Shown here: in pieces, positions 1 to 64,000 of the stretch | Layout: every line of letters starts with the position of its first letter | Numbering within the stretch: the first letter of the stretch is position 1 | Source: a virus | Lineage: Duplodnaviria; Caudoviricetes | Reading direction: 5' to 3' (one strand) | Virus record (IMG/VR): IMGVR_UViG_3300024346_000003 | DNA: 64,000 nucleotides | The notes under the pieces: generated by a model | What the model was told of the DNA's origin: nothing | The model's database searches: none | Seen by the model: only the letters and a program-made list of their open reading frames with translations | Translations under genes and position numbers: made by a program

Positions 1-111
1 AAACATAATTTTCAGCAAAATTTATATACCAAATATAACTATAACTCATTGATTATTAATTTATTTTAGTGATGTGTTATGAGGGTTAGCCATTAGTTAT
101 AAGCAATGCTC

Positions 112-318
112 CTACCGCACATAACCTCTATCACACTTACACTCTACTTGTACTTGAATAGGATTTGGCACTCCGCAACATCCGTATTCTTTGTAGTTAC
201 CACAGCACTCCGCTTCGATTTCAATCGTGTAACCATTTCCACCACAAGCACTGCATATAACAGCACCTTGCAAAAATGCGGGGTCTTGTGGTTCATTGAT
301 GTTTTGTTCTTCGCTCAT
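112..318 (-). CDS. Cassette hypothetical protein with Cys-rich (Zn-finger-like) C-terminal module
   Basis: 68 aa; CSACGGNG...CKCDRG motifs resemble DnaJ-type CxxCxGxG; starts inside attC I. Confidence 0.6.
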   Translation of the reverse strand: MSEEQNINEPQDPAFLQGAVICSACGGNGYTIEIEAECCGNYKEYGCCGVPNPIQVQVECKCDRGYVR

Positions 319-388
319 AATTTTGTTGTTAAATTGAAAATTTGTTCTCCGTAATCCCGCACTTCTGCAAGCTGCCTTCCGTTATAAG
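255..388 (-). repeat. attC-like site I
   Basis: R'' CTTATAAC; arms GCAGCTTGCAGAAGTGCGGG / CCCGCATTTTTGCAAGGTGC; R' GTTATAT. Confidence 0.75.
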
Positions 389-391
389 AAA

Positions 392-733
392 TTATGCTTC
401 TCTTAGTGGTAGCCAAATTTCGCTATCTACAAAGCATTTTTCTTTACCACATAAAGCGTTGTACTTTTTAACATAATCTTCTGCCACTTCTCTTGTAGTA
501 CAAACAACGTCTTCGTCCTTATTGTCGTACCATCTTACAATCGCATAACTTCCAATAACATCACCTTGGCGCAATTTACGTAATTGTGCTACGTGATATA
601 ATTCTGCATATTCTTGCATTGCTTTAATTGCTTCTTCTCTTTCAATAACTCCATCTTTAGAAAAGTCAATATACTTGTTCAGTATCTCAAATCGTGAACC
701 AAGCAATACAATTTCTTTCTGTTCTTCTGTCAT
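392..733 (-). CDS. Cassette hypothetical protein
   Basis: 113 aa; starts inside attC H and crosses GTT as ...RKLRQGD-V-IGS. Confidence 0.6.
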   Translation of the reverse strand: MTEEQKEIVLLGSRFEILNKYIDFSKDGVIEREEAIKAMQEYAELYHVAQLRKLRQGDVIGSYAIVRWYDNKDEDVVCTTREVAEDYVKKYNALCGKEKCFVDSEIWLPLREA

Positions 734-783
734 AATTTTATTTTAATATTCGTAAACTTCGCCAAACTGTCAAACGTTATAAG
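553..783 (-). repeat. attC-like site H (long loop holding the N-terminal part of an ORF)
   Basis: R'' CTTATAAC; arms TTGGCGAAGTTTACG / CGTAAATTGCGCCAA; R' GTTATTG. Confidence 0.65.
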
Positions 784-1029
784 TCAGTTTGCTTTAAACA
801 AATGTAATCCACAATCACTACATTCATTTTCGTCTTTTTCCCATTCATAACGTGTACGAGGCTCACATTCGCAAACCGAACTTATAACAGTAGGTTGTTG
901 CAATTTACTTAATATTGCATCTGCGATAAGTTCAAAATTATCTTCGTGTATTGCTTTATCAGTGCAACTGCGGTCAACATAACCACTGTAATCATTTAAT
1001 AATTCTACAATTTCTTCCTTTGTTATCAT
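784..1029 (-). CDS. Cassette hypothetical protein, C-terminal Cys-rich module
   Basis: 81 aa; ...SKLQQPT-V-ISS; CECEP...CSDCG. Confidence 0.6.
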   Translation of the reverse strand: MITKEEIVELLNDYSGYVDRSCTDKAIHEDNFELIADAILSKLQQPTVISSVCECEPRTRYEWEKDENECSDCGLHLFKAN

Positions 1030-1078
1030 AATATTCCTTTTTAATCCGTAAACTTCACCAACCTACCTACCGTTAGCA
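882..1078 (-). repeat. attC-like site G (long loop)
   Basis: R'' TGCTAAC; arms GTAGGTTGGTGAAGTTTAC / GTAAATTGCAACAACCTAC; R' GTTATAA. Confidence 0.7.
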
Positions 1079-1085
1079 ACAATAG

Positions 1086-1361
1086 CTAATCAACCCTTCG
1101 TTCAATATCAATCCTGCCATTCATTGCGTTGGCGTTTGCAATGGTTTCTGCCTCACAATAGTCAGCACAATCAGCAATCCAATTACCATTTAAATACACT
1201 TGATAATATTCGGCAGAGCTACTGTTGCTAACATTGGCTATAAAATCATTGCCGTTTTTTAGGTCATTCCAAAATTCATCATCTAACATAATTCTGTTGT
1301 TTATTGAAAGTTTAAGCGTTTTAATCGGCAACGCTTCATAGCCCCGAAACGTTATGCTCAA
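1086..1361 (-). CDS. Cassette hypothetical protein (probable start about 1289)
   Basis: ...NGNDFIAN-V-SNS crosses R' of attC F. Confidence 0.5.
   Translation of the reverse strand: MSITFRGYEALPIKTLKLSINNRIMLDDEFWNDLKNGNDFIANVSNSSSAEYYQVYLNGNWIADCADYCEAETIANANAMNGRIDIERRVD
1226..1357 (-). repeat. attC-like site F
   Basis: R'' GCATAAC; arms GGCTATGAAGCGTTGCCG / CGGCAATGATTTTATAGCC; R' GTTAGCA. Confidence 0.75.
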
Positions 1362-1570
1362 GTGCTTTCAATTTCTATAACCTTTAACTCGTAGCGTTTC
1401 CCACCTAAAGAAAACTGAAACCGCTCGTCTGTCTTTAATAAGTTTTCAGCAACACTAGCAACAGCATCTTCAGTTACATCATGCTTTTCTCCAATCCACA
1501 TTCCTTTTTTAACTTTACCTACGTAAATTCTACTCGTTAAAGGTGAGCAACCTATTTTAAAATCTGACAT
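1358..1570 (-). CDS. Cassette hypothetical protein (self-contained)
   Basis: 70 aa ORF wholly between attC E and F. Confidence 0.6.
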   Translation of the reverse strand: MSDFKIGCSPLTSRIYVGKVKKGMWIGEKHDVTEDAVASVAENLLKTDERFQFSLGGKRYELKVIEIEST

Positions 1571-1612
1571 TTCTGTTAATTTATAAAGTTTATTTTTCTA
1601 TCTCGCACCTAA

Positions 1613-1666
1613 GCATAACAGCAAGTAAACCACATTAAAACGATGGTTTACTTGCAACCGTTAGCA
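1613..1666 (-). repeat. attC-like site E (compact, classical size)
   Basis: TGCTAAC-GGTTGCAAGTAAACCATCGTTTTAATGTGGTTTACTTGCT-GTTATGC; near-perfect hairpin. Confidence 0.85.
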
Positions 1667-1999
1667 GCAATGGCTAATATGCCTCACGTATTTGAAATTA
1701 TCTGACGTGCATTCAATACTACTTATACCGTCATTGTAGCTGAATTTAACGTGTATTACAAATTCAGTTGGTGCATATAAGCTATTCATTATAACTTCAA
1801 ATTGTTCTACCTTATAAATTTGTTTTTGTCCATAATGTAATACTTCTATCACATCTCCAACAGCTACAAATGACTTTATCAACTTGCCACTGCTGCTAAC
1901 ATCAGGTTTATTCAATGCGGGGTTCCTGCTCCCAAATAACCATTTTAGTAATTTCATATTTTTCGTTTTTAAATTAATTTTATCTGTAAAATCCCGCAC
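1661..1999 (-). CDS. Cassette hypothetical protein (probable start 1957)
   Basis: MKLLKWLFGSRNPALNKPD-V-SSS crosses R' of attC D. Confidence 0.55.
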   Translation of the reverse strand: MRDFTDKINLKTKNMKLLKWLFGSRNPALNKPDVSSSGKLIKSFVAVGDVIEVLHYGQKQIYKVEQFEVIMNSLYAPTEFVIHVKFSYNDGISSIECTSDNFKYVRHISHCC

Positions 2000-2023
2000 A
2001 AATAAACCTGCAAACGTTATAAG
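1894..2023 (-). repeat. attC-like site D
   Basis: R'' CTTATAAC; arms CAGGTTTATTTGTGCGGG / CCCGCATTGAATAAACCTG; R' GTTAGCA. Confidence 0.75.
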
Positions 2024-2226
2024 CCATTTAAGTAGTCACAATACATTTGTGCTTGTTTCTCGCTATTGTGTGGCATTATAATTACCTCTCTGCCTCTTGC
2101 ATCTAATATGGCTCGTTTCTGCTTTCTACCTAATCTGAAAGGTGGCACAAATACCTCCGAATCAAAACGGCTTATAACAGCACATTGGCAAAAAAGCCGT
2201 TTCATTTTCATAAGAATGTTTTTCAT
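2017..2226 (-). CDS. Cassette hypothetical protein
   Basis: MKNILMKMKRLFCQCA-V-ISR crosses R' of attC C. Confidence 0.55.
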   Translation of the reverse strand: MKNILMKMKRLFCQCAVISRFDSEVFVPPFRLGRKQKRAILDARGREVIIMPHNSEKQAQMYCDYLNGL

Positions 2227-2296
2227 AAGTATAAAATTTATCGTTTCTAATTAAGTTCTCGTTTCGGCTTCTTCGCCAATCTGCAAAACGTTAGCA
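2172..2296 (-). repeat. attC-like site C
   Basis: R'' TGCTAAC; arms GCAGATTGGCGAAGAAGCCG / CGGCTTTTTTGCCAATGTGC; R' GTTATAA. Confidence 0.75.
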
Positions 2297-2301
2297 GTAA
2301 T

Positions 2302-2607
2302 TCAAAGGTCAGTAACAAAATCAAATATAGACTTACTTATCCCACCTTCCTTATCTTTCTTGTCAACAGAACTACCGATAACAGTAGGTTGTCGCAATTT
2401 ACTTAGTTCTTCGTGATACGCTTCAGCATATTCCATCAAACTCAAAAGCAGATTTCCATCTACAACTTGCTTTTCGGCAAACTCTTTTAGGTCATTACTA
2501 TAATTCTTATCCCCTCTATCGCATAAATGATATTCAATCAATCTTTTGTGCAATTCAAAGTTTGCTTTTTCTGATTCTGCTTTTTTAATAAATTCTTCTT
2601 TTGTCAT
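2302..2607 (-). CDS. Cassette hypothetical protein
   Basis: ...SKLRQPT-V-IGS crosses R' of attC B. Confidence 0.6.
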   Translation of the reverse strand: MTKEEFIKKAESEKANFELHKRLIEYHLCDRGDKNYSNDLKEFAEKQVVDGNLLLSLMEYAEAYHEELSKLRQPTVIGSSVDKKDKEGGISKSIFDFVTDL

Positions 2608-2657
2608 AATCTTTTTATTTAATCCGTAAACTTCACCAACCTACCTAACGTTATGTA
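2375..2657 (-). repeat. attC-like site B (about 280 bp, loop holds most of an ORF)
   Basis: R'' TACATAAC; arms GTAGGTTGGTGAAGTTTAC / GTAAATTGCGACAACCTAC; R' GTTATCG. Confidence 0.65.
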
Positions 2658-2660
2658 CCA

Positions 2661-3014
2661 TTAAGGCGTAGTAGTTCTAATGAAGTTTGAAAAACCAGAT
2701 GCACTATAAAGTTTTTCATAGTCTTTTGGATTTTCTTCTTTCCATTTACGGTACATACTCATCCAAACTTTGTCATCAACTTTTTTAGTTTTACCATTCA
2801 ATACTTCATAAACAACATAATCCCAATTCCAATCTTTCATTATCGGAATAGTTGTTATTAATTTTTCCAATGTTTCAATTCTTAACGCCTTTTCAATATT
2901 ATGTGTTGCTTGTCCTTCGGCAACATAATATTTACCATCATCATTTAAAATAAAATATTTTTCCATCTTTGTAAATTTAAAGGTACATAACAAGGTGTAT
3001 ATGTTATACGCCAA
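2661..3014 (-). CDS. Cassette hypothetical protein (probable start 2966, MEKYF)
   Basis: ORF between attC A and B. Confidence 0.55.
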   Translation of the reverse strand: MAYNIYTLLCTFKFTKMEKYFILNDDGKYYVAEGQATHNIEKALRIETLEKLITTIPIMKDWNWDYVVYEVLNGKTKKVDDKVWMSMYRKWKEENPKDYEKLYSASGFSNFIRTTTP

Positions 3015-3080
3015 TGAAGTGTCGTACTTAATTTAAAATTTGTGGTTAGGCGTACAACACATATACCCAACCGTTATAAG
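2985..3080 (-). repeat. attC-like site A (first site of the array)
   Basis: R'' CTTATAAC; arms GGTATATGTGTTGTACGCC / GGCGTATAACATATACACC; R' GTTATGT. Confidence 0.8.
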
Positions 3081-3097
3081 TAATATTATTTTTGTTT

Positions 3098-3313
3098 TTA
3101 AATTAGTTTAATTTTTGGATTTTGAATTTCTGGAATACACAACTTCCAATCTTTACCATACATCGGTGATACAGTTCCAGCAAATGGAGTTTTCTTATAA
3201 AATATTAGATACTTTTTATCATCTTCCATTTTTGTTATTTCTTCTACTATATCAAAATCCAAATCGAAGAATCTGATTACTTCATCACATTTATGTCTAT
3301 TTATTCTTTTCAT
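3098..3313 (-). CDS. Hypothetical protein
   Basis: 71 aa ORF in a co-oriented run, directly upstream of attC A. Confidence 0.5.
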   Translation of the reverse strand: MKRINRHKCDEVIRFFDLDFDIVEEITKMEDDKKYLIFYKKTPFAGTVSPMYGKDWKLCIPEIQNPKIKLI

Positions 3314-3325
3314 AATTGTAATTTT

Positions 3326-3859
3326 TTAATCCCACCACCTATTAATTTTTTTTGCCATGATTCTAAATACTAAATCCTTAGCTTTTTCTTGTCTTAAGTC
3401 ACCCATAATCATAGCAACTAATTTTTTATCATTATGGTCAGTAGTAAATCTTTTTTGATTTTCTTTAATAAAGATAATTGCTCGTTTATGCCATGTTGGA
3501 AACTTTGTAAAATACGAATCAAAATCTTCACTGATAGTATTAATATTTATTTCACTATAACCTGGTTTATCTTCAATATCTGTAAATACCATTTCACTTT
3601 CATGATAATCAGTATATTCTGAATCGTAATAAGAGTCTTTAACTTTATTAATTAATTCAGCACAAATTAACATATCTTTAGCATCTTCTTGTGACCTAGT
3701 ATGTCTATCCTTCCTACCGATATAATTAGATTGTCTCCTTAATTTAAATTCAATAATCTGATATATAAACCAAGAGTCCCAATCCCTATCTTTCCAAATT
3801 ATAGGTAACCAAGCCCATAGATTACTGATTCCCGTTTTTAAGGTTCTAAATATTCGCAT
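3326..3859 (-). CDS. Hypothetical phage protein
   Basis: 177 aa ORF, tight packing, coding-like composition. Confidence 0.65.
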   Translation of the reverse strand: MRIFRTLKTGISNLWAWLPIIWKDRDWDSWFIYQIIEFKLRRQSNYIGRKDRHTRSQEDAKDMLICAELINKVKDSYYDSEYTDYHESEMVFTDIEDKPGYSEININTISEDFDSYFTKFPTWHKRAIIFIKENQKRFTTDHNDKKLVAMIMGDLRQEKAKDLVFRIMAKKINRWWD

Positions 3860-4099
3860 TTAATTATTATTTCTATGGTAATCTTTTATTTTATCAAGTA
3901 ATGCTTGATTGAAATTTGTAAACCATTTTGGGTTACACTCTTTTGGTGTTATATGTGTTAGTTCACCACATTTATAAGTAGAACGAATTCCACCTTTATA
4001 GTATCTAATAGAACCATCAGCTTCAATAATTTGAGTTGGTTCATCTTTGTGTTCAAAACCCATTACTGAATCGAAAACTAAAAAACTGTTTCTTGACAT
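3860..4099 (-). CDS. Hypothetical protein
   Basis: 79 aa, abuts neighbours. Confidence 0.5.
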   Translation of the reverse strand: MSRNSFLVFDSVMGFEHKDEPTQIIEADGSIRYYKGGIRSTYKCGELTHITPKECNPKWFTNFNQALLDKIKDYHRNNN

Positions 4100-4101
4100 T
4101 T

Positions 4102-4338
4102 TTACTTAATTTTAAATTTAATATTATCGAATCCTGAGAATCCGTTTAACTTATCATGCGTTGTTAACATAAACATACCAATTAGTTGAGATATGGCAAC
4201 GCAAAGCATCTCATTGGTGTATTCGGTTGGTGGGTATATTAAAACCTCGTTAGATAGGTCCGTAGTGTATTCAAATGTAAAACCATTGAATTCATCTAGT
4301 ACTCTTTGTTTTCTTTCAACTTCGGTTAAATATTTCAT
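4102..4338 (-). CDS. Hypothetical protein
   Basis: 78 aa, TATATTTG box at 4343-4350 upstream. Confidence 0.55.
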   Translation of the reverse strand: MKYLTEVERKQRVLDEFNGFTFEYTTDLSNEVLIYPPTEYTNEMLCVAISQLIGMFMLTTHDKLNGFSGFDNIKFKIK

Positions 4339-4376
4339 ATTACAAATATACTAATAATTTATTAGTTAACCAAATT

Positions 4377-4568
4377 TTATTGAAACATTTTCTTTAATTC
4401 AGCTAAATCAGCATCTCTACCTTGTACATTACCGTAGTAAAGATATGATGAACAGTCTTCATCAAACTCAATAGAGTTACCACTGATTCTACCTTTAGTT
4501 GGTTCCCAACCTTTCGCTACCAATTTGCTAGCTTCTTTTCTCAATTCTAAATTTACAAACGTATACAT
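4377..4568 (-). CDS. Hypothetical protein
   Basis: 63 aa, TATATTTG box at 4582-4589 upstream. Confidence 0.55.
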   Translation of the reverse strand: MYTFVNLELRKEASKLVAKGWEPTKGRISGNSIEFDEDCSSYLYYGNVQGRDADLAELKKMFQ

Positions 4569-4639
4569 AACTAATTGTTTTATTGTTTATACAAATATAG
4601 GTATTATTTATTAATTAACCAAATTTAATTAGAACATTT

Positions 4640-5329
4640 TTAATCTCGACCAATATATTCATCATCATTAGGCTGTCTGTAATTGTAATTACCTCTACCA
4701 TGTTCATGTTTTTCAATCTCATCATCTAAATCCATCATTTCTTCTTGATTCTGGTCCTCAACACTTTCCACGTCATCCATCACACCATCACCAGGCTTTG
4801 TAATATATTGTGTTGCTATCACTGGACTTAATGATTTACCTATTGGAATTAATATTTTATTTGATAAAAATAAAATAAAAGCAAATGCAGCTAATCTAAT
4901 AATACCATGTTGTATTTCATTGAACAATCTATTACCAAAAAACATTAGGAGTATATTTAATATAACTAACGCTGTATTAATATAACATAATTTGTCAACA
5001 AACTCAGCACCAAACATTTTATAAAAGAATAACCAACCAACAAATCCGAAGTGGTAATCAATCATAAAATATACATAACCAAAAATTGCGAATATGTTGA
5101 CTCTAACTCGGTCCAATTGCATTTGTTCCCAGTTGCCAAATAAAAGTAAAAATGCATATACAAATAGCATTATTGTTGGGAATATAGATGCTAGCACACC
5201 CAATAATAATATCATAACAATGAAGGTACCACCATTTACCATTATTAAATCACTAAACGTTAATTTGTTTACCCCTATAGTACCACCGAAGCCGAATACT
5301 TGGTAAAATTTGATTCCATCATTTTCCAT
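4640..5329 (-). CDS. Multi-pass membrane protein with acidic C-terminal tail
   Basis: Several hydrophobic segments in 229 aa. Confidence 0.65.
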   Translation of the reverse strand: MENDGIKFYQVFGFGGTIGVNKLTFSDLIMVNGGTFIVMILLLGVLASIFPTIMLFVYAFLLLFGNWEQMQLDRVRVNIFAIFGYVYFMIDYHFGFVGWLFFYKMFGAEFVDKLCYINTALVILNILLMFFGNRLFNEIQHGIIRLAAFAFILFLSNKILIPIGKSLSPVIATQYITKPGDGVMDDVESVEDQNQEEMMDLDDEIEKHEHGRGNYNYRQPNDDEYIGRD

Positions 5330-5423
5330 ATCTCTTATTTTTATAAAACAAAGATAAGATAAATAAATAACATTTCCAAATATTATGACAAAAAAAAATC
5401 CACTTTCGTGGATTTATTAATTT

Positions 5424-5999
5424 TTAACCTACTTTACCCCCGCCAGGATATTTAGATAATACTGTTCTAACTCTATCTACTTCATCTTTTGTGAATCGAT
5501 AAGTACCACCTTCTTCATTCTGTTCTTGATTTAATTTTTTGTATGGTAATCTAGTATAGATTTCTTTTTCGCTAAATCCAGCTTCCCTGAATATACCAAC
5601 TTGTTTGATTGAATCATGTTTTTTAAAGAAGTTTATGATATCATCATATTCAACTTTAGTTTCACCATCACCCTCTTTATCATCGTTGGCACCATCACGT
5701 TTGATTTTAGGTTCTTCTTTATTATCTTCGAATAAACCATTCAATGATTCTCTTAACATTTTTTTAATATCAGACTCACCCAGATTTTTAAGGGCCTTTT
5801 CTTTTGTTACCCAACCATGACCCTCTTTTTCATCAAGAATGTATTTTAATACATCTATTATTTCTTCTTTACTTGAAATTGAATCTCTAATAACTGACTT
5901 TAAATCGTTATATAATTTATTATTTTGGATATCTTCTTTAATGATTTTTTGTTCCAAATTACCCAAGTCTTGTTTGTTAAGTTTGATTATGTTTTTCAT
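5424..5999 (-). CDS. Hypothetical protein (possible virion-associated)
   Basis: 191 aa; TATTTAT box upstream; terminator hairpin at about 5393-5418. Confidence 0.55.
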   Translation of the reverse strand: MKNIIKLNKQDLGNLEQKIIKEDIQNNKLYNDLKSVIRDSISSKEEIIDVLKYILDEKEGHGWVTKEKALKNLGESDIKKMLRESLNGLFEDNKEEPKIKRDGANDDKEGDGETKVEYDDIINFFKKHDSIKQVGIFREAGFSEKEIYTRLPYKKLNQEQNEEGGTYRFTKDEVDRVRTVLSKYPGGGKVG

Positions 6000-6055
6000 A
6001 ATTAGTGTATTATTTTTATTAATAAATATCTATAAGTTATTAAAAATACAAATAA

Positions 6056-6078
6056 AAAAACCCCTTTCGGGGTTTTGA
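6056..6078 (-). terminator. Intrinsic terminator after sigma factor
   Basis: AACCCC-GAAA-GGGGTT followed by a U tract. Confidence 0.8.
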
Positions 6079-6966
6079 TTAATTTTGAAACAATTCCATT
6101 TTAATACCTCTTCGATTCATGTTTATTTTCATGATTTTTAAGGCTTTCTTTCTAACTTGCCTAACACCTTCTCGACTCATATCAACTTTATACCCAATTT
6201 CAACTAAACTTAATGGTTCATGGCCATTTAACCCGTAGGTTAAAGTTATGATTTCTTTTTGTCTACAATCCAGTGTTGTCATGATTGAATCTAATACTGA
6301 TTGTAAGTCATTATTATTAACTAAATGGTCAGCACTTAATGAATTATCATTTTCAAGTACATCAATCATTGAACCACTATCTGAATCACTAGTGAATGGT
6401 GTGTCTAATGATGTGATTGTCATACTATCTAAACTTAATAACATATTAATGTTATCAAAATTCAAATCAGAACCCTCAAGACCAACTAAATCTTGAGCAG
6501 CTGTTGGTCTTTGATTGATTTGTTCAAGACCAGACATCTCTCTTTTAAGTTTGTTTAATTCAGTAATTCTATTTATTGGAATTCTAACAGTTCTAGAATA
6601 CTTGTTCATATAATCTGTCACACTTTTTCTTATATACCAAACAGCATAAGATATGAATTTGAATCCACGACTTGGGTCGAATCTTTGAGCGGCTTCAATT
6701 AAACCATAGTTACCCTCAGTAACCAATTCTTCAAGTGGTGACTTACCATTAACATATTGTTTAGCTACACTAATTACAAACTTTAAATTTCTCTCAATCA
6801 ATTCATTTAAAGCATCAGTATCCCCATTGAAAGCTTTAATCGCACATTCATATTCTTCATCTGCGGTTTCAAATGATTTGATTGCTCTAACATCCATTAA
6901 GTATTGAGCAAATGCTTTTGATGATGTTCTGTCTGTAATTTTTTGGCTAATTTTTAATTGTCTCAT
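6079..6966 (-). CDS. Sigma-70 family RNA polymerase sigma factor (group 1/2-like)
   Basis: NLKFVISVAKQY, GLIEAAQRFDPSRGFKFISYAVWYIR (region 2), SREGVRQV (region 4). Confidence 0.92.
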   Translation of the reverse strand: MRQLKISQKITDRTSSKAFAQYLMDVRAIKSFETADEEYECAIKAFNGDTDALNELIERNLKFVISVAKQYVNGKSPLEELVTEGNYGLIEAAQRFDPSRGFKFISYAVWYIRKSVTDYMNKYSRTVRIPINRITELNKLKREMSGLEQINQRPTAAQDLVGLEGSDLNFDNINMLLSLDSMTITSLDTPFTSDSDSGSMIDVLENDNSLSADHLVNNNDLQSVLDSIMTTLDCRQKEIITLTYGLNGHEPLSLVEIGYKVDMSREGVRQVRKKALKIMKINMNRRGIKMELFQN

Positions 6967-6975
6967 ATATTTATT

Positions 6976-7452
6976 TTAAATTTTTACGTTAAGTTCTCTT
7001 TCTAAATCACGTTTTTTAATCGAATCTCGTTTATCGTGAAGTTTTTTACCTCTGCATAGTGATATTTCAATTTTTATTAAACCTTTGTCGGTAATAATAA
7101 CACTAATTGGTACTATTGTCAACCCTTTTTGCTCTACATTTTCATTTAATTTTATTATTTCTTTTTTGTTCAACAATAATTTCCTTAACCTGGTTGGTTC
7201 ATGATTCGTATGAATGCCACTTTGTTTATATTCAGATATATTCATACCCTTAATAAACAGTTCGTCATTTTTGATGTAACAATACCCCTCAGAGATTGAT
7301 ACCTTATGATTACGTATTGATTTTACTTCGCTACCAATTAGCTTGATACCAGCGGTTAGTTTATCAATAAACTCATATTCAAATGAGGCTTTCTTATTTC
7401 GTATTATAACTTCCATAATTAATTTTAACAAAGGTAAGGATAATAAAGACAT
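6976..7452 (-). CDS. smpB: SsrA-binding protein SmpB
   Basis: NKKASFEYE, AGIKLIGSEVKSIR, HEPTRLRKLLL, RGKKLHDKR. Confidence 0.95.
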   Translation of the reverse strand: MSLLSLPLLKLIMEVIIRNKKASFEYEFIDKLTAGIKLIGSEVKSIRNHKVSISEGYCYIKNDELFIKGMNISEYKQSGIHTNHEPTRLRKLLLNKKEIIKLNENVEQKGLTIVPISVIITDKGLIKIEISLCRGKKLHDKRDSIKKRDLERELNVKI

Positions 7453-7477
7453 TATCCAAATATTTTTAATGTTTTTT

Positions 7478-7912
7478 TTATTTAAAATGTAATGTGGATG
7501 TTTCAGTAATCCTAATCATCTCATTTTCAAACCAATCGTCTATAGTGGTTACTAAAAATTCTATATCATAATGTTTATTTAATTCAGATATAATATTATT
7601 AGTGTTAACAATTTTGCCAGACATTTTTGCAATAACCCAATTTGTGGGACCTAATGTAACTTTATATTTGTATTTTAAAAAATCTAATACATCGATTTTT
7701 GCATTTTTACCATTAACTGTATACCAATTCAACATAAAATCATATAGTAATTCACCATCGACTTTATCTATTGCTATTGAATCATTAATATTTCTATATA
7801 ATATGGCAAATGAAATACTTTTTTCATCTAGTATATATTTGTATTTAAATTTTGAGCCAGTAAATAGGTAATGTTTATTAACATACCATAAAACAAATTC
7901 GGATTCGGTCAT
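7478..7912 (-). CDS. Hypothetical protein
   Basis: 144 aa, co-oriented and overlapping neighbour. Confidence 0.5.
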   Translation of the reverse strand: MTESEFVLWYVNKHYLFTGSKFKYKYILDEKSISFAILYRNINDSIAIDKVDGELLYDFMLNWYTVNGKNAKIDVLDFLKYKYKVTLGPTNWVIAKMSGKIVNTNNIISELNKHYDIEFLVTTIDDWFENEMIRITETSTLHFK

Positions 7913-8193
7913 AAACCTTTAAGTATGTTATTAATTTCTATACAAGTTTCGTAATCTTCAATGCGTTCAAAATAAGCAATTGAAAAGTTTAAGTGTGATG
8001 ACCAATCTGATTTTTCAACATTTATAGTAATGACATCATCATTAACCATTAGGTTGGCAACATTGGCTATTTTTTCATTATTTTTTATTGAGTTTTTAAT
8101 TTCATTTAGAGTTTCAGTAAATAATAAATCTTTTTCATTTTGAATGAAATCAATAATTTCCCTATAACTTTCAAATTCAAGATTTATAGCCAC
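7909..8193 (-). CDS. Hypothetical protein
   Basis: 94 aa, GTG start. Confidence 0.5.
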   Translation of the reverse strand: MAINLEFESYREIIDFIQNEKDLLFTETLNEIKNSIKNNEKIANVANLMVNDDVITINVEKSDWSSHLNFSIAYFERIEDYETCIEINNILKGL

Positions 8194-8372
8194 TAATTTA
8201 AATTAAAATCAACCACGTTATCATCATCACCATCATTATTTGATATATAAAGACCTTCAATTTCCTCACCAAATTCATCTAATACACTGACATCTATCTT
8301 ACCATCACCATAATACGTGATATGTACGATGTATTCGCCAAAATCAAATTCTTTGGTAATAGGTTTGCTCAT
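8193..8372 (-). CDS. Small acidic hypothetical protein (59 aa, not in ORF track)
   Basis: MSKPITKEFDFGEYIVHITYYGDGKIDVSVLDEFGEEIEGLY...; fills the gap exactly. Confidence 0.55.
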   Translation of the reverse strand: MSKPITKEFDFGEYIVHITYYGDGKIDVSVLDEFGEEIEGLYISNNDGDDDNVVDFNLN

Positions 8373-8373
8373 A

Positions 8374-8757
8374 TTAATAAATATCTAGCACACTCATGTT
8401 AATTTCTTTTTTTTCTAAATCTACTGACTTAATAATAATTTTTATTTCATCACCTAATCTCATTTTTCTACCAGTTATTTCTTCAATAAAACAATGGTTT
8501 TTAACATCAGGTGTCCAAGTTCTATAACCTATATCTGATGATTTAACTAACCCCTCACAACCATTTTCTGGTATTTCAACGAATATACCATAGTCTTGAA
8601 CTGAAGTTATTACACCAGTATATATTTTACCTAATTTATCCATCAAGTATTGACATTGCTTATACTTAATGCTATCTCTACTAGCTTTTTGTGCTACCTT
8701 TTCTCTTTGAGAAAGATGTGCCGCCATTTTTTCTAATTCATCAGATTTATACTTCAT
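8374..8757 (-). CDS. rnr: RNase R C-terminal fragment (end of RNB domain + S1 domain)
   Basis: ELEKMAAHLSQREKVAQKASRD...YTGVITSVQDYGIFVEIPENGCEGLV; own TATATTTG box at 8762-8769. Confidence 0.85.
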   Translation of the reverse strand: MKYKSDELEKMAAHLSQREKVAQKASRDSIKYKQCQYLMDKLGKIYTGVITSVQDYGIFVEIPENGCEGLVKSSDIGYRTWTPDVKNHCFIEEITGRKMRLGDEIKIIIKSVDLEKKEINMSVLDIY

Positions 8758-8822
8758 TTTGCAAATATACTAATTTAAAATCAAATTATCAATATTTTTA
8801 ATATAAAAAAAGATATTTATAA

Positions 8823-9866
8823 ATGATGAGAATTATGACATTTGATAATATAAATAGGTTGAGTAGTATGTACTACTTAAATAAAGCAATTAATGAATCT
8901 AAATTGCTTGTCGAATCATACCCAAATGTTAATTCTTTATTATTAGAAGCTGATGATGATTCAGCACCTTATGAATGGGATTTTGTTAATAATAAATTCT
9001 ATGATAGAGTAAATAATATTGAAACTGATATTAAAAAATCAGCATCATATGTTAGAACAGCTGAACAAGGTATAGATTTCATTAAGACATTAGTTGCTAA
9101 AGTTGCTGAATTACCAGATAAATTAAAATCTCGTGTTGTTAAGGTAGCGATAGCATCAATGGCATTGACAATGGGTTATAACCAATTGGTTGATGTTGAT
9201 AGCAAAGTAGATGCTTTACCTAAAAACAATGTAGTAACGATGGTTGGTGACCTATTAGATAATGCTATAACTAAAAAAGAAGTACCACAAAAAGCTGAAA
9301 AACCTGTAGTAAAAGAAAAGTTTTCAAATAAAATAATTGAGCTATTAAAAACGCATGAAGGTATTGGTGGTAAACCAGTGCTTACCGCTTATAATATTGG
9401 TGATGGTGCATATACAATTGGATACGGTCACGCTGTATTTAAGGATATTTCTAGAGGTGATAATAGTAGTAGTTATGATTTCTTAGTATCATACGATGAG
9501 TATGAAAAAATGAAAAAAAGAGGTGAAAAGGTAACCATAACACCAGAACAAGCTGAACAATTATTAAAAGATGATGTTAAAATAGCTGCTGAAGGTTTAG
9601 ATAGGTTATTGAATGAATGGAAAGCTGATGGTATTAATCCTAAAATAACTCAACCTATGTATGATGCTATGGTTTCAATGATTTATAATATGGGTGTTAC
9701 CACATTTAGAAAAAGTGAATTTATCCAATTAGTAAAACGTGGTAAATTTAAACAAGCTGCTGAAGCAATTAAAAGCACCAGCAGCCAAATGTTTAGAAAA
9801 TATCCAGGATTAATAGTTAGAAGAGGTGATGAGTCTCAAACATTCACAGGTAATTACCCAACGTAA
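8823..9866 (+). CDS. GH24 (phage lambda/T4-like) lysozyme with long N-terminal extension
   Basis: LLKTHEG...AYTIGYGH...ITPEQAEQLLKDD...MYDAMVSMIYNMG...GLIVRRGDE. Confidence 0.85.
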   Translation: MMRIMTFDNINRLSSMYYLNKAINESKLLVESYPNVNSLLLEADDDSAPYEWDFVNNKFYDRVNNIETDIKKSASYVRTAEQGIDFIKTLVAKVAELPDKLKSRVVKVAIASMALTMGYNQLVDVDSKVDALPKNNVVTMVGDLLDNAITKKEVPQKAEKPVVKEKFSNKIIELLKTHEGIGGKPVLTAYNIGDGAYTIGYGHAVFKDISRGDNSSSYDFLVSYDEYEKMKKRGEKVTITPEQAEQLLKDDVKIAAEGLDRLLNEWKADGINPKITQPMYDAMVSMIYNMGVTTFRKSEFIQLVKRGKFKQAAEAIKSTSSQMFRKYPGLIVRRGDESQTFTGNYPT

Positions 9867-11392
9867 CCATCGTTACCCAATACACCACTAATTATTCTAT
9901 GGAATATTAAATCAGGATATCTTCTGATTGGACTAGTTGTATGCATATAAAACTTAACACCTAAACCATAATGCCCTATATTTTTAGTTTGATAATTAGC
10001 TTTGGTCATACATCTAACTACTAAATTATTAATTATATTTTCTTCTGGTGTATCTTTAACTTCCTTAAGTAACCCATTTAGTTTATCCTTAATCTTATTA
10101 TCATCAGATAAGTCTAATTTATAACCAATCAATTCTATAAATGTTTTTAGTGATTCTAATCTAGTTGGGTCTGGTTCATCATGTGTTCTATGCAATGTTA
10201 CAACACCTTTTTTTGTTACGTATTCACAAACTTGTCTGTTTGTTAAAACCATAAACTCCTCAATCAACCAATTCGATTCTTTTTGCTCAGTAAAATAAAC
10301 ACCAAGTGGATTTCCATTTAAATCTAAATCAAACTTGACTTCAGAACCTCTAAATTTTAATGAATTTTTATCACTTCTAATTTTTCTTATCTTACTTGCG
10401 TATCGATTCAAATCTAATATAGCTCTTTTTAAGTCTTTATTATAGATATCACCACCTTCAATTACTTTTTGAACTTCAGTATATGTTAATCGATAATTTG
10501 AATTGATTATACCACGACAAAACTTTTCTTTAATTACTTTAGCATTTTGGTCAAGTGTGAATATAAATGAATAAACTAATTTATCAGTATGTGGGTTAAG
10601 TGAACAAAGATTGTTACTTAATTTTTCTGGTAACATTGGTACAACCCTATCAACTAAATAAACCGATGTACCACGTTTATATGCTTCATCATCTATAGCT
10701 GTATTTGGTTTTACATAATAGGATACATCCGCAATATGAACAGCAACTTCAATATTACCATCAACCCATTGTACTGATAAGGCATCATCTAAATCTTTAG
10801 CTGTTTCACCATCAATAGTAAAAGTTAATATGTCACGCATATCTAATCTTTTAGCTATTTCTTTTTCTGAAATAACATCTGATATTAATTCAGATTCATT
10901 AATCACATTTTGTTTAAATTCATATGGTAGATTATATTCTTCTAATATACTATGAATTTCAACATCATTATTACCTGATTGACCTAATACTCTGATTACT
11001 TCACCATTAGGGTTTTTCTGATTATCACCCCAAGTCGTCATTTTCACAACAACCTTTTCACCATTAGATGCACCCATTGTTTTATTTAATGGGATGAATA
11101 TATCAATATTCATTCGTTTATTATCTGGTATTAGAAAAGCATGCTTTAATGATATTTGCATAGTACCAACGAACTCAGTCTTAAATCGCTCTATAATCTC
11201 AATTACCTTACCTTCAAATTGACCATTATCCGTTTTGGTCAATTCAACTTTAACTATATCTAAATGCAATGCTTTGTTTACACTACCTTTATTGATATGT
11301 ATACCCTTTTTTATATCTTGGTTTGTAACATACCCTGAACCGAACCCCGTAAGACCAATTTCACCAGTTACAATATCTCCTTTTTTAAACAT
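9854..11392 (-). CDS. rnr: RNase R N-terminal fragment (cold-shock/OB domains + RNB catalytic domain)
   Basis: TIDGETAKDLDDALS, VHIADVSYYV, RGTSVYLVDRVVPMLP, HTTSPIRRYPDLIFHR. Confidence 0.92.
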   Translation of the reverse strand: MFKKGDIVTGEIGLTGFGSGYVTNQDIKKGIHINKGSVNKALHLDIVKVELTKTDNGQFEGKVIEIIERFKTEFVGTMQISLKHAFLIPDNKRMNIDIFIPLNKTMGASNGEKVVVKMTTWGDNQKNPNGEVIRVLGQSGNNDVEIHSILEEYNLPYEFKQNVINESELISDVISEKEIAKRLDMRDILTFTIDGETAKDLDDALSVQWVDGNIEVAVHIADVSYYVKPNTAIDDEAYKRGTSVYLVDRVVPMLPEKLSNNLCSLNPHTDKLVYSFIFTLDQNAKVIKEKFCRGIINSNYRLTYTEVQKVIEGGDIYNKDLKRAILDLNRYASKIRKIRSDKNSLKFRGSEVKFDLDLNGNPLGVYFTEQKESNWLIEEFMVLTNRQVCEYVTKKGVVTLHRTHDEPDPTRLESLKTFIELIGYKLDLSDDNKIKDKLNGLLKEVKDTPEENIINNLVVRCMTKANYQTKNIGHYGLGVKFYMHTTSPIRRYPDLIFHRIISGVLGNDGYVG

Positions 11393-11464
11393 TAATTTTT
11401 ATTTTTTTACAAATATACTAACTAAAAATGAAAAAAACCACACTAGATGGTTTTTTCATTTTAC

Positions 11465-12343
11465 TTAAAGTGATAATAACATATCTATCAATTCTTGCTG
11501 TGGGAACATATCAGATTTATCCTTTCTAGTATTCGTATGTGTCCACATCCCTTTAACTTTACCGTAGAATGCATCGGAATTAAATTCAAAACCATCTGCA
11601 CCCTTTTTCTTAATTTCTGATATTAACCCGTCATGTATTTGAATGTTGTCTCTATCTGCGATATATAATATTAATTTCTTCAACTCCATAATCTGCGTAT
11701 CAGAATATCTATGCCAAGTTTTGTGTCCTCTAAATGCTTTTTCTAATGTTACAATTTGTTCAGGAGCCGCTTTAACATTGGCATATGTCATACCATTAAC
11801 AATGTAAGCGAAGTTACAAACTTCAATACCTACTGAATGTTTATGCATGTATTCAGAACCATTTGCACCTAAATGATAAGCATACGCACCTTCAGGGAAT
11901 GCTTGTACAATCGTACCATCATATTTAGTATCACCACCTTTAACAGAAGGTCCACCTAGACAAAACTCAGTCCCAATTTTACCCCTAGTATCATTATTCC
12001 AATTTTTTATTGTACTGTATGGGTTGTGGTTTCCAGCTGTATGGTGTAAAAATAAAAACTCCTTTGAAACTGGCCCAGCTAAATATTCATCCTTATCCAT
12101 ATAACTTTTATTAATAATAATATCACCACCAGTGTATATCATTTCAGATAAATCAGTTGTTGCTAACCCCATAATACCCCACGTTTTGGGTCCAACAACA
12201 CCATCACCTGTTAACCCATTTGCTATTTGCCATTTTTTAACAGCCGCATCAGTTTTAGCTCCAAAATCACCATCATTTTTTAACCCTAAGAACTCTTGAA
12301 TTTGAGCTACTTCTTTTCCTTTACTACCTAATTTTAATACCAT
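11465..12343 (-). CDS. Peptidoglycan-binding domain + Amidase_2-like N-acetylmuramoyl-L-alanine amidase
   Basis: LKLGSKGKEVAQIQ...DGVVGPKTW; FLHHTAG...HSVGIEVCN...WTHTN. Confidence 0.8.
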   Translation of the reverse strand: MVLKLGSKGKEVAQIQEFLGLKNDGDFGAKTDAAVKKWQIANGLTGDGVVGPKTWGIMGLATTDLSEMIYTGGDIIINKSYMDKDEYLAGPVSKEFLFLHHTAGNHNPYSTIKNWNNDTRGKIGTEFCLGGPSVKGGDTKYDGTIVQAFPEGAYAYHLGANGSEYMHKHSVGIEVCNFAYIVNGMTYANVKAAPEQIVTLEKAFRGHKTWHRYSDTQIMELKKLILYIADRDNIQIHDGLISEIKKKGADGFEFNSDAFYGKVKGMWTHTNTRKDKSDMFPQQELIDMLLSL

Positions 12344-12353
12344 TTTATATATT

Positions 12354-12968
12354 TTATTTTTTTAACCATTCGTAATATTTTTTTGTTAGTGAATTTCTAT
12401 GTTCTAAACCATTAGTACCACCATTAATTCTTTTCGTGAGTGATAATATTGAAGTATCATTAATACCTTTGTCACAGATATCCCATAATTTATTTTTATC
12501 AAAGAAATAAATTGCTGATTCAAATGCATATTCTTCAGCAACTAAATCTGGATTAGTCATAATTTCAGGTTTTTTTAAATAATCTGAAAATGATTTGTAA
12601 TTTGATTTACCAGTCAATTGTAATGCACCTCTACCACGGAATATCCAACCTTCTTTCGATGCTTCATTACCATTACCCATTCTATCACCATAAACCCTAG
12701 ATGCTATTTTTTCTGGTTGTTTAGCATAAGATTCTTCTAAATTACCAGGAAAATATTTACCAAATGTGGTTTGTAACCCTTTAGCTGAATAATTTAAATT
12801 TTCACTAAACAATTTGAATTCACCAGTCTCATGTGCTGTTTGAGCAAAGAAATGTGCCGCTCGTTCTGGTGTCATTTTATAGTACTCCATTGCTTTTTTT
12901 AAGGTGTTTGGTCCGAATGAACCATCTGGAGTTGCACCTATTTTTTCTTGCAGTTTTTTTAAACTCAT
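12354..12968 (-). CDS. GH19 chitinase-like endolysin
   Basis: AAHFFAQTAHETG, ENLNYS, RGRGALQLTGKSNY, TKRINGGTNGLEHR. Confidence 0.9.
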   Translation of the reverse strand: MSLKKLQEKIGATPDGSFGPNTLKKAMEYYKMTPERAAHFFAQTAHETGEFKLFSENLNYSAKGLQTTFGKYFPGNLEESYAKQPEKIASRVYGDRMGNGNEASKEGWIFRGRGALQLTGKSNYKSFSDYLKKPEIMTNPDLVAEEYAFESAIYFFDKNKLWDICDKGINDTSILSLTKRINGGTNGLEHRNSLTKKYYEWLKK

Positions 12969-13035
12969 AACAATTTTCGTTTAATGATAAATATAAACGA
13001 AAATTAAAAAGGGAACCTATTGGCTCCCTTTTTTT

Positions 13036-13668
13036 TTACTTTGTTGCATCCGTTATATGATGAACAATTACTTTTAATTTTTGTTTACTGGCCCAATCCT
13101 GAAATACTGGTAAATGGTCATCTCTATCTTCCCATATTTCAATTTCTTCTAGGATTGGATTGTTATTAACTAATTTATCCAATACTTCTATTTTAAAATC
13201 AGCAGTATCTAAATTACCAGTTTTATAGATATAATCATTAAACTTTAATCCTTTACTGTTTAATATATCAGTAACCAATTTACCAACACCAGCATGTCTA
13301 CCAGTTAATAATAATACCATAGTATCTGGTCTGCTAGATTGTTCTTTATAGGCTGATAATGTTTTTGGTATTGGGTTATTATCAAAGATATTTTTACTCA
13401 ATCCAAGTTCTTTATTAATATCACTACCTAATTTAGGATTATTCTCAAAATAGATTCTACTATCCAAACTTTCAGGTCTACCCCACCAACCTTTAAATGG
13501 CCATTCAAACCCAAATTCTTTTTGCCACAAAGGTTTACCACTTTCTGGTGTATCAGTATCAATTAACGTACCATCAAAATCAAATATAGCTATTCGTTTG
13601 ATTGTTTCATCAATAACACCTTCCCTTAATATCATTCTAATTTTATCTTTCATTTTACAAATATACAA
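13036..13668 (-). CDS. HAD-superfamily phosphatase (Swiss-Army-knife RNA-repair-like HAD)
   Basis: IFDFDGTL, LLTGR, WEDRDDH; probable start 13653 (MKDKIRMILREG). Confidence 0.7.
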   Translation of the reverse strand: MYICKMKDKIRMILREGVIDETIKRIAIFDFDGTLIDTDTPESGKPLWQKEFGFEWPFKGWWGRPESLDSRIYFENNPKLGSDINKELGLSKNIFDNNPIPKTLSAYKEQSSRPDTMVLLLTGRHAGVGKLVTDILNSKGLKFNDYIYKTGNLDTADFKIEVLDKLVNNNPILEEIEIWEDRDDHLPVFQDWASKQKLKVIVHHITDATK

Positions 13669-13694
13669 ATAAATATTTAATTTTCAAAGAAATA

Positions 13695-14060
13695 TTAATT
13701 TTTGTGAGCTACCAATAATAATACTATTAATGAACCAACTATTAACCCCCAAATAAAACTATTGAAATTTGGTTTGATTTTTGTTTTTGATTCAATGGTT
13801 GTTATTAGTGCACCAGAAATTCTTTTTGTAGCACTACCTATTAGTTTCATATCAATAGGTCCGTGAGCATTTATGGTTTGTCTTAAAGCACCTTTTATTC
13901 TATTTCGTTCAACTACTCTTTCTTTATTTAACTTCTCAATAGATTTAATATTAATGTCCTCATATTTCATGAAGACATTAATAATTTCATCGCTAGTTAA
14001 TTCACCTTTATCCAAAAGTTCTTGAATTTTTGATTTGAGTTTATTGTATTTATTTCGCAT
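13695..14060 (-). CDS. Hypothetical protein with C-terminal TM helix
   Basis: 121 aa, hydrophobic C-terminus. Confidence 0.55.
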   Translation of the reverse strand: MRNKYNKLKSKIQELLDKGELTSDEIINVFMKYEDINIKSIEKLNKERVVERNRIKGALRQTINAHGPIDMKLIGSATKRISGALITTIESKTKIKPNFNSFIWGLIVGSLIVLLLVAHKN

Positions 14061-14089
14061 TACATAACAAAATTACTAAACTTTTTCAA

Positions 14090-15676
14090 TTACTTATCAA
14101 GTGTTGTATATTCTAAACCATCTTTTGTTTTAAAAAATATAATATGTTGAAATTTACCAAGTCTATTAACAATCCCATGTGCTTGAATCCAACTACTAAA
14201 TGATTTATTATAACCAACTCTTAAATGTGTAGATGTACCAACACTTATTGCACCACCTATTCTACCAATAGTATGTGAGTGACCCGTAATTGATTTAGTA
14301 GATAAACGACTATATTGTGTTAAACTACCTCTTGAACCAGAAGCCCCCATATGACCATGAACACTCATTAAAAACCCTTTTACGGTAACGTTACAATCAT
14401 CAGTAAGACATTTAAAATGTGGGAAACTTTTATTAATTAAGTAAGGTACAATACCATTTTTAGCTTCACCTTTTAGTGTTGCTGTTGCATATTCCATATA
14501 TGGTAATGCATTCTTAAATGTTGGCATTTTACGCCAATCAGTATTGATTAAAAATTGGTCAATGTGTGTATCATGATTACTTTTAACAATATAAACGTTA
14601 TACTTTTCTATCTTCTCCAACCAATTTAACATTTCATATACCTCATTAAACAAAGAGTTTCTACCATTAATCTCCATCTCATGTTGTTTAAATGGATTTT
14701 TAAGATTATGGTGACTAATTGATTCCGAATCCATAATATCATGGATAAATAGTTTTTTTGGTTTTAATTTCACAAATAAATTATTAAGTGTTACATCAAT
14801 AACCTCTTTATCTACATGTGCAACGTGAATATCACCCATAGCACAAGCTTCAACAGTGTCTTCTTGTTTTATTTGACCATTATTTACATTGAAAAATAAA
14901 TCAATAAATTCACCAGTTTTTTCGTTAGCACTAACTTGTCTAAAGAAAAAAACATCTTCATCTTTAATCTCAACAATTACAAAACCAATTGAATGGTGAA
15001 ACTCACCTTTTTTACCAGACTTAGAATGTGTGTAATTTTTTTTGGTACATGCTCCAGTGGTAAACATTATTTTAGGTATACAACCTTCCATGACTGGAAT
15101 CGTTTTCAATTCCATTCTAGGGTGCCCAACAACACATGAATGTTGACCAGTCATACCCTCTAAACCTAATAATGGATTTGAAGCTGTTGGTTGAATAGGA
15201 ACATCTGATAACACTGAAATACCATTGTTTAAATTGTGTCTATTTAATGTTAAGTATTTTACAATACTATCATCCCACCATTCACCTTCTTGCTGCTCAC
15301 TATTAAACACACTCGTTGGGTTCTTATATCTAAAAGGTATTACCAATATTTCAGCATTTATATGTTCAGCATACGCCTCAATATTTTTTATAAAATGTTT
15401 ATTAACAGGTGTTGCTGATTGTGCAGATGTAATTATAAATCTTTTTTTGTTTTCATCATGTACTCTAGCTTTGGCTTTTACATACTGTTCTGGTTCAATA
15501 TCAACCTTTTCTTTTAATGATAATCTTTCAGAACACCATTTACGTATTGTTCGTTCACTAACACCGAATTCATCACCAAGCATTGCTGCTCGTTTTTCCC
15601 ATGATTTGGAGTCTTTGTCATTGTAAACTTCACGTATACGGTCTTTTTGACTTTCAGTTAAATTTTTAAATTTCAT
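14090..15676 (-). CDS. HTH + metallophosphoesterase-fold protein (possibly T5 A1-like nuclease)
   Basis: N-terminal HTH (FGVSERTIRKW); GDIH, HD, SNHD, HGH, GHSH motifs; T5 A1 link from memory only. Confidence 0.6.
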   Translation of the reverse strand: MKFKNLTESQKDRIREVYNDKDSKSWEKRAAMLGDEFGVSERTIRKWCSERLSLKEKVDIEPEQYVKAKARVHDENKKRFIITSAQSATPVNKHFIKNIEAYAEHINAEILVIPFRYKNPTSVFNSEQQEGEWWDDSIVKYLTLNRHNLNNGISVLSDVPIQPTASNPLLGLEGMTGQHSCVVGHPRMELKTIPVMEGCIPKIMFTTGACTKKNYTHSKSGKKGEFHHSIGFVIVEIKDEDVFFFRQVSANEKTGEFIDLFFNVNNGQIKQEDTVEACAMGDIHVAHVDKEVIDVTLNNLFVKLKPKKLFIHDIMDSESISHHNLKNPFKQHEMEINGRNSLFNEVYEMLNWLEKIEKYNVYIVKSNHDTHIDQFLINTDWRKMPTFKNALPYMEYATATLKGEAKNGIVPYLINKSFPHFKCLTDDCNVTVKGFLMSVHGHMGASGSRGSLTQYSRLSTKSITGHSHTIGRIGGAISVGTSTHLRVGYNKSFSSWIQAHGIVNRLGKFQHIIFFKTKDGLEYTTLDK

Positions 15677-15681
15677 AATTT

Positions 15682-16269
15682 TTAATTAAAACTATTGTTA
15701 TAATGCTGAAGTAGTTTAGAAAGCTTTAATTTAGCTTTAAGTAAGTTAGTTTTTGATGTACTAACATTAATACCGAGCTCATCAGCAATTTCATTGTGAC
15801 TATAATTTTCAATATAGTATAATTGGAATACTTTTTTGTATTTTGGACTTAGATTTGATATCGCAACATTTATATCATTAGACATAACTTCACCAAAATT
15901 ATCAATTACATCTGTATTTATAAAATATGAATTGAGGTTATTCAATTTATCTTCAGAAATATCAGTGGTATCTCGCCTTTTTCGTATAGAATCTATAACA
16001 CTATTTTTACTAACCATCTTAACCCATGCGGAAAATTGTGCTGGTGATTTACCTTTAAATGTGTCTACCTTATCCATCACCTTTAAGAATATATCTTGCG
16101 TTAAGTCTTCAGCTTCATGTAAATTCTTAATGTATTTTTTACAAACATTTAAAACAGTATAATAGTATTTTATATATAATGCCGATTGGTAAGATTTATC
16201 TTTATTTTTACAACCATCTATGATTTCAAAAATATCAGTTTTGTTATTAACAAGTAATTCTCGAACCAT
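15682..16269 (-). CDS. ECF-type sigma-70 factor
   Basis: AEDLTQDIFLKV, FSAWVKMVSKNSVIDSIRK, YSHNEIADELGINVSTSKTNL. Confidence 0.9.
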   Translation of the reverse strand: MVRELLVNNKTDIFEIIDGCKNKDKSYQSALYIKYYYTVLNVCKKYIKNLHEAEDLTQDIFLKVMDKVDTFKGKSPAQFSAWVKMVSKNSVIDSIRKRRDTTDISEDKLNNLNSYFINTDVIDNFGEVMSNDINVAISNLSPKYKKVFQLYYIENYSHNEIADELGINVSTSKTNLLKAKLKLSKLLQHYNNSFN

Positions 16270-16723
16270 ATATGTCTTTTAACATTTCACAAGCTTCTTC
16301 TTCTGTTTGTGGATTTCTTTTAATAACACTTAGTGTTGCACTTAATATTGAACACGCTGATTTGAGTCCAGCTCTATCATCTAAGAATATATTATAAAAT
16401 AATTTACCACTGCCACCATGTAATTCAATTATATTTTCATTTATTGTATCAAATGGTATATTTTTTGAATTTAAATATTCACCCATTTCAACATATCTAC
16501 TGACTGGTGAGCAACTATATACTATAAATTTAGCACCATATTTTTTAGATTCTCTCAATAAATCAATAACAAAATCAAACTCATATCCAAGATTATGGTA
16601 ATCAAATACTGTATTATCATAATCATATGCTATGATTAATGATTTATGGTTAACCCATTCTTTAACTAATCTTTGAATCGATGATATTTCAGCGACATAT
16701 GGGTCTTTATTTTTATTTCGCAT
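16247..16723 (-). CDS. HAD-like hypothetical protein
   Basis: IIAYDYDNTV and FLDDRAG motifs. Confidence 0.6.
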   Translation of the reverse strand: MRNKNKDPYVAEISSIQRLVKEWVNHKSLIIAYDYDNTVFDYHNLGYEFDFVIDLLRESKKYGAKFIVYSCSPVSRYVEMGEYLNSKNIPFDTINENIIELHGGSGKLFYNIFLDDRAGLKSACSILSATLSVIKRNPQTEEEACEMLKDIYGSRITC

Positions 16724-17354
16724 TTTTAATTCTATCTAAATTTTGTATAGTAATAATTTCTTTCACTTCTTGGTATGATATTGGTCTAAAACCATTTGAA
16801 TCAACACCAACATCCATTTGATTTGGTGATAATCTTTTGTCACCATCTAACATACCATGAACATGTCCAAATAGTTGCCATGAACCTCTATGTGACTTAT
16901 CCCAAACAATCATTGGGTAATGACATAATATAATATCTTGAAAACCGTCTGATACTTCCTCATCTATTATCGTAATTTCTAATAAATCATAAATACCACC
17001 ATCAAAATATTCTTTAGCTCCCTTACTACCTAATACAGATTTCTCATGATTACCCTTAATTAATATTTTATAACCATTTAACCTATTTAATATTTGAATA
17101 GCATTATTTGAATTACCAAGTGAGAAATCACCGCAGCAAATAATCAAATCATCTTCAGCTACCACCATATTCCAGTTATCAATCAAAATTTGATTCATCT
17201 CTTCAACATCTTCAAATGGTCTTTTACAATATTTGATGATATTGGAATGGTTGAAGTGCGTGTCAGATGTAAACCAAATTTTATTAAATGGTACCCTTTT
17301 TAAATTAAAATGTGTTCGATTCATATTTAAACTTTTTTTACGTAATATACCCAA
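16713..17354 (-). CDS. Calcineurin-like phosphoesterase
   Basis: FTSDTHFNH, GDFS, GNHE, CHYP, FGHVHG. Confidence 0.88.
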   Translation of the reverse strand: MGILRKKSLNMNRTHFNLKRVPFNKIWFTSDTHFNHSNIIKYCKRPFEDVEEMNQILIDNWNMVVAEDDLIICCGDFSLGNSNNAIQILNRLNGYKILIKGNHEKSVLGSKGAKEYFDGGIYDLLEITIIDEEVSDGFQDIILCHYPMIVWDKSHRGSWQLFGHVHGMLDGDKRLSPNQMDVGVDSNGFRPISYQEVKEIITIQNLDRIKNAK

Positions 17355-17521
17355 CCATTCTCAGAATTATTCTCAAATAAATCAGCAACACTTTGTGCCT
17401 CCAACTCAGTATCAAATTCTAATATCTCATTATGACTATTCACTAAGAATATGTGTTGCGGTTTTCCACCTTTTTTTGTTAAAACTTTAACAATAATGTA
17501 AGCATCTTTAAATTCACTCAT
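17327..17521 (-). CDS. Hypothetical protein
   Basis: 64 aa, overlaps neighbours. Confidence 0.5.
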   Translation of the reverse strand: MSEFKDAYIIVKVLTKKGGKPQHIFLVNSHNEILEFDTELEAQSVADLFENNSENGWVYYVKKV

Positions 17522-17898
17522 ACTAATTTCACTTTTGGTTCAAATTTAATCCAGTTTCTATCATACCATTTAGATTTATAGTGACCAGGTTCAAATTTAG
17601 TTGTGTATAATATAATATCTAATGCTGTTGGTAATTCATCAAATAATATTTGCATATCAACTATTTGAGATTCCGTTAGTATAATATTTTCATCATTTAA
17701 TGGGTCGAAGTTCTCTGGTTTACCATTTAATATAGTATTCATATCTTCAAATAAATCATCACCACCGAATGGTGAATCACCATGTTCTTCATTATCATTA
17801 CCCCTAGATAATATCTGATTATCTGTAGTCATTGACCATTTTAAATGCTTTATAAGCTTAATGTGGTCTTCTTTTAATTCAAATTTTATTAATGCCAT
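17518..17898 (-). CDS. Hypothetical protein
   Basis: 126 aa; promoter box at 17903. Confidence 0.55.
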   Translation of the reverse strand: MALIKFELKEDHIKLIKHLKWSMTTDNQILSRGNDNEEHGDSPFGGDDLFEDMNTILNGKPENFDPLNDENIILTESQIVDMQILFDELPTALDIILYTTKFEPGHYKSKWYDRNWIKFEPKVKLV

Positions 17899-17910
17899 AC
17901 TGCAAATATA

Positions 17911-18114
17911 TTATTTATATTTTATAAAAGCACACTTTTCTTGAAAAATATTACAAAAATCTAATTTTTTCATAGAAAAGTAACTATCACTCACTTTAAA
18001 GAAAACAGTTTCACCAAAGAATGATAATTTTTCTGGGTCCCATTTTTCCACAACAGCTAGTGGCATATTTTGTTGACCCTCGTTTGCAACTGCAACTAAA
18101 ACAGATTTACTCAT
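17911..18114 (-). CDS. Hypothetical protein
   Basis: 67 aa. Confidence 0.45.
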   Translation of the reverse strand: MSKSVLVAVANEGQQNMPLAVVEKWDPEKLSFFGETVFFKVSDSYFSMKKLDFCNIFQEKCAFIKYK

Positions 18115-18262
18115 TATTGATTATTTTCTTCGTTTGTTAGCTCATCAAGTTGTTGATGAAGTTTTTTAACATATAATTCTAATTGAGGGGTACTTTGTGG
18201 TATCCCCTCATAGAACTTTATAAGATTTTTAATATCTTCAATTAATCTTTCGTTACTATCCA

Positions 18263-18691
18263 TTACACAATAGAATCAGTATTTGTTAGTAAGTCTTTAA
18301 CCATTTGAGATAATACTTTACCATCATATTGACCAGCAAAATTTTGATTAAAATATGCCATAATTTTACCCATATCTTTTGGTGAGTTATACCCTTGTAA
18401 ACTTCTAAGTAATGAAAATTGAAAGTACATATCATCCAAAGTCATTTGACTTGGCATATACTTTTCAAGTACAGCAACTTCTAATTGGTCACCACCTGTT
18501 TCAATAATACCATCAATTGATTTTTTAACTAATTTAACAATATCCGCATCTGATAATTCAATCTTACCATTTGAAGATTGCTCACCCCTTTGGATTTCAC
18601 CTTTTAATACTCTTAAGACTTTTAATGTAATTGTGTCTTTCGCTTTCATTGCAGTAACTAAATCTGCACTGATTTGTGATTGTAATCCCAT
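18263..18691 (-). CDS. GatB/YqeY domain protein
   Basis: LQSQISADLVTAMKAKD...LRVLKGEI...LEKYMP...KDMGKIM...DGKVLSQMVK. Confidence 0.85.
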   Translation of the reverse strand: MGLQSQISADLVTAMKAKDTITLKVLRVLKGEIQRGEQSSNGKIELSDADIVKLVKKSIDGIIETGGDQLEVAVLEKYMPSQMTLDDMYFQFSLLRSLQGYNSPKDMGKIMAYFNQNFAGQYDGKVLSQMVKDLLTNTDSIV

Positions 18692-18695
18692 ATAA

Positions 18696-18998
18696 CTATT
18701 TTTTAATTTTTAAATAGTATTGATACCCATTATCATTATCAATACCGTAAAACATCCATTTAAGTAACCCTTGTTTAACTTTTTCAGTTATCTCACCCCT
18801 TTTTACTAAATCACCAAAAGCTTTGTGCCTTTCAAACCTATTGTCAGTTGTTGATTTTCTTTCATCAATTTTCTTTTCAATAGGTTTAATTTCAGCTTCA
18901 ATTTTTTTAGTTGTTTGTTTAACAACAGGTCTAAGTTTTGGTTGCTCTTCAATAGGTTGAATGAGCTCAGCTTGAACTTTAACTCGTTTTTTTGCCAT
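18696..18998 (-). CDS. Hypothetical protein
   Basis: 100 aa. Confidence 0.5.
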   Translation of the reverse strand: MAKKRVKVQAELIQPIEEQPKLRPVVKQTTKKIEAEIKPIEKKIDERKSTTDNRFERHKAFGDLVKRGEITEKVKQGLLKWMFYGIDNDNGYQYYLKIKK

Positions 18999-19189
18999 TA
19001 TCTAACTAGTTCATTCAATCTAGTTTCTAAAATAAACAATCTTTTATCAATATCCGCAATTGACATTTCAGTCTCTTTTGACATGTTTATTCCAGCGTTT
19101 TCAGCTTTTAATTTAGATTTTTCTCTGTTCAATCTGTCTCCTTCTGAAACGATTGCCTCATACATCACTGCTTTCTCCTGATTTGTCAT
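18998..19189 (-). CDS. Hypothetical coiled-coil protein
   Basis: 63 aa. Confidence 0.5.
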   Translation of the reverse strand: MTNQEKAVMYEAIVSEGDRLNREKSKLKAENAGINMSKETEMSIADIDKRLFILETRLNELVR

Positions 19190-19463
19190 ACTTTTCTTTT
19201 AATAATTTACCAATGACATTATCTAATATCACCGATTTATCCCAAAAACCTAATTTATGGGCTTCACCAATTAATTTAATTAAACCATCTGTTAATAAAT
19301 CAACATCTAAATTTAACATTTCCACCTCAATTACTTTATCTGTTGGTGCTTCTTGGTTTGGTTTACCAATTCTTATTTCATTACCATCCCTATCTGAATC
19401 GTAATCTAAAAATATTATGTTTTTCATAATTACAAATATACAATTAAAAAAACAAAAAATCAA
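19158..19463 (-). CDS. Hypothetical protein (probable start about 19427)
   Basis: Promoter box at 19433. Confidence 0.5.
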   Translation of the reverse strand: MIFCFFNCIFVIMKNIIFLDYDSDRDGNEIRIGKPNQEAPTDKVIEVEMLNLDVDLLTDGLIKLIGEAHKLGFWDKSVILDNVIGKLLKEKYDKSGESSDV

Positions 19464-19541
19464 CCCTTCAGTTGATTAATATTTTATTATAAATATCATA
19501 TTTAATATTTGTCTTATATATTTATTTGTAAAATTATAGTT

Positions 19542-19688
19542 ATGGCAAAAGCAACTAAATCTAGTAACGCATCATCTTCATTAAGAAAGGTTACTAAAAA
19601 GAGACCAGGTATTCATTCAACTTCTAAGTATTCTAAACTTAAAAGTTCTAAACGTTATAAAAAATTAAATAAAGGTCAAGGAAGATAA
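19542..19688 (+). CDS. Small highly basic protein (48 aa, not in ORF track)
   Basis: MAKATKSSNASSSLRKVTKKRPGIHSTSKYSKLKSSKRYKKLNKGQGR; TATTTAT box upstream. Confidence 0.6.
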   Translation: MAKATKSSNASSSLRKVTKKRPGIHSTSKYSKLKSSKRYKKLNKGQGR

Positions 19689-19937
19689 TTAACCACCTTT
19701 ATATCTCTCAATGTTTACCCACTTGTATTCCTTTGGACCATCTGGGGTAGATATTCTTTGACATACTTCAGCCCTTATTACATTAAACATTGGGTAATCA
19801 ACTAAGAATAATTCAAAACATTCTATAGGTCTAATTCTATTTGAATGGTAATCCACTAAACCATCATCACCAACAATAAATTGATGTGACTGTGCACGAT
19901 GTTGGGTGTGCAAAAATAATACTGTTAAATTTTCCAT
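19689..19937 (-). CDS. Hypothetical protein
   Basis: 82 aa at the distal end of tRNA operon A. Confidence 0.5.
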   Translation of the reverse strand: MENLTVLFLHTQHRAQSHQFIVGDDGLVDYHSNRIRPIECFELFLVDYPMFNVIRAEVCQRISTPDGPKEYKWVNIERYKGG

Positions 19938-19953
19938 AATAATGTTGGGTTAG

Positions 19954-20041
19954 TGAATGTGGTGGGAATCGAACCCACGTTGGAGAATTAACTCACCAGA
20001 TTAAGAGTCTGGACCGTTCGCCTAGCTACGGATACACATTC
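19954..20041 (-). tRNA. tRNA-Lys(CTT)-like with long variable arm
   Basis: Acceptor GAATGTG/CACATTC, anticodon arm CCAGA-CTCTTAA-TCTGG, 17-nt variable arm, T arm GTGGG-TTCGATT-CCCAC. Confidence 0.65.
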
Positions 20042-20048
20042 AATTTAG

Positions 20049-20121
20049 TGCGCCTGGAGGGCCTTGAACCCTCTACCTTCCCGTTAAAAGCGGGAAGCCC
20101 GTCCACATGAGCTTCAGGCGC
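20049..20121 (-). tRNA. tRNA-Lys(TTT)
   Basis: TCCCG-CTTTTAA-CGGGA; acceptor GCGCCTG/CAGGCGC. Confidence 0.85.
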
Positions 20122-20125
20122 ATAA

Positions 20126-20770
20126 TTAAAATTTCCTACCTATTTTCCATCCATTTTTAAGATAAAAATCAAGGTCTTCCTTTTTAATTTTCTTTACTTC
20201 CTTAGCATTAGTAATCCAGCAAGTTCCAAATTGTGAGTTAGCTTTGCCAGTTCTTTGTTTAGCTTTTTCACTCATTTTACACTTACTCTCTTTGGAATGG
20301 GTTCTATCTTTAAAACTTAAATCACCAGTTACCTTTCTTTTACCATTTTGGTATTGCGTTTTAAGTGAATTGCTTATGTTTTCACTAACTCTATTAACCC
20401 ATTCTGGGTCATTTTCTCTAAGAGTCTTCATCAACTCATTGGTTGCTTTTGAACCCATTTGTTGAATTTCATTCGTGAAACCACCATACCCACCAACTTT
20501 AAGGTTCATACAGTCTTCTTTAGCAATCTCATTAAGATTAACAATTTCGGCTTCTCTAGCTTTAAGTTCGGGTCTACTATCAACAAACTCAAGTATTTCG
20601 ACTTTATGGTTTTCTTTACCATACTTGTTAATCGAGTACCTAAGTCTCTTTCCAGAACCCATGTAACCGTCATTCAAGTTATCTGTTGAATGCATTCCTA
20701 AATAATACTTACCACTAAGTAAGTTAGTTGTTTTGTAAATGAAGTGGTACTTCTTTTCCTTTCTTGACAT
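20126..20770 (-). CDS. GIY-YIG-type (Seg-like) homing endonuclease with NUMOD3-like motif
   Basis: FIYKTTNLLSGKYYLGMH, GYMGSG, HSKESKCKMSEKAK; sits between two tRNA-Lys genes. Confidence 0.8.
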   Translation of the reverse strand: MSRKEKKYHFIYKTTNLLSGKYYLGMHSTDNLNDGYMGSGKRLRYSINKYGKENHKVEILEFVDSRPELKAREAEIVNLNEIAKEDCMNLKVGGYGGFTNEIQQMGSKATNELMKTLRENDPEWVNRVSENISNSLKTQYQNGKRKVTGDLSFKDRTHSKESKCKMSEKAKQRTGKANSQFGTCWITNAKEVKKIKKEDLDFYLKNGWKIGRKF

Positions 20771-20819
20771 ATCTATTGTTTTATAATAAATATGTCGTTA
20801 AGTACAAAAAACAACTATC

Positions 20820-20895
20820 TGGTGCGCCCGACAGGGTTTGAACCTGTGACTCGTAAATTAAAAGTTTACTACTCTACCAACTGAGTTACGAGCGC
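20820..20895 (-). tRNA. tRNA-Lys(TTT), CCA encoded
   Basis: GTAAA-CTTTTAA-TTTAC; canonical cloverleaf. Confidence 0.92.
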
Positions 20896-20994
20896 ATATT
20901 TCTTCTTATGACACTCGTAACTTTTACAGCCGAGTGCCCTAACGTTTCTTCTTCTTTTTTGAAATGATTGTTAAGTTTTTCATAATTTTTAATT

Positions 20995-21180
20995 TTATTG
21001 TTTTATATTATCTTTTTCAATAGCAATGAGTTCATTTTCTATACCCATACCATATTTAGTTGAAGCAATGCAAAATACTATAGTTGCTTCAGTAACAGCT
21101 TCAATTATTTCCTCAATTGAGGTATCTTTTGAAACATTTGTTTCCATACCCAATAATGGTATTTTTATTGTTGAACTCAT
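20995..21180 (-). CDS. Small hypothetical protein inside tRNA operon A
   Basis: 61 aa in a spacer, no tRNA overlap. Confidence 0.4.
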   Translation of the reverse strand: MSSTIKIPLLGMETNVSKDTSIEEIIEAVTEATIVFCIASTKYGMGIENELIAIEKDNIKQ

Positions 21181-21195
21181 AATTTATTATTTTAG

Positions 21196-21346
21196 TGGGG
21201 CTGGGGGGAATCGAACCTAGGTTACCCTATCTACTTCGCTTCAATGATTTGTTTGTCGACCAACGCCTCATATTCACTTTTTGACCTTAGCTGCTATAGC
21301 ACCGCCTTATCGTGGCGGGTCGGTTCACCTCACCGCAAGCAACCCC
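21196..21346 (-). ncRNA. 151-nt tRNA-like RNA with internal 17-codon reading frame (tmRNA-like?)
   Basis: Acceptor GGGGTTG/CAGCCCC-A, TTCGATT loop, no anticodon arm. Confidence 0.45.
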
Positions 21347-21351
21347 ATGTG

Positions 21352-21423
21352 AGCAGACGGCCAGAATCGAACTGGCATCCTCGATTTGGTAAACCGATGC
21401 ACTAACCGTTGTGCTACGCCCGC
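21352..21423 (-). tRNA. tRNA-Gly(ACC)
   Basis: TCGGT-TTACCAA-ATCGA; acceptor GCGGGCG/CGTCTGC, U73. Confidence 0.8.
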
Positions 21424-21470
21424 ATTCTATTTTTTACCTCTATCATAAGAGCTTAAAATATAACAGCCCG

Positions 21471-21547
21471 TGGAGCGGGTGGTGGGACTCAAACCCACAA
21501 CCCCCAGCTTGGAAGGCTAGTGCTCTAATCAATTGAGCTACACCCGC
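21471..21547 (-). tRNA. tRNA-Gly(TCC), CCA encoded
   Basis: CTAGC-CTTCCAA-GCTGG. Confidence 0.92.
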
Positions 21548-21662
21548 ATTTAATAACGTCAGTAGGACTTAACTGGAACCTCTCATTTATATCCAATCAT
21601 CAACGGGTAATTAACCCATAAGGCGTAATCCATACATTGCTGCACGTATATCCTACTTATTG

Positions 21663-21734
21663 AGCACTCTCCCAGAATCGAACTGAGTTATCTGATTTAC
21701 AAGACCAGTGCATCACCGAGTATGCTTAGAGTGC
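21663..21734 (-). tRNA. tRNA-Thr(TGT)
   Basis: CTGGT-CTTGTAA-ATCAG. Confidence 0.88.
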
Positions 21735-21802
21735 AAAATGATTTTTATTTCCCCCTTGAAAAGCCAAGTACAAGTCAAAAATCTAAAATTTACCCTAGCG
21801 AG

Positions 21803-21883
21803 TCGGAGCGGAGGGATTCGAACCCCCATGCCGTTAGGACTTGATTTACAGTCAAGCGAGCCAGCCAATTGCTCAACACTCCG
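21803..21883 (-). tRNA. tRNA-Tyr(GTA)
   Basis: CTTGA-CTGTAAA-TCAAG, long variable arm. Confidence 0.9.
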
Positions 21884-21889
21884 AAATAC

Positions 21890-21947
21890 AGGATGGTACA
21901 CTGTTCCAAATTAAAAGTTTGATAGTATATATTGCTGTAACCATCCT
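21890..21947 (-). ncRNA. Hairpin element with CAGCAA motif and a tRNA-Lys anticodon stem-loop mimic
   Basis: AGGATGGT...ACCATCCT closing stem; internal CAAA-CTTTTAA-TTTG. Confidence 0.45.
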
Positions 21948-21951
21948 TTGT

Positions 21952-22024
21952 TATCCGAGAGGGCTTCGAACCCCCAGATTCTCCCTTCAAAGGGGAGTGA
22001 CTTTGCCAGTTTGTCTATCGGACA
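21952..22024 (-). tRNA. tRNA-Gln(TTG)
   Basis: CTCCC-CTTTGAA-GGGAG. Confidence 0.9.
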
Positions 22025-22073
22025 ATAACTTCCCATAACTTATTTTTTTAATGGCTTATGGAAACCATATCAG

Positions 22074-22147
22074 TCGAGATTGGAGGAATTTAACCTACCA
22101 TTCAACACCCCCCATGAGTGTGGTCTTAAACAATAGACGAAATCTCG
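22074..22147 (-). pseudogene. Degenerate tRNA, anticodon undetermined (6- or 8-nt loop containing CATGGG)
   Basis: Acceptor CGAGATT/AATCTCG and D arm intact; anticodon loop and T loop aberrant. Confidence 0.5.
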
Positions 22148-22150
22148 TTG

Positions 22151-22224
22151 TCGAATAGGCTGGATTCGAACCAGCGTGCTCGGCATTCCAAATGCCGCTA
22201 GATAAACCGCTCCTATACTACTCG
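22151..22224 (-). tRNA. tRNA-Pro(TGG)
   Basis: CGGCA-TTTGGAA-TGCCG. Confidence 0.82.
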
Positions 22225-22276
22225 TTAAATTACGTTCCTATCTCTACAGCAGTTTACGTACAACTATAACTGTTCG

Positions 22277-22352
22277 TAGGGATACAGAGACTCGAACTCT
22301 GATGATGCCTACGTCCCAAACGTAGTGACTTAGCCAATTAGTCCACATCCCT
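22277..22352 (-). tRNA. tRNA-Pro(TGG)
   Basis: CTACG-TTTGGGA-CGTAG. Confidence 0.88.
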
Positions 22353-22399
22353 ATAAATTACATTCCTACTAGAGTTTATGTATAACTTAATTACCCAAC

Positions 22400-22411
22400 A
22401 TGTCAAAGAAC
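22400..22411 (-). promoter_or_regulatory. boxA-like antitermination signal
   Basis: GTTCTTTGACAT, identical copy at 54875-54886. Confidence 0.45.
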
Positions 22412-22453
22412 ATATAAACTTTATTTTTTGTCCCGTTTATAAAATTATGGACA

Positions 22454-22490
22454 TAAAAAAACCCGAACTGCAATTAGCGATTCGGGTTTT
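22454..22490 (-). terminator. Attenuator terminator, tRNA operon A
   Basis: AACCCGAA-TCGCTAATTGCAG-TTCGGGTT followed by a U tract. Confidence 0.88.
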
Positions 22491-22512
22491 AAATATCTTG
22501 TTGTTTTAATGA

Positions 22513-22617
22513 TTAAATGATTTCCTCACTACCAACTTGATATGACACACCCGTCACACTAGGCTTCCCGCCTTGCGTATACTGTTTCGGTTGATATGTC
22601 GTACCTGTTGTTCTCAT
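22513..22617 (-). CDS. Attenuator leader peptide A (Thr/Gly/Tyr/Gln/Pro/Lys sensor), 34 aa
   Basis: MRTTGTTYQPKQYTQGGKPSVTGVSYQVGSEEII; codons 3-19 all T/G/Y/Q/P/K. Confidence 0.85.
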   Translation of the reverse strand: MRTTGTTYQPKQYTQGGKPSVTGVSYQVGSEEII

Positions 22618-22661
22618 TTTATTTTTTTTAATTATTTTTTACTGTTTCTATTAAATATATG

Positions 22662-22693
22662 CAAATATACTAAAAGTTTATAATATATGCAAC
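22662..22693 (-). promoter_or_regulatory. Bacteroidota-type promoter of tRNA operon A
   Basis: TATATTTG (-7 box) within the shared AACTTTTAGTATATTTGCATATATTTAAT block; TTG upstream. Confidence 0.8.
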
Positions 22694-22762
22694 TTTTTTT
22701 TAAATTATTTTTTTTAACCCACAGGTTTGATTGCTCAGGGACCCATGGTAATTATTTTTTAG

Positions 22763-22833
22763 AAGCGGATTCAGGACTCGAACCTGGCTATGGGGTTATG
22801 AGCCCCTTGTGCTACCAATTACACCAAACCGCA
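22763..22833 (-). tRNA. Initiator tRNA-fMet(CAT)
   Basis: AGGGG-CTCATAA-CCCCA with three consecutive G-C pairs; unpaired 1:72. Confidence 0.75.
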
Positions 22834-22838
22834 ATATG

Positions 22839-22912
22839 TTCACCATAAGGGACTTCAACCCTCATCTCCACTCCCAAACGGAATAGTGCACTTACTTTGT
22901 GCTAATGGTAAA
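22839..22912 (-). pseudogene. Degenerate tRNA (Pro-like loop sequence, enlarged loop)
   Basis: Acceptor TTACCAT/ATGGTGA, D arm GCAC/GTGC; loop CCGTTTGGG; T loop TTGAAGT. Confidence 0.45.
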
Positions 22913-22923
22913 TAATGTTAGCC

Positions 22924-22975
22924 AGAATCATCTTTTTTTTCATAAACGAATTTTTGAATTTGCTGAACTGATTCT
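22924..22975 (-). ncRNA. Second CAGCAA-containing hairpin element
   Basis: AGAATCA-GTTCAGCAA...TGATTCT. Confidence 0.35.
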
Positions 22976-22989
22976 TATGCTAATTTTTT

Positions 22990-23229
22990 GAGACTGTCCA
23001 GATTTAATAATTACCTTATTCACCTTAAATATGCGGCGATTAAATAGTTTATTCACCGCAAGGTTGTTATGGCAGTGTAACCCTGTCTCGTAATATCTTT
23101 ATCCCAAAATGATTTTTTGTGTTTTTCATCCCAGCGGATTAACCCATTTTACGTCTTCGGCTTTGCTTTGGCGAGAGTCTACTGTTATTCGACTGCATCC
23201 TACTTGCACCTGTTGGGGTGGTCTGACGT
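22990..23229 (-). ncRNA. Candidate structured ncRNA(s)
   Basis: GC-richer non-coding stretch with nested stems (GAGAC/GTCTC, GCGGTGA/TCGCCGC, ACGTC/GACGT, CACC/GGTG, AGTC/GACT). Confidence 0.4.
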
Positions 23230-23467
23230 TTAACCTTTTTTTTATATGGAAGTCTTACCATCTTTATTAATTCCGTAGTTCCAATGATACAAGTACCATT
23301 TTTCCTTACCAATTAATATCTCATGTAGTTTGTCTGTTTGGTTGCAGAACTCATTTTTTTGGATAAATGTTTTATAATAAATTAAAGAACGTTTTCTTAT
23401 TTGTTTTACAAAGATAGTAACTATTTTTTGATTTGTCAACTACTTTATGAAAATATTTTAATATTTT

Positions 23468-23878
23468 TTAAAAATTCCACTCATTATTTGGTTTAACATC
23501 TTGATTATCAGTTAAATCAGTAATAAAAGTTTTTTTATTAATATCATCTCTAATTCTAGCTGCATCTTCATATCTTTCTTCAGTAACGGCTAACTCAAGT
23601 TGTTTTTGTAATGGTAATTCTTTTTTGACACCAGAAGTTTCAAGTGGTGAACCCACCATTTCAATTTTAACTATAGTACCATGTTCATTTTCCCATTCAG
23701 TTCTTTCAAATGTGTAACCACCATCTTCATATCTAGATACCGATTTAGGTTCACCTAATTCACTTTCATCATCATTTTTTAATGATTCTCTCATATTCAT
23801 TAAAGTTTTAATGAATTTTTGTAATTTCTCATTTTTCTTATTCCCATTATTAAAGGATTCGTCAAAATTATCAAACAT
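23468..23878 (-). CDS. UVR (UvrB/UvrC) motif protein
   Basis: LQKQLELAVTEERYEDAARIRDDI. Confidence 0.7.
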   Translation of the reverse strand: MFDNFDESFNNGNKKNEKLQKFIKTLMNMRESLKNDDESELGEPKSVSRYEDGGYTFERTEWENEHGTIVKIEMVGSPLETSGVKKELPLQKQLELAVTEERYEDAARIRDDINKKTFITDLTDNQDVKPNNEWNF

Positions 23879-24003
23879 AACTATTTTTTATTTATTGATT
23901 TATTATAATTTATATTGTCAAGTAAAATGCCAAATAATATTTAGTGACATTTAGTCATTAAATATCTATTTTTAAAAAATCTTAACTGACAATTAGTCAG
24001 GTA

Positions 24004-24231
24004 TTAATTTTTCTTAACTTTTTTAATTAGGTGTTTAATAGGGTTTACCTTAGAAAAGTGAAAATAAAGACCAAAGCAAAATGCTGATAATAGGTAAAAA
24101 ATAAATGTGGTAATTCCATAAGAACCTGTTAGTTGAAATATCATGTAAAATAGTATATCGAAACCCATCGGATTGAAGAACATTCCTAGCATTAGCATTA
24201 TTATCGATATTTTTCTGTTTACTGGGGTCAC
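24004..24231 (-). CDS. Small membrane protein
   Basis: 75 aa, two hydrophobic segments. Confidence 0.5.
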   Translation of the reverse strand: MTPVNRKISIIMLMLGMFFNPMGFDILFYMIFQLTGSYGITTFIFYLLSAFCFGLYFHFSKVNPIKHLIKKVKKN

Positions 24232-24315
24232 TGTCCATAATTGTTTTAATTTTTTAATATTATAAAAACCGCTACATATAAATATATAGCGGTTTTGGTT
24301 TATTTAAGTTATTTT

Positions 24316-24489
24316 TTAATACCAACAAGTTATCATAGATACTCCTGGTACTAAACCAATAGCGTGAATTATTTCCTCTTTCCAAACTGGACCTTCAAAG
24401 TCACAATTTAATAATTTCACGATGTTTACAATCCAAGCTATTAAAACGTAAGCCCAAATTAAAAATGGTATTAAAGCTAATTTTCTCAT
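24316..24489 (-). CDS. Small membrane protein (57 aa, not in ORF track)
   Basis: MRKLALIPFLIWAYVLIAWIVNIVKLLNCDFEG...; promoter box at 24527. Confidence 0.55.
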   Translation of the reverse strand: MRKLALIPFLIWAYVLIAWIVNIVKLLNCDFEGPVWKEEIIHAIGLVPGVSMITCWY

Positions 24490-24577
24490 TACTAAATTTT
24501 AAATGTTTATATTTTTTTTGTTTTTACAAATATACCTATAATATTTCATTTAAACAAATAAAAAATGATTTTTTTTT

Positions 24578-24642
24578 AAAGTGGAAACAGGACTCGAACC
24601 TGTGGGTACCAACGATGTAATAAATCACAACAATTCCACTCT
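24578..24642 (-). ncRNA. Mini tRNA-like RNA (acceptor + T arm only)
   Basis: AGAGTGGAA/TTCCACTTT stem and ACAGG-TTCGAGT-CCTGT. Confidence 0.45.
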
Positions 24643-24715
24643 AAAAAATTATCCTCTATTATCTGGACCATTCATGATTATATAGAAAAATATAAGGATG
24701 ATAAATATTGTCATA

Positions 24716-25534
24716 TTATGAATTTATTAAAAGTTGTTTTATTTCATTAACTATATCTAAATGTTGTGGACCAAATTTCTCCCAAGCTAATCCCATTTCC
24801 TTTAAATCATAGTGTTTAACTACTGTGCTATAATCTTTAACACCATCTTTGTGTCCTATTATGTAGATACTATCAGCTAATTCAACCGCCAAATTTATAT
24901 CGTGTGTTGAAAATATGATGGTGTTCAACTCATGACTTTCTTGTATTAATTTGAATGCTGATTTAACATTCTCAATATTACCAACATCTAAACCACTGAA
25001 CGGTTCATCAAATACCATAAAATGACCTGATGATAACAGTTGTTCAATAATCGCAGTTCTTTGTCTTTGACCACCAGATAATTCACATGGGTATTTATCC
25101 TTATGTTCAAATAATCCCCAATCAGTTAGATACTTATCAATCAGTGTTGATTTCTCATCTTTAGTAATACCTTTCTTTCTTAAGGCATAATTACAGATTT
25201 GTGTGATTGTTTTGTGTCTGAACAATGTATACTTTTGGTCAACAAACCCAACATCACCTTCACCAACCAATTTAGCATCATCTTTATTGACACTACTTAT
25301 ATCAGTAATCAATACTCTACCAGTTGTTGGTTTAATCAAACCAGTCAAAGCTTTGAATAATGTTGATTTACCTCTACCAGAACGACCAACTACTGCGATT
25401 GTCTGACCAACTACAGAACCTTCCGAAATAACATCGTGTTCAGTAATATTAATATCTTTAATAATTGTTTTACCATCATATGCAACACTAATGTTGTCAA
25501 GACATAAAATTGTTTCTTTAATTTCGTATTTCAT
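24716..25534 (-). CDS. ABC transporter ATP-binding protein (NitT/TauT-like)
   Basis: GRSGRGKST, LSGGQRQR, FDEPFSGLD, STHD. Confidence 0.92.
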   Translation of the reverse strand: MKYEIKETILCLDNISVAYDGKTIIKDINITEHDVISEGSVVGQTIAVVGRSGRGKSTLFKALTGLIKPTTGRVLITDISSVNKDDAKLVGEGDVGFVDQKYTLFRHKTITQICNYALRKKGITKDEKSTLIDKYLTDWGLFEHKDKYPCELSGGQRQRTAIIEQLLSSGHFMVFDEPFSGLDVGNIENVKSAFKLIQESHELNTIIFSTHDINLAVELADSIYIIGHKDGVKDYSTVVKHYDLKEMGLAWEKFGPQHLDIVNEIKQLLINS

Positions 25535-25536
25535 AA

Positions 25537-26304
25537 TTAGATTTTTGAATATCTGAATAAACGTTTTCTGATGAATGTTAATGTGAAGTCCATAAATAGA
25601 CCAACTAACAAGATGATTAACTGCAATGCAATGATTCGACCATGATTCATGAACTTATCAGAATTTTTAATAAGAAATCCTAAACCACCAGCAGCCGCTA
25701 ATATTGATTCAACCGTTACTAACATCATCCACACAATTGCTAGATTTTGTCTAACTACTTCAATAACGTAGTCCACACGACCTTTAATTACAACTTCCCA
25801 TAGAATCTCCCATCTATTGCAACCAAGTGCTCTAGCGTGGTCAAAATCCTCTTGTGGGATATCTTTTAGCATTGCTAATAATGATGTTGTTAAATAAGTT
25901 GTCATAAATGTTACCAACACCCAAACTTGAATTGCTCTACCATCAGTTAATAATATTGATATGTAAAATGAAATTCCAGTTAAAGGTAGGTATCTAAATT
26001 TACTTAAAATATTAGATATCGGTGATATTACTGGTAGTGTTGATAGATACGCAAATACCAAGGATATTGATATTGCAATTAATACAGCTTTACCACATAG
26101 TGCTAATGAACTAAATATGTGAACAATTAATCCCTCTTTATAAAGTTCAGATACACCACTAAATACTTGACCTGGTGTTGGGAACATATGTGTAGTCCCA
26201 AGACTAGATAAAACCCAAAGTGTTATAATGGTTAACAACCAACCTAATCCTATAAAAAGTTTAGTTTTTTGGGTTATATTCTCGAAAGGTTTAAAAATAT
26301 TCAT
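25537..26304 (-). CDS. ABC transporter permease
   Basis: TM helices; DHARALGCNRWEIL (EAA loop); GGLGFLI. Confidence 0.88.
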   Translation of the reverse strand: MNIFKPFENITQKTKLFIGLGWLLTIITLWVLSSLGTTHMFPTPGQVFSGVSELYKEGLIVHIFSSLALCGKAVLIAISISLVFAYLSTLPVISPISNILSKFRYLPLTGISFYISILLTDGRAIQVWVLVTFMTTYLTTSLLAMLKDIPQEDFDHARALGCNRWEILWEVVIKGRVDYVIEVVRQNLAIVWMMLVTVESILAAAGGLGFLIKNSDKFMNHGRIIALQLIILLVGLFMDFTLTFIRKRLFRYSKI

Positions 26305-26309
26305 ACTGA

Positions 26310-26813
26310 TTAGAAATTGTAAGTAAGTCCTGTACTGATATAATCAATACCATCCCAGTTGCTTGATTGAATAAAAATACCGTATTTTTTGATACTTACT
26401 GACATCCCAACACCATATTCAATGAATAATTGTTTTGTTGAAATATAATTACCAATACCAAATATACCATAGACACTAATTGGTCCAATTGGTTGATTAA
26501 ATGATGTTTTAACTTCATACCAGTAGTTTTGAATTGCATCACCATGGAAATCTAAATTACCTCTACCAGCAACTAAACCTAAACCAAAGTTGTCATACAT
26601 ACCACCAAATTCAATTGATGGGTAAGATGTTTTACCAAATGTTGATGAACCAGTGTTTGAAATTGAGATACCAGCTGATAAGTAATAACAAACTTTAGCT
26701 GAGTCAGAACCCTTTAATTCTGAATTATCAAAGTCAGTTGTAGTCCCTAATTTAATTTGATTGAATGATGTTAATGACACCAATAATGATAATACTAATA
26801 ATAAATTTTTCAT
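26310..26813 (-). CDS. Exported protein, possibly a small outer-membrane beta-barrel
   Basis: Signal peptide, alternating beta-strand pattern, C-terminal ...GLTYNF. Confidence 0.55.
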   Translation of the reverse strand: MKNLLLVLSLLVSLTSFNQIKLGTTTDFDNSELKGSDSAKVCYYLSAGISISNTGSSTFGKTSYPSIEFGGMYDNFGLGLVAGRGNLDFHGDAIQNYWYEVKTSFNQPIGPISVYGIFGIGNYISTKQLFIEYGVGMSVSIKKYGIFIQSSNWDGIDYISTGLTYNF

Positions 26814-26831
26814 TTTGTTTTTTTTAAGGTT

Positions 26832-26866
26832 AAAAAATGGGGTAAACCTTAGATTTACCCCATTTT
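26832..26866 (-). terminator. Intrinsic terminator after OmpA-domain gene
   Basis: ATGGGGTAAA...TTTACCCCAT followed by a U tract. Confidence 0.75.
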
Positions 26867-26883
26867 AATGTTTAATTTTCAGA

Positions 26884-28710
26884 TTACTGTAGTAATGTGA
26901 TTTCTACTCGTCTATTCTTGGCTTTACCTTGCGCCGTTGAGTTATCAGCAACTGGTCTAGAATCACCTTTACCATCTACCTCTTGGATACGTGATTTGGG
27001 AATTCCACGATTTTCAAGGTATTCAACTACCGCATTTGCTCTACCTTTAGATAAGGTCATGTTGCTTGATGGGTTACCAACGTTATCAGTGTGACCCACA
27101 ATTCTTAATTTAGAATCTTCCGCTTGCATTAACAAGTTATAGATTTTCTCTAAATCTTTATTTGATACTTGTTGAATTGTAGTACTTCCAGTTGCAAAGT
27201 TAATATTCCAGTTACCACTAGCCATAACGTGTGTTTTGTTTTTTGAGTAATCAGATTTTTCGACCATACCTACATCAATATCATCAATGTTTTTCAAGTA
27301 ACGTAAGTTTACAGCTTCATCGTAAGGTACAATTCTATCAACTGATTGCATAAATCCGTAAGGATTCAATTCACTTAAGTACGTTGATACTTGGTTATAT
27401 ACTGACTCATAACGATTGATACCATCACTGATACCGTAGTATTGCATAGCATCACCATAGTTAAGTACTCTTGACCCACCCATGTTGTATACAAGTCCGT
27501 TTTTATTACCTTTCGTACCTTTGAACATTGTGTACCAGTATTCAGGTGTTTCCATATCAAATGTCTTTGCAACACATTCAGATGCTTTTACTCTCCATGA
27601 ATCATATTGTTTCATTTGGTTAGATGCGGTCAATGCTGATTTAAGGATATTACTTACGATTTTAGGGTGTTTTGCCGCCCATTCTTTAACACCGATTAAA
27701 GTAGTTGCCATTTGATTTCTAAATTCATGTGTTGATACAACATCAGTAAATCCAGTCAATGCATCAAATACAACCTTATCACCAGGTGTCCATGTAGCAC
27801 AACCATCAATTTTCTTATTGATTGTCTTACCAGTCAATTTACCGTCTTTAACTTCTTTCAATTCAACAGTGAAACCATTCTTTTGAGATTTGATTAATTC
27901 TTTTGCAGAGTTAATATAGTCATCATCTTCAGATGGGTAAAAGTTTACAGCTTCAGGGTCATATGTTGTTACATCAGGATTAACTTTCAATCCATTAGCA
28001 AAAACGTAGTTTAATGAAGTTACCCAGTCACCATCACCAATAACAGTTGAGATAAGAGCACCTTTCATTGATTGTGGGTCTGTTTTCCATTCTTTAGGTC
28101 CGATTAATTTATCTTCACCATCTGACATACCGAAACAACCTTGCACTTCTACGTGATATTTACCTTCACCAAATTTATCATCTAATGCTGATTGCATAGT
28201 AGAGATGTAATATGGTGCACCATCACCCATTATAATAACACCATAAGCTGATTTATTAGATTTAGGATATTCAACACCACGGTCCATTTCCTCAATAAAC
28301 TTCAACTGCATATTCTTTAATTCGGTAACCCAGTCTTGTCTGATGATTTCCAAATTAACACCGTTTGCCTCCATAAGGGAACCTTCAGTTGTTTTTGGAC
28401 CACCATTTGCTACGATGATACCAGATTGGCCATTCCAAGCGTATCCAGCAATTCGTACTACTGATTTATCAGACATTTCACTTGATAACTCATCAGATGG
28501 TAAATCAATCAAAGTACTTCTCATACTGTTATCGATATTATCATCACTCAATTCCATTCCGTCTAGTGTTTTAGATTCATCTACACGAAGTCCAGGTGCT
28601 AAGAAATACACACCAGTTAAAACGATGGCTAAACCAGCCGCTAAAATAAAAATTTCAAATCCTGTAGTCAAACCTTGATTTGGATTTTTTCTGTTAAAAA
28701 TTTTTCCCAT
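26884..28710 (-). CDS. Periplasmic substrate-binding-like domain fused to C-terminal OmpA peptidoglycan-binding domain
   Basis: N-terminal TM; INFATGS...VGHTDNVG...LSKGRANAV...KNRRVEI. Confidence 0.8.
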   Translation of the reverse strand: MGKIFNRKNPNQGLTTGFEIFILAAGLAIVLTGVYFLAPGLRVDESKTLDGMELSDDNIDNSMRSTLIDLPSDELSSEMSDKSVVRIAGYAWNGQSGIIVANGGPKTTEGSLMEANGVNLEIIRQDWVTELKNMQLKFIEEMDRGVEYPKSNKSAYGVIIMGDGAPYYISTMQSALDDKFGEGKYHVEVQGCFGMSDGEDKLIGPKEWKTDPQSMKGALISTVIGDGDWVTSLNYVFANGLKVNPDVTTYDPEAVNFYPSEDDDYINSAKELIKSQKNGFTVELKEVKDGKLTGKTINKKIDGCATWTPGDKVVFDALTGFTDVVSTHEFRNQMATTLIGVKEWAAKHPKIVSNILKSALTASNQMKQYDSWRVKASECVAKTFDMETPEYWYTMFKGTKGNKNGLVYNMGGSRVLNYGDAMQYYGISDGINRYESVYNQVSTYLSELNPYGFMQSVDRIVPYDEAVNLRYLKNIDDIDVGMVEKSDYSKNKTHVMASGNWNINFATGSTTIQQVSNKDLEKIYNLLMQAEDSKLRIVGHTDNVGNPSSNMTLSKGRANAVVEYLENRGIPKSRIQEVDGKGDSRPVADNSTAQGKAKNRRVEITLLQ

Positions 28711-28814
28711 TTTTTTTCTTTTTTTGTTATTAATAATTGTTTTTAAATTTTACCTTACAAAGATAAGGATAACTTTTCAATTATCCAAATCTTTTTTGAT
28801 TTTTTTTTGATTAA

Positions 28815-29918
28815 TTAAAATAATTCACCAAATCCACCACTTTTCAACTTATCATCACCCGTTAATTTGTATTCTGGGTTGTTATAAGCTTTAGCTGAAG
28901 GTACAGTTTCAGTACCGATTCTAATTTGATTAGCTAATGTATCTAGATTTGTATATAGTTCATCACTATCCAATGAATATTTACTTGTTAAAGTATCAAT
29001 ATCATTTAAGTTACCAGCTGTGATTGCAATATCTTCAGCAATTGTACTTGTTACAACATCTAATGCGTAATCAAGTTCCCAGCTCTTAGTAAACAACATT
29101 GCTGATTTTGCACTTTCTGTAGCTTCTCTAGATTTTTGAGCAAATGCATAATCTTTCTTCAAGATTTCAATTGTTGCATCAAAGTCTAATACTTTAATAT
29201 CCATACTTGTCTCAACCATTATCAATTTTTGACCGAATTTCTTCATGATATTGGCTCTTGTACCATATTTAGTAACAAAATCTTTAGATTGTACCATTTG
29301 GTGACCTACACGTTGCGCTTCAGATAGTAACTTCATCAATTCAGCGTTACCATTTACATAGTCGTCAGAACCTCTAGCAGCCGCACCATCCTTAGCAACC
29401 ATTTCATCTAATTCAGCTTTTAATTTCTGAGCTTTACTTTGTAATGAAATAATACGGTTTTGCATTTCTTTAGCATCTTTCTCCGATTTATCAGCTTCAA
29501 CTTCCATATCTTGTCTAAGATTTGAAATTTTACCTTTAGATAATCTAAAATTTTGCTGATTAGCAATCATTAATTGTCTTTGTTTTTCCAACTCCATAAA
29601 AGGGTCATGTTTTATAATTGCCTTATGTAAGTTTCGTGTTAAAACTCGAATACCTTTCAATATAACTGGCATAGCAATCACTAAACCAACCAATAGTATT
29701 CCAGTTGCAGCAACTGCTAAAAATTGACCAATAGCTAAGAACAATGGTGGTAATACATATACCCATGTTAAATACCCCAATCCGATTAATGCTCCTAATT
29801 TCAAGAACCAGAATAATCCTTTTTCACCTTTTCTGAACTTGTCGATTTTGTTTGAAATCTCACCTTCAGAGAAGTGTTTCATAATAGGGAGATTCATGTA
29901 CGTGTTTTGTGTTTCCAT
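28815..29918 (-). CDS. Membrane-anchored coiled-coil protein (PspA-like, tentative)
   Basis: Two TM helices then long coiled coil. Confidence 0.5.
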   Translation of the reverse strand: METQNTYMNLPIMKHFSEGEISNKIDKFRKGEKGLFWFLKLGALIGLGYLTWVYVLPPLFLAIGQFLAVAATGILLVGLVIAMPVILKGIRVLTRNLHKAIIKHDPFMELEKQRQLMIANQQNFRLSKGKISNLRQDMEVEADKSEKDAKEMQNRIISLQSKAQKLKAELDEMVAKDGAAARGSDDYVNGNAELMKLLSEAQRVGHQMVQSKDFVTKYGTRANIMKKFGQKLIMVETSMDIKVLDFDATIEILKKDYAFAQKSREATESAKSAMLFTKSWELDYALDVVTSTIAEDIAITAGNLNDIDTLTSKYSLDSDELYTNLDTLANQIRIGTETVPSAKAYNNPEYKLTGDDKLKSGGFGELF

Positions 29919-29920
29919 TT

Positions 29921-30616
29921 TTACTTTAAATTATTAGTTAAACCTTGTTTTACTGCGTTAATTGATGACAGTATTTTATCTTTAGCTACATCATTAGCCA
30001 TTAATTTGCAATCTACTTCAGTTAATTCGTTTGCATATTTATTATCAATTTCTGAAAGTGATGATTGTTTTGATACAATTTGATTGCTGATTGCTTCCAT
30101 TTGCATTTTCAAACCATCAAGTTCACTAGACAATTGACTTCTTTCGTTTTCTTTAGTACTTAACAACTGATTTTTCTTAGTTGTACCGTTATCAACGTAA
30201 CTTTTATGAACTTTCATAATCTCATCAAAATAGTATTGAGATTGAGATAATAATGATTCTTTAGATACATTACCATCCATAGCTTTACCCATACTTAAGG
30301 CCATAGCATAAACTTGTGGATTATCAATACCACCACTAACCACAGCTTTATAGAATTCATAGAAATCATAACCAGCTTGATTCAAACCATCAAAACCAGA
30401 TTCATATAACTGAATGATTTTTTCTAAATGTGGTTGACATGAAGGGTTATTAATAGATGCAACTGTTGGTGTTACATTTGGAAATGTAGTGGGTGGTATC
30501 ATATTCGAAGTTTCGTTTACCCCTGGAAACTTAACTGCTTCTGTTACGATAGGTGCAACAGTTTCTGGTTTTTTTTCTTCCTCATTGTTAATAAAGAACA
30601 AATCTTTTAATCCCAT
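29921..30616 (-). CDS. Coiled-coil hypothetical protein, first gene of the ABC/OmpA operon
   Basis: 231 aa; promoter box at 30658. Confidence 0.6.
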   Translation of the reverse strand: MGLKDLFFINNEEEKKPETVAPIVTEAVKFPGVNETSNMIPPTTFPNVTPTVASINNPSCQPHLEKIIQLYESGFDGLNQAGYDFYEFYKAVVSGGIDNPQVYAMALSMGKAMDGNVSKESLLSQSQYYFDEIMKVHKSYVDNGTTKKNQLLSTKENERSQLSSELDGLKMQMEAISNQIVSKQSSLSEIDNKYANELTEVDCKLMANDVAKDKILSSINAVKQGLTNNLK

Positions 30617-30715
30617 TTTTTTTCTTTTTTTCGTTAATAATATTTTTAATTACCTGACAAAGATATGTATAATATTTCAATTAAACAAATATTTTTTAAT
30701 TTTTTTTGATTTTAG

Positions 30716-30788
30716 TTGAGATAAGGGGTTTCGAACCCCGTGTTTCCACCCGTCTAGGTGGCGTTCTAACCAATTAAACTATATCCCA
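30716..30788 (-). pseudogene. tRNA-like gene with 6-nt anticodon loop (TAGACG) and G3:U70
   Basis: TGGGATA/TATCTCA acceptor; CCACC-TAGACG-GGTGG. Confidence 0.5.
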
Positions 30789-30792
30789 ATTT

Positions 30793-30918
30793 GTCGATGT
30801 TAAGGGACTCGAACCCATGAGCGGATGCCTCCTATTGTGTTACCTATTATTTAACGTGGACTCGAACCACACAGCCACCAAGACCAAATCCGAATCGAAC
30901 GGAATACTCGCCAACAAC
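30793..30918 (-). ncRNA. Element with three TPsiC-like hairpins
   Basis: TCCG-TTCGATT-CGGA, GTGG-TTCGAGT-CCAC, GGG-TTCGAGT-CCC. Confidence 0.5.
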
Positions 30919-30925
30919 ACCGTTG

Positions 30926-31068
30926 TGGAGGATACAGGACTCGAACCTGTGGCCATGGGGTTATCCCCACATCTATTTATCAGGCTAATTCATTGTACTT
31001 CTGAATCTCAAACACCCTATCTTCAATGGTAACTATAGTTACTACTCTACCAACTGAGCTAATCCCCC
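30926..31068 (-). ncRNA. 143-nt alanine-identity tRNA-like RNA with internal reading frame (candidate mini-tmRNA)
   Basis: GGGGGAT/ATCCTCC (G3:U70), A73, D and T arms; anticodon arm replaced by about 80 nt containing a 16-codon frame ending TGA TAA. Confidence 0.6.
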
Positions 31069-31112
31069 AAATAAGATTTTTGTAATTACCTGGAATCTTA
31101 TAACCAGTTATG

Positions 31113-31186
31113 TGGAGCTAGGGGTGTATGATACCCCATCTCCGCATTGCAAGTGCGGTGTGTTAGCCAGTTGTCACCATAGCCCC
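31113..31186 (-). tRNA. tRNA-Ala(TGC), atypical T loop
   Basis: CCGCA-CTTGCAA-TGCGG; G3:U70; T loop ATCATAC. Confidence 0.8.
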
Positions 31187-31229
31187 AAAATTAAGATTTT
31201 TAATAGTATCATAGAATCTTTTAACTATG

Positions 31230-31305
31230 TGGCGGACGTGACGGGAGTTGAACCCGCTCCGAACTGCGTGACAGGCAGACATCTTAACCGTTTGACCTCA
31301 CATCC
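31230..31305 (-). tRNA. tRNA-Asp(GTC), CCA encoded
   Basis: TCTGC-CTGTCAC-GCAGT. Confidence 0.88.
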
Positions 31306-31371
31306 AAAGTTACTTTTTCTTTCTCAGCTATTCAGCGTCTAGGAAATATAAAAGTATAAAACCCTACATCG

Positions 31372-31440
31372 TTGTGAGTATGGGACTCGAACCCATATCA
31401 ACCGCTCACTGCGGCCATCCTGACCATTAGACGAACTCAC
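31372..31440 (-). pseudogene. Degenerate tRNA (GTG-like loop lacking U33)
   Basis: T arm ATGGG-TTCGAGT-CCCAT intact; loop CAGTGAG. Confidence 0.45.
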
Positions 31441-31512
31441 TAAACCAACTTTATCTGACTGCAATCATCAATCATTGGCTCTCTTGCAAGTATTGCAGTA
31501 CTTGCTTGATAG

Positions 31513-31584
31513 TACTGATACGGAGAATCGAACTCCGATTTTATGGTTGAAAACCATATGTCCTAACCGTTAGACGATACCAGC
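31513..31584 (-). tRNA. tRNA-Glu(TTC)
   Basis: TATGG-TTTTCAA-CCATA. Confidence 0.9.
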
Positions 31585-31587
31585 ATT

Positions 31588-31664
31588 TGGTGGGAACAGT
31601 GGGACTCGAACCCACGACACCTAGAGCTTCAATCTAGTGCTACTACCAACTGAGCTACATTCCC
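31588..31664 (-). tRNA. tRNA-Phe(GAA), CCA encoded
   Basis: CTAGA-TTGAAGC-TCTAG. Confidence 0.9.
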
Positions 31665-31743
31665 ATTTTACTTTTACAAAGATATAAACAATATTTTAAA
31701 TAAACAAATATTTTTATACTTTTTTTTTATTTTTTATGTAAAC

Positions 31744-31776
31744 AAAAAAAGCTCTGATTTTTAGGTCAGAGCTTTT
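31744..31776 (-). terminator. Attenuator terminator, tRNA operon B
   Basis: AAGCTCTGA-CCTAAAAA-TCAGAGCTT followed by a U tract. Confidence 0.88.
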
Positions 31777-31799
31777 ATCAATTATGTTAAACAATTACG

Positions 31800-31889
31800 T
31801 TAACTTATGACAATAGTTGACCTTCCCAAGCTTTCATCCGCCTCGGCTGCAAAAAATGCAAAATCAAATATGTTAGTTAATGTTCTCAT
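31800..31889 (-). CDS. Attenuator leader peptide B (Phe/Asp/Ala/Glu sensor), 29 aa
   Basis: MRTLTNIFDFAFFAAEADESLGRSTIVIS; codons 8-19 all F/D/A/E. Confidence 0.85.
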   Translation of the reverse strand: MRTLTNIFDFAFFAAEADESLGRSTIVIS

Positions 31890-31924
31890 TGTGTTTTTTT
31901 ATTCGTGTTCTAATTAAATATATG

Positions 31925-31955
31925 CAAATATACTAAAAGTTTTTTTATTTGTCAA
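31925..31955 (-). promoter_or_regulatory. Promoter of tRNA operon B
   Basis: TTGACA...TATATTTG, same block as operons A, C, D. Confidence 0.8.
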
Positions 31956-31974
31956 GTTTTTTTAAAACTTTTTT

Positions 31975-32625
31975 TTATTTTCTTATTTTACCTAGGAAAT
32001 CCTTAGCATTATTAATACCTATAGCGTTTACTATTTGTCTTAAAAAAGTTTGTCTACTTTCAGTATTACTTTCTTTATACTGATTTATAAGATTAACAAC
32101 TTCTTGTTCTTTATCTCTAGATAATTTTGTTTTATAATCAGCAACATCTGATATACTCATGTAATAGTAACCATCAATTAATTCAGCACTATCTAAAATT
32201 TCATTTGTTGACCTAACTCTTACATCAGCATATGAACCTCCAGCTTTTGATGGGTCCCAAATAGTAAAAGCTTCAATTGAACCGTCTGATGTTGGTCTAT
32301 ATATACCACCATTTTTTAATTCTTCCTGTAGTCCAGCATTTATCCAAAGTTGCTCATCTGGTATCACTATATCTAAATCACCAATAGTACCACTTAATCC
32401 AAATGCGTCTCTTAATTTGGGGTACAAATACAATCTAGCTGACCCACCAATGAAGTACGATTTATTATTGGGTACTATACCAAATTTTTTAAAAATTAAT
32501 TCATCAGCTTTACTTAATAATGTGTTTAAACCACTAGTGTCAACTTCATTTACTAAATCCTCACTTACGTTTTTCCAAAATTCTTTTAAAAAAAATTCGT
32601 TTATATAAATCTCACTTAATCTCAT
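31975..32625 (-). CDS. Nucleotidyltransferase-fold protein (tentative)
   Basis: FIGGSA...GDLDIVI signature. Confidence 0.5.
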   Translation of the reverse strand: MRLSEIYINEFFLKEFWKNVSEDLVNEVDTSGLNTLLSKADELIFKKFGIVPNNKSYFIGGSARLYLYPKLRDAFGLSGTIGDLDIVIPDEQLWINAGLQEELKNGGIYRPTSDGSIEAFTIWDPSKAGGSYADVRVRSTNEILDSAELIDGYYYMSISDVADYKTKLSRDKEQEVVNLINQYKESNTESRQTFLRQIVNAIGINNAKDFLGKIRK

Positions 32626-32932
32626 ATTCTTTTAATCTATCAATTACTTCTTTATTGTATTGACATTCAATTGTCAATTTTTTAAATGATAGAAACATAC
32701 TTAATGGTCTTGGTCCATTTAGAAATAAGAAATTATAAGCTGACCATTCACTAGTCACATAATAACTTTTTCTATTTTCCATTATATCCAATAAACACAT
32801 TGGGTGTTTATTGACATATTTCCAATCATATTTGTAACAAAGTTTAGATAAATTTTTCATAAATAACCTAAACTCAATAATTCTAGTGATTAATGTTACT
32901 AGAACAAACCCTAAAAGTGTAATTGCTATCAT
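32612..32932 (-). CDS. Hypothetical protein with N-terminal TM
   Basis: 106 aa. Confidence 0.5.
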   Translation of the reverse strand: MIAITLLGFVLVTLITRIIEFRLFMKNLSKLCYKYDWKYVNKHPMCLLDIMENRKSYYVTSEWSAYNFLFLNGPRPLSMFLSFKKLTIECQYNKEVIDRLKEYEIK

Positions 32933-33144
32933 ATTATAAATATTTAAACTTTATCAAATATAATAACTATTTTTGTACTATCCAAATTTATTTGATTATT
33001 TTTTTGATTATTTAAACCATAAGCATCACATGATGTTTTCTTTGTAGCACAAGATGCTAGTATTATTGCTAGTAATAGTAATTTTTTCATATTAATAAAT
33101 ATATACTAAAAATAAAAATGGTCAACACCTTGCTGACCATATTG

Positions 33145-33228
33145 TACGGATAGTCGGACTCGAACCGACAATCATATTTCAGAACACGGGTCTAAGCCGT
33201 GCGGGTCTACCAATTCCCCCATATCCGC
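33145..33228 (-). tRNA. tRNA-Leu(TAG)
   Basis: CACGG-CTTAGAC-CCGTG, long variable arm. Confidence 0.88.
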
Positions 33229-33232
33229 ATTT

Positions 33233-33335
33233 AAGATTGAAGTAGGTCTCAAACCTACACAGTAGCCTTTGTTAGACCTCTAATGCTACCACCCCAGGTT
33301 ATCGAGGCATGTCTATCAATTCCATCATTCAATCT
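33233..33335 (-). pseudogene. Leu-type tRNA-like gene with aberrant anticodon loop and enlarged variable arm
   Basis: AGATTGA/TCAATCT acceptor; Leu-type D arm ATGATGGAATTGATAGACAT; 8-nt loop GATAACCT. Confidence 0.5.
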
Positions 33336-33336
33336 A

Positions 33337-33419
33337 TGGTAGTCCGAGAGGGACTCGAACCCTCACTCCGAAGAACTGCGGCTTAAACACAGCGTGTATA
33401 CCAATTTCACCATCGGACC
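33337..33419 (-). tRNA. tRNA-Leu(TAA), CCA encoded
   Basis: CTGTG-TTTAAGC-CGCAG. Confidence 0.9.
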
Positions 33420-33465
33420 ATTTTGCACTTCCTACCCATCCATATCGTATAGTGCTAACCGCTAG

Positions 33466-33539
33466 TACACCCTGTAGGATTCGAACCTACGACCCTTCGG
33501 ATGTAAACCGAATGCTCTAACCAACTGAGCTAAGGATGT
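33466..33539 (-). tRNA. tRNA-Val(TAC)
   Basis: TTCGG-TTTACAT-CCGAA. Confidence 0.92.
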
Positions 33540-33550
33540 ATATGGTAGGT

Positions 33551-33880
33551 TTAACCTACCTTTATAAATGTTTCATTCTTTATGGCTTTACTAATCCATC
33601 TGTTAAGCTCGGAGCCTCTCATTTCACTGTAGAAAGTAGTTGTTCCAAGGTCTTCAGACAATGTTGTGACCACATCTGACTCCTTAACTTCTGCATCAAC
33701 TTCTAAAGTTGATACATGATATCTAACCTTTACATCAACTGTTGAAATTGGAAACTCGTATATATCACCAAACACTTCAATGTTGTAATACAAGTTACCA
33801 GCAATATAGTGACTAAACTTAGCCATTGCTTTTGACTTAAATAAGTCTTTTTTTATTTCAGTTTCATTAAACATAACCAT
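33551..33880 (-). CDS. Hypothetical protein inside tRNA operon C
   Basis: 109 aa between tRNA-Cys and tRNA-Val. Confidence 0.6.
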   Translation of the reverse strand: MVMFNETEIKKDLFKSKAMAKFSHYIAGNLYYNIEVFGDIYEFPISTVDVKVRYHVSTLEVDAEVKESDVVTTLSEDLGTTTFYSEMRGSELNRWISKAIKNETFIKVG

Positions 33881-34039
33881 TTTTTTTTCTTCGTTTAAAG
33901 AGTAACTTTATAGTATTTAAACTAATCTTATTATTTTTATCAGCTCTAACATGTCTAAAATTTTCATATGACCCTTTATATGTTCCCGTTAATACTACTT
34001 TCCCCTCATTATCTTTTCTTTCCATAATCTATCTTTTTG

Positions 34040-34112
34040 AGCTGGGAGAGGGATTTGAACCCCCGTATGTGGATTTGCAATCCACTGCCTAAAGCCACTC
34101 GACCATCCCAGC
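34040..34112 (-). tRNA. tRNA-Cys(GCA)
   Basis: GTGGA-TTGCAAA-TCCAC, U73. Confidence 0.92.
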
Positions 34113-34119
34113 ATTAAAC

Positions 34120-34152
34120 AAAAAACCCGAAGTGACTAATCGCTTCGGGTTG
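34120..34152 (-). terminator. Attenuator terminator, tRNA operon C
   Basis: AACCCGAAG-CGATTAGTCA-CTTCGGGTT followed by a U tract. Confidence 0.88.
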
Positions 34153-34180
34153 TGAATATTGTTTATTTATTATTAAACTA

Positions 34181-34255
34181 TCAACACAGCCCGAAACTGA
34201 CTACCACTAAAAGTAGACATAAGTTAAGTACCAAAATGTTGTTAATTGTTTTCAT
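34181..34255 (-). CDS. Attenuator leader peptide C (Leu/Val/Cys sensor), 24 aa
   Basis: MKTINNILVLNLCLLLVVVSFGLC; 11 of codons 8-19 are L/V/C. Confidence 0.85.
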   Translation of the reverse strand: MKTINNILVLNLCLLLVVVSFGLC

Positions 34256-34291
34256 CGTATTAATTTTTTAATCGTTTTAATTAAATATATG

Positions 34292-34322
34292 CAAATATAC
34301 TAAAAGTTTTTTAATTTGTCAA
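34292..34322 (-). promoter_or_regulatory. Promoter of tRNA operon C
   Basis: TTGACA...TATATTTG shared block. Confidence 0.8.
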
Positions 34323-34366
34323 GTTTTTATGTAAAAATATTTTTTTTATTTACAATTTAACCAAAT

Positions 34367-34696
34367 TTGATTATAATTTACCCAATGGATAAGGTATATT
34401 TACTAGCAAATGAAGAATGGACACAATTTAAAATTGGTGTCACAAAAAACGTAACTAATAAACGAAAAAGTGATTTACAAACTGGTAATGGTTCTGAAAT
34501 AATTATAGTTAATACTTTTGAAACTAGATTTTCAAACAAAGTTGAGAAGTGGTTGCATAGAAAATACAATTCAAAGCGATTAGTTGGTGAATGGTTTGCG
34601 CTTAATGACAATGATATTACTAATTTCATATCTGATTGTCAAAAAGCGCATGATACATTCCAATGTTTAATCGATAGTGGGAATCCTTTTATATAA
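34367..34696 (+). CDS. GIY-YIG domain protein (T5orf172/Mug113-like)
   Basis: VYLL...FKIGVTK...LQTGN...EKWLH...GEWF. Confidence 0.75.
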   Translation: MIIIYPMDKVYLLANEEWTQFKIGVTKNVTNKRKSDLQTGNGSEIIIVNTFETRFSNKVEKWLHRKYNSKRLVGEWFALNDNDITNFISDCQKAHDTFQCLIDSGNPFI

Positions 34697-35899
34697 GGTA
34701 GTACTATCTTCTAAATTATAGAATTCCCGTCTAATATGAATTAACAACCCATCTACTAATCTTGAATCAACCTTTTTAGGTAAATCTGAATTATCAAATA
34801 TACTATCCATTTCTTCAATAGCCTGGTCAGCCATTGCTATTAAATTTTCCAAATCAACTTCACCACGTCTAATTGCAAGTAACTCTTGAGCATCTTCTCT
34901 ACGAACATTAATACCTTCACCTCTACCAATCTCTTGGGCCATTCTAATAAGTCGAATACAATGCATCATATTCTTACCATCGATGCGTTGACCATGTTCT
35001 TGCGTTTCAACATAGCGAGTCTCATTACGGTTTTCCAACCATTCTTGATATTCTCTATAGTCTTTGCAGTGCATAGTGTAACCATCTTTGTTATAGATGA
35101 TATTACAAATAGGTGTTTCACCTTTTGGTATGCTTGAAAGACGTAGTTGGTTGGATTCAGCAGCGTTTGCACCTTCATCAGTTTTAACAAGACCTTTGTA
35201 ACCTAACGCATAAGGTTCGGAATAATACTTTTTACCTTCTTCTCTATCTTCTTCAGATAAGTTTTCAGAAAAACAAGCTTGAGCAACTTCATCATGATAA
35301 ACTGCATATACATCTCTAGCATTTGGGACATTTACAACGCCGCAAAATTTGTTCTCATACTTAATATATTCTTGACTATATTTAGGTTTATCCATGCACC
35401 ATATTTTCCATGGTATAGACTTTTCACCCTCAATAACGTATACGAAATCCAATACATCTTTACGAGTTACTTTGTCTTTCTCCCAGTTTTGTTTCTTATC
35501 AAGACCTTTCGCTTTCTTAATTTGTTGTCTAGCATAACCACCGAATGAATCCTTACAAATCTGTGTAATAAAGTCATCTTTATGTGCTAGTATATCATCA
35601 AACAATGGATGTTTAGATACAATGCAATCTTCAGGGCTATTAAGTAATTCTAAAACTGTTGGGTTATTGCTACCCATTAGTTCTAGGAAACGTCTAATTT
35701 CCCACCCAACGTAATCTTTATTTACGTTTATTTGTTCAACATACCCAGTACCTAAGATATAATCTTGTGGTAGTATATATACAAATTTTTTGTCTATATC
35801 AGATGTTGGTGTCTGCGTTCCATACGCTTGTGACCCAACTATTGTTTCAAATAGGATTAACCCATTTTCAACTAAAAATTCATGCGTTATTTGTTTCAT
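34667..35899 (-). CDS. Pol-beta superfamily nucleotidyltransferase (Nuc-transf/YcgL-like)
   Basis: VGSQAYGTQTPTSDIDKK, NPTVLELL, DGKNMMHCIRL. Confidence 0.75.
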   Translation of the reverse strand: MKQITHEFLVENGLILFETIVGSQAYGTQTPTSDIDKKFVYILPQDYILGTGYVEQINVNKDYVGWEIRRFLELMGSNNPTVLELLNSPEDCIVSKHPLFDDILAHKDDFITQICKDSFGGYARQQIKKAKGLDKKQNWEKDKVTRKDVLDFVYVIEGEKSIPWKIWCMDKPKYSQEYIKYENKFCGVVNVPNARDVYAVYHDEVAQACFSENLSEEDREEGKKYYSEPYALGYKGLVKTDEGANAAESNQLRLSSIPKGETPICNIIYNKDGYTMHCKDYREYQEWLENRNETRYVETQEHGQRIDGKNMMHCIRLIRMAQEIGRGEGINVRREDAQELLAIRRGEVDLENLIAMADQAIEEMDSIFDNSDLPKKVDSRLVDGLLIHIRREFYNLEDSTTLYKRIPTID

Positions 35900-35922
35900 A
35901 ATTCTTTTTTAAATTTAAATTA

Positions 35923-36285
35923 CTAATGAGTATTTGTTGAACGTACAATATTTTCATGTTCATCATCACCACCAAACCTTACTTCGATATAATCACAGTA
36001 ATTATCTTGCTCTGAATCCAACCACTTACAGAATTGTTCTCTGGCTATATCACCATTTTTAGAAGTGTCCCAACCCTCTTTACTACCATCTGGTGCAATA
36101 AAGAAAGAAGATTGTCCATTGGTTAAACCAGATATAATTTCACCAATTAATTTACTACCATGACGCTCAATAAGCTCACCGCTAAATTGCTCTTCAAATA
36201 TTTCAATAGCTTTATTTCGTGCCTCTAGTACTTTATCTTCTTGCCACCCAGTAACTATAATCGCATTATGTTTAATATACCCCAT
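35923..36285 (-). CDS. Hypothetical phage protein
   Basis: 120 aa; promoter box at 36303. Confidence 0.6.
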   Translation of the reverse strand: MGYIKHNAIIVTGWQEDKVLEARNKAIEIFEEQFSGELIERHGSKLIGEIISGLTNGQSSFFIAPDGSKEGWDTSKNGDIAREQFCKWLDSEQDNYCDYIEVRFGGDDEHENIVRSTNTH

Positions 36286-36415
36286 TTTAATTTACTTTTT
36301 TACAAATATACTAATAATTCTTTAATATACCAAAAATTTTGCAAATATAATATAAAAAAAATCAAAATAAATAGTATTTAGTATTATTAAAAAATATTTA
36401 TAATAAAAGACTATT

Positions 36416-36676
36416 ATGGTGTGGTATAAAAAAGTTAGTAACTGGATAACGGGGTTATTTAAAGATGAAAAGGGTAGTCCTTCATCAAAAAGATTTATTG
36501 GTATTATATGTGGTTTATCTTTATGTGTTTCATTATTTATAAACCAATATACAGGTCATAAACCATCTGATGCCTTGGTTGATTCTGTTGCACTATTAGC
36601 ATTTGGTTGTTTAGGTTTATCTTCAGTCGATAAAATATGGGCTAAAAGAGATGGTAAAGTAGAAGAAAATAATTAA
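36416..36676 (+). CDS. Small two-TM membrane protein (holin-like topology, function unknown)
   Basis: SSKRFIG then two hydrophobic helices; TATTTAT box upstream. Confidence 0.55.
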   Translation: MVWYKKVSNWITGLFKDEKGSPSSKRFIGIICGLSLCVSLFINQYTGHKPSDALVDSVALLAFGCLGLSSVDKIWAKRDGKVEENN

Positions 36677-37329
36677 TTATTTTTTTCAGAAGCATATTTA
36701 ACACCCATTATTGTCCCCACAATACTAAATGCGTTGGTTAATAATATACCAACGATATTACTCCATGTTGAGCCTACAATTGCTGTATCTCTATTTGTAA
36801 GTAAAGAAATAATAAAGACACCTGTGGTTATAATACCTACGCTGATAATAATCCATAGTGCAACTTTAACAATTGACCCTATCAATTCAAATTGTGACTT
36901 CTTCTGTAATAATTCTAAATCATTTTCAACTGAAGCTCTAGCATTTTCAGCTTCACGTCTAGCTATTTCAGATTCTTCTCTGGCATTTTCAGCTTCTATT
37001 TTTAAATGTTCAGCTTCAAATCTAGCTGATTCAGCTTCATTTTTAGCACATTCATTTTCTTTTAAACTATGAATTAATTCTTCTTGTATTCGAATATTCT
37101 CTTCCTTCCAGGTAATTAATTCATTATTTTGTTTTTGAATTTGTTTTGTGATTTCCAACCTTTTTTTTCGGGTTGTCATATCTTTGTCAACACAACTTTT
37201 GATATATTTTTCAAATAGTTCATCACCATCAGTATCAATAACTTTAAGAATATTACCCTCAAGTGAAATCTTTTTAGTTTTATGTAACTGAATTAATAAA
37301 TCTTTAGTCTTGTTGTCAACTTTAATCAT
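36673..37329 (-). CDS. Coiled-coil protein with C-terminal TM helices, co-transcribed with the two-component pair
   Basis: EAE repeats, two TM segments. Confidence 0.6.
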   Translation of the reverse strand: MIKVDNKTKDLLIQLHKTKKISLEGNILKVIDTDGDELFEKYIKSCVDKDMTTRKKRLEITKQIQKQNNELITWKEENIRIQEELIHSLKENECAKNEAESARFEAEHLKIEAENAREESEIARREAENARASVENDLELLQKKSQFELIGSIVKVALWIIISVGIITTGVFIISLLTNRDTAIVGSTWSNIVGILLTNAFSIVGTIMGVKYASEKNN

Positions 37330-37763
37330 TTATATACTTTAAATTTGTTCGTTCTATTCTTATAACCATCATAATCATTTCTAAATTCTTCCAATCTAGG
37401 TTCTATTTCATCAGATTTAATAATCCAGAATTGAGCACCAGCTTGTAACGCTTTTGATTGTTCTTCAGCTTCATCACTTGATGATATTATTCCTATTACA
37501 ACATGATTACCATATTCGAAGTTTATTTTTCTAACTAATTCAATACCATCAAATGATGAACCAATTATATTTAAATCTACAAATACGCATTCTGGTTTGT
37601 CATGGATATTATTAGTGTCAAACCATTCTTTAAATAGCTTTTCAGCTTCATCTGCACTAGTCAGACTTTCTAATGATAATGTGATATCTAATAAGCTGCA
37701 AGCATCTTCAAATACTAAATGGAATAAATCTTCATCGTCCACTAATAAAATTGAGTTAATCAT
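37326..37763 (-). CDS. Single-domain response regulator (receiver)
   Basis: ILLVDDEDL, FVDLN, IISSS; K replaced near WIIKS. Confidence 0.85.
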   Translation of the reverse strand: MINSILLVDDEDLFHLVFEDACSLLDITLSLESLTSADEAEKLFKEWFDTNNIHDKPECVFVDLNIIGSSFDGIELVRKINFEYGNHVVIGIISSSDEAEEQSKALQAGAQFWIIKSDEIEPRLEEFRNDYDGYKNRTNKFKVYK

Positions 37764-37774
37764 AATTGTTTTTT

Positions 37775-39202
37775 TTATTTAATTTTTATTTTTGTCCCTT
37801 GTGACATTTTTTCTACTGTTATACTAAACCCATGTTCTTTAAGAATTGCTTTACAGATGTTTAAACCTAAACCTGTACCAGTTTCTTTTTGACCTTCTTT
37901 TCTTACATACGGTTTTGATAACTCATCAAATTCCTTTTGTGTAATACCTCTACCATTGTCCTCAACACAAATATAACCATCTTCTAAGTATATTTTAATA
38001 AATCTACTCGGACTGTCATTATATTTTAAACCATTTCTTATTAGGTTATCTATTGCTGTACAAAATAATGCTTCATTAACTTCAATTGTGGGTAAATTAT
38101 TATCCAGTAAAACTTGTGATTTATATGCTGTTGCTGATAAGTAATCTTGGAGTATGTCTTTGATATTGTATTCACCCTTATTTAAGGTTGAGTCTTTTTT
38201 AACTAGGTTTGTGAATTCATATACACCTTTATAAACTTTTTGTGTATGCTTTAGTCCCTCTTTAATCATTTTAAGTGGTGCCTCAATTTTAAGGTTATTA
38301 ATATCTTCTTGTGTTAATCTCCTTTCTAATGAAGAAAGACCTCTGGGCATATAAGTATTAATACCAGAATGCATATCATGTCTTAAAATTTTAGCAGCAT
38401 GTTCTAGATATGTGTTTTTCTTTTCAATTTCTTCAGATTGTAAAATTTTATCTGTAACATCAATGGCAATTTTCATAATTTTAACCACCTTTCCATTATC
38501 ATCTAGAATTGGGTTATATGTTGCTTGTAGCCAAATTATTTCACCACCATGTTTAATTCTAGAAAATCTAGATGATATAAATTCACCTCTACTAAGTTTA
38601 ACCCAAAATTCTTTATAATCCTCACTTTTTGAATACTCACTATCAACAAATATACTATGGTGTTTACCGATTAATTCTTCTTGGGAATAACCCATGATAT
38701 GACAAAAATTATCATTAGCTAATATTATATTACCAAATAAATCAAATTCAATAACCGCATTTGATTGGTTAATAGCATTAATTATATTTTTAATCTCTAA
38801 TTCATTTTTTTTAACTAATGTAACATCATGCCTAATTGAAATAAAACCCATTAATTTGCCATTAATATCAAATTCAGCTTTTATATAGGTATCAACATAG
38901 TAAAAATCACCGTTTTTAGTTTTATTTGTAACAACTGAGTTCCAGATACCCTTGTCAACTATAACAGTCTTATACATGTTTGACCAAAAATTTTTATTAT
39001 GAATCCCAGAATTAACGATATTATGGTTTTTACCCACAACTTCTTCTAATGACCACCCAGAAACTTCTTCGAATTTTTTATTAACATATGTGATGTTACC
39101 TTTAGCATCTGCTTTAGAAATTAAAACTGAACTATCAACAAATTGACTAAAGTCATATAATTCTTTATTTAAGTCATTAATTTTATCTAAAGGGTCTTGC
39201 AT
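37775..39202 (-). CDS. PAS-PAS sensor histidine kinase
   Basis: Two PAS/PAC domains (GKNHNIVNSG; GKHHSIFV), ILRHD H-box, NLIRNGLKYN, DNGRG, GTGLGL. Confidence 0.9.
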   Translation of the reverse strand: MQDPLDKINDLNKELYDFSQFVDSSVLISKADAKGNITYVNKKFEEVSGWSLEEVVGKNHNIVNSGIHNKNFWSNMYKTVIVDKGIWNSVVTNKTKNGDFYYVDTYIKAEFDINGKLMGFISIRHDVTLVKKNELEIKNIINAINQSNAVIEFDLFGNIILANDNFCHIMGYSQEELIGKHHSIFVDSEYSKSEDYKEFWVKLSRGEFISSRFSRIKHGGEIIWLQATYNPILDDNGKVVKIMKIAIDVTDKILQSEEIEKKNTYLEHAAKILRHDMHSGINTYMPRGLSSLERRLTQEDINNLKIEAPLKMIKEGLKHTQKVYKGVYEFTNLVKKDSTLNKGEYNIKDILQDYLSATAYKSQVLLDNNLPTIEVNEALFCTAIDNLIRNGLKYNDSPSRFIKIYLEDGYICVEDNGRGITQKEFDELSKPYVRKEGQKETGTGLGLNICKAILKEHGFSITVEKMSQGTKIKIK

Positions 39203-39303
39203 TTAAAAAATGTGTTTAAAACTTATTTATAACAAAAAATGCGGACATCTATGTTTAATTATAAATAGTCCGCATTAATTCAAATGTTAATAAATTTTAA
39301 TAT

Positions 39304-39930
39304 TTATTTTATAAATCCATCTTTATATAAAGTATGTAAATAAATTGAGTGCTCTACGCACATTTCTTTAGCTTTCATAACGCCAATTTCAAAATCGTCT
39401 GTTGTATAATCAACAGCTCTACCAATCGACATGTGTAATCCAAAATAAGGTTTACCTAACCCCAATTCTGAACGTATCATTTGTAATTCTTCTCTATCCT
39501 CATGTGGAATATTAAACCACCAGTGATAATCACTATTTGGTTCAGAAGAATCAGTTTTTGGTGATAGGTCTATTATAACCTCAATTTTTTTACCATTCCA
39601 TTTAGTTTTTATTTCTTCCCATTTACCATTCATATCTGAAGCTCTATCATTTATGAATGTTATATGAGCACCTCTTAATGGTTTATGCAACTTTAAATTA
39701 TATCGCTTCTTAAGAAACCACATATAGTATTCGCAAACATCACCAGGTATAACAACCATAGCTACTTTCTTCCAAGAAGATTGTTTGCTGTGTTTTAAAG
39801 TCTTATCTTCTGGGTCAAAAACTATTTTACCAGTTAACTTAACAATATTAGTTTGCCAATTTGAATTTTGGTAAGAATTCTCTAAGGAATGCATTTTTTG
39901 GTCCACCGATTTTTTCAACCCATTTTTCAT
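39304..39930 (-). CDS. 2H phosphoesterase-like protein
   Basis: Two HxT/S motifs: AHITFI and LHMSIG. Confidence 0.6.
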   Translation of the reverse strand: MKNGLKKSVDQKMHSLENSYQNSNWQTNIVKLTGKIVFDPEDKTLKHSKQSSWKKVAMVVIPGDVCEYYMWFLKKRYNLKLHKPLRGAHITFINDRASDMNGKWEEIKTKWNGKKIEVIIDLSPKTDSSEPNSDYHWWFNIPHEDREELQMIRSELGLGKPYFGLHMSIGRAVDYTTDDFEIGVMKAKEMCVEHSIYLHTLYKDGFIK

Positions 39931-40624
39931 AATTAATTGCGTTTCTTTTTTCTAATTCTTCTATTTTTTTATCACTAGGTCTTGTTCTAGAATATGGTAG
40001 CACTTCTTTCTCAAAGTTTGGATAAGTTTCTTTATTAAACACTCTCTCATCAACCAAGAACACAACAGCTGTTAATGTGTCATTTAAATCTGGTTCATAA
40101 AATTCTGAAAATAACACACCGTTCTCATATAACGTATCTCTACTTTTTTGTAAGGAACCATACCATCTATCATCCTTTGAATTATTCGTTGTTCCACCAT
40201 TTAATATAATAAATGTCTTATCTTGTTTTCTCCATTTATTAAACCCAATCTGATTTGATTTTAACAATGCTTCACCAAAGTTAATACTACGACAAATATG
40301 ATTACCATCAAACATCAAATTATTATATTCTTGAACAGCATGTCCATATTGAATCGCTGATTGTATAGAACTAATATTATATGGTACTAAACCATACATT
40401 CTATATTCCAAATACGATTCACCTTTTCTAGGTTGTGAATTTGGTTTTACAGTGCATGATGTAATCATTTGTAAAAACTCAACCCTACCAACAAAATACA
40501 TTTCAAAAAAATGTCTTTCTTTTGACCCATAGAATTCTTCTGGCCACTCATTTAAATCAAGTGGTCTTATGTTATATTCAACACACCATTCATATGGTGT
40601 TTTAGTTTCTTCTACGTTTTTCAT
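39848..40624 (-). CDS. Peptidyl-tRNA hydrolase 2-like protein (tentative)
   Basis: IQYGHAV...KTFIILNGG...FYEPDLNDTLTAV pattern. Confidence 0.5.
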   Translation of the reverse strand: MKNVEETKTPYEWCVEYNIRPLDLNEWPEEFYGSKERHFFEMYFVGRVEFLQMITSCTVKPNSQPRKGESYLEYRMYGLVPYNISSIQSAIQYGHAVQEYNNLMFDGNHICRSINFGEALLKSNQIGFNKWRKQDKTFIILNGGTTNNSKDDRWYGSLQKSRDTLYENGVLFSEFYEPDLNDTLTAVVFLVDERVFNKETYPNFEKEVLPYSRTRPSDKKIEELEKRNAINYEKWVEKIGGPKNAFLREFLPKFKLAN

Positions 40625-40775
40625 ATAAAATTTTAATTATCAAAGCCAACCCAATTGTTGCCAATATTATAAATAAATAATAAAGTAATTTAAGTGTTAT
40701 AACCACACATATAAAACTTAAAATTATTAGTAATCCCCAGTAAAACCCTTTTTTTAATCTATCAAACATACTTTT

Positions 40776-41174
40776 TTATTTTCTTCCAAAATCAGCTGGA
40801 ATTTCACCCCATTCTTTAGTCAACCATTTATTAATTTTAATATCTTTGGTCTTTAAAAATTTACAAGCTTTATCCATCCTCTCAATTATATCACCAGCAG
40901 CTGATGATTTGTGTTTTTTATCCCTAACCCAAGCAATGGCAGTTACACTGTCTGACCAAATGTTTGGTTCAATCCCCTTTTTATCACAATAATGAATTGC
41001 ATGACATATTGCTAAAAATTCAGCAACATTGTTGGTTCCAGGTCCCAAATGTTCTTCAAATATGATTTGACCCGTTTCCAAGTCAACACCACGATAAAAA
41101 CATGGACCTGGATTACCTACAGTACCACCATCAACACATATACCACTCGTTGGTTTAGAATTGTCTTGTGTCAT
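40776..41174 (-). CDS. Ribonuclease H (RNase HI type)
   Basis: CVDGG..GNPG, GTNNVAEFLAI, WSDSVTAIAWV. Confidence 0.85.
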   Translation of the reverse strand: MTQDNSKPTSGICVDGGTVGNPGPCFYRGVDLETGQIIFEEHLGPGTNNVAEFLAICHAIHYCDKKGIEPNIWSDSVTAIAWVRDKKHKSSAAGDIIERMDKACKFLKTKDIKINKWLTKEWGEIPADFGRK

Positions 41175-41379
41175 CTACAAATAAATTAGGGTTAGCTTCA
41201 ATCCAATCTATAATTGGTTTTTGAAACATCGCTCGAAAACCATTCATGTATAATACATCGGCAACAATGTGAAATTCTTCACCCATTGTGAATGTTAGTG
41301 GTTGTGGAACACCGTTAAGGTTAACTTCCATAGCTTTCTTTAATCTGAAAACTTTATTTGAATACTTTACTCTGCTCAT
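41155..41379 (-). CDS. Hypothetical protein
   Basis: 74 aa, overlaps neighbours. Confidence 0.5.
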   Translation of the reverse strand: MSRVKYSNKVFRLKKAMEVNLNGVPQPLTFTMGEEFHIVADVLYMNGFRAMFQKPIIDWIEANPNLFVDDTRQF

Positions 41380-41849
41380 AACCCTACTAATTCATTTAAT
41401 TTTATTAAAAACATTTCTCTCGTTTTAGTTGAAATGTATTTATTTATTTCTTTGGGTTCAAGATTATTCTCAATCATGGTATCCATTTCTTCTTTGATAA
41501 CATCATTTACAACCCATCTAATCACGTCACCCATCTTCTTAACATCTAATGGTTCTTGATTAGGGAATACGTTTTCGATTGCTTGGTTAACACGACTTTC
41601 GGTAACCGCATAATCTACGAATTCTTTAATAGAATTCAATTTTTCAACATCAACAGCTGCTAATGTCTTAACTTTAGATGCACTATGCTTTTCACCCTTC
41701 ACCTTGAACCTATGAACAACATTTTGAAATTCACAAGACCATACGATTCCTTCACCAATCATACCAATTTCAAAATTTACATCTTCATTTAATTCAGAAA
41801 CTACTTTATCTTCATTTCCAAATTCTTTTAATTTAATAGTATATCCCAT
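41376..41849 (-). CDS. Rnl2-like RNA ligase, C-terminal fragment (motifs IV-V)
   Basis: IGEGIVW, FKVKGEKH after a 28-aa unrelated N-terminal extension. Confidence 0.75.
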   Translation of the reverse strand: MGYTIKLKEFGNEDKVVSELNEDVNFEIGMIGEGIVWSCEFQNVVHRFKVKGEKHSASKVKTLAAVDVEKLNSIKEFVDYAVTESRVNQAIENVFPNQEPLDVKKMGDVIRWVVNDVIKEEMDTMIENNLEPKEINKYISTKTREMFLIKLNELVGL

Positions 41850-41853
41850 TTTT

Positions 41854-42861
41854 TTACTTATCTAAACATTTTACTTTCCAACCATTAGTTGACTTATTTT
41901 TACTTTTTATTTTAAATTTAATAACCCCATCGATAATATTTTCTTTTCTAGGGTATTGCAAACAATTATCATTGAAAAACGCCCTAAAATTAAACGTTTT
42001 ATATTCATTACCATCCAAATCAGTTATCACCCATCTTTTAGATGTTGTATTACCAAACTCACCGTTTTTTAACCTAATATCATCTTTATGTATTCTATGA
42101 AATTTACCTTCCCAATCTTTAGCTGTAATATAACCAATTCTCATTTCAGATAATTTATTTTTTAATTCGTCACTATGTTTTTTATCTTTATTATGGTGTT
42201 TATAGTTATTTTTACCACGTTTAAATTCTTCTTTAGTTATTGTTATTTTTTTACCAGTTTCTATTTCAATAACCGAAACAAAACCAATCGTATGACCAGA
42301 AAGATTTATATCGGAATCAAAAACTTTTTTAGACACCCTAACTTTTTTATTAGTTAACACATTAATAGCAACAACTTCATTAGTTTTACCATACATTGGA
42401 TTATTTTTACCACACATAGGTGTTAATTTATGAAGTTTACCTTTTTCATGAGTTTCTTTAGCTATTTTTGATAACATTATTTTATGTTCATCTGTTATAG
42501 CCATACCAAAAAAACCATTTTTACTAGCTAAAGATTCATTTATATATTCATTTGACTTAACAACATTTTGCTCTTTTTGAATTCTTAACTCTTCTGATAA
42601 AGCATCTTGTCTAGTTTCATGATAACTTAATATTTCTGAGTTAAAAAGTTCTTTATTATTTTTAATCTCTAACTCAAATATAGTTTTCCATTTTTTAGAT
42701 TTGACACTACCTAAATAACCATTATTAATTTTTTCTATACTAGTAGAACCAATATAATATTTTGGTAATTTATCACCGCTATACGTAACCAAGTAAACAA
42801 CATATTTTCCCATAATTAAAGTATTTATTAATAAATATCTAGGTATTGTATGGAAAGACAA
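41854..42861 (-). CDS. GIY-YIG-type homing endonuclease (probable start 42813)
   Basis: VVYLVTY...YYIGST, GYLGS, NUMOD-like HSDELKNKLS. Confidence 0.75.
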   Translation of the reverse strand: MSFHTIPRYLLINTLIMGKYVVYLVTYSGDKLPKYYIGSTSIEKINNGYLGSVKSKKWKTIFELEIKNNKELFNSEILSYHETRQDALSEELRIQKEQNVVKSNEYINESLASKNGFFGMAITDEHKIMLSKIAKETHEKGKLHKLTPMCGKNNPMYGKTNEVVAINVLTNKKVRVSKKVFDSDINLSGHTIGFVSVIEIETGKKITITKEEFKRGKNNYKHHNKDKKHSDELKNKLSEMRIGYITAKDWEGKFHRIHKDDIRLKNGEFGNTTSKRWVITDLDGNEYKTFNFRAFFNDNCLQYPRKENIIDGVIKFKIKSKNKSTNGWKVKCLDK

Positions 42862-42862
42862 A

Positions 42863-43501
42863 CTAATTTAAAGAAAATTTAATAAAATTAACACCATTAG
42901 GGTTTTTAATACGTTTTTCTTTAAAAACAGGTTTTAATTTATCTTTAATTGGGTTGGTGAAATTAGGTAATGATTCATTTTCAAACCAAATATTTCCATT
43001 TTCGTCCTCATACGCTGTATTATTTTCCAAAACAGAGAAGCCAAATGCTTTCGCTACAGGACATTCTTCCTCAACCGCAATAGTCAACTCGGATAATTGA
43101 TTTTGAATCAACTGAGGCATGTTAAAATCGATATCAATTGAATACGTTTCATAATCATCGATATTGTAAATTTTAACCTCTGGTGCTCTCAAGTACGTTG
43201 AATCAACCCAGTAAGCTGGATTAGCTTTTAATTCTTCTTCAGTTTCAGTATGTGGTGTAATTTTAACACCAAATATGAAGAATGATTTAGGTAAGTTGGA
43301 AATACCAACACCTTTTTGAATATTACCACCAGCCCATTCACCATAAATACTAATAGTGTTATTGTTTCTATTAATATTTTCTTTTTCGGCAACATGTAAC
43401 ATTAAACCATAAAAAATATCCTTATTTGATTCCACAAAGAATGCAAATCCAGCGTTATCGGATGTTTTGATTTCTTTAATATTTTTTATTTTCTTTTCCA
43501 T
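42863..43501 (-). CDS. Rnl2-like RNA ligase, middle fragment (motifs III, IIIa)
   Basis: DNAGFAFFV, IYGEWAG, FFIFGVK; own TATATTTG box at 43516. Confidence 0.75.
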   Translation of the reverse strand: MEKKIKNIKEIKTSDNAGFAFFVESNKDIFYGLMLHVAEKENINRNNNTISIYGEWAGGNIQKGVGISNLPKSFFIFGVKITPHTETEEELKANPAYWVDSTYLRAPEVKIYNIDDYETYSIDIDFNMPQLIQNQLSELTIAVEEECPVAKAFGFSVLENNTAYEDENGNIWFENESLPNFTNPIKDKLKPVFKEKRIKNPNGVNFIKFSLN

Positions 43502-43585
43502 TTTATTTTTTTTTACAAATATACAACTTTTTTTTATCTTTCACAAATTTTATAGATATTTATTAAAAAACGATAAACCAGCATT

Positions 43586-44416
43586 ATGAAAAAACAAAAA
43601 TACCATTACGTTTACAGAATTACTAATAAAGTAACTAAAAAACACTATTATGGTTCTAGAACATCAAAAACAGAACCTAAGTATGATTTAGGTGTAACTT
43701 ATTTTAGTTCTAGTTCTGATAAAGAATTTATTAATGACCAAAAAATAAATACCGAAAATTACAAATATGTAATTGTTAGAATTTTTAATTCTAGGGATGA
43801 GGCTTTATTATTTGAATCACATTTACACACTAAATTTAATGTTGCTAAAAATGATAAATTTTATAATAAATCAAACGTAACAACAACTGGGTTTATTTAC
43901 GGGTTTCTTGGTAAAAAACATAACCCAGAATCACGTAAAAATGCAATCAATAAAAAAGTTAATACTATGAAAACAACTATTAATAATAATGGTGATAATT
44001 TATATAATTTAGCAGCTAAAAAAGGTGATGAAACAAAGCGAAACACTATCACATCTGATGGGTTAAATATACACCAATTAGCAGCTAAAAAATATAAAGA
44101 ACGTTTGGATATCATTAGAGATGGTGAAACAATGTCTACTAGAGATAAATTAAGACAACCTAAAAAAGATAAAACTAATTATCAAAAAGAGTCTGAAACT
44201 ATCCATATATATAATAACAATGATGAATTAATTTACGAAGTTAAAATAAATTTAAGAAAATTTTGTAAACAACATAATTTACCATACACTGAATTATATA
44301 ACTCAAAAAGAAACAATACCAAACTTTACGAAAACATTATCAATAAAAGAGTTATAACCAGATTAACTAATAAAGGTTTTTATAAATATAAAGGTTGGTA
44401 TGCTATAAAACAATGA
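43586..44416 (+). CDS. GIY-YIG-type homing endonuclease (antisense insertion)
   Basis: YHYVYRITN...HYYGSR, YFSSS, FYNK. Confidence 0.75.
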   Translation: MKKQKYHYVYRITNKVTKKHYYGSRTSKTEPKYDLGVTYFSSSSDKEFINDQKINTENYKYVIVRIFNSRDEALLFESHLHTKFNVAKNDKFYNKSNVTTTGFIYGFLGKKHNPESRKNAINKKVNTMKTTINNNGDNLYNLAAKKGDETKRNTITSDGLNIHQLAAKKYKERLDIIRDGETMSTRDKLRQPKKDKTNYQKESETIHIYNNNDELIYEVKINLRKFCKQHNLPYTELYNSKRNNTKLYENIINKRVITRLTNKGFYKYKGWYAIKQ

Positions 44417-44765
44417 TTTCACCTATTTTATATTCACTTATAATTTTACCATTAATAATATCATTTTCATTAAATAACTGTTTTGAACCATCTTCAAATT
44501 CAATTTCAATTAGTTTTGATGGTGATGGTGTAATAATGTTTTCACGAGATTGTGCCCACAAATCATCTTGACTATTATAAGAAACACCAGCATTAGTACC
44601 ATGTAATTTTATAGTACCTTTAAAGGTTAATACTGGTTTAGGTAAATTTGGGTCATAAATTGCCTCACCATTTTCATCTAAACCAACAAAATTGTATCGT
44701 CTATTAACATTAGAAACAACAGTTCTAAATTGCTCAATAGACGGAAATTTAATCATTTTTTTCAT
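44403..44765 (-). CDS. Rnl2-like RNA ligase, N-terminal fragment (motif I)
   Basis: TIKLHGTNAG, AQSRENIITP, then a 40-aa unrelated tail. Confidence 0.78.
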   Translation of the reverse strand: MKKMIKFPSIEQFRTVVSNVNRRYNFVGLDENGEAIYDPNLPKPVLTFKGTIKLHGTNAGVSYNSQDDLWAQSRENIITPSPSKLIEIEFEDGSKQLFNENDIINGKIISEYKIGEIIVL

Positions 44766-44775
44766 ATTTTTAAAA

Positions 44776-46164
44776 TTAATTTAAACCTTTTGCCATATTT
44801 TCAATTGCCATTATTGATTCCAAAGAATCGCACGTATCTTTATCGTCACGTAGTTGTTTGAACACTGGGTGTAGCAACGCATAGTTACCATTTGAGTCAT
44901 GTGATAATCCAGAACATTTAACTTCAATAATTGTCCCCATCAAAGATTCTTGGTTTTCTGTGATATGTTGCATCAAGCTCTCATTCATACCAGTTGGTCT
45001 CGTAAATAATTTACCATCAGCTGATTCAGCATTTACAGATGAGATTACATGCTCATTTTTACCTGTTCCATAGTTAAAACCAACAATACGTAAATCAACA
45101 TCCATTTCCAACTTCATTTTTATTTGCCAATTTGGTTTACCATCTTTCCATGTACCCTTTATATCTTTAAGAATAGTACCCTCTTGACCAGTAGCTAGTA
45201 TATCTTGGAAATGTGACATAGCTTCATCATATGTGTAAACCATAACCGCATCAACTATTGAAACCATAGATAACCCTTTAGTGTTAATTAAAATACCAGC
45301 TTTATTAGCTCGGTTCAAATAAGGTACATCTGATTTTTTATCGAAATATTCATCAACAGTAATTGTATCCCAAATAGTGTATCTAATCGAGTTCAAAGCT
45401 GTTTCAAAGTTACCATGTTTTTCCTCAAAAGCTGCTAATTTTTTACCATTTTCAACTTCTGTTCTAGAATCTCTCTTACCACAAATATCAATAAGCGATG
45501 CAATGATACCATTAGATTCATAACGAGATACATTATCAATAGTTAACTCACCATTAAATACACAATCATCCAAAGATGATAATTCATCGATAAATTTAGC
45601 TCCAGTAACAATTGTTGGTTCGCCTTGACGACTTTCTAATTCAACTTCACCACCACGAATGATTGCATTACAATAACGACCATCCATTTTAATTTGTGAC
45701 ACACCAACACCACCATTTTCGAATATTTTACGAGCTTTCTTTTCATCAAAAGATACTGCACCCATATAAGGTGTATCTTCAATAAGTCCCTTGATTACTT
45801 TATTCATGTTTGATGTACCCATTCCAATTTTACAATCTTTCTCAATAATTCTCTCAATGATATAAGCATTGTCAGAATCCACACTAGCTAATATGTCACG
45901 TAAGAAATTAAGTGCATCATTACCAGTTACATGTCTATCAATTATGTGTTGTAACTCACTAACCACAAACTCTAATGAATTATTTTGGTCTACGTTTCTA
46001 GTATATTCTGGAAGTTGTTTAATATAAAACTTAACCCTCTTTGAGTTAGCCAAATACAGTACACGTTTCAATAATTCGTTGTCAGCGTATTTTCCTAAAA
46101 TAACCATCTTTTGGTTAGTGCTACTCTCAGCAGCGATTTCATCAAAAATTTGTTTAATGTTCAT
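44776..46164 (-). CDS. ATP-dependent DNA ligase
   Basis: QIKMDGRY, FNGEL, GQEGTILK, WQIKMK, OB domain LLHPVF. Confidence 0.9.
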   Translation of the reverse strand: MNIKQIFDEIAAESSTNQKMVILGKYADNELLKRVLYLANSKRVKFYIKQLPEYTRNVDQNNSLEFVVSELQHIIDRHVTGNDALNFLRDILASVDSDNAYIIERIIEKDCKIGMGTSNMNKVIKGLIEDTPYMGAVSFDEKKARKIFENGGVGVSQIKMDGRYCNAIIRGGEVELESRQGEPTIVTGAKFIDELSSLDDCVFNGELTIDNVSRYESNGIIASLIDICGKRDSRTEVENGKKLAAFEEKHGNFETALNSIRYTIWDTITVDEYFDKKSDVPYLNRANKAGILINTKGLSMVSIVDAVMVYTYDEAMSHFQDILATGQEGTILKDIKGTWKDGKPNWQIKMKLEMDVDLRIVGFNYGTGKNEHVISSVNAESADGKLFTRPTGMNESLMQHITENQESLMGTIIEVKCSGLSHDSNGNYALLHPVFKQLRDDKDTCDSLESIMAIENMAKGLN

Positions 46165-46167
46165 ATC

Positions 46168-46404
46168 TTATTTTTTTACTGGTGGGTGATACATTTTTCT
46201 CATTTTTATAATTATGAGATTTACATAAGCATCATGTTCAGGTGAATTAATAGATGAATATAAAGATTCTTTAATTTGAGTCCAATTATCATCATCCTCA
46301 TCTATAATTTCCATTTTAGCCTTTTCTTCAGCAGCTTTTCTAATAGCTTCAGTACCTTCTCTCATGGCAGCTTCAGCTCTTTCATTTTTCCAATCTTCAC
46401 TCAT
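46168..46404 (-). CDS. Hypothetical protein
   Basis: 78 aa. Confidence 0.5.
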   Translation of the reverse strand: MSEDWKNERAEAAMREGTEAIRKAAEEKAKMEIIDEDDDNWTQIKESLYSSINSPEHDAYVNLIIIKMRKMYHPPVKK

Positions 46405-46406
46405 AA

Positions 46407-46916
46407 TTATACAGTTTCTAATTTGTTAATACCTAATAAAATATCTAAGTGTTCCCACATTGCTTTACCATCTGCTGGTGTGTTTAAGTATAATGCACCT
46501 TTAAATTCTTGATATTCTTTCAAGTACATATCCACTTTACCACCATGTTGTATGTTAGCGATTCTATCAGCTAATTTTAAAATAATAGCATCTGGGTTAC
46601 TAGCTGTTTTAGGTAGTGTTTTCTCTTTTTTCTCTTTTCTAATACGACCTTGTTCATCGGTAACACAATATACCATTTCAGCCACTTCTTCCCCAAAATG
46701 TTTTTTAATTTTGTTAAACGATAACCCGTTATCTTCCATTGTGTCATGTAGGTATCCAGCAACAATGTATTTTCCAGAGAATCCAAATCTTTTCAATACA
46801 TCAACAACATCATCAAGGTGTTTCTCATATGGAAAAATATCATCATAAGATTGGTTAGAGTGTGCTTTCACAGCTACCATTCTTGCTTCTTTGTAAGTTT
46901 TGTCTGTATAGTCCAT
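46407..46916 (-). CDS. RelA/SpoT-type HD hydrolase (small alarmone hydrolase-like)
   Basis: AH..Q...PYEKHL, YLHDTMED, VTDE, LKLADRIAN. Confidence 0.8.
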   Translation of the reverse strand: MDYTDKTYKEARMVAVKAHSNQSYDDIFPYEKHLDDVVDVLKRFGFSGKYIVAGYLHDTMEDNGLSFNKIKKHFGEEVAEMVYCVTDEQGRIRKEKKEKTLPKTASNPDAIILKLADRIANIQHGGKVDMYLKEYQEFKGALYLNTPADGKAMWEHLDILLGINKLETV

Positions 46917-46918
46917 AT

Positions 46919-47353
46919 TTAATAATTTGTTTGCATTTTATGAATAATTAATTCACCTTCTTTATCATTTCTAACATCTAATTTTAGATAAGGTCTGTCA
47001 AATTGTAAATCATGGTCATATTCATCAATAACATTTGTATAAAAATCATCATGACCCATAAGTATGGGTCTACGTCTTCCTTTACCTAAAACACCTTTTT
47101 TAGTTAGAAATAAGTTTTCTTCAATAAGAGCTGGTAATCTATCTTCTAGATTAAGTATATCATTAACAAATGCTGCCCTTAAATTTATGAATTCTTCTTC
47201 GGTTGGTGCATCTTCATGTAGTTCACCCTTTCCACCACTCGTTCTATGGTTGTCCACGTAATTTTCTCTATTATATGGGATGTTATTAACTTCATTTGCT
47301 AAAGCCTCTAAATCATAACTTACAGTTATTCCTAATACATTAATTGTTTTCAT
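46919..47353 (-). CDS. Hypothetical protein
   Basis: 144 aa; promoter box at 47358. Confidence 0.55.
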   Translation of the reverse strand: MKTINVLGITVSYDLEALANEVNNIPYNRENYVDNHRTSGGKGELHEDAPTEEEFINLRAAFVNDILNLEDRLPALIEENLFLTKKGVLGKGRRRPILMGHDDFYTNVIDEYDHDLQFDRPYLKLDVRNDKEGELIIHKMQTNY

Positions 47354-47411
47354 ATTACAAATATACGAATAATATTTTAATTAAACAAATTTCCTGATTC
47401 TTTTGTCATAA

Positions 47412-48530
47412 TTATAACATTTTATATAACAATTTATCATCGTAGTTTAACATATATTCATTTACTGATGTTATTTTACCATCAACTAACCCAAAGCACA
47501 TCCCTGTGAAAGGTTTTAAATCATATTTATCACATAACTCAAATACCTTAGCAGCATATCTCTTTTTTTCAGACGCTATTATACTCTTAGGTTTATGTAG
47601 CTTCAATTCTTCCCACAAAAACTTTAATCTATTAACCAAATCATCATAACCATCTTTTAATCTCAATAATTCATCCTTTCTATCTGGGAAAGTTGAAATA
47701 AATTCATCGATTTCATTAGTTTTAACAATTACCATAATATTGTGTTCAGCAGTTTTACCTTTTAAGTGGTGAACGGCCAGGTAGGCTGGGTTCTTAATTT
47801 TAACTCTATTATCATCAGCATCTATAACCACATAACCTTCTTCAGACCATGGCATGTTTTCAAAGGTCTTAATTAGAACGCCAGCATTCTTAGCATTTAA
47901 GTCATAAGATTTAACTAATGGTATTCCTAATGATACCGAAACCATAAATAAATCATTGTATGGTATTTCTTTTAATGTTAATCTATTTCTAACAGCTAAT
48001 AATTTAGATGATGATTCACCATGTGGTGTAACAACAATATTATATGGTGTTGTTAATTCAAATACATAAACATGGTCCTTATCTAATAAACAAGTGTTAA
48101 ATGAATACTTTGAAATAACAGTATCCCAAAATAATTCATTAAATGTAGTACCATATTTATTATTCACTTCACCTTCACCCTCAGCAGTACCTGTAGTTGC
48201 CGCAAACCAAATTTCTTTATGCCAATCCCAATAAACTTGAATCATTGTACCATCTTCTTTATTAAGAACATGTGCAGTGTCCCAGTTTATTTTAGCCGCA
48301 TGACCTTCAGCATTATTAAAAAACTTTCTAAATGCTAATGACATAACTTTTAAAGTATCTTTTTCAAGGATAAGACCTCTACAATCCTTAACTTCTTCTA
48401 AGGACATATTAGACTCTATTTGATTGTATTTTAAAAGAATCTTATTTTCATATTCTTTTACAATCAACTTAAATTCTGAAACAGCTTTTTTAAGCCCATT
48501 TTTCTTTATGTATTCTACTATTGCTAACAT
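47412..48530 (-). CDS. T4 Rnl1-like RNA ligase
   Basis: CRGLIL, AFRKFFN, KEDGTMI, YVFEL, EGYVV, RVKIKNPAY. Confidence 0.85.
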   Translation of the reverse strand: MLAIVEYIKKNGLKKAVSEFKLIVKEYENKILLKYNQIESNMSLEEVKDCRGLILEKDTLKVMSLAFRKFFNNAEGHAAKINWDTAHVLNKEDGTMIQVYWDWHKEIWFAATTGTAEGEGEVNNKYGTTFNELFWDTVISKYSFNTCLLDKDHVYVFELTTPYNIVVTPHGESSSKLLAVRNRLTLKEIPYNDLFMVSVSLGIPLVKSYDLNAKNAGVLIKTFENMPWSEEGYVVIDADDNRVKIKNPAYLAVHHLKGKTAEHNIMVIVKTNEIDEFISTFPDRKDELLRLKDGYDDLVNRLKFLWEELKLHKPKSIIASEKKRYAAKVFELCDKYDLKPFTGMCFGLVDGKITSVNEYMLNYDDKLLYKML

Positions 48531-48612
48531 ACTTTAATTATTTATTGGCAAATATACATAAAAAAAAGGTAACCACCAAATGATTACCTTTTTATTTTCA
48601 ATTTATTTTTAA

Positions 48613-49701
48613 TTATCTATAAACTCTTTCATGTGTACCATCAGTATAATGAACAATTAAATTACCTTTAACCTCATCATTTACAATTTGACCTAATAAA
48701 TTCGTAAAGTATAATACTATTTTTGTTTTACCAAGATTGTTAAGACTTATTGTTTTAAAAGTTTCTGATTGACCGTCAATATCTACTTGGGTTAATCTAT
48801 AATAATTAATTGCCGCTTCATAAGTGAAGTCTCTGAAGCTATAATCAATTTTAGATGTGGAATTACCAGCACCGTTCTGATTGTTGACTACAGACCAATT
48901 AAATCCATCTGTGGAACGTTCTACTAAATAATAATCATTATTATGTTCAGATGCACTAGACCAGGTTATTAAATTATAAGTATTTTGGTTAGTAGCATCA
49001 AAATTAATCAATTCAATAGGTAATGAATATACTCGAATCAATTCAAAATTATCAAACCACCATTCTTCACCAGCTGAATTAGTTCGTGTAGGTATTCTAA
49101 ATGCTAACTGTGTTACCCCCATTGGTAAAGTTAATTCGATTATAGAATAACCGTCACCAGTGGATGTTCTATCCCCACCAGCAGTCGGTGCGTATGTTGT
49201 TAGTGTTCCATTTGCAGTTTTTGAGGCAGTAGCATTAGTATTATAATTCCATACAGCATTACCAAAACCAGTTATTCTCATTTCAGTAATATATGCAGTT
49301 GCACCATTATTTGAACTATATTGAACATCAAAATAATCTGGACCATCATTTCCAGCAGTGGCGGCTAAGGGTGATGAAAATTTATAAGCTCCAGCTCTAA
49401 ATTTAAGCATATAGGATGATGTAGCACTTAAACCTGTAATGTTACTTAAAATATATGTACCAGATTCAATACCAGAACCCCCATTACCTGAACCAATTAA
49501 TACAGCACTCGAATTTGATGATACAAATGCATTTATATAGTAACCACATGGTCCACAACCAACTGACCAACCAGCCCCTCCAGTACCCCAACTAGTAGTT
49601 TCAATATAATCATAAGCTATTACTGTTTGACTATATGATAATGTATTTAATAATACAAATAATGATAATAATAATCTTTTCATAAGTTTGTGTTTTATCA
49701 T
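48613..49701 (-). CDS. Secreted Bacteroidota-type protein with Ig-like domain and T9SS-CTD-like tail
   Basis: Signal peptide; SLPIELINFDA...WSSASEHNNDYYLVERS.DG; C-terminal TNLLGQ...HYTDGT. Confidence 0.65.
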   Translation of the reverse strand: MIKHKLMKRLLLSLFVLLNTLSYSQTVIAYDYIETTSWGTGGAGWSVGCGPCGYYINAFVSSNSSAVLIGSGNGGSGIESGTYILSNITGLSATSSYMLKFRAGAYKFSSPLAATAGNDGPDYFDVQYSSNNGATAYITEMRITGFGNAVWNYNTNATASKTANGTLTTYAPTAGGDRTSTGDGYSIIELTLPMGVTQLAFRIPTRTNSAGEEWWFDNFELIRVYSLPIELINFDATNQNTYNLITWSSASEHNNDYYLVERSTDGFNWSVVNNQNGAGNSTSKIDYSFRDFTYEAAINYYRLTQVDIDGQSETFKTISLNNLGKTKIVLYFTNLLGQIVNDEVKGNLIVHYTDGTHERVYR

Positions 49702-49732
49702 AAATATAACACAAACTCACAAAAAATAAATA

Positions 49733-50032
49733 CTATTTATTCCTATCTTTTAAAGTTTTTATTAATTTTTCAAGTTCTGAAAAACTTAAATCACCAAGTA
49801 ATCCCATTATTTCACTTTCTTCCATCATTTTCTTAGCGGCTATCATACTGCACATTTCAGAAAATACATGCATATCATTTTCATCATATATTAATGAGCT
49901 AATAAAGATTATAAAATTACCAATAGTGCTAATTACATAATCTTGTTTATCTTCACCTTCCATTATCAAGGCTTCACCTATCTTTAGTAGTTTAATAGAT
50001 AACTCATCATATCTTTCCATATTATCTTCCAT
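49733..50032 (-). CDS. Hypothetical protein
   Basis: 99 aa. Confidence 0.5.
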   Translation of the reverse strand: MEDNMERYDELSIKLLKIGEALIMEGEDKQDYVISTIGNFIIFISSLIYDENDMHVFSEMCSMIAAKKMMEESEIMGLLGDLSFSELEKLIKTLKDRNK

Positions 50033-50065
50033 CGATTCTTTTTTGTAAAAATATGAGTTTTTTTA

Positions 50066-50542
50066 TTAATCGACAACAAACCAATCAGGTTTTTTTCTAT
50101 TTTTCCAGTCAGCTAAGCTTTTTTTATGTGTCATATAGTATAATCTATATGAATCAACAACTGAATCGATTTTACAATCATCTGGCATGGCCATAGCAAA
50201 GTTTGTTATATCACCATTGGTTGGTATATTTGGTGTGTTTATCAAGCACCATTCAATAACATCCTGAGATTTATGCCTCTTACCATAACGATATGTATAT
50301 TCCTCACATAATGACATACCCAAATCACACAACCAAATATAATTTTCAATACACTCTCTGGTCCAAATTGAACATGGGTGATTTTTATGTGATAACTTAT
50401 ACGGTATTAGATATTGACTATCAGTTACGTGATGAACACCACATAATAATTGAGCCGTTTCCAATATCATTTTAACCACATGTTTATTATTGTGCATTTG
50501 CGCAGCAACTTGTGGATTTTCATCTAGAACAAAAATATTCAT
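50066..50542 (-). CDS. Pyrimidine-dimer DNA glycosylase / endonuclease V family protein
   Basis: MNIFVLD...KHVVKMILETAQLL, HKNHPCSIW, YRLYY. Confidence 0.75.
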   Translation of the reverse strand: MNIFVLDENPQVAAQMHNNKHVVKMILETAQLLCGVHHVTDSQYLIPYKLSHKNHPCSIWTRECIENYIWLCDLGMSLCEEYTYRYGKRHKSQDVIEWCLINTPNIPTNGDITNFAMAMPDDCKIDSVVDSYRLYYMTHKKSLADWKNRKKPDWFVVD

Positions 50543-50544
50543 AG

Positions 50545-51507
50545 TTATTTCTTTATTTCAGTAACTTTTCCAATAACGTTGAATGGTTTTATTTTTCTCC
50601 ATTCAGTAATATCATTACTCATAACAACTTTACCACCATTTGGGTTAACAGCTATTGTGATGTGTGGTGTTGCATTTTTAGTTGGGTATCCTTCAACTTT
50701 AACAGCCATAGCCATATCAGATAACCCCAATTCCGTAACTTTAAGTGTTATATCTTTACCCAAATCTTCTTTGTTCGGTACTGGTTTACCAAATACAATT
50801 GTCATATGATGTGCGATTATACTCCAACCGTCTGGAATTTCATTTTCAACTATAGATAATAGTGAACTTCTAGAACCACTATCTAATACAACAGCAGAAT
50901 ATAATACATCAGATTCTTTATACATATCTTTTGAACCCATAACACTAGCAACACTTAATGGGCCTTGACCAGCGTGACTAGCTATCATTGATTCAATCTT
51001 TTCCAATGGAACACCATGAGTATTCCTATCAGCTAATTCTTGTGCTGATAACCCACCAGTACCAATATCAACAAATTGAATGTTCTTATCATCCAACCCT
51101 AAATCCAATGCTGATTTAACTGCAACTTTAGATTCGTTTTGTTTAATATTTGTATTGTCTAAGATAACTGGTGATACACCACTTTTTAATGAATTGGTAA
51201 GATTTGTAAGATTTGTTGAATGTGCTTTAGATAAAGGACTAAAGTCTTTAGTTGTAATCATCTTTTCGAAGAATTCCCTGTAATCACCTTGGGCTTCAAT
51301 AACATCATCAGTTGAATGAATAACACCATCAGTACCAGCCAATTCTTTTGCTTTTGTTGATTTACCAGAACCTGGAATCCCCCTCATTACAATAAGTACT
51401 TGGTCTGGTCTAGTAATGGTTACACCTAATGAATTTTTAAGCGTACCTTCTCTTAATATAGATTTAATTTTATCTTTCATACCACAAAGATATAAAATAT
51501 ATTCCAA
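50545..51507 (-). CDS. P-loop kinase fused to 2H cyclic phosphodiesterase (tRNA end-healing enzyme, Trl1 kinase/CPD-like)
   Basis: RGIPGSGKST, ILDNTN, RNTHGVP; HHMTI and HITIA; probable start 51480. Confidence 0.75.
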   Translation of the reverse strand: MEYILYLCGMKDKIKSILREGTLKNSLGVTITRPDQVLIVMRGIPGSGKSTKAKELAGTDGVIHSTDDVIEAQGDYREFFEKMITTKDFSPLSKAHSTNLTNLTNSLKSGVSPVILDNTNIKQNESKVAVKSALDLGLDDKNIQFVDIGTGGLSAQELADRNTHGVPLEKIESMIASHAGQGPLSVASVMGSKDMYKESDVLYSAVVLDSGSRSSLLSIVENEIPDGWSIIAHHMTIVFGKPVPNKEDLGKDITLKVTELGLSDMAMAVKVEGYPTKNATPHITIAVNPNGGKVVMSNDITEWRKIKPFNVIGKVTEIKK

Positions 51508-51517
51508 TATAACAAAT

Positions 51518-51895
51518 TTATTTTTTAGGTTTTGTTTTTAACTTAATAAGTTTCTTTTTTACTATTGGTTTCTTTTTAACTTTTTTCTTAATTTTAGCCT
51601 TTCTAGTAAACCCACCAATACCACCAACTTTTAAATTCATACACTTACCATTTTTGACTTTTGATAGTGTGACAATTGCTTTTTCTCTTTCAGCTAATAA
51701 TTCTCTATTCTCAACTATTTCTAAAATCTCAACTCTATGTTTTTCTTTACCATATCTTTTTATTGAAAATTTTATCGCTTTACCAGAACCCATATAACCA
51801 TCTTCCAGATTATCGGTTGAATGCATACCAATATAATATTTGTTATTAACTAAACAAGTAGTTTTATATATGATATGATATTTTTTTTCATTCAA
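51518..51895 (-). CDS. Short GIY-YIG-type endonuclease (possibly truncated)
   Basis: IIYKTTCLVNNKYYIGMHSTDNLEDGYMGSG, close paralog of the 20126..20770 N-terminus; Lys-rich tail. Confidence 0.65.
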   Translation of the reverse strand: MNEKKYHIIYKTTCLVNNKYYIGMHSTDNLEDGYMGSGKAIKFSIKRYGKEKHRVEILEIVENRELLAEREKAIVTLSKVKNGKCMNLKVGGIGGFTRKAKIKKKVKKKPIVKKKLIKLKTKPKK

Positions 51896-51904
51896 TGATA
51901 TATT

Positions 51905-52549
51905 CTAATTATTAAATAAATTAGTTTTAACTTTAAAATTTTCAGCTAATTCCATTATCTTATTTTGAATATCTTCTGGTAACTCATCAAATATTGAATC
52001 AATATCAATACTTTGACCATCTAATGTTTCAAATTTGTTTAATTGTTCATAATATCTAATGATATCACCAGAGGTTAGTTTGATTTTTTTAAACCTATCT
52101 TTGTTTGGTTGTGCTTGTAGTGGTTGTTGTTCTTTACCAGTAACATAAAGGATTTGATTTGATGTTTCAAAATCCTTTTTTCTCATAATGGTTTTACTGA
52201 TTAAATCTAACTCACCATTTTCCTTATCCCAACTTATAGTAAACGGGATATTAATATTTGTTGGGTTGTTTTTAAATACAGCCTCAAAACCATCTTTATA
52301 TTTAATTAACTGCTCTTTGTATTGTGAATAAATCTTTTTAAAGATATCCCTAAGTTCTTCAATTGTAATTTCCTTACCATTTCTAACATCATTCACCCTA
52401 TCCAAAAAATGTTTTGTAAATTCAATATCAACACCAACACTTTTAAATAAATTATCTAATTCAATTTCTAATTTACCAAGCTGAGATGATGTGACGTAAT
52501 CTTCTCTTAAAAGACTTTCCCTTAATAATTTTTTAATTAATGATTTCAT
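51905..52549 (-). CDS. Hypothetical protein (possible virion-associated)
   Basis: MKSLIKKLLRESLLRE leader; FTKHFLDRVND. Confidence 0.55.
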   Translation of the reverse strand: MKSLIKKLLRESLLREDYVTSSQLGKLEIELDNLFKSVGVDIEFTKHFLDRVNDVRNGKEITIEELRDIFKKIYSQYKEQLIKYKDGFEAVFKNNPTNINIPFTISWDKENGELDLISKTIMRKKDFETSNQILYVTGKEQQPLQAQPNKDRFKKIKLTSGDIIRYYEQLNKFETLDGQSIDIDSIFDELPEDIQNKIMELAENFKVKTNLFNN

Positions 52550-52599
52550 ATATTATAAATATCATTAAAAAATTAAAAATTTGACATATTAGTAAATAG

Positions 52600-52688
52600 T
52601 AGAGAAGATGGGATTCGAACCCATGGGACCTTATTAAAGGTCCACCACATTAGCAGTGTGGCCACTTAAACCTCTCGTGCACCTCTCT
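52600..52688 (-). tRNA. tRNA-Ser(GCT)
   Basis: CCACA-CTGCTAA-TGTGG, long variable arm. Confidence 0.9.
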
Positions 52689-52694
52689 ATATTG

Positions 52695-52767
52695 TACCCC
52701 TAGAGGGATTCTAACCCCCATTCTAGCCTTAGAAGGGCCATGTCCTATACAGTTGAACGATAGGGGC
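52695..52767 (-). tRNA. tRNA-Arg(TCT)
   Basis: TGGCC-CTTCTAA-GGCTA. Confidence 0.85.
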
Positions 52768-52775
52768 GTGTATTG

Positions 52776-52848
52776 TACCCTCGACTGGATTCGAACCAGT
52801 ATTTTTGGTTTCGTAGACCAATGTTCTAATCCATTGAACTACAAGGGC
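52776..52848 (-). tRNA. tRNA-Arg(ACG)
   Basis: TTGGT-CTACGAA-ACCAA. Confidence 0.9.
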
Positions 52849-53030
52849 ATATTGTTATAATAAGAGTATAAACTGATATAAAACACACCAACCGTATCGT
52901 ATTTATATTCACCGTTTTTATTTGGTGGTTCAATCGCAACAATAGGATAATTCTCACCTAGTATTTTTTGATATTCCATAAATTGATTGTCCGTCTTTGG
53001 TATTGACATTTTTGTGTATAATAAATCCAT
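52839..53030 (-). CDS. Small hypothetical protein inside tRNA operon D
   Basis: MDLLYTKM... start avoids the upstream tRNA; stop overlaps the 5' end of tRNA-Arg(ACG). Confidence 0.35.
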   Translation of the reverse strand: MDLLYTKMSIPKTDNQFMEYQKILGENYPIVAIEPPNKNGEYKYDTVGVFYISLYSYYNNMPL

Positions 53031-53044
53031 AATATTTAAATTAG

Positions 53045-53115
53045 TACCGCCTGTGAGGTTCGAACTCACCTTTCCATCCATATGAGGGATAGTTGTACTC
53101 CACTGACTAGCGGCA
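53045..53115 (-). tRNA. tRNA-Met(CAT)-like (elongator Met or Ile2), irregular D arm and acceptor
   Basis: TATCC-CTCATAT-GGATG; T arm GTGAG-TTCGAAC-CTCAC. Confidence 0.6.
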
Positions 53116-53235
53116 TTTTGGTCGATGTCTAGAATCTTTAACCTCCTTTCTTGGCAAGGTCTCCATCATGGGTTCCGTTGATTGATTCATCTTTATAACC
53201 CCATACGGAACAAGCGGGGTAACCAAATTATTTTG

Positions 53236-53309
53236 CTCTTCAGGAGGGATTCGAACCCCCAACCCATCGGTTAACAACCGATTGCTCTGACCATTATAGC
53301 TACCGAAGA
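53236..53309 (-). tRNA. tRNA-Asn(GTT)
   Basis: ATCGG-TTGTTAA-CCGAT. Confidence 0.88.
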
Positions 53310-53385
53310 ATAAAAAAGTTTAGAGGCTTTGGGTTAGACACGCCTCAATATTACATGAGAGACCCCATAGATTGCATAAACTTTG

Positions 53386-53462
53386 TACAGAAGGTGAGAT
53401 TCGAACTCACATGTGACCAACTACCCTTTCTACAAGATATAAGCTTGAGGGGATACATCTGC
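53386..53462 (-). ncRNA. tRNA-like RNA with TAT anticodon-like loop and no canonical D arm
   Basis: Acceptor GCAGATG/CTTCTGT, CAAG-CTTATAT-CTTG, T arm GTGAG-TTCGAAT-CTCAC. Confidence 0.55.
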
Positions 53463-53519
53463 ATTTTTATAAGTGGCCAAAACTATGTTTTTTAGTGAGT
53501 TTTGGCCACTTATAAATTG

Positions 53520-53560
53520 TAGGAAACACGGGACTCGAACCCATAACCTTTCACGTATAA
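53520..53560 (-). pseudogene. 3' half of an interrupted tRNA-Ile(TAT)
   Basis: TTATAC-GTGAA-AGGTT-ATGGG-TTCGAGT-CCCGT-GTTTCCT-A. Confidence 0.7.
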
Positions 53561-53568
53561 ATATTTAG

Positions 53569-53640
53569 TAGGCATGTCGAGATTCGAACTCGAAATACAA
53601 CAGTATCAGTGTTGCGTGATAACCATTTCACTACACGCCT
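53569..53640 (-). tRNA. tRNA-Ile(GAT)
   Basis: CAACA-CTGATAC-TGTTG. Confidence 0.88.
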
Positions 53641-54208
53641 ATTTATTTAATTCTTCATGTATTTCTCTATGACAATTTGCGCAGACCATAATACATTTGT
53701 CTAATTCTAGTTTTATCTTTTCCCATGATAACACTGAGTAGGAACCAATTCCAAAATCTTTTTCGTTTGGGTCTAAATGATGAAATTCTAACGCTGAATT
53801 ACATCTATCATACCCACATTTTTGACAACAACCACCTTTATATTCAATAGCTTTTTCTTTTAACTTTTGACGAAAGTTTTTAACTTTTTGATAATTTCTA
53901 ATTTTTAACTCTTCATCGTTTAATTTAACATACTTATTTTCAGTATGTTTAATTATTGTTGATTTACCTAGATTAAATTTAACCATACATTCTTCAATGG
54001 TGTGGTCTTTATAGAAGCTATTTAATTCTTCTATTTCAATCTTTGTTAATTTAGCTCTTTGTTTACTAACAAAATTACCACCTAAATTATTATTGTTGCA
54101 ATGAAATGAAACGGTGCTTTTTGAACAATTCAATAGTTCACTTATTTCATTATAATTTTTACCAGAGTTTCTCAACTCTAGAATACTTTCTTTTAAACTT
54201 GTAGTCAT
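53639..54208 (-). CDS. HNH homing endonuclease with N-terminal HTH
   Basis: CQKCGY...LEFHHLDP...CIMVCANCHREIH. Confidence 0.85.
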   Translation of the reverse strand: MTTSLKESILELRNSGKNYNEISELLNCSKSTVSFHCNNNNLGGNFVSKQRAKLTKIEIEELNSFYKDHTIEECMVKFNLGKSTIIKHTENKYVKLNDEELKIRNYQKVKNFRQKLKEKAIEYKGGCCQKCGYDRCNSALEFHHLDPNEKDFGIGSYSVLSWEKIKLELDKCIMVCANCHREIHEELNK

Positions 54209-54280
54209 ATCAATATCTTTTATAGTTATAAATATACTACAAGTTCTAAAAAAGTCAATAGGTGCTAATTTTTATTTTTT

Positions 54281-54307
54281 TGCTCTAACCAGTTGAGCTA
54301 GCTTCCT
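54281..54307 (-). pseudogene. 5' half of the interrupted tRNA-Ile(TAT)
   Basis: AGGAAGC-TA-GCTC-AACTGGTTA-GAGC-A; AGGAAGC pairs with GTTTCCT at 53521-53527. Confidence 0.7.
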
Positions 54308-54326
54308 ATTGTGAGTGGAAGCCCCA

Positions 54327-54563
54327 TTACTTCCACTTTGTTTTTCTGTTGTGTTTCCACGTTTTGTATTCTCGCCATTTATGATTTGGTAGCTTACGGT
54401 GGCTCCAATTCCACCCATAATCCCATATGTTATAACCATAAATGTTCATCCATCGAATACAATTGTATTCTTTAGAAGTTTTTGCTTTGTTCAGTTTTGC
54501 TCTGTTAATTTTTTTACTCATAATGTTGTGAGTCTGTGAATAGCAGACCTTACAACATATCAA
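54327..54563 (-). CDS. Small basic hypothetical protein inside tRNA operon D
   Basis: Trp/Lys/Arg-rich; probable start at MSKKINR. Confidence 0.4.
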   Translation of the reverse strand: MICCKVCYSQTHNIMSKKINRAKLNKAKTSKEYNCIRWMNIYGYNIWDYGWNWSHRKLPNHKWREYKTWKHNRKTKWK

Positions 54564-54591
54564 ATTCCTTTTTCATAAATTTTAAATTTTG

Positions 54592-54678
54592 AGGAGGGGG
54601 TGGGACTCGAACCCACACACCACTAGGGCCTACGGTTTTCAAAACCGCCAAGCTTAGACCGACTGCTCTTACCCCTCC
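54592..54678 (-). tRNA. tRNA-Ser(TGA)
   Basis: GCGGT-TTTGAAA-ACCGT, long variable arm. Confidence 0.85.
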
Positions 54679-54689
54679 ATTTTTAAATA

Positions 54690-54782
54690 ATAAGGCTACA
54701 GCCTTATAATGTTATAATATAAGGCTACAGCCTTATAACCTTATAACGTTATAATATAAGGTTATAACCTTATAACGTTATA
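54690..54782. repeat. Tandem palindromic TTATAA / AAGGCTACAGCCTT repeats
   Basis: TAAGGCTACAGCCTTATAA twice and CCTTATAACGTTA twice. Confidence 0.7.
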
Positions 54783-54786
54783 TTAG

Positions 54787-54857
54787 CACGACTAGTAGGA
54801 TTCGAACCCACATCAAGGGATTTGGAATCCCGTATGCTACCATTGCACCATAGTCGT
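54787..54857 (-). tRNA. tRNA-Trp(CCA)
   Basis: CGGGA-TTCCAAA-TCCCT. Confidence 0.88.
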
Positions 54858-54874
54858 GTATTTTACTTACCAAT

Positions 54875-54886
54875 ATGTCAAAGAAC
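54875..54886 (-). promoter_or_regulatory. boxA-like antitermination signal
   Basis: GTTCTTTGACAT, identical to 22400-22411. Confidence 0.45.
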
Positions 54887-54893
54887 CTTTGTT

Positions 54894-54977
54894 GGTGTCT
54901 GACGGGAATTGAACCCGCATGTCGTAAGACCCCTGTTTCACAGACAGGTGTGGCAAACTAATATCCACCTCAGACAC
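54894..54977 (-). tRNA. tRNA-His(GTG) with enlarged (13-nt) variable region
   Basis: CCTGT-CTGTGAA-ACAGG. Confidence 0.75.
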
Positions 54978-54979
54978 AG

Positions 54980-55054
54980 CTCCCCAGACAGGATTCGAAC
55001 CTGTAACCCCTCGATTAACAGTCGAGTGCTCTAACCAGTTGTAGCTACTGGGGA
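54980..55054 (-). tRNA. tRNA-Asn(GTT)
   Basis: CTCGA-CTGTTAA-TCGAG. Confidence 0.92.
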
Positions 55055-55224
55055 ATGTTAATGGTGACAAATATTGTTACTTTGCCACCCTTCTTTTCAA
55101 ATTTAAGATTACCGTTGTAACCCATTTCTTTTGCTTTCGCATTGTATTCGTCATAAATCTTATCGAAGTCCTTTTGGAAGTCTGAGACTTTTACAGTTCC
55201 TAATGTTCTTACTAATTTTTCCAT
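55045..55224 (-). CDS. Small hypothetical protein, first gene after attenuator D
   Basis: MEKLVRTLGTVKV... starts just after the terminator. Confidence 0.5.
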   Translation of the reverse strand: MEKLVRTLGTVKVSDFQKDFDKIYDEYNAKAKEMGYNGNLKFEKKGGKVTIFVTINIPQ

Positions 55225-55238
55225 AATTTTTATGACAT

Positions 55239-55272
55239 AAAAAAACCCAACTCTATTTCTAGGTCGGGTTTC
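55239..55272 (-). terminator. Attenuator terminator, tRNA operon D
   Basis: AACCCGAC-CTAGAAATAGA-GTTGGGTT followed by a U tract. Confidence 0.88.
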
Positions 55273-55294
55273 TGATTTTATTAAATTCTTATTT

Positions 55295-55393
55295 TTAGAA
55301 CTCAATGATATCGCTGAACATACCAGACCTAGTTTGTAGACTATTACGTCTCCAATTACTAATCGACATTCTATGTATGTTATTTGTTATCAT
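55295..55393 (-). CDS. Attenuator leader peptide D (Asn/His/Trp/Ser/Ile/Met/Arg sensor), 32 aa
   Basis: MITNNIHRMSISNWRRNSLQTRSGMFSDIIEF; codons 4-18 all N/I/H/R/M/S/W. Confidence 0.85.
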   Translation of the reverse strand: MITNNIHRMSISNWRRNSLQTRSGMFSDIIEF

Positions 55394-55428
55394 TGTGTTT
55401 TTTTATTCGTGTATTAATTAAATATATG

Positions 55429-55459
55429 CAAATATACTAAAAGTTTTTTTATTTGTCAA
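55429..55459 (-). promoter_or_regulatory. Promoter of tRNA operon D
   Basis: TTGACA...TATATTTG shared block; 5' UTR nearly identical to operon B. Confidence 0.8.
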
Positions 55460-55490
55460 GTATTTTTAATTTTTATTTTAATTTTTTTTA

Positions 55491-56417
55491 TTAATCACCA
55501 TCTGGACCGTCATCTTTTAGTCTACCCCAAAGTTCGTTAGAAATATCATTTTCAAAATTTTCAACCGATTTAACGACATTCGGTATTGCTATTTTTTTCA
55601 TTTCATCAGTTAACTTATATTCTTGTCCACTAGTACAATCAATATATTTAATTTCTATGATTTTCTCTAGTGCAAACTCTGCTTCTGGATATTCTTCTGG
55701 ACTACCCCCATGATAACCCCACGATGCTGCCCTATATGAACCAGTAATTTTAAAATAAAAAGTAACAAGAGCTTTTAAATAGAAACAACTACTATCTGTT
55801 TCAGTATAGGTATATTCAATTTCTAATTCTGAATCGTCATAACCGTGGTTAAATTCTACAATATTATAACTATCCATTTCAAATTGTTCTAATTTAAAAA
55901 TTTCTTCTGGAATAAACATTTGTTCGTTTCCATCTTCACTTAATTCGTTATATTGTAAATCAGTTGGTTCGATTTCTGGGTTGATACCATATTGTTGTTT
56001 TCTATCTTCTAATTCCCAATCTTCATTATCATTTTCACTCAAACTTGAAGTCCCATTTATTATATTGACAACAATATTCGCTTTTTTAATCGCCCCTTCA
56101 ATATTACCCGCTTCTAAAAATTCACTAACTGAGTTAATACCACCATCAAATACACCACCATAACCATAAGCGAATTGGTTATCGAATTCCTCGAATCTTT
56201 TACCCATTTTTATTTCAAGCATTGTGTTAATTAACTCTTTAGCAACCCTTTCATAATCACCATTGTATTCAGTCATCCAAGATTGTATTTTAGATTCGTT
56301 ATCAGCGGCTAATCCACCACTAATATCTTCACTAATCAATCCCTTAGATTGTAGATATCTTTGTTCAGCTAATTTATTAGCTTTTCTAATATTATCTTTT
56401 TTATCAAATCTTCTCAT
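55491..56417 (-). CDS. Hypothetical acidic protein with shared MRRFDKK N-terminal module
   Basis: First about 31 aa shared with two neighbours. Confidence 0.7.
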   Translation of the reverse strand: MRRFDKKDNIRKANKLAEQRYLQSKGLISEDISGGLAADNESKIQSWMTEYNGDYERVAKELINTMLEIKMGKRFEEFDNQFAYGYGGVFDGGINSVSEFLEAGNIEGAIKKANIVVNIINGTSSLSENDNEDWELEDRKQQYGINPEIEPTDLQYNELSEDGNEQMFIPEEIFKLEQFEMDSYNIVEFNHGYDDSELEIEYTYTETDSSCFYLKALVTFYFKITGSYRAASWGYHGGSPEEYPEAEFALEKIIEIKYIDCTSGQEYKLTDEMKKIAIPNVVKSVENFENDISNELWGRLKDDGPDGD

Positions 56418-56427
56418 TTTTGTATTT

Positions 56428-57423
56428 TTAATTTGGATTTATAAATTCAGCAAATTCGCCAGGATTTAAACCAGCTGGTGCTACATTTTTATTTAAGTAA
56501 GAGAATTTTTTATTTTGACCATCAATTTGCATAGTACATCTAATATAAGAGATTTTACTTAAATCCAAAGATTTGAATTCATATGCATTTTCTAGTGCAA
56601 ATATTTCTTGAGCCGCTTCTTGGTTTTCAATATCCAATAATCTTTTAGGCATTTTAGCACTGTATGATTTAGGTGATAAACTAAAAACAAAATTAACTTC
56701 TTCTGGTGTTAGTTCAGCTATATCACCTTGGTAGTTTAAGAAATATTTAGTTTCACCTTTTTTAACCCCAACTTTTTTAGCATATATTGCCAATCTTTTT
56801 GTTTCAGTACCTTGGTGTTGTTGGAATGGTGTTCCCATAACTTCTTCCCATCCACTACCTCTTTTATCATTCGTATCGATTTCACCACCATCTGGCCATT
56901 GTAAACCATGTTTATCATAGGCACTTTTAACTTCAGCATCTTTATCAGCTTTATTTTTAATATTACCCCACTGTATAGTAAAACTTTTAGTTGTGTATAC
57001 TTTAGATGGTATTTTAACACCACCTTCTGTTTTAGCAGCAAATGGACTTTTAAAATTTTTACCAGCACCTTTATTTTTAGTCCAATCCTCTGAAGATATC
57101 ATATTTGTAAAAGCTGGGTTGTTTAATTTTCTAGCAATATCTTCCAAACCTTGCATATCTTCATTTTTAACTGTAACACTTAAGTCAGCATTATTCACAT
57201 ACCCAACAGTCATAAACCAACTATTATTTGGTTGGTATTTTGAAAACATTTTAAGTAATGTTTCAACATTATCAGTTACATCACCAAAAAACTCAGACAT
57301 TGAAGTTCTTTCAACTTCATTAAGTTCATCATTTTCATTAATTAAACCCTTAGATTGTAGATATCTTTGCTCAGCTAATAAATTAACTTTTCTAATGTTA
57401 TCGTTTTTATCAAATCTTCTCAT
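56428..57423 (-). CDS. Hypothetical protein with shared MRRFDKN N-terminal module
   Basis: As above. Confidence 0.7.
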   Translation of the reverse strand: MRRFDKNDNIRKVNLLAEQRYLQSKGLINENDELNEVERTSMSEFFGDVTDNVETLLKMFSKYQPNNSWFMTVGYVNNADLSVTVKNEDMQGLEDIARKLNNPAFTNMISSEDWTKNKGAGKNFKSPFAAKTEGGVKIPSKVYTTKSFTIQWGNIKNKADKDAEVKSAYDKHGLQWPDGGEIDTNDKRGSGWEEVMGTPFQQHQGTETKRLAIYAKKVGVKKGETKYFLNYQGDIAELTPEEVNFVFSLSPKSYSAKMPKRLLDIENQEAAQEIFALENAYEFKSLDLSKISYIRCTMQIDGQNKKFSYLNKNVAPAGLNPGEFAEFINPN

Positions 57424-57435
57424 TTTATTTTTTAT

Positions 57436-58308
57436 TTACCATGTTTTATACATTGTTAATTCGTACCTACCACTAGGCATTCTGTAAATTGATACACGTA
57501 TATATCTATTAGCTTCATTACCTCTTTTATCCAGGATTGGTTCTCCATTCTGTAATAATGGGATATTTGCTGACTTCTCAGTTTCATATGATATCCCACC
57601 AGTACCAAAATTAGTCCAAATTGTCTGCTCATCAACTTCAAACCCTAATTGCGCTGCTTTTTGTCTAACAGCATCCAATACTTCACTTAAAGTTTCAAAG
57701 TATGTATCATTACCATCTTCATGTAAACTACTCTGAGCACCCTTAACAATAGAATCAGCAAAACTTGGTTTACTAAATTGACTTTCTACATTATCTTCAC
57801 TTAATCCGTAATTATGTTTGTATGAATCATAATCTTCTTGATTATTCCACGAATCCCACATATCATTCATATTCTTATCTTCTTTATCGGTCCATTCTTG
57901 ATTTGGGTGATTCATGTTTGATTTAAGCATAACAACATTATTGTTATCCATTTTTGATTGTTCAGCGAATGTTGTTAATTTTTTCAATAATTCAATTTCT
58001 CTTTGGTAATCAAATGAGGTTAAATCACTGGCACCTTCAATAGCATCTTGAAGACCTATTTTAGCTGTTTGTATCCCATTAATTAATTCAGAAAGAGATA
58101 TTTCCTCATCTTCCCTAATGTCAAAACCAAATTTATAAAGAATACCATAATCATCATAACCTATTTCAATTATTGGACTATTTGCTGATGGTCTATCAGC
58201 ATATTGTAGCGTTAAATCTTCACTAATTAAACCTTTAGATTGTAGATATCTTTGTTCAGCTAATAAATTAGCTTTTCTAATGTTATCTTTTTTATCAAAT
58301 CTTCTCAT
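57436..58308 (-). CDS. Hypothetical protein with shared MRRFDKK N-terminal module
   Basis: As above. Confidence 0.7.
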   Translation of the reverse strand: MRRFDKKDNIRKANLLAEQRYLQSKGLISEDLTLQYADRPSANSPIIEIGYDDYGILYKFGFDIREDEEISLSELINGIQTAKIGLQDAIEGASDLTSFDYQREIELLKKLTTFAEQSKMDNNNVVMLKSNMNHPNQEWTDKEDKNMNDMWDSWNNQEDYDSYKHNYGLSEDNVESQFSKPSFADSIVKGAQSSLHEDGNDTYFETLSEVLDAVRQKAAQLGFEVDEQTIWTNFGTGGISYETEKSANIPLLQNGEPILDKRGNEANRYIRVSIYRMPSGRYELTMYKTW

Positions 58309-58946
58309 TACAATAAGTTTCTAAACATTTCGTCAATTTTCCATTTAGGCATATCTAAATCCATGCTGAATAGAATATTTCTTATTTTCTCTTCTTCTTC
58401 TCTTTGTTCGTTAACATAACCTAGAGCAAATGAATATGTATCATTGTCATCTTCACCTTTAGCTTTATTAGCAATATCGTTCCAATTCTTAGTAACTTTC
58501 ATTTCATGCTCTAACGCTTTTGCAACAACGTCTCTAACATTATTAAAGTTAACTGGAACATTTTTAACATTAGGTACAATTGCTTTAGCATTTTTTTCAT
58601 AAAGATATGTGTATATTTTTGACATATGACCTAATTCTTCATCTGCATATTTAAAGAAAAGTGCAGAACCACCAATCCAACCTTCGTCATCTAACCATGC
58701 ACTAAATGCACGATATACTTGAGATGAGTAAAGTTCATTCTCGATTTGCTTATTTAAAATAGCTGTAATACCATTACTCAATCTAGCTTTTTGTTCGATA
58801 GAGTTCTTTTTAACTGCTTCTACAATAATTTCAGCATCATCATTTCTTTTAATTTTATTAAAAGTGTTTACAAAACTTTCCAACATAGCATTTTTAACTT
58901 CGTTTGCTTGTTCTTGTCTTTTAGTTTCTGATATAATTTTTTTCAT
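58308..58946 (-). CDS. Non-heme ferritin with N-terminal extension
   Basis: LNKQIENELYSSQVY, ADEELGHM, ALEHEMKVT, YVNEQREEE. Confidence 0.85.
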   Translation of the reverse strand: MKKIISETKRQEQANEVKNAMLESFVNTFNKIKRNDDAEIIVEAVKKNSIEQKARLSNGITAILNKQIENELYSSQVYRAFSAWLDDEGWIGGSALFFKYADEELGHMSKIYTYLYEKNAKAIVPNVKNVPVNFNNVRDVVAKALEHEMKVTKNWNDIANKAKGEDDNDTYSFALGYVNEQREEEEKIRNILFSMDLDMPKWKIDEMFRNLL

Positions 58947-58980
58947 GATATACTTTTAATTATAAATATCTTAAATTAAC

Positions 58981-59004
58981 AAAAAAACCACCCGAAGGTG
59001 GTTT
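58981..59004 (-). terminator. Intrinsic terminator after CCA enzyme
   Basis: AAACCACC-TTCG-GGTGGTTT followed by a U tract. Confidence 0.8.
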
Positions 59005-59005
59005 A

Positions 59006-60184
59006 TTATATTAGATTTTTGAATTTATCAACCTCAATAGCATTTATCGCTTGACCCACTTCAGGACCATCTTTTTGTAGATTATACTTTTCTTTAGCTT
59101 CTGGTCCAGAGGTCATTGGTAATTTTAAGTATTCCTCAAAGGAATCTAACAATTGTGAACTTATACCCATATTGGCACCAAAGTTTCTTAATTGGTCACT
59201 TGATAATCCAGATTTACCAAATAAAGCTTTTAATTTCGGTGCTGTGTCAATGTTCAAATTAACCATAGCGATTAATGTTGTTATCTTTTTAACTTCATCA
59301 GCACTGTATTTTAACTCATTTAGTTTTTTAGCTAACGGCATTAATTCATTTTTAGATAATAATATCGCAATCAATACAAGTGGGTCATCGTTATCTATAA
59401 ATCTTTTATTTACATTTAAACCTTTAAACACCCAAGAGAATAATTCATATTTATCAATCATCTCAAGAAATTGTTTAGTTGATTTAGCCGATGCTAACCC
59501 TTTAATAAATTCATCTCTAATTCTTTCACCAGAAATACCTTCAAGACTTGCATCTTTCATTAAAGCCGCATCAACTGCTGGGTCTAAATCAGAACCGAAT
59601 CTACCAGCAAATCTAATAGCTCTAAGTATTCTTAATCTATCTTCAGTAAATCTATCTTCTGGCGAACCTACAGTTCTAACAATACCATTTTTAAGGTCAT
59701 TAATACCACCTACTAAGTCAACAACCTCACCAGATTCAATATCGTAGAATAACGCATTAATTGTTAGGTCCCTTCTTTTAACATCACCCTCAATATCAGT
59801 AAATGATACAGCATCTGGTCTTCTACCGCCAGATAAATCTTCCCTGAAAGTGGCCACTTCGTATTCACCTTGGTCAGTAAATACGTTAATTACACCAAAT
59901 GCTTTACCTGTTGGTAATGTTTTTAACCCAGCTTTGGTCATCATATCTTCAACTTTATCTGGAACAGCATCAGTAGCGAGGTCATAATCTTTAGGTGTTT
60001 TACCTAATAATGCATCTCTAACCGCACCACCAACAACATATAATTTATGTCCGTTTTTAACGAATATATCTTTTATTTGTTGAATATCACTAGGTATTGG
60101 GATAGACATTTTAATTCTATCTTCGTTAATAATACCTTCTCTTAATATTTGTTTAATAGTTTGTTTCATAATGCAAATATACAT
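59006..60184 (-). CDS. CCA-adding enzyme / tRNA nucleotidyltransferase (class II)
   Basis: VVGGAVRD, DYDLAT, EVATFR, RRDLTINAL, EDRLRILRAIRF, ERIRDE. Confidence 0.9.
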   Translation of the reverse strand: MYICIMKQTIKQILREGIINEDRIKMSIPIPSDIQQIKDIFVKNGHKLYVVGGAVRDALLGKTPKDYDLATDAVPDKVEDMMTKAGLKTLPTGKAFGVINVFTDQGEYEVATFREDLSGGRRPDAVSFTDIEGDVKRRDLTINALFYDIESGEVVDLVGGINDLKNGIVRTVGSPEDRFTEDRLRILRAIRFAGRFGSDLDPAVDAALMKDASLEGISGERIRDEFIKGLASAKSTKQFLEMIDKYELFSWVFKGLNVNKRFIDNDDPLVLIAILLSKNELMPLAKKLNELKYSADEVKKITTLIAMVNLNIDTAPKLKALFGKSGLSSDQLRNFGANMGISSQLLDSFEEYLKLPMTSGPEAKEKYNLQKDGPEVGQAINAIEVDKFKNLI

Positions 60185-60223
60185 ACTTTATTTCATATAA
60201 CCAAATTATATCGTTCCTTTTAA

Positions 60224-61417
60224 TTAATGTACTAATAAAAATGTTTTATGAACATCCATTCTTTGTGCTGCAATATCACTATCACCAGTTGGTAATACAA
60301 TTACATCATATTTAAATTTTTCATCTTCTTTAGCTGGTAATTCATATTGATATTTAAGTCTATCTAATGGTACGTTATATTGTTTAGAAACCCTTCTCTT
60401 TAATTCTTCAGCACCACCTTTAATAAAATTAGGTAAACCTGTTGCTGGGTTTATATCATATTTTTTAGCTTTACCTGTTTCTGAGTCAACACCTTTGGTA
60501 AATAAATCAGTAAACATTTTATTACCTTCTGTATCTACTCTTTGAACGATATCCGAATACTTTGTTTTTTCTAAATCAACTTGTCTCAATTCTCTTTCAT
60601 GTGAACCTTTAGAAAAATTCATAATGAATTCATCATCTGATAAGTTTACATATTTTGCTTGTTTTGTATAAGCATAAGATTTAATATCAAACCCAGAGGC
60701 TAATAAATCCGCAGTAACTCTTTTAGCAATATCAAAATACTTATCACTAAAGAAATCACCAGCATCATTCCATCTAATAACTAATTGGTCAACTTGTCCT
60801 TCTCTTCTACCTTGTCTTTTTAATTTTACAGCTAGTGGTTCAAGTTCATCCATAATCATATTGTAGTATTCTTCTGGGTTATTCCAAAGTAAGTTAAGTC
60901 TTCTCATTAATTTAAGAATCTTACCATCATTCATACCATAAAAACCTTTTCTAGCGTAACAAACTAATTGACAAGCACCAGCACCAGGACATGTATTAAT
61001 ATGTTTGAATTGGCCATCACTTTCGTCATATACAATACCATTTATAGCTGGTAAACCAGTATTAACTGTAAATTGTGATTTACCTTTATCACTTTTTTCC
61101 ATTTTAGGGTTTTTATCAAAAATGGTTTGGGGTGTTGCTGTTATAAGTGATTTAAATTTATCAACATCTAATTCACCGTCTTTAGTTAAAACTTGTTTGA
61201 TTTGTTTTGTATGATAAATAACATCTTTCTTAGCACGACTATCTCGGTCTTTAGCTGAGACACCTAATCTATTTATCTCTTTGTTCATGTCATCAGCTAA
61301 TGATTGTGGTGTCACACATTTAGTTATTGCATCTGGGTGGTCTTCGGCACCCTCATTAATTAACGTATTGTAATAAACGCTAATTAATGATTCATTTAGT
61401 AATTCATGTATATTCAT
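60224..61417 (-). CDS. Gp88-like phage protein (CxxxxxCxxxC cluster)
   Basis: TCPGAGACQLVCYARKG, IRWNDAGDFFS, YAYTK. Confidence 0.65.
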   Translation of the reverse strand: MNIHELLNESLISVYYNTLINEGAEDHPDAITKCVTPQSLADDMNKEINRLGVSAKDRDSRAKKDVIYHTKQIKQVLTKDGELDVDKFKSLITATPQTIFDKNPKMEKSDKGKSQFTVNTGLPAINGIVYDESDGQFKHINTCPGAGACQLVCYARKGFYGMNDGKILKLMRRLNLLWNNPEEYYNMIMDELEPLAVKLKRQGRREGQVDQLVIRWNDAGDFFSDKYFDIAKRVTADLLASGFDIKSYAYTKQAKYVNLSDDEFIMNFSKGSHERELRQVDLEKTKYSDIVQRVDTEGNKMFTDLFTKGVDSETGKAKKYDINPATGLPNFIKGGAEELKRRVSKQYNVPLDRLKYQYELPAKEDEKFKYDVIVLPTGDSDIAAQRMDVHKTFLLVH

Positions 61418-61432
61418 ATTAATAAATATGTA

Positions 61433-62998
61433 TTATAATGTCATTGTTATATTTCCGTGTGGGTCTTCACTCACTTTTTTAAACCCATAATGTTTTTCCA
61501 TTGTATTTGCTAATGAATTATTAACAACATTCAACATAAATGTATAATTATCACCCCTTAATTGTTTCATCTTCTTGTATTTTTCAACAACACCATCGAT
61601 TAATTTTTGTGATAAACCTATTTTTCTGTATTCTGGGTCAATAATCATATGTGGACTAAATGCACCAGAAGTTTCAATCCAAGTTGCACCAACCAATCGA
61701 CCAGTTTCATCATCATATAGAATTTCAAATGGGTCAGCTGAACCAAAACTAATTTCACTAGTAGTTCTTAAGGTATTTGCTTGGTTATCTAAGGAATCAT
61801 ATAGGTCATCATCATCAATATTTACCAATTCAGATTTAACTATACCCTCATTTATATTTGGTTTATATGGTTCACCATTATCCAACCCATATTCAATAAT
61901 ATCATTATAAGCATTTATGAATTTTTTAGTGTACATATCCACCATAGATGGATTAACTTTTAATTTAACTTCTATTGGGTTTGATGATACTCTTATCACC
62001 TCATCTTCATTTTCACCAGTTAAGATATTAAAGTATTTGTGTTTAAATATAAAATCGTTTTGATTTGATTTAGCAACATATACAACTGGGATTGGGGTTG
62101 ATGCATATTCTTTTTTTGGTAAAATATTTAAAAAGAAATTGTCTTCAGCTTTTAACCCTTTTAAGTGGTGTTTTATAAATTCTTTACTAAGTTTATCAAT
62201 ATTAATATCAATAGCACCTGTAAATTGTTCGGCAATTTTTTCATCTGAAGTCCAACTTTGTATTGGTGTTCTTGGTGTGTATGTGTAATCAATACCTTCT
62301 TTACTTATTTTTAACCCATTTTTCATAAAAAAACTCAATGGTAAATAAGACCCTCTATATACTATTTCAGCATCTGGTATTAAAACTTCTGGATATACTG
62401 ATGCACATTTTTTTAAATTATATATGGCATCTACTAATTTTGAATTGATTCCGACACCAAATTCACTATCACCAAATTGATTTATTAATTTAGCGTATTC
62501 ATCTTCTAACCTAGTATTTTTTTCCTGACCACCAAACTGGTTACCAAATAATTCTTTACCGAATTTATCTAAACAACTAAGATTTTCTCCATTTTCATTT
62601 AGTTGTTTGTTTAATTGTAGTTCCATCTTACCATCATTGGTATCAACAAACCCAAACTTACTATAAAAACTATATAACCCAGCCTTATCAATCCCCTTTG
62701 TATCCATTGGTTCTGGTTCTAGTATTACAGAATTTAAACCTTTTTTAGTTGCATGGTTTATTGCTTTATTCATAAGCAATTTAGCATAACCACTACCTCT
62801 GTATTTATCTAATACATCTAATTGTAATATTTCCATTGTGGTATCCGAATAGGCTAATTCGATATCACCAACCATCTGGTCATTTGAATATAAAGTGATA
62901 ATTTCACCATTTGGTGATTTACTGAATATGAACTTATTATTTGTATAGTTTTCAGATAATAAATGCGTTCTTAATGTATTTTTAATAAATCCTTTCAC
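61433..62998 (-). CDS. GNAT / ADP-ribosyltransferase-like / GNAT multidomain protein
   Basis: YRGSGYAKLL and YRKIGLSQKL (GNAT motif A); central VYRG...SWT...EDE. Confidence 0.6.
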   Translation of the reverse strand: MKGFIKNTLRTHLLSENYTNNKFIFSKSPNGEIITLYSNDQMVGDIELAYSDTTMEILQLDVLDKYRGSGYAKLLMNKAINHATKKGLNSVILEPEPMDTKGIDKAGLYSFYSKFGFVDTNDGKMELQLNKQLNENGENLSCLDKFGKELFGNQFGGQEKNTRLEDEYAKLINQFGDSEFGVGINSKLVDAIYNLKKCASVYPEVLIPDAEIVYRGSYLPLSFFMKNGLKISKEGIDYTYTPRTPIQSWTSDEKIAEQFTGAIDINIDKLSKEFIKHHLKGLKAEDNFFLNILPKKEYASTPIPVVYVAKSNQNDFIFKHKYFNILTGENEDEVIRVSSNPIEVKLKVNPSMVDMYTKKFINAYNDIIEYGLDNGEPYKPNINEGIVKSELVNIDDDDLYDSLDNQANTLRTTSEISFGSADPFEILYDDETGRLVGATWIETSGAFSPHMIIDPEYRKIGLSQKLIDGVVEKYKKMKQLRGDNYTFMLNVVNNSLANTMEKHYGFKKVSEDPHGNITMTL

Positions 62999-63465
62999 AA
63001 CCTTAATATCATTTCTTTATTATTTGACCATTTATCACTATGTGGTAAAATTTGAAAGCCAAAACTCTTATAGAAATTGGTCAAATTATTTATATTTAAT
63101 CCACTACTACCCATTGGTGATGCATTTAGGTAAATAATCTTTTCACCAATTTCTTTAGCGTATTGTATTGCTTGAGCAACTAATGCTTTACCGTAACCTT
63201 TATCTTTATAATCATCAGGTACAAATAGATGTTCAATTCTTAAAAATGTATCATCTGGGAAAAGCTCATCATATTCATCTTCACTCATATCATCTTCAAA
63301 CATCCAATAAACATTCATTAATTGTTCAACGATAATATTACCAACATTTGTTCTACCAACATGTGCAGATATGGTAACTCGACCATCATCGTCAAAAGTC
63401 GTAAATGTAATTGGGTTTTCAATTGCTTCATTATATAATGTTGTTAATTTCATTGTGCTAACCAT
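62995..63465 (-). CDS. GNAT acetyltransferase
   Basis: LFVPDDYKDKGYGKALV, FYKSFGF. Confidence 0.8.
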   Translation of the reverse strand: MVSTMKLTTLYNEAIENPITFTTFDDDGRVTISAHVGRTNVGNIIVEQLMNVYWMFEDDMSEDEYDELFPDDTFLRIEHLFVPDDYKDKGYGKALVAQAIQYAKEIGEKIIYLNASPMGSSGLNINNLTNFYKSFGFQILPHSDKWSNNKEMILRL

Positions 63466-64000
63466 TCGTCTAAACTCATACTTTTATCAAAAGCCTTATC
63501 CATTAAATCACCAATCTGAGTCATTATTTCATTTCTTCTTAATAATTTGAATGCAATGTTTTCTGCGGAAAATTCACCACCAGATTCAAGACCAGACTGT
63601 CTCATTTTTTTAATTCTATCTTTAAGTTTACCTAAACGAGTTGTGACAGTTTCCTCATTACCCTTTTTATATTGTTTTTTAATATCATTAAGAGTATCAA
63701 CTATTTTTTTGTATTTTTCCCTAACAGAGTTTTTATTTATTTTAGGTGCTGTTTTTTCAGGTTTTAATACCCATTTTTCATCCATTAATGAATAGACCCC
63801 AGTTGAATGATGTTCTTCATTTTTATCCTGGATATATAATTCAACATCATAATCTTTTATTTTAATATCATGATTATCATTCCAACTCCTTGTTTTAGCA
63901 CCGAGTAAATCTTTAACTAAATCTTTTTTATCACCAAATTTATTCATATCGATTACTATATGAATATCAAAATCAGAATATTTTGACCAATTATAATTAG
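63450..64000 (-). CDS. Nucleotidyltransferase-fold phage protein (5' end beyond window)
   Basis: Frame stays open to the edge: ...NYNWSKYSDFDIHIVID..., YDVELY. Confidence 0.65.
   Translation of the reverse strand, partial: NYNWSKYSDFDIHIVIDMNKFGDKKDLVKDLLGAKTRSWNDNHDIKIKDYDVELYIQDKNEEHHSTGVYSLMDEKWVLKPEKTAPKINKNSVREKYKKIVDTLNDIKKQYKKGNEETVTTRLGKLKDRIKKMRQSGLESGGEFSAENIAFKLLRRNEIMTQIGDLMDKAFDKSMSLDEWLAQ

Follow-up and report, generated by a model that had tools for sequence, protein, structure and literature searches.

Does a phage tRNA array regulate its own transcription through the reading of a short leader peptide? The question is raised by a locus on the minus strand of the phage DNA analyzed here (64,000 nucleotides, hereafter the window), where a promoter is followed, in this order, by a short leader open reading frame (ORF), an intrinsic terminator (55270-55239), a 59-aa ORF and an array of ten tRNA genes. 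A first-pass annotation had read this arrangement as a leader-peptide attenuator. We found every sequence-level feature of such an attenuator at the locus, and we consider it quite probable that this locus, unit D, is a ribosome-mediated transcription attenuator through which decoding speed acts back on transcription of the tRNAs. The ten array tRNAs would then probably be made solely when ribosomes read a particular run of leader codons slowly. What we infer in this reading is that the leader is translated, that a kinetic race takes place, and which physiological signal is read.

Organization of the locus

The elements of unit D and the genes behind it are:

55415-55459, minus strand: shared promoter and 5'-UTR block of 45 nt, with TTGACA at 55459-55454 and, after 17 nt, TATATT (55436-55431)
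55295-55393, minus strand: 32-codon leader ORF (MITNNIHRMSISNWRRNSLQTRSGMFSDIIEF) that opens with the ATG at 55393 and is closed by a stop codon at 55297-55295
55045-55224, minus strand: 59-aa ORF, the first gene past the terminator; its last 10 nt overlap tRNA-Asn
52599-55054, minus strand: putatively gated tRNA array, i.e., ten tRNA genes, an inserted HNH cassette and a TAT-anticodon tRNA-like gene
53639-54208, minus strand: HNH homing-endonuclease gene with an N-terminal helix-turn-helix domain (PHROG HNH families, E 9e-30)

The window is AT-rich (~30% G+C) with negative GC skew throughout, and its minus strand carries the tRNA genes, 32 in four clusters, as well as all ORFs examined. The nearest complete relative that we reached, a viral contig of 287,855 bp, has direct terminal repeats and an estimated completeness of 100%; the window phage is therefore a jumbo phage. 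No close relative of the window was found in the GenBank phage collection.

The block at 55459-55415 was the top sigma-70-like match on the minus strand of the scanned stretch (11/12). It occurs again at 31955-31911 without a mismatch and at 34322-34278 with one mismatch, where 0 copies are expected by chance, and there is a fourth, weaker copy at ~22692-22664. Between the terminator and tRNA-Asn we found no further promoter-like block.

The leader ORF lies on the minus strand at 55393-55295 as first annotated, and all its coordinates check. Its ATG and reading frame are retained in 45 aligned relatives. It starts 37 nt past the -10 element behind an A-rich 5' UTR and has no Shine-Dalgarno sequence. 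Among the 57 long ORFs of the window none is preceded by a Shine-Dalgarno-like 4-mer, and the sequence before start codons is A-rich; a leader ORF lacking this signal is thus normal for the window phage. Moreover, the promoter sequence TATATTTG (55436-55429) matches TAnnTTTG, which we take to be the Bacteroidota -7 box. Because of this promoter fit, the absent Shine-Dalgarno sequences and the A-rich starts, a Bacteroidota host is likely.

Leader codons and the downstream tRNA array

One element of the leader ORF carries the link to the tRNA genes:

55340-55384, minus strand: regulatory run, leader codons 4-18, N N I H R M S I S N W R R N S

As had been claimed, these fifteen straight codons (55384-55340) all fall within the set of Asn, Ile, His, Arg, Met, Ser and Trp. 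This seven-amino-acid set has a background frequency of 0.338 in the window translation, and the run is the longest for the set in a six-frame translation of the whole 64-kb window, the runner-up being 10 codons long. Also correct were the single His codon (CAT, codon 7) and the single Trp codon (TGG, codon 14), one each in the leader, and the presence of both Ile codons, i.e., ATA (codons 2 and 6) and ATT (codons 11 and 30). The further claim that the single His and Trp codons match single tRNA genes held for tRNA-Trp (54786-54857) and failed for tRNA-His: the window has two genes with a GTG anticodon, one in cluster B (31371-31441) and one in the cluster behind leader D (54894-54977).

The array begins with Asn(GTT), the GTG-anticodon tRNA, Trp(CCA), Ser(TGA), the HNH cassette and Ile(GAT), and continues with the TAT-anticodon tRNA-like gene, Asn(GTT), a CAT-anticodon tRNA, Arg(ACG), Arg(TCT) and Ser(GCT). 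All of its anticodon species are sampled by at least one codon of the run. AAT and AAC are read by GTT, CAT by GTG, AGA by TCT, ATG by CAT and TCG by TGA; ATT is read by GAT, AGT by GCT, TGG by CCA, CGT by ACG, and ATA by the TAT-like gene or by CAT. This includes codons that the phage uses sparingly. TCG reaches tRNA-Ser(TGA) though it makes up just 3% of Ser codons in the window's long ORFs, and CGT, with 12% of Arg codons in the same ORFs, reaches tRNA-Arg(ACG).

Terminator and alternative helices

The RNA of unit D can be divided into four regions:

55358-55381, minus strand: region 1, predicted 5' strand of the anti-antiterminator in the minimum-free-energy fold; codons 5-12, inside the codon run
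55315-55333, minus strand: region 2, core CTAGGTCTGGT at 55332-55322, codons 21-24; its predicted partner is region 1 or the terminator 5' arm
55259-55270, minus strand: region 3, AACCCGACCTA as the 5' arm of the terminator, together with the first base of the loop; pairs with region 2 in the predicted antiterminator
55239-55255, minus strand: region 4, terminator 3' arm and T run, TAG-A-GTTGGGTT (55255-43), seven T at 55245-55239

The terminator is a 12-pair hairpin (55270-55243, ~-13.9 kcal/mol) with a GAAA loop at 55259-55256, followed by seven T. Pairing of 10 out of 11 positions between CTAGGTCTGGT (55332-55322) and ACCCGACCTAG (55269-55259) in the terminator arm, as annotated before, was reproduced. 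At -16.2 kcal/mol, this is the most stable duplex between any part of the leader ORF and the terminator 5' arm; shuffled ORFs reached -7.7 ± 2.3 kcal/mol, and none of 500 matched the native value. The antiterminator of unit D had also been called the clearest among the attenuators of this phage, a ranking that the energies do not bear out: unit C reached -19.2, D -16.2, A -14.1 and B -9.9 kcal/mol, and C is the sole unit that switches in equilibrium folding.

Leader-plus-terminator RNA folds at -40.8 kcal/mol (z = -4.6), a value equaled by none of 200 shuffles. In the minimum-free-energy fold, region 2 is wholly paired with codons 5-12 via the helices AACAUAC/GUAUGUU, UAGA/UCUG and UUAGU/ACUAG, and the start-codon region pairs with codons 28-31. 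With a 1:2 hairpin, an antiterminator and a terminator, the classical four-region attenuator layout is therefore present.

Conservation and covariation in related units

We collected relatives of unit D by several searches. The promoter block alone retrieved 19 viral-contig stretches and a 25-nt leader pattern retrieved 59 metagenome contigs. With the 59-aa ORF as sole query we obtained seven loci, all seven with a D-type leader ahead of the ORF. Pooled, the searches yielded 47 distinct D-type units that are complete; a unit was included if a T run followed its ORF. As these relatives form one phage lineage, the counts are not independent, and the figure to go by is how many distinct helix classes there are.

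The terminator hairpin was found in 47/47 units with energies from -10.6 to -17.3 kcal/mol. In 45 of the 47, when the leader tail is paired with the 5' terminator arm of its own unit, the most stable duplex begins at codons 20-22, and the paired sequences vary. Among the pairs were CTAGGTC/GACCTAG, GAGACG/CGTCTC, TGAGTC/GACTCA, GGTCAAGG/CCTTGACC, GTCGGGT/ACCCGAC, GTAGCAGG/CCTGACTAC, ATCGGGT/ACCCGAT and others. Column-wise covariation counts for the 2:3 helix were dropped because MAFFT had placed an artificial 3-nt gap in region 2 and the terminator classes were out of register; instead, the helix was tested by permutation of own versus other duplex energies. When each of the 21 terminator-arm classes was represented by one unit, own pairs had a mean of -12.84 kcal/mol compared with -9.28 kcal/mol for non-own pairs. 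None of 100,000 permutations reached the own-pair mean, and a control with reversed arms gave -9.13 kcal/mol.

The representatives of 20 classes fold into a long hairpin like that of regions 1 and 2. In the alignment, 76% of the cells of its core helix are paired versus 17-38% in slid registers, and both sides change in 8 pairs compared with 5.0 ± 1.2 in shuffles, which suggests modest covariation of the 1:2 helix. RNAalifold, applied to the ungapped leader block, found a small GAGAC/GUCUC hairpin alone.

We also analyzed how the codon run itself is kept. Codons 5, 6, 8, 9 and 12 were free in the search pattern, and all of them lie within the seven-amino-acid set in 45/45 sequences (100%), with the residues N/S, I/S/M, M/R/I, I/M and S/N/I, respectively. 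From codon 20 onward, membership in the set is 24-44%, near the background of 34%. Since residues in the run vary yet stay in the set, selection therefore acts on which tRNAs read the codon and not on the peptide. In the 27 units with at least 1.5 kb of downstream sequence, 210 of 215 tRNAs belong to the set; their order and copy number vary. A few arrays depart from the leader's set: one has no tRNA-Trp by ARAGORN though its leader keeps TGG, and one contains Thr and Pro tRNAs. Inspection of the relatives' leaders revealed no clear relation between their number of His codons and the number of downstream GTG-anticodon tRNAs.

Ribosome position and proposed mechanism

In equilibrium folding the terminator is favored in every ribosome state, with a probability of 0.84-0.97. 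When the full leader of unit D was folded with a masked ribosome, the terminator kept a probability of 0.59-0.96 and the structure did not flip. Any switch must therefore be kinetic. We modeled a co-transcriptional snapshot, in which the RNA was cut just after the terminator 5' arm, the point at which the decision falls, with a ribosome as mask. Over 20 classes, the arm was paired upstream with a probability of 0.77 when the A site was on codons 2-16, and of 0.25-0.33 when it was on codons 20-28. Upstream pairing was 0.6-0.7 with the ribosome at the stop codon and 0.61 without a ribosome. Unit D of the window behaved alike, i.e., upstream pairing of the arm was ~0.8 over codons 2-16, ~0.05 over codons 20-28 and ~0.7 at the stop codon.

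From the layout and these foldings we propose the following course of events. Transcription would start at the shared promoter, and a ribosome would translate the 32-codon leader, in which codons 4-18 are to be read by the tRNAs encoded downstream. If any of the ~10 anticodon species were scarce, the ribosome would linger on the run and cover region 1. Region 2 would then be free and pair with the emerging terminator 5' arm; no terminator would form, and RNA polymerase would enter the 59-aa ORF and the tRNA array. With fast decoding, the ribosome would be on or past region 2, or the 1:2 hairpin would have formed again, so that the terminator could form and transcription would end at 55245-55239. 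In this loop the tRNA product would feed back on its own synthesis via translation speed, and the four units of the window would sense four tRNA groups separately.

In the scheme described for attenuation, region I carries the regulatory codons, the polymerase pauses after the 1:2 hairpin and is released by the ribosome, and the outcome is set by the position of the ribosome as regions 3 and 4 emerge (PMC1183508). In unit D, the 1:2 hairpin ends at 55303, the termination point follows ~50 nt on, and the control run measures 45 nt. Assuming E. coli-like rates, a ribosome that meets no delay would stand on codons 17-25 when the decision falls, i.e., in the zone that blocks the antiterminator; a ribosome held up at any one of the 15 codons of the run would still cover region 1, and region 2 would be free. 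Unlike in trp, 8-10 codons separate region 2 from the stop, and a ribosome at the stop codon thus leaves it unmasked. Fast translation is hence predicted to terminate transcription just with the right timing or with a re-formed 1:2 hairpin, and basal read-through may be appreciable or high. A search of RNA runs with the 4-kb stretch listed none. Three metatranscriptome runs share 4-9% of words of 54580-55460; they gave contigs over tRNA-Asn and its neighbors, mostly from other organisms, and none over leader and terminator.

Sister units and alternative readings

The window contains four such units, which divide most of the phage tRNAs into four groups and serve as an internal control. In the three sister units, which have the promoter in common with unit D, a leader with T T G T T Y Q P K Q Y T Q G G K P precedes tRNAs for Pro, Gln, Tyr, Thr, Gly and Lys, a leader with F D F A F F A A E A D E precedes those for Phe, Glu, His, Asp and Ala, and a leader with L V L N L C L L L V V V precedes those for Cys, Val and Leu. 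The longest runs of own-set codons in the four leaders are 17, 12, 8 and 15, and foreign sets give runs of 1-4 codons. All four leaders start with M-(R/K/I)-T and look like diverged copies of one cassette. In unit B (31800-31889, minus strand), complementarity of leader and terminator is at chance level (-9.9 kcal/mol, equaled by 157 of 500 shuffles). The unit B leader has no His codon despite the tRNA-His in its array.

This partition bears on what the switch would sense. We consider it unlikely that the same RNA switch evolved to read amino-acid starvation or poor charging, or a general slowdown of host translation during takeover or defence, in which case the tRNA array would merely be switched on by stress. 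A stalled ribosome is indeed blind to whether a tRNA is missing or uncharged, as in trp- and his-type attenuators (scheme in PMC1183508), and monitoring of seven amino acids would make a broad OR gate. However, the run samples isoacceptors codon by codon, i.e., TCG and AGT for Ser, AGA and CGT/CGC for Arg, and ATA and ATT for Ile. Sensing of amino acids needs no such sampling, nor a Ser codon at 3% usage, and the leaders of the four units are partitioned exactly as the tRNA genes are.

Far less probable is a hairpin that acts as constitutive terminator or insulator of a short transcript, be it a small RNA or a micropeptide gene, with the tRNAs transcribed from elsewhere and the complementarity incidental. 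Such an arrangement would agree with equilibrium folding, where the terminator always wins, and with a second promoter-like site inside the array. This site (54258-54231, TTGACT-16-TATATT) belongs to the HNH cassette; it could express the distal tRNAs independently, and to that extent counts against the attenuator reading. Incidental pairing, however, would not follow the changes of the terminator through 21 classes (0/100,000 permutations), nor would it use the same codons in 45/47 units. Moreover, the codon runs match the downstream tRNAs four times over, and the stretch from the terminator to tRNA-Asn has no second promoter-like block. Direct sensing of tRNAs by the leader RNA, T-box-like through codon-anticodon pairing and without translation, would equally explain why the leader shows codons for the tRNAs behind it, but we dismiss it as extremely improbable, because no T-box or other riboswitch family was matched even at E up to 1, a specifier-loop architecture is absent, and the fifteen codons lie in frame in an open frame with conserved ATG and with set membership conserved in that frame.

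Genes and further features of the tRNA clusters

The 59-aa ORF is 88-100% identical across seven viral contigs. It is kept while leader tails and terminators diverge in these contigs, and it therefore probably encodes a real protein. It matched no Pfam family and had a marginal PHROG match (E 0.008). The HNH insertion is absent from some relatives.

Several genes of the array have unusual features. The GTG-anticodon tRNA at 54894-54977 (minus strand) is 84 nt long with a long variable arm, i.e., class II-like, and scores 41.9 bits with the Rfam tRNA model; its normal counterpart is the 71-nt tRNA-His(GTG) of cluster B (31371-31441). Most relatives' arrays have one to three genes with this anticodon. 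The TAT-anticodon tRNA-like gene (53386-53462, minus strand) scores 27.4 bits, the Rfam cut-off being 29, and ARAGORN did not call it. The leader's ATA codons would be its targets, and in three related arrays ARAGORN does call Ile(TAT). A fragment resembling a 5' tRNA half with acceptor and D arm lies directly upstream of the HNH cassette (54280-54306, minus strand), and one resembling a T arm with 3' acceptor lies just past tRNA-Ile(GAT) (53523-53560, minus strand). The acceptor strands of both are complementary over 6 pairs, and the fragments may be one tRNA gene split by the homing-endonuclease cassette. A split Ile(TAT) gene was found neither by BLAST with the relatives' Ile(TAT) genes nor by ARAGORN with introns allowed. 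Inside the array, a 64-aa ORF (54327-54521, minus strand; MSKKINRAK...) has 8 Trp residues and is rich in Asn, Lys, Arg, His and Tyr. At the end of cluster B, a tRNA gene at 30715-30788 (minus strand) was given a two-base anticodon (ga) by ARAGORN; it scores 43.1 bits with Rfam and is kept in relatives.

Outside the four units, a mini-ORF (MKNLTIISKKKKKR, 20939-20983, minus strand) with five consecutive Lys codons stands just before tRNA-Lys(TTT) (20820-20895). It is followed by a GC hairpin without a T run and may be a degenerate or different Lys sensor. In the stretch 22912-23235 (minus strand), ~200 nt upstream of tRNA-Lys and tRNA-Met are conserved in the 288-kb relative, where they stand before its first tRNA, and the variable parts are hairpin-like. 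This stretch had no Rfam match at E up to 1 and gave no folding signal (z = -0.7). Upstream of unit D, at 55491-58308 (minus strand), three tandem paralogues of 308, 331 and 290 aa have the N-terminus MRRFDK.DNIRK.N.LAEQRYLQSKGLI in common and are wholly diverged thereafter; none matched Pfam or PHROG. A ferritin-like gene (58308-58946) lies upstream of them.

Comparison with known regulatory systems

Unit D resembles the enterobacterial leader attenuators, both the multivalent ones (ilvGMEDA, ilvBN and thr) and those for a single amino acid (trpL, hisL, leuL and pheL), in its promoter-proximal short ORF with regulatory codons, in the mutually exclusive 1:2, 2:3 and 3:4 helices, and in an intrinsic terminator that precedes the structural genes. 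Its layout fits the race logic set out for these systems (PMC1183508). In contrast to them, unit D is phage-encoded, lacks a Shine-Dalgarno sequence and has region 2 inside the ORF. Enterobacterial attenuators monitor one to three amino acids, whereas unit D would monitor seven, or ~10 anticodon species, with one leader. They control biosynthetic enzymes; unit D would control tRNA genes and the 59-aa ORF. Amino-acid-biosynthesis or aminoacyl-tRNA synthetase genes downstream, the class criterion for such attenuators, are absent behind unit D. None of the Rfam leader families (Thr, Leu, Trp, His, Phe and others) matched, either when the window was scanned at the gathering threshold or when 52400-55500 was scanned at E up to 1.

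Control of a decoding component by the reading of its own codons is known from the pheM leader attenuator of E. coli pheST. Like unit D it acts on the decoding apparatus; unlike unit D it is bacterial, responds to one amino acid and controls a synthetase, not tRNAs. T-box riboswitches (RF00230) share with unit D a terminator/antiterminator switch that is tied to tRNA status. They differ in that they bind one uncharged tRNA directly, are independent of translation and control synthetase or amino-acid genes, and the RF00230 covariance model had no match in the window or in 52400-55500. The tRNA clusters of T4, T5 and jumbo phages resemble the unit D array in their close-packed tRNA genes and homing-endonuclease insertions; they are described as being under ordinary phage promoters.

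Significance for phage tRNA arrays

Leader-peptide attenuation is known for amino-acid and synthetase genes, and its mechanism is textbook. New here would be the application of amino-acid-operon attenuation to tRNA genes. A full-text literature search, largely outside subscription journals, found no description of leader-peptide control of tRNA genes, phage clusters included. As the sensed molecule and the regulated product would be the same tRNA set, the unit would be a direct homeostat for decoding capacity. It would be a compact natural sensor that reports on ~10 anticodon species at once, and the element is common in environmental DNA, with 59 metagenome contigs from one leader pattern.

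More speculatively, and with a rather small chance of being right, the unit could be a damage sensor of the host decoding apparatus, in which loss of an anticodon species causes a stall and thereby a burst of replacement phage tRNAs. Such losses could be caused by host anticodon nucleases or other tRNA-targeting defences, by tRNA decay in takeover, or by codon-usage mismatch. If this were true, the four units would form a code-wide surveillance and repair circuit, a counter-defence rather than a housekeeping feedback. If the attenuator reading of unit D is true, it would give a function to small ORFs before phage tRNA arrays, which are easily misread as hydrophobic or odd peptides, and would explain how large phages dose their tRNA genes.
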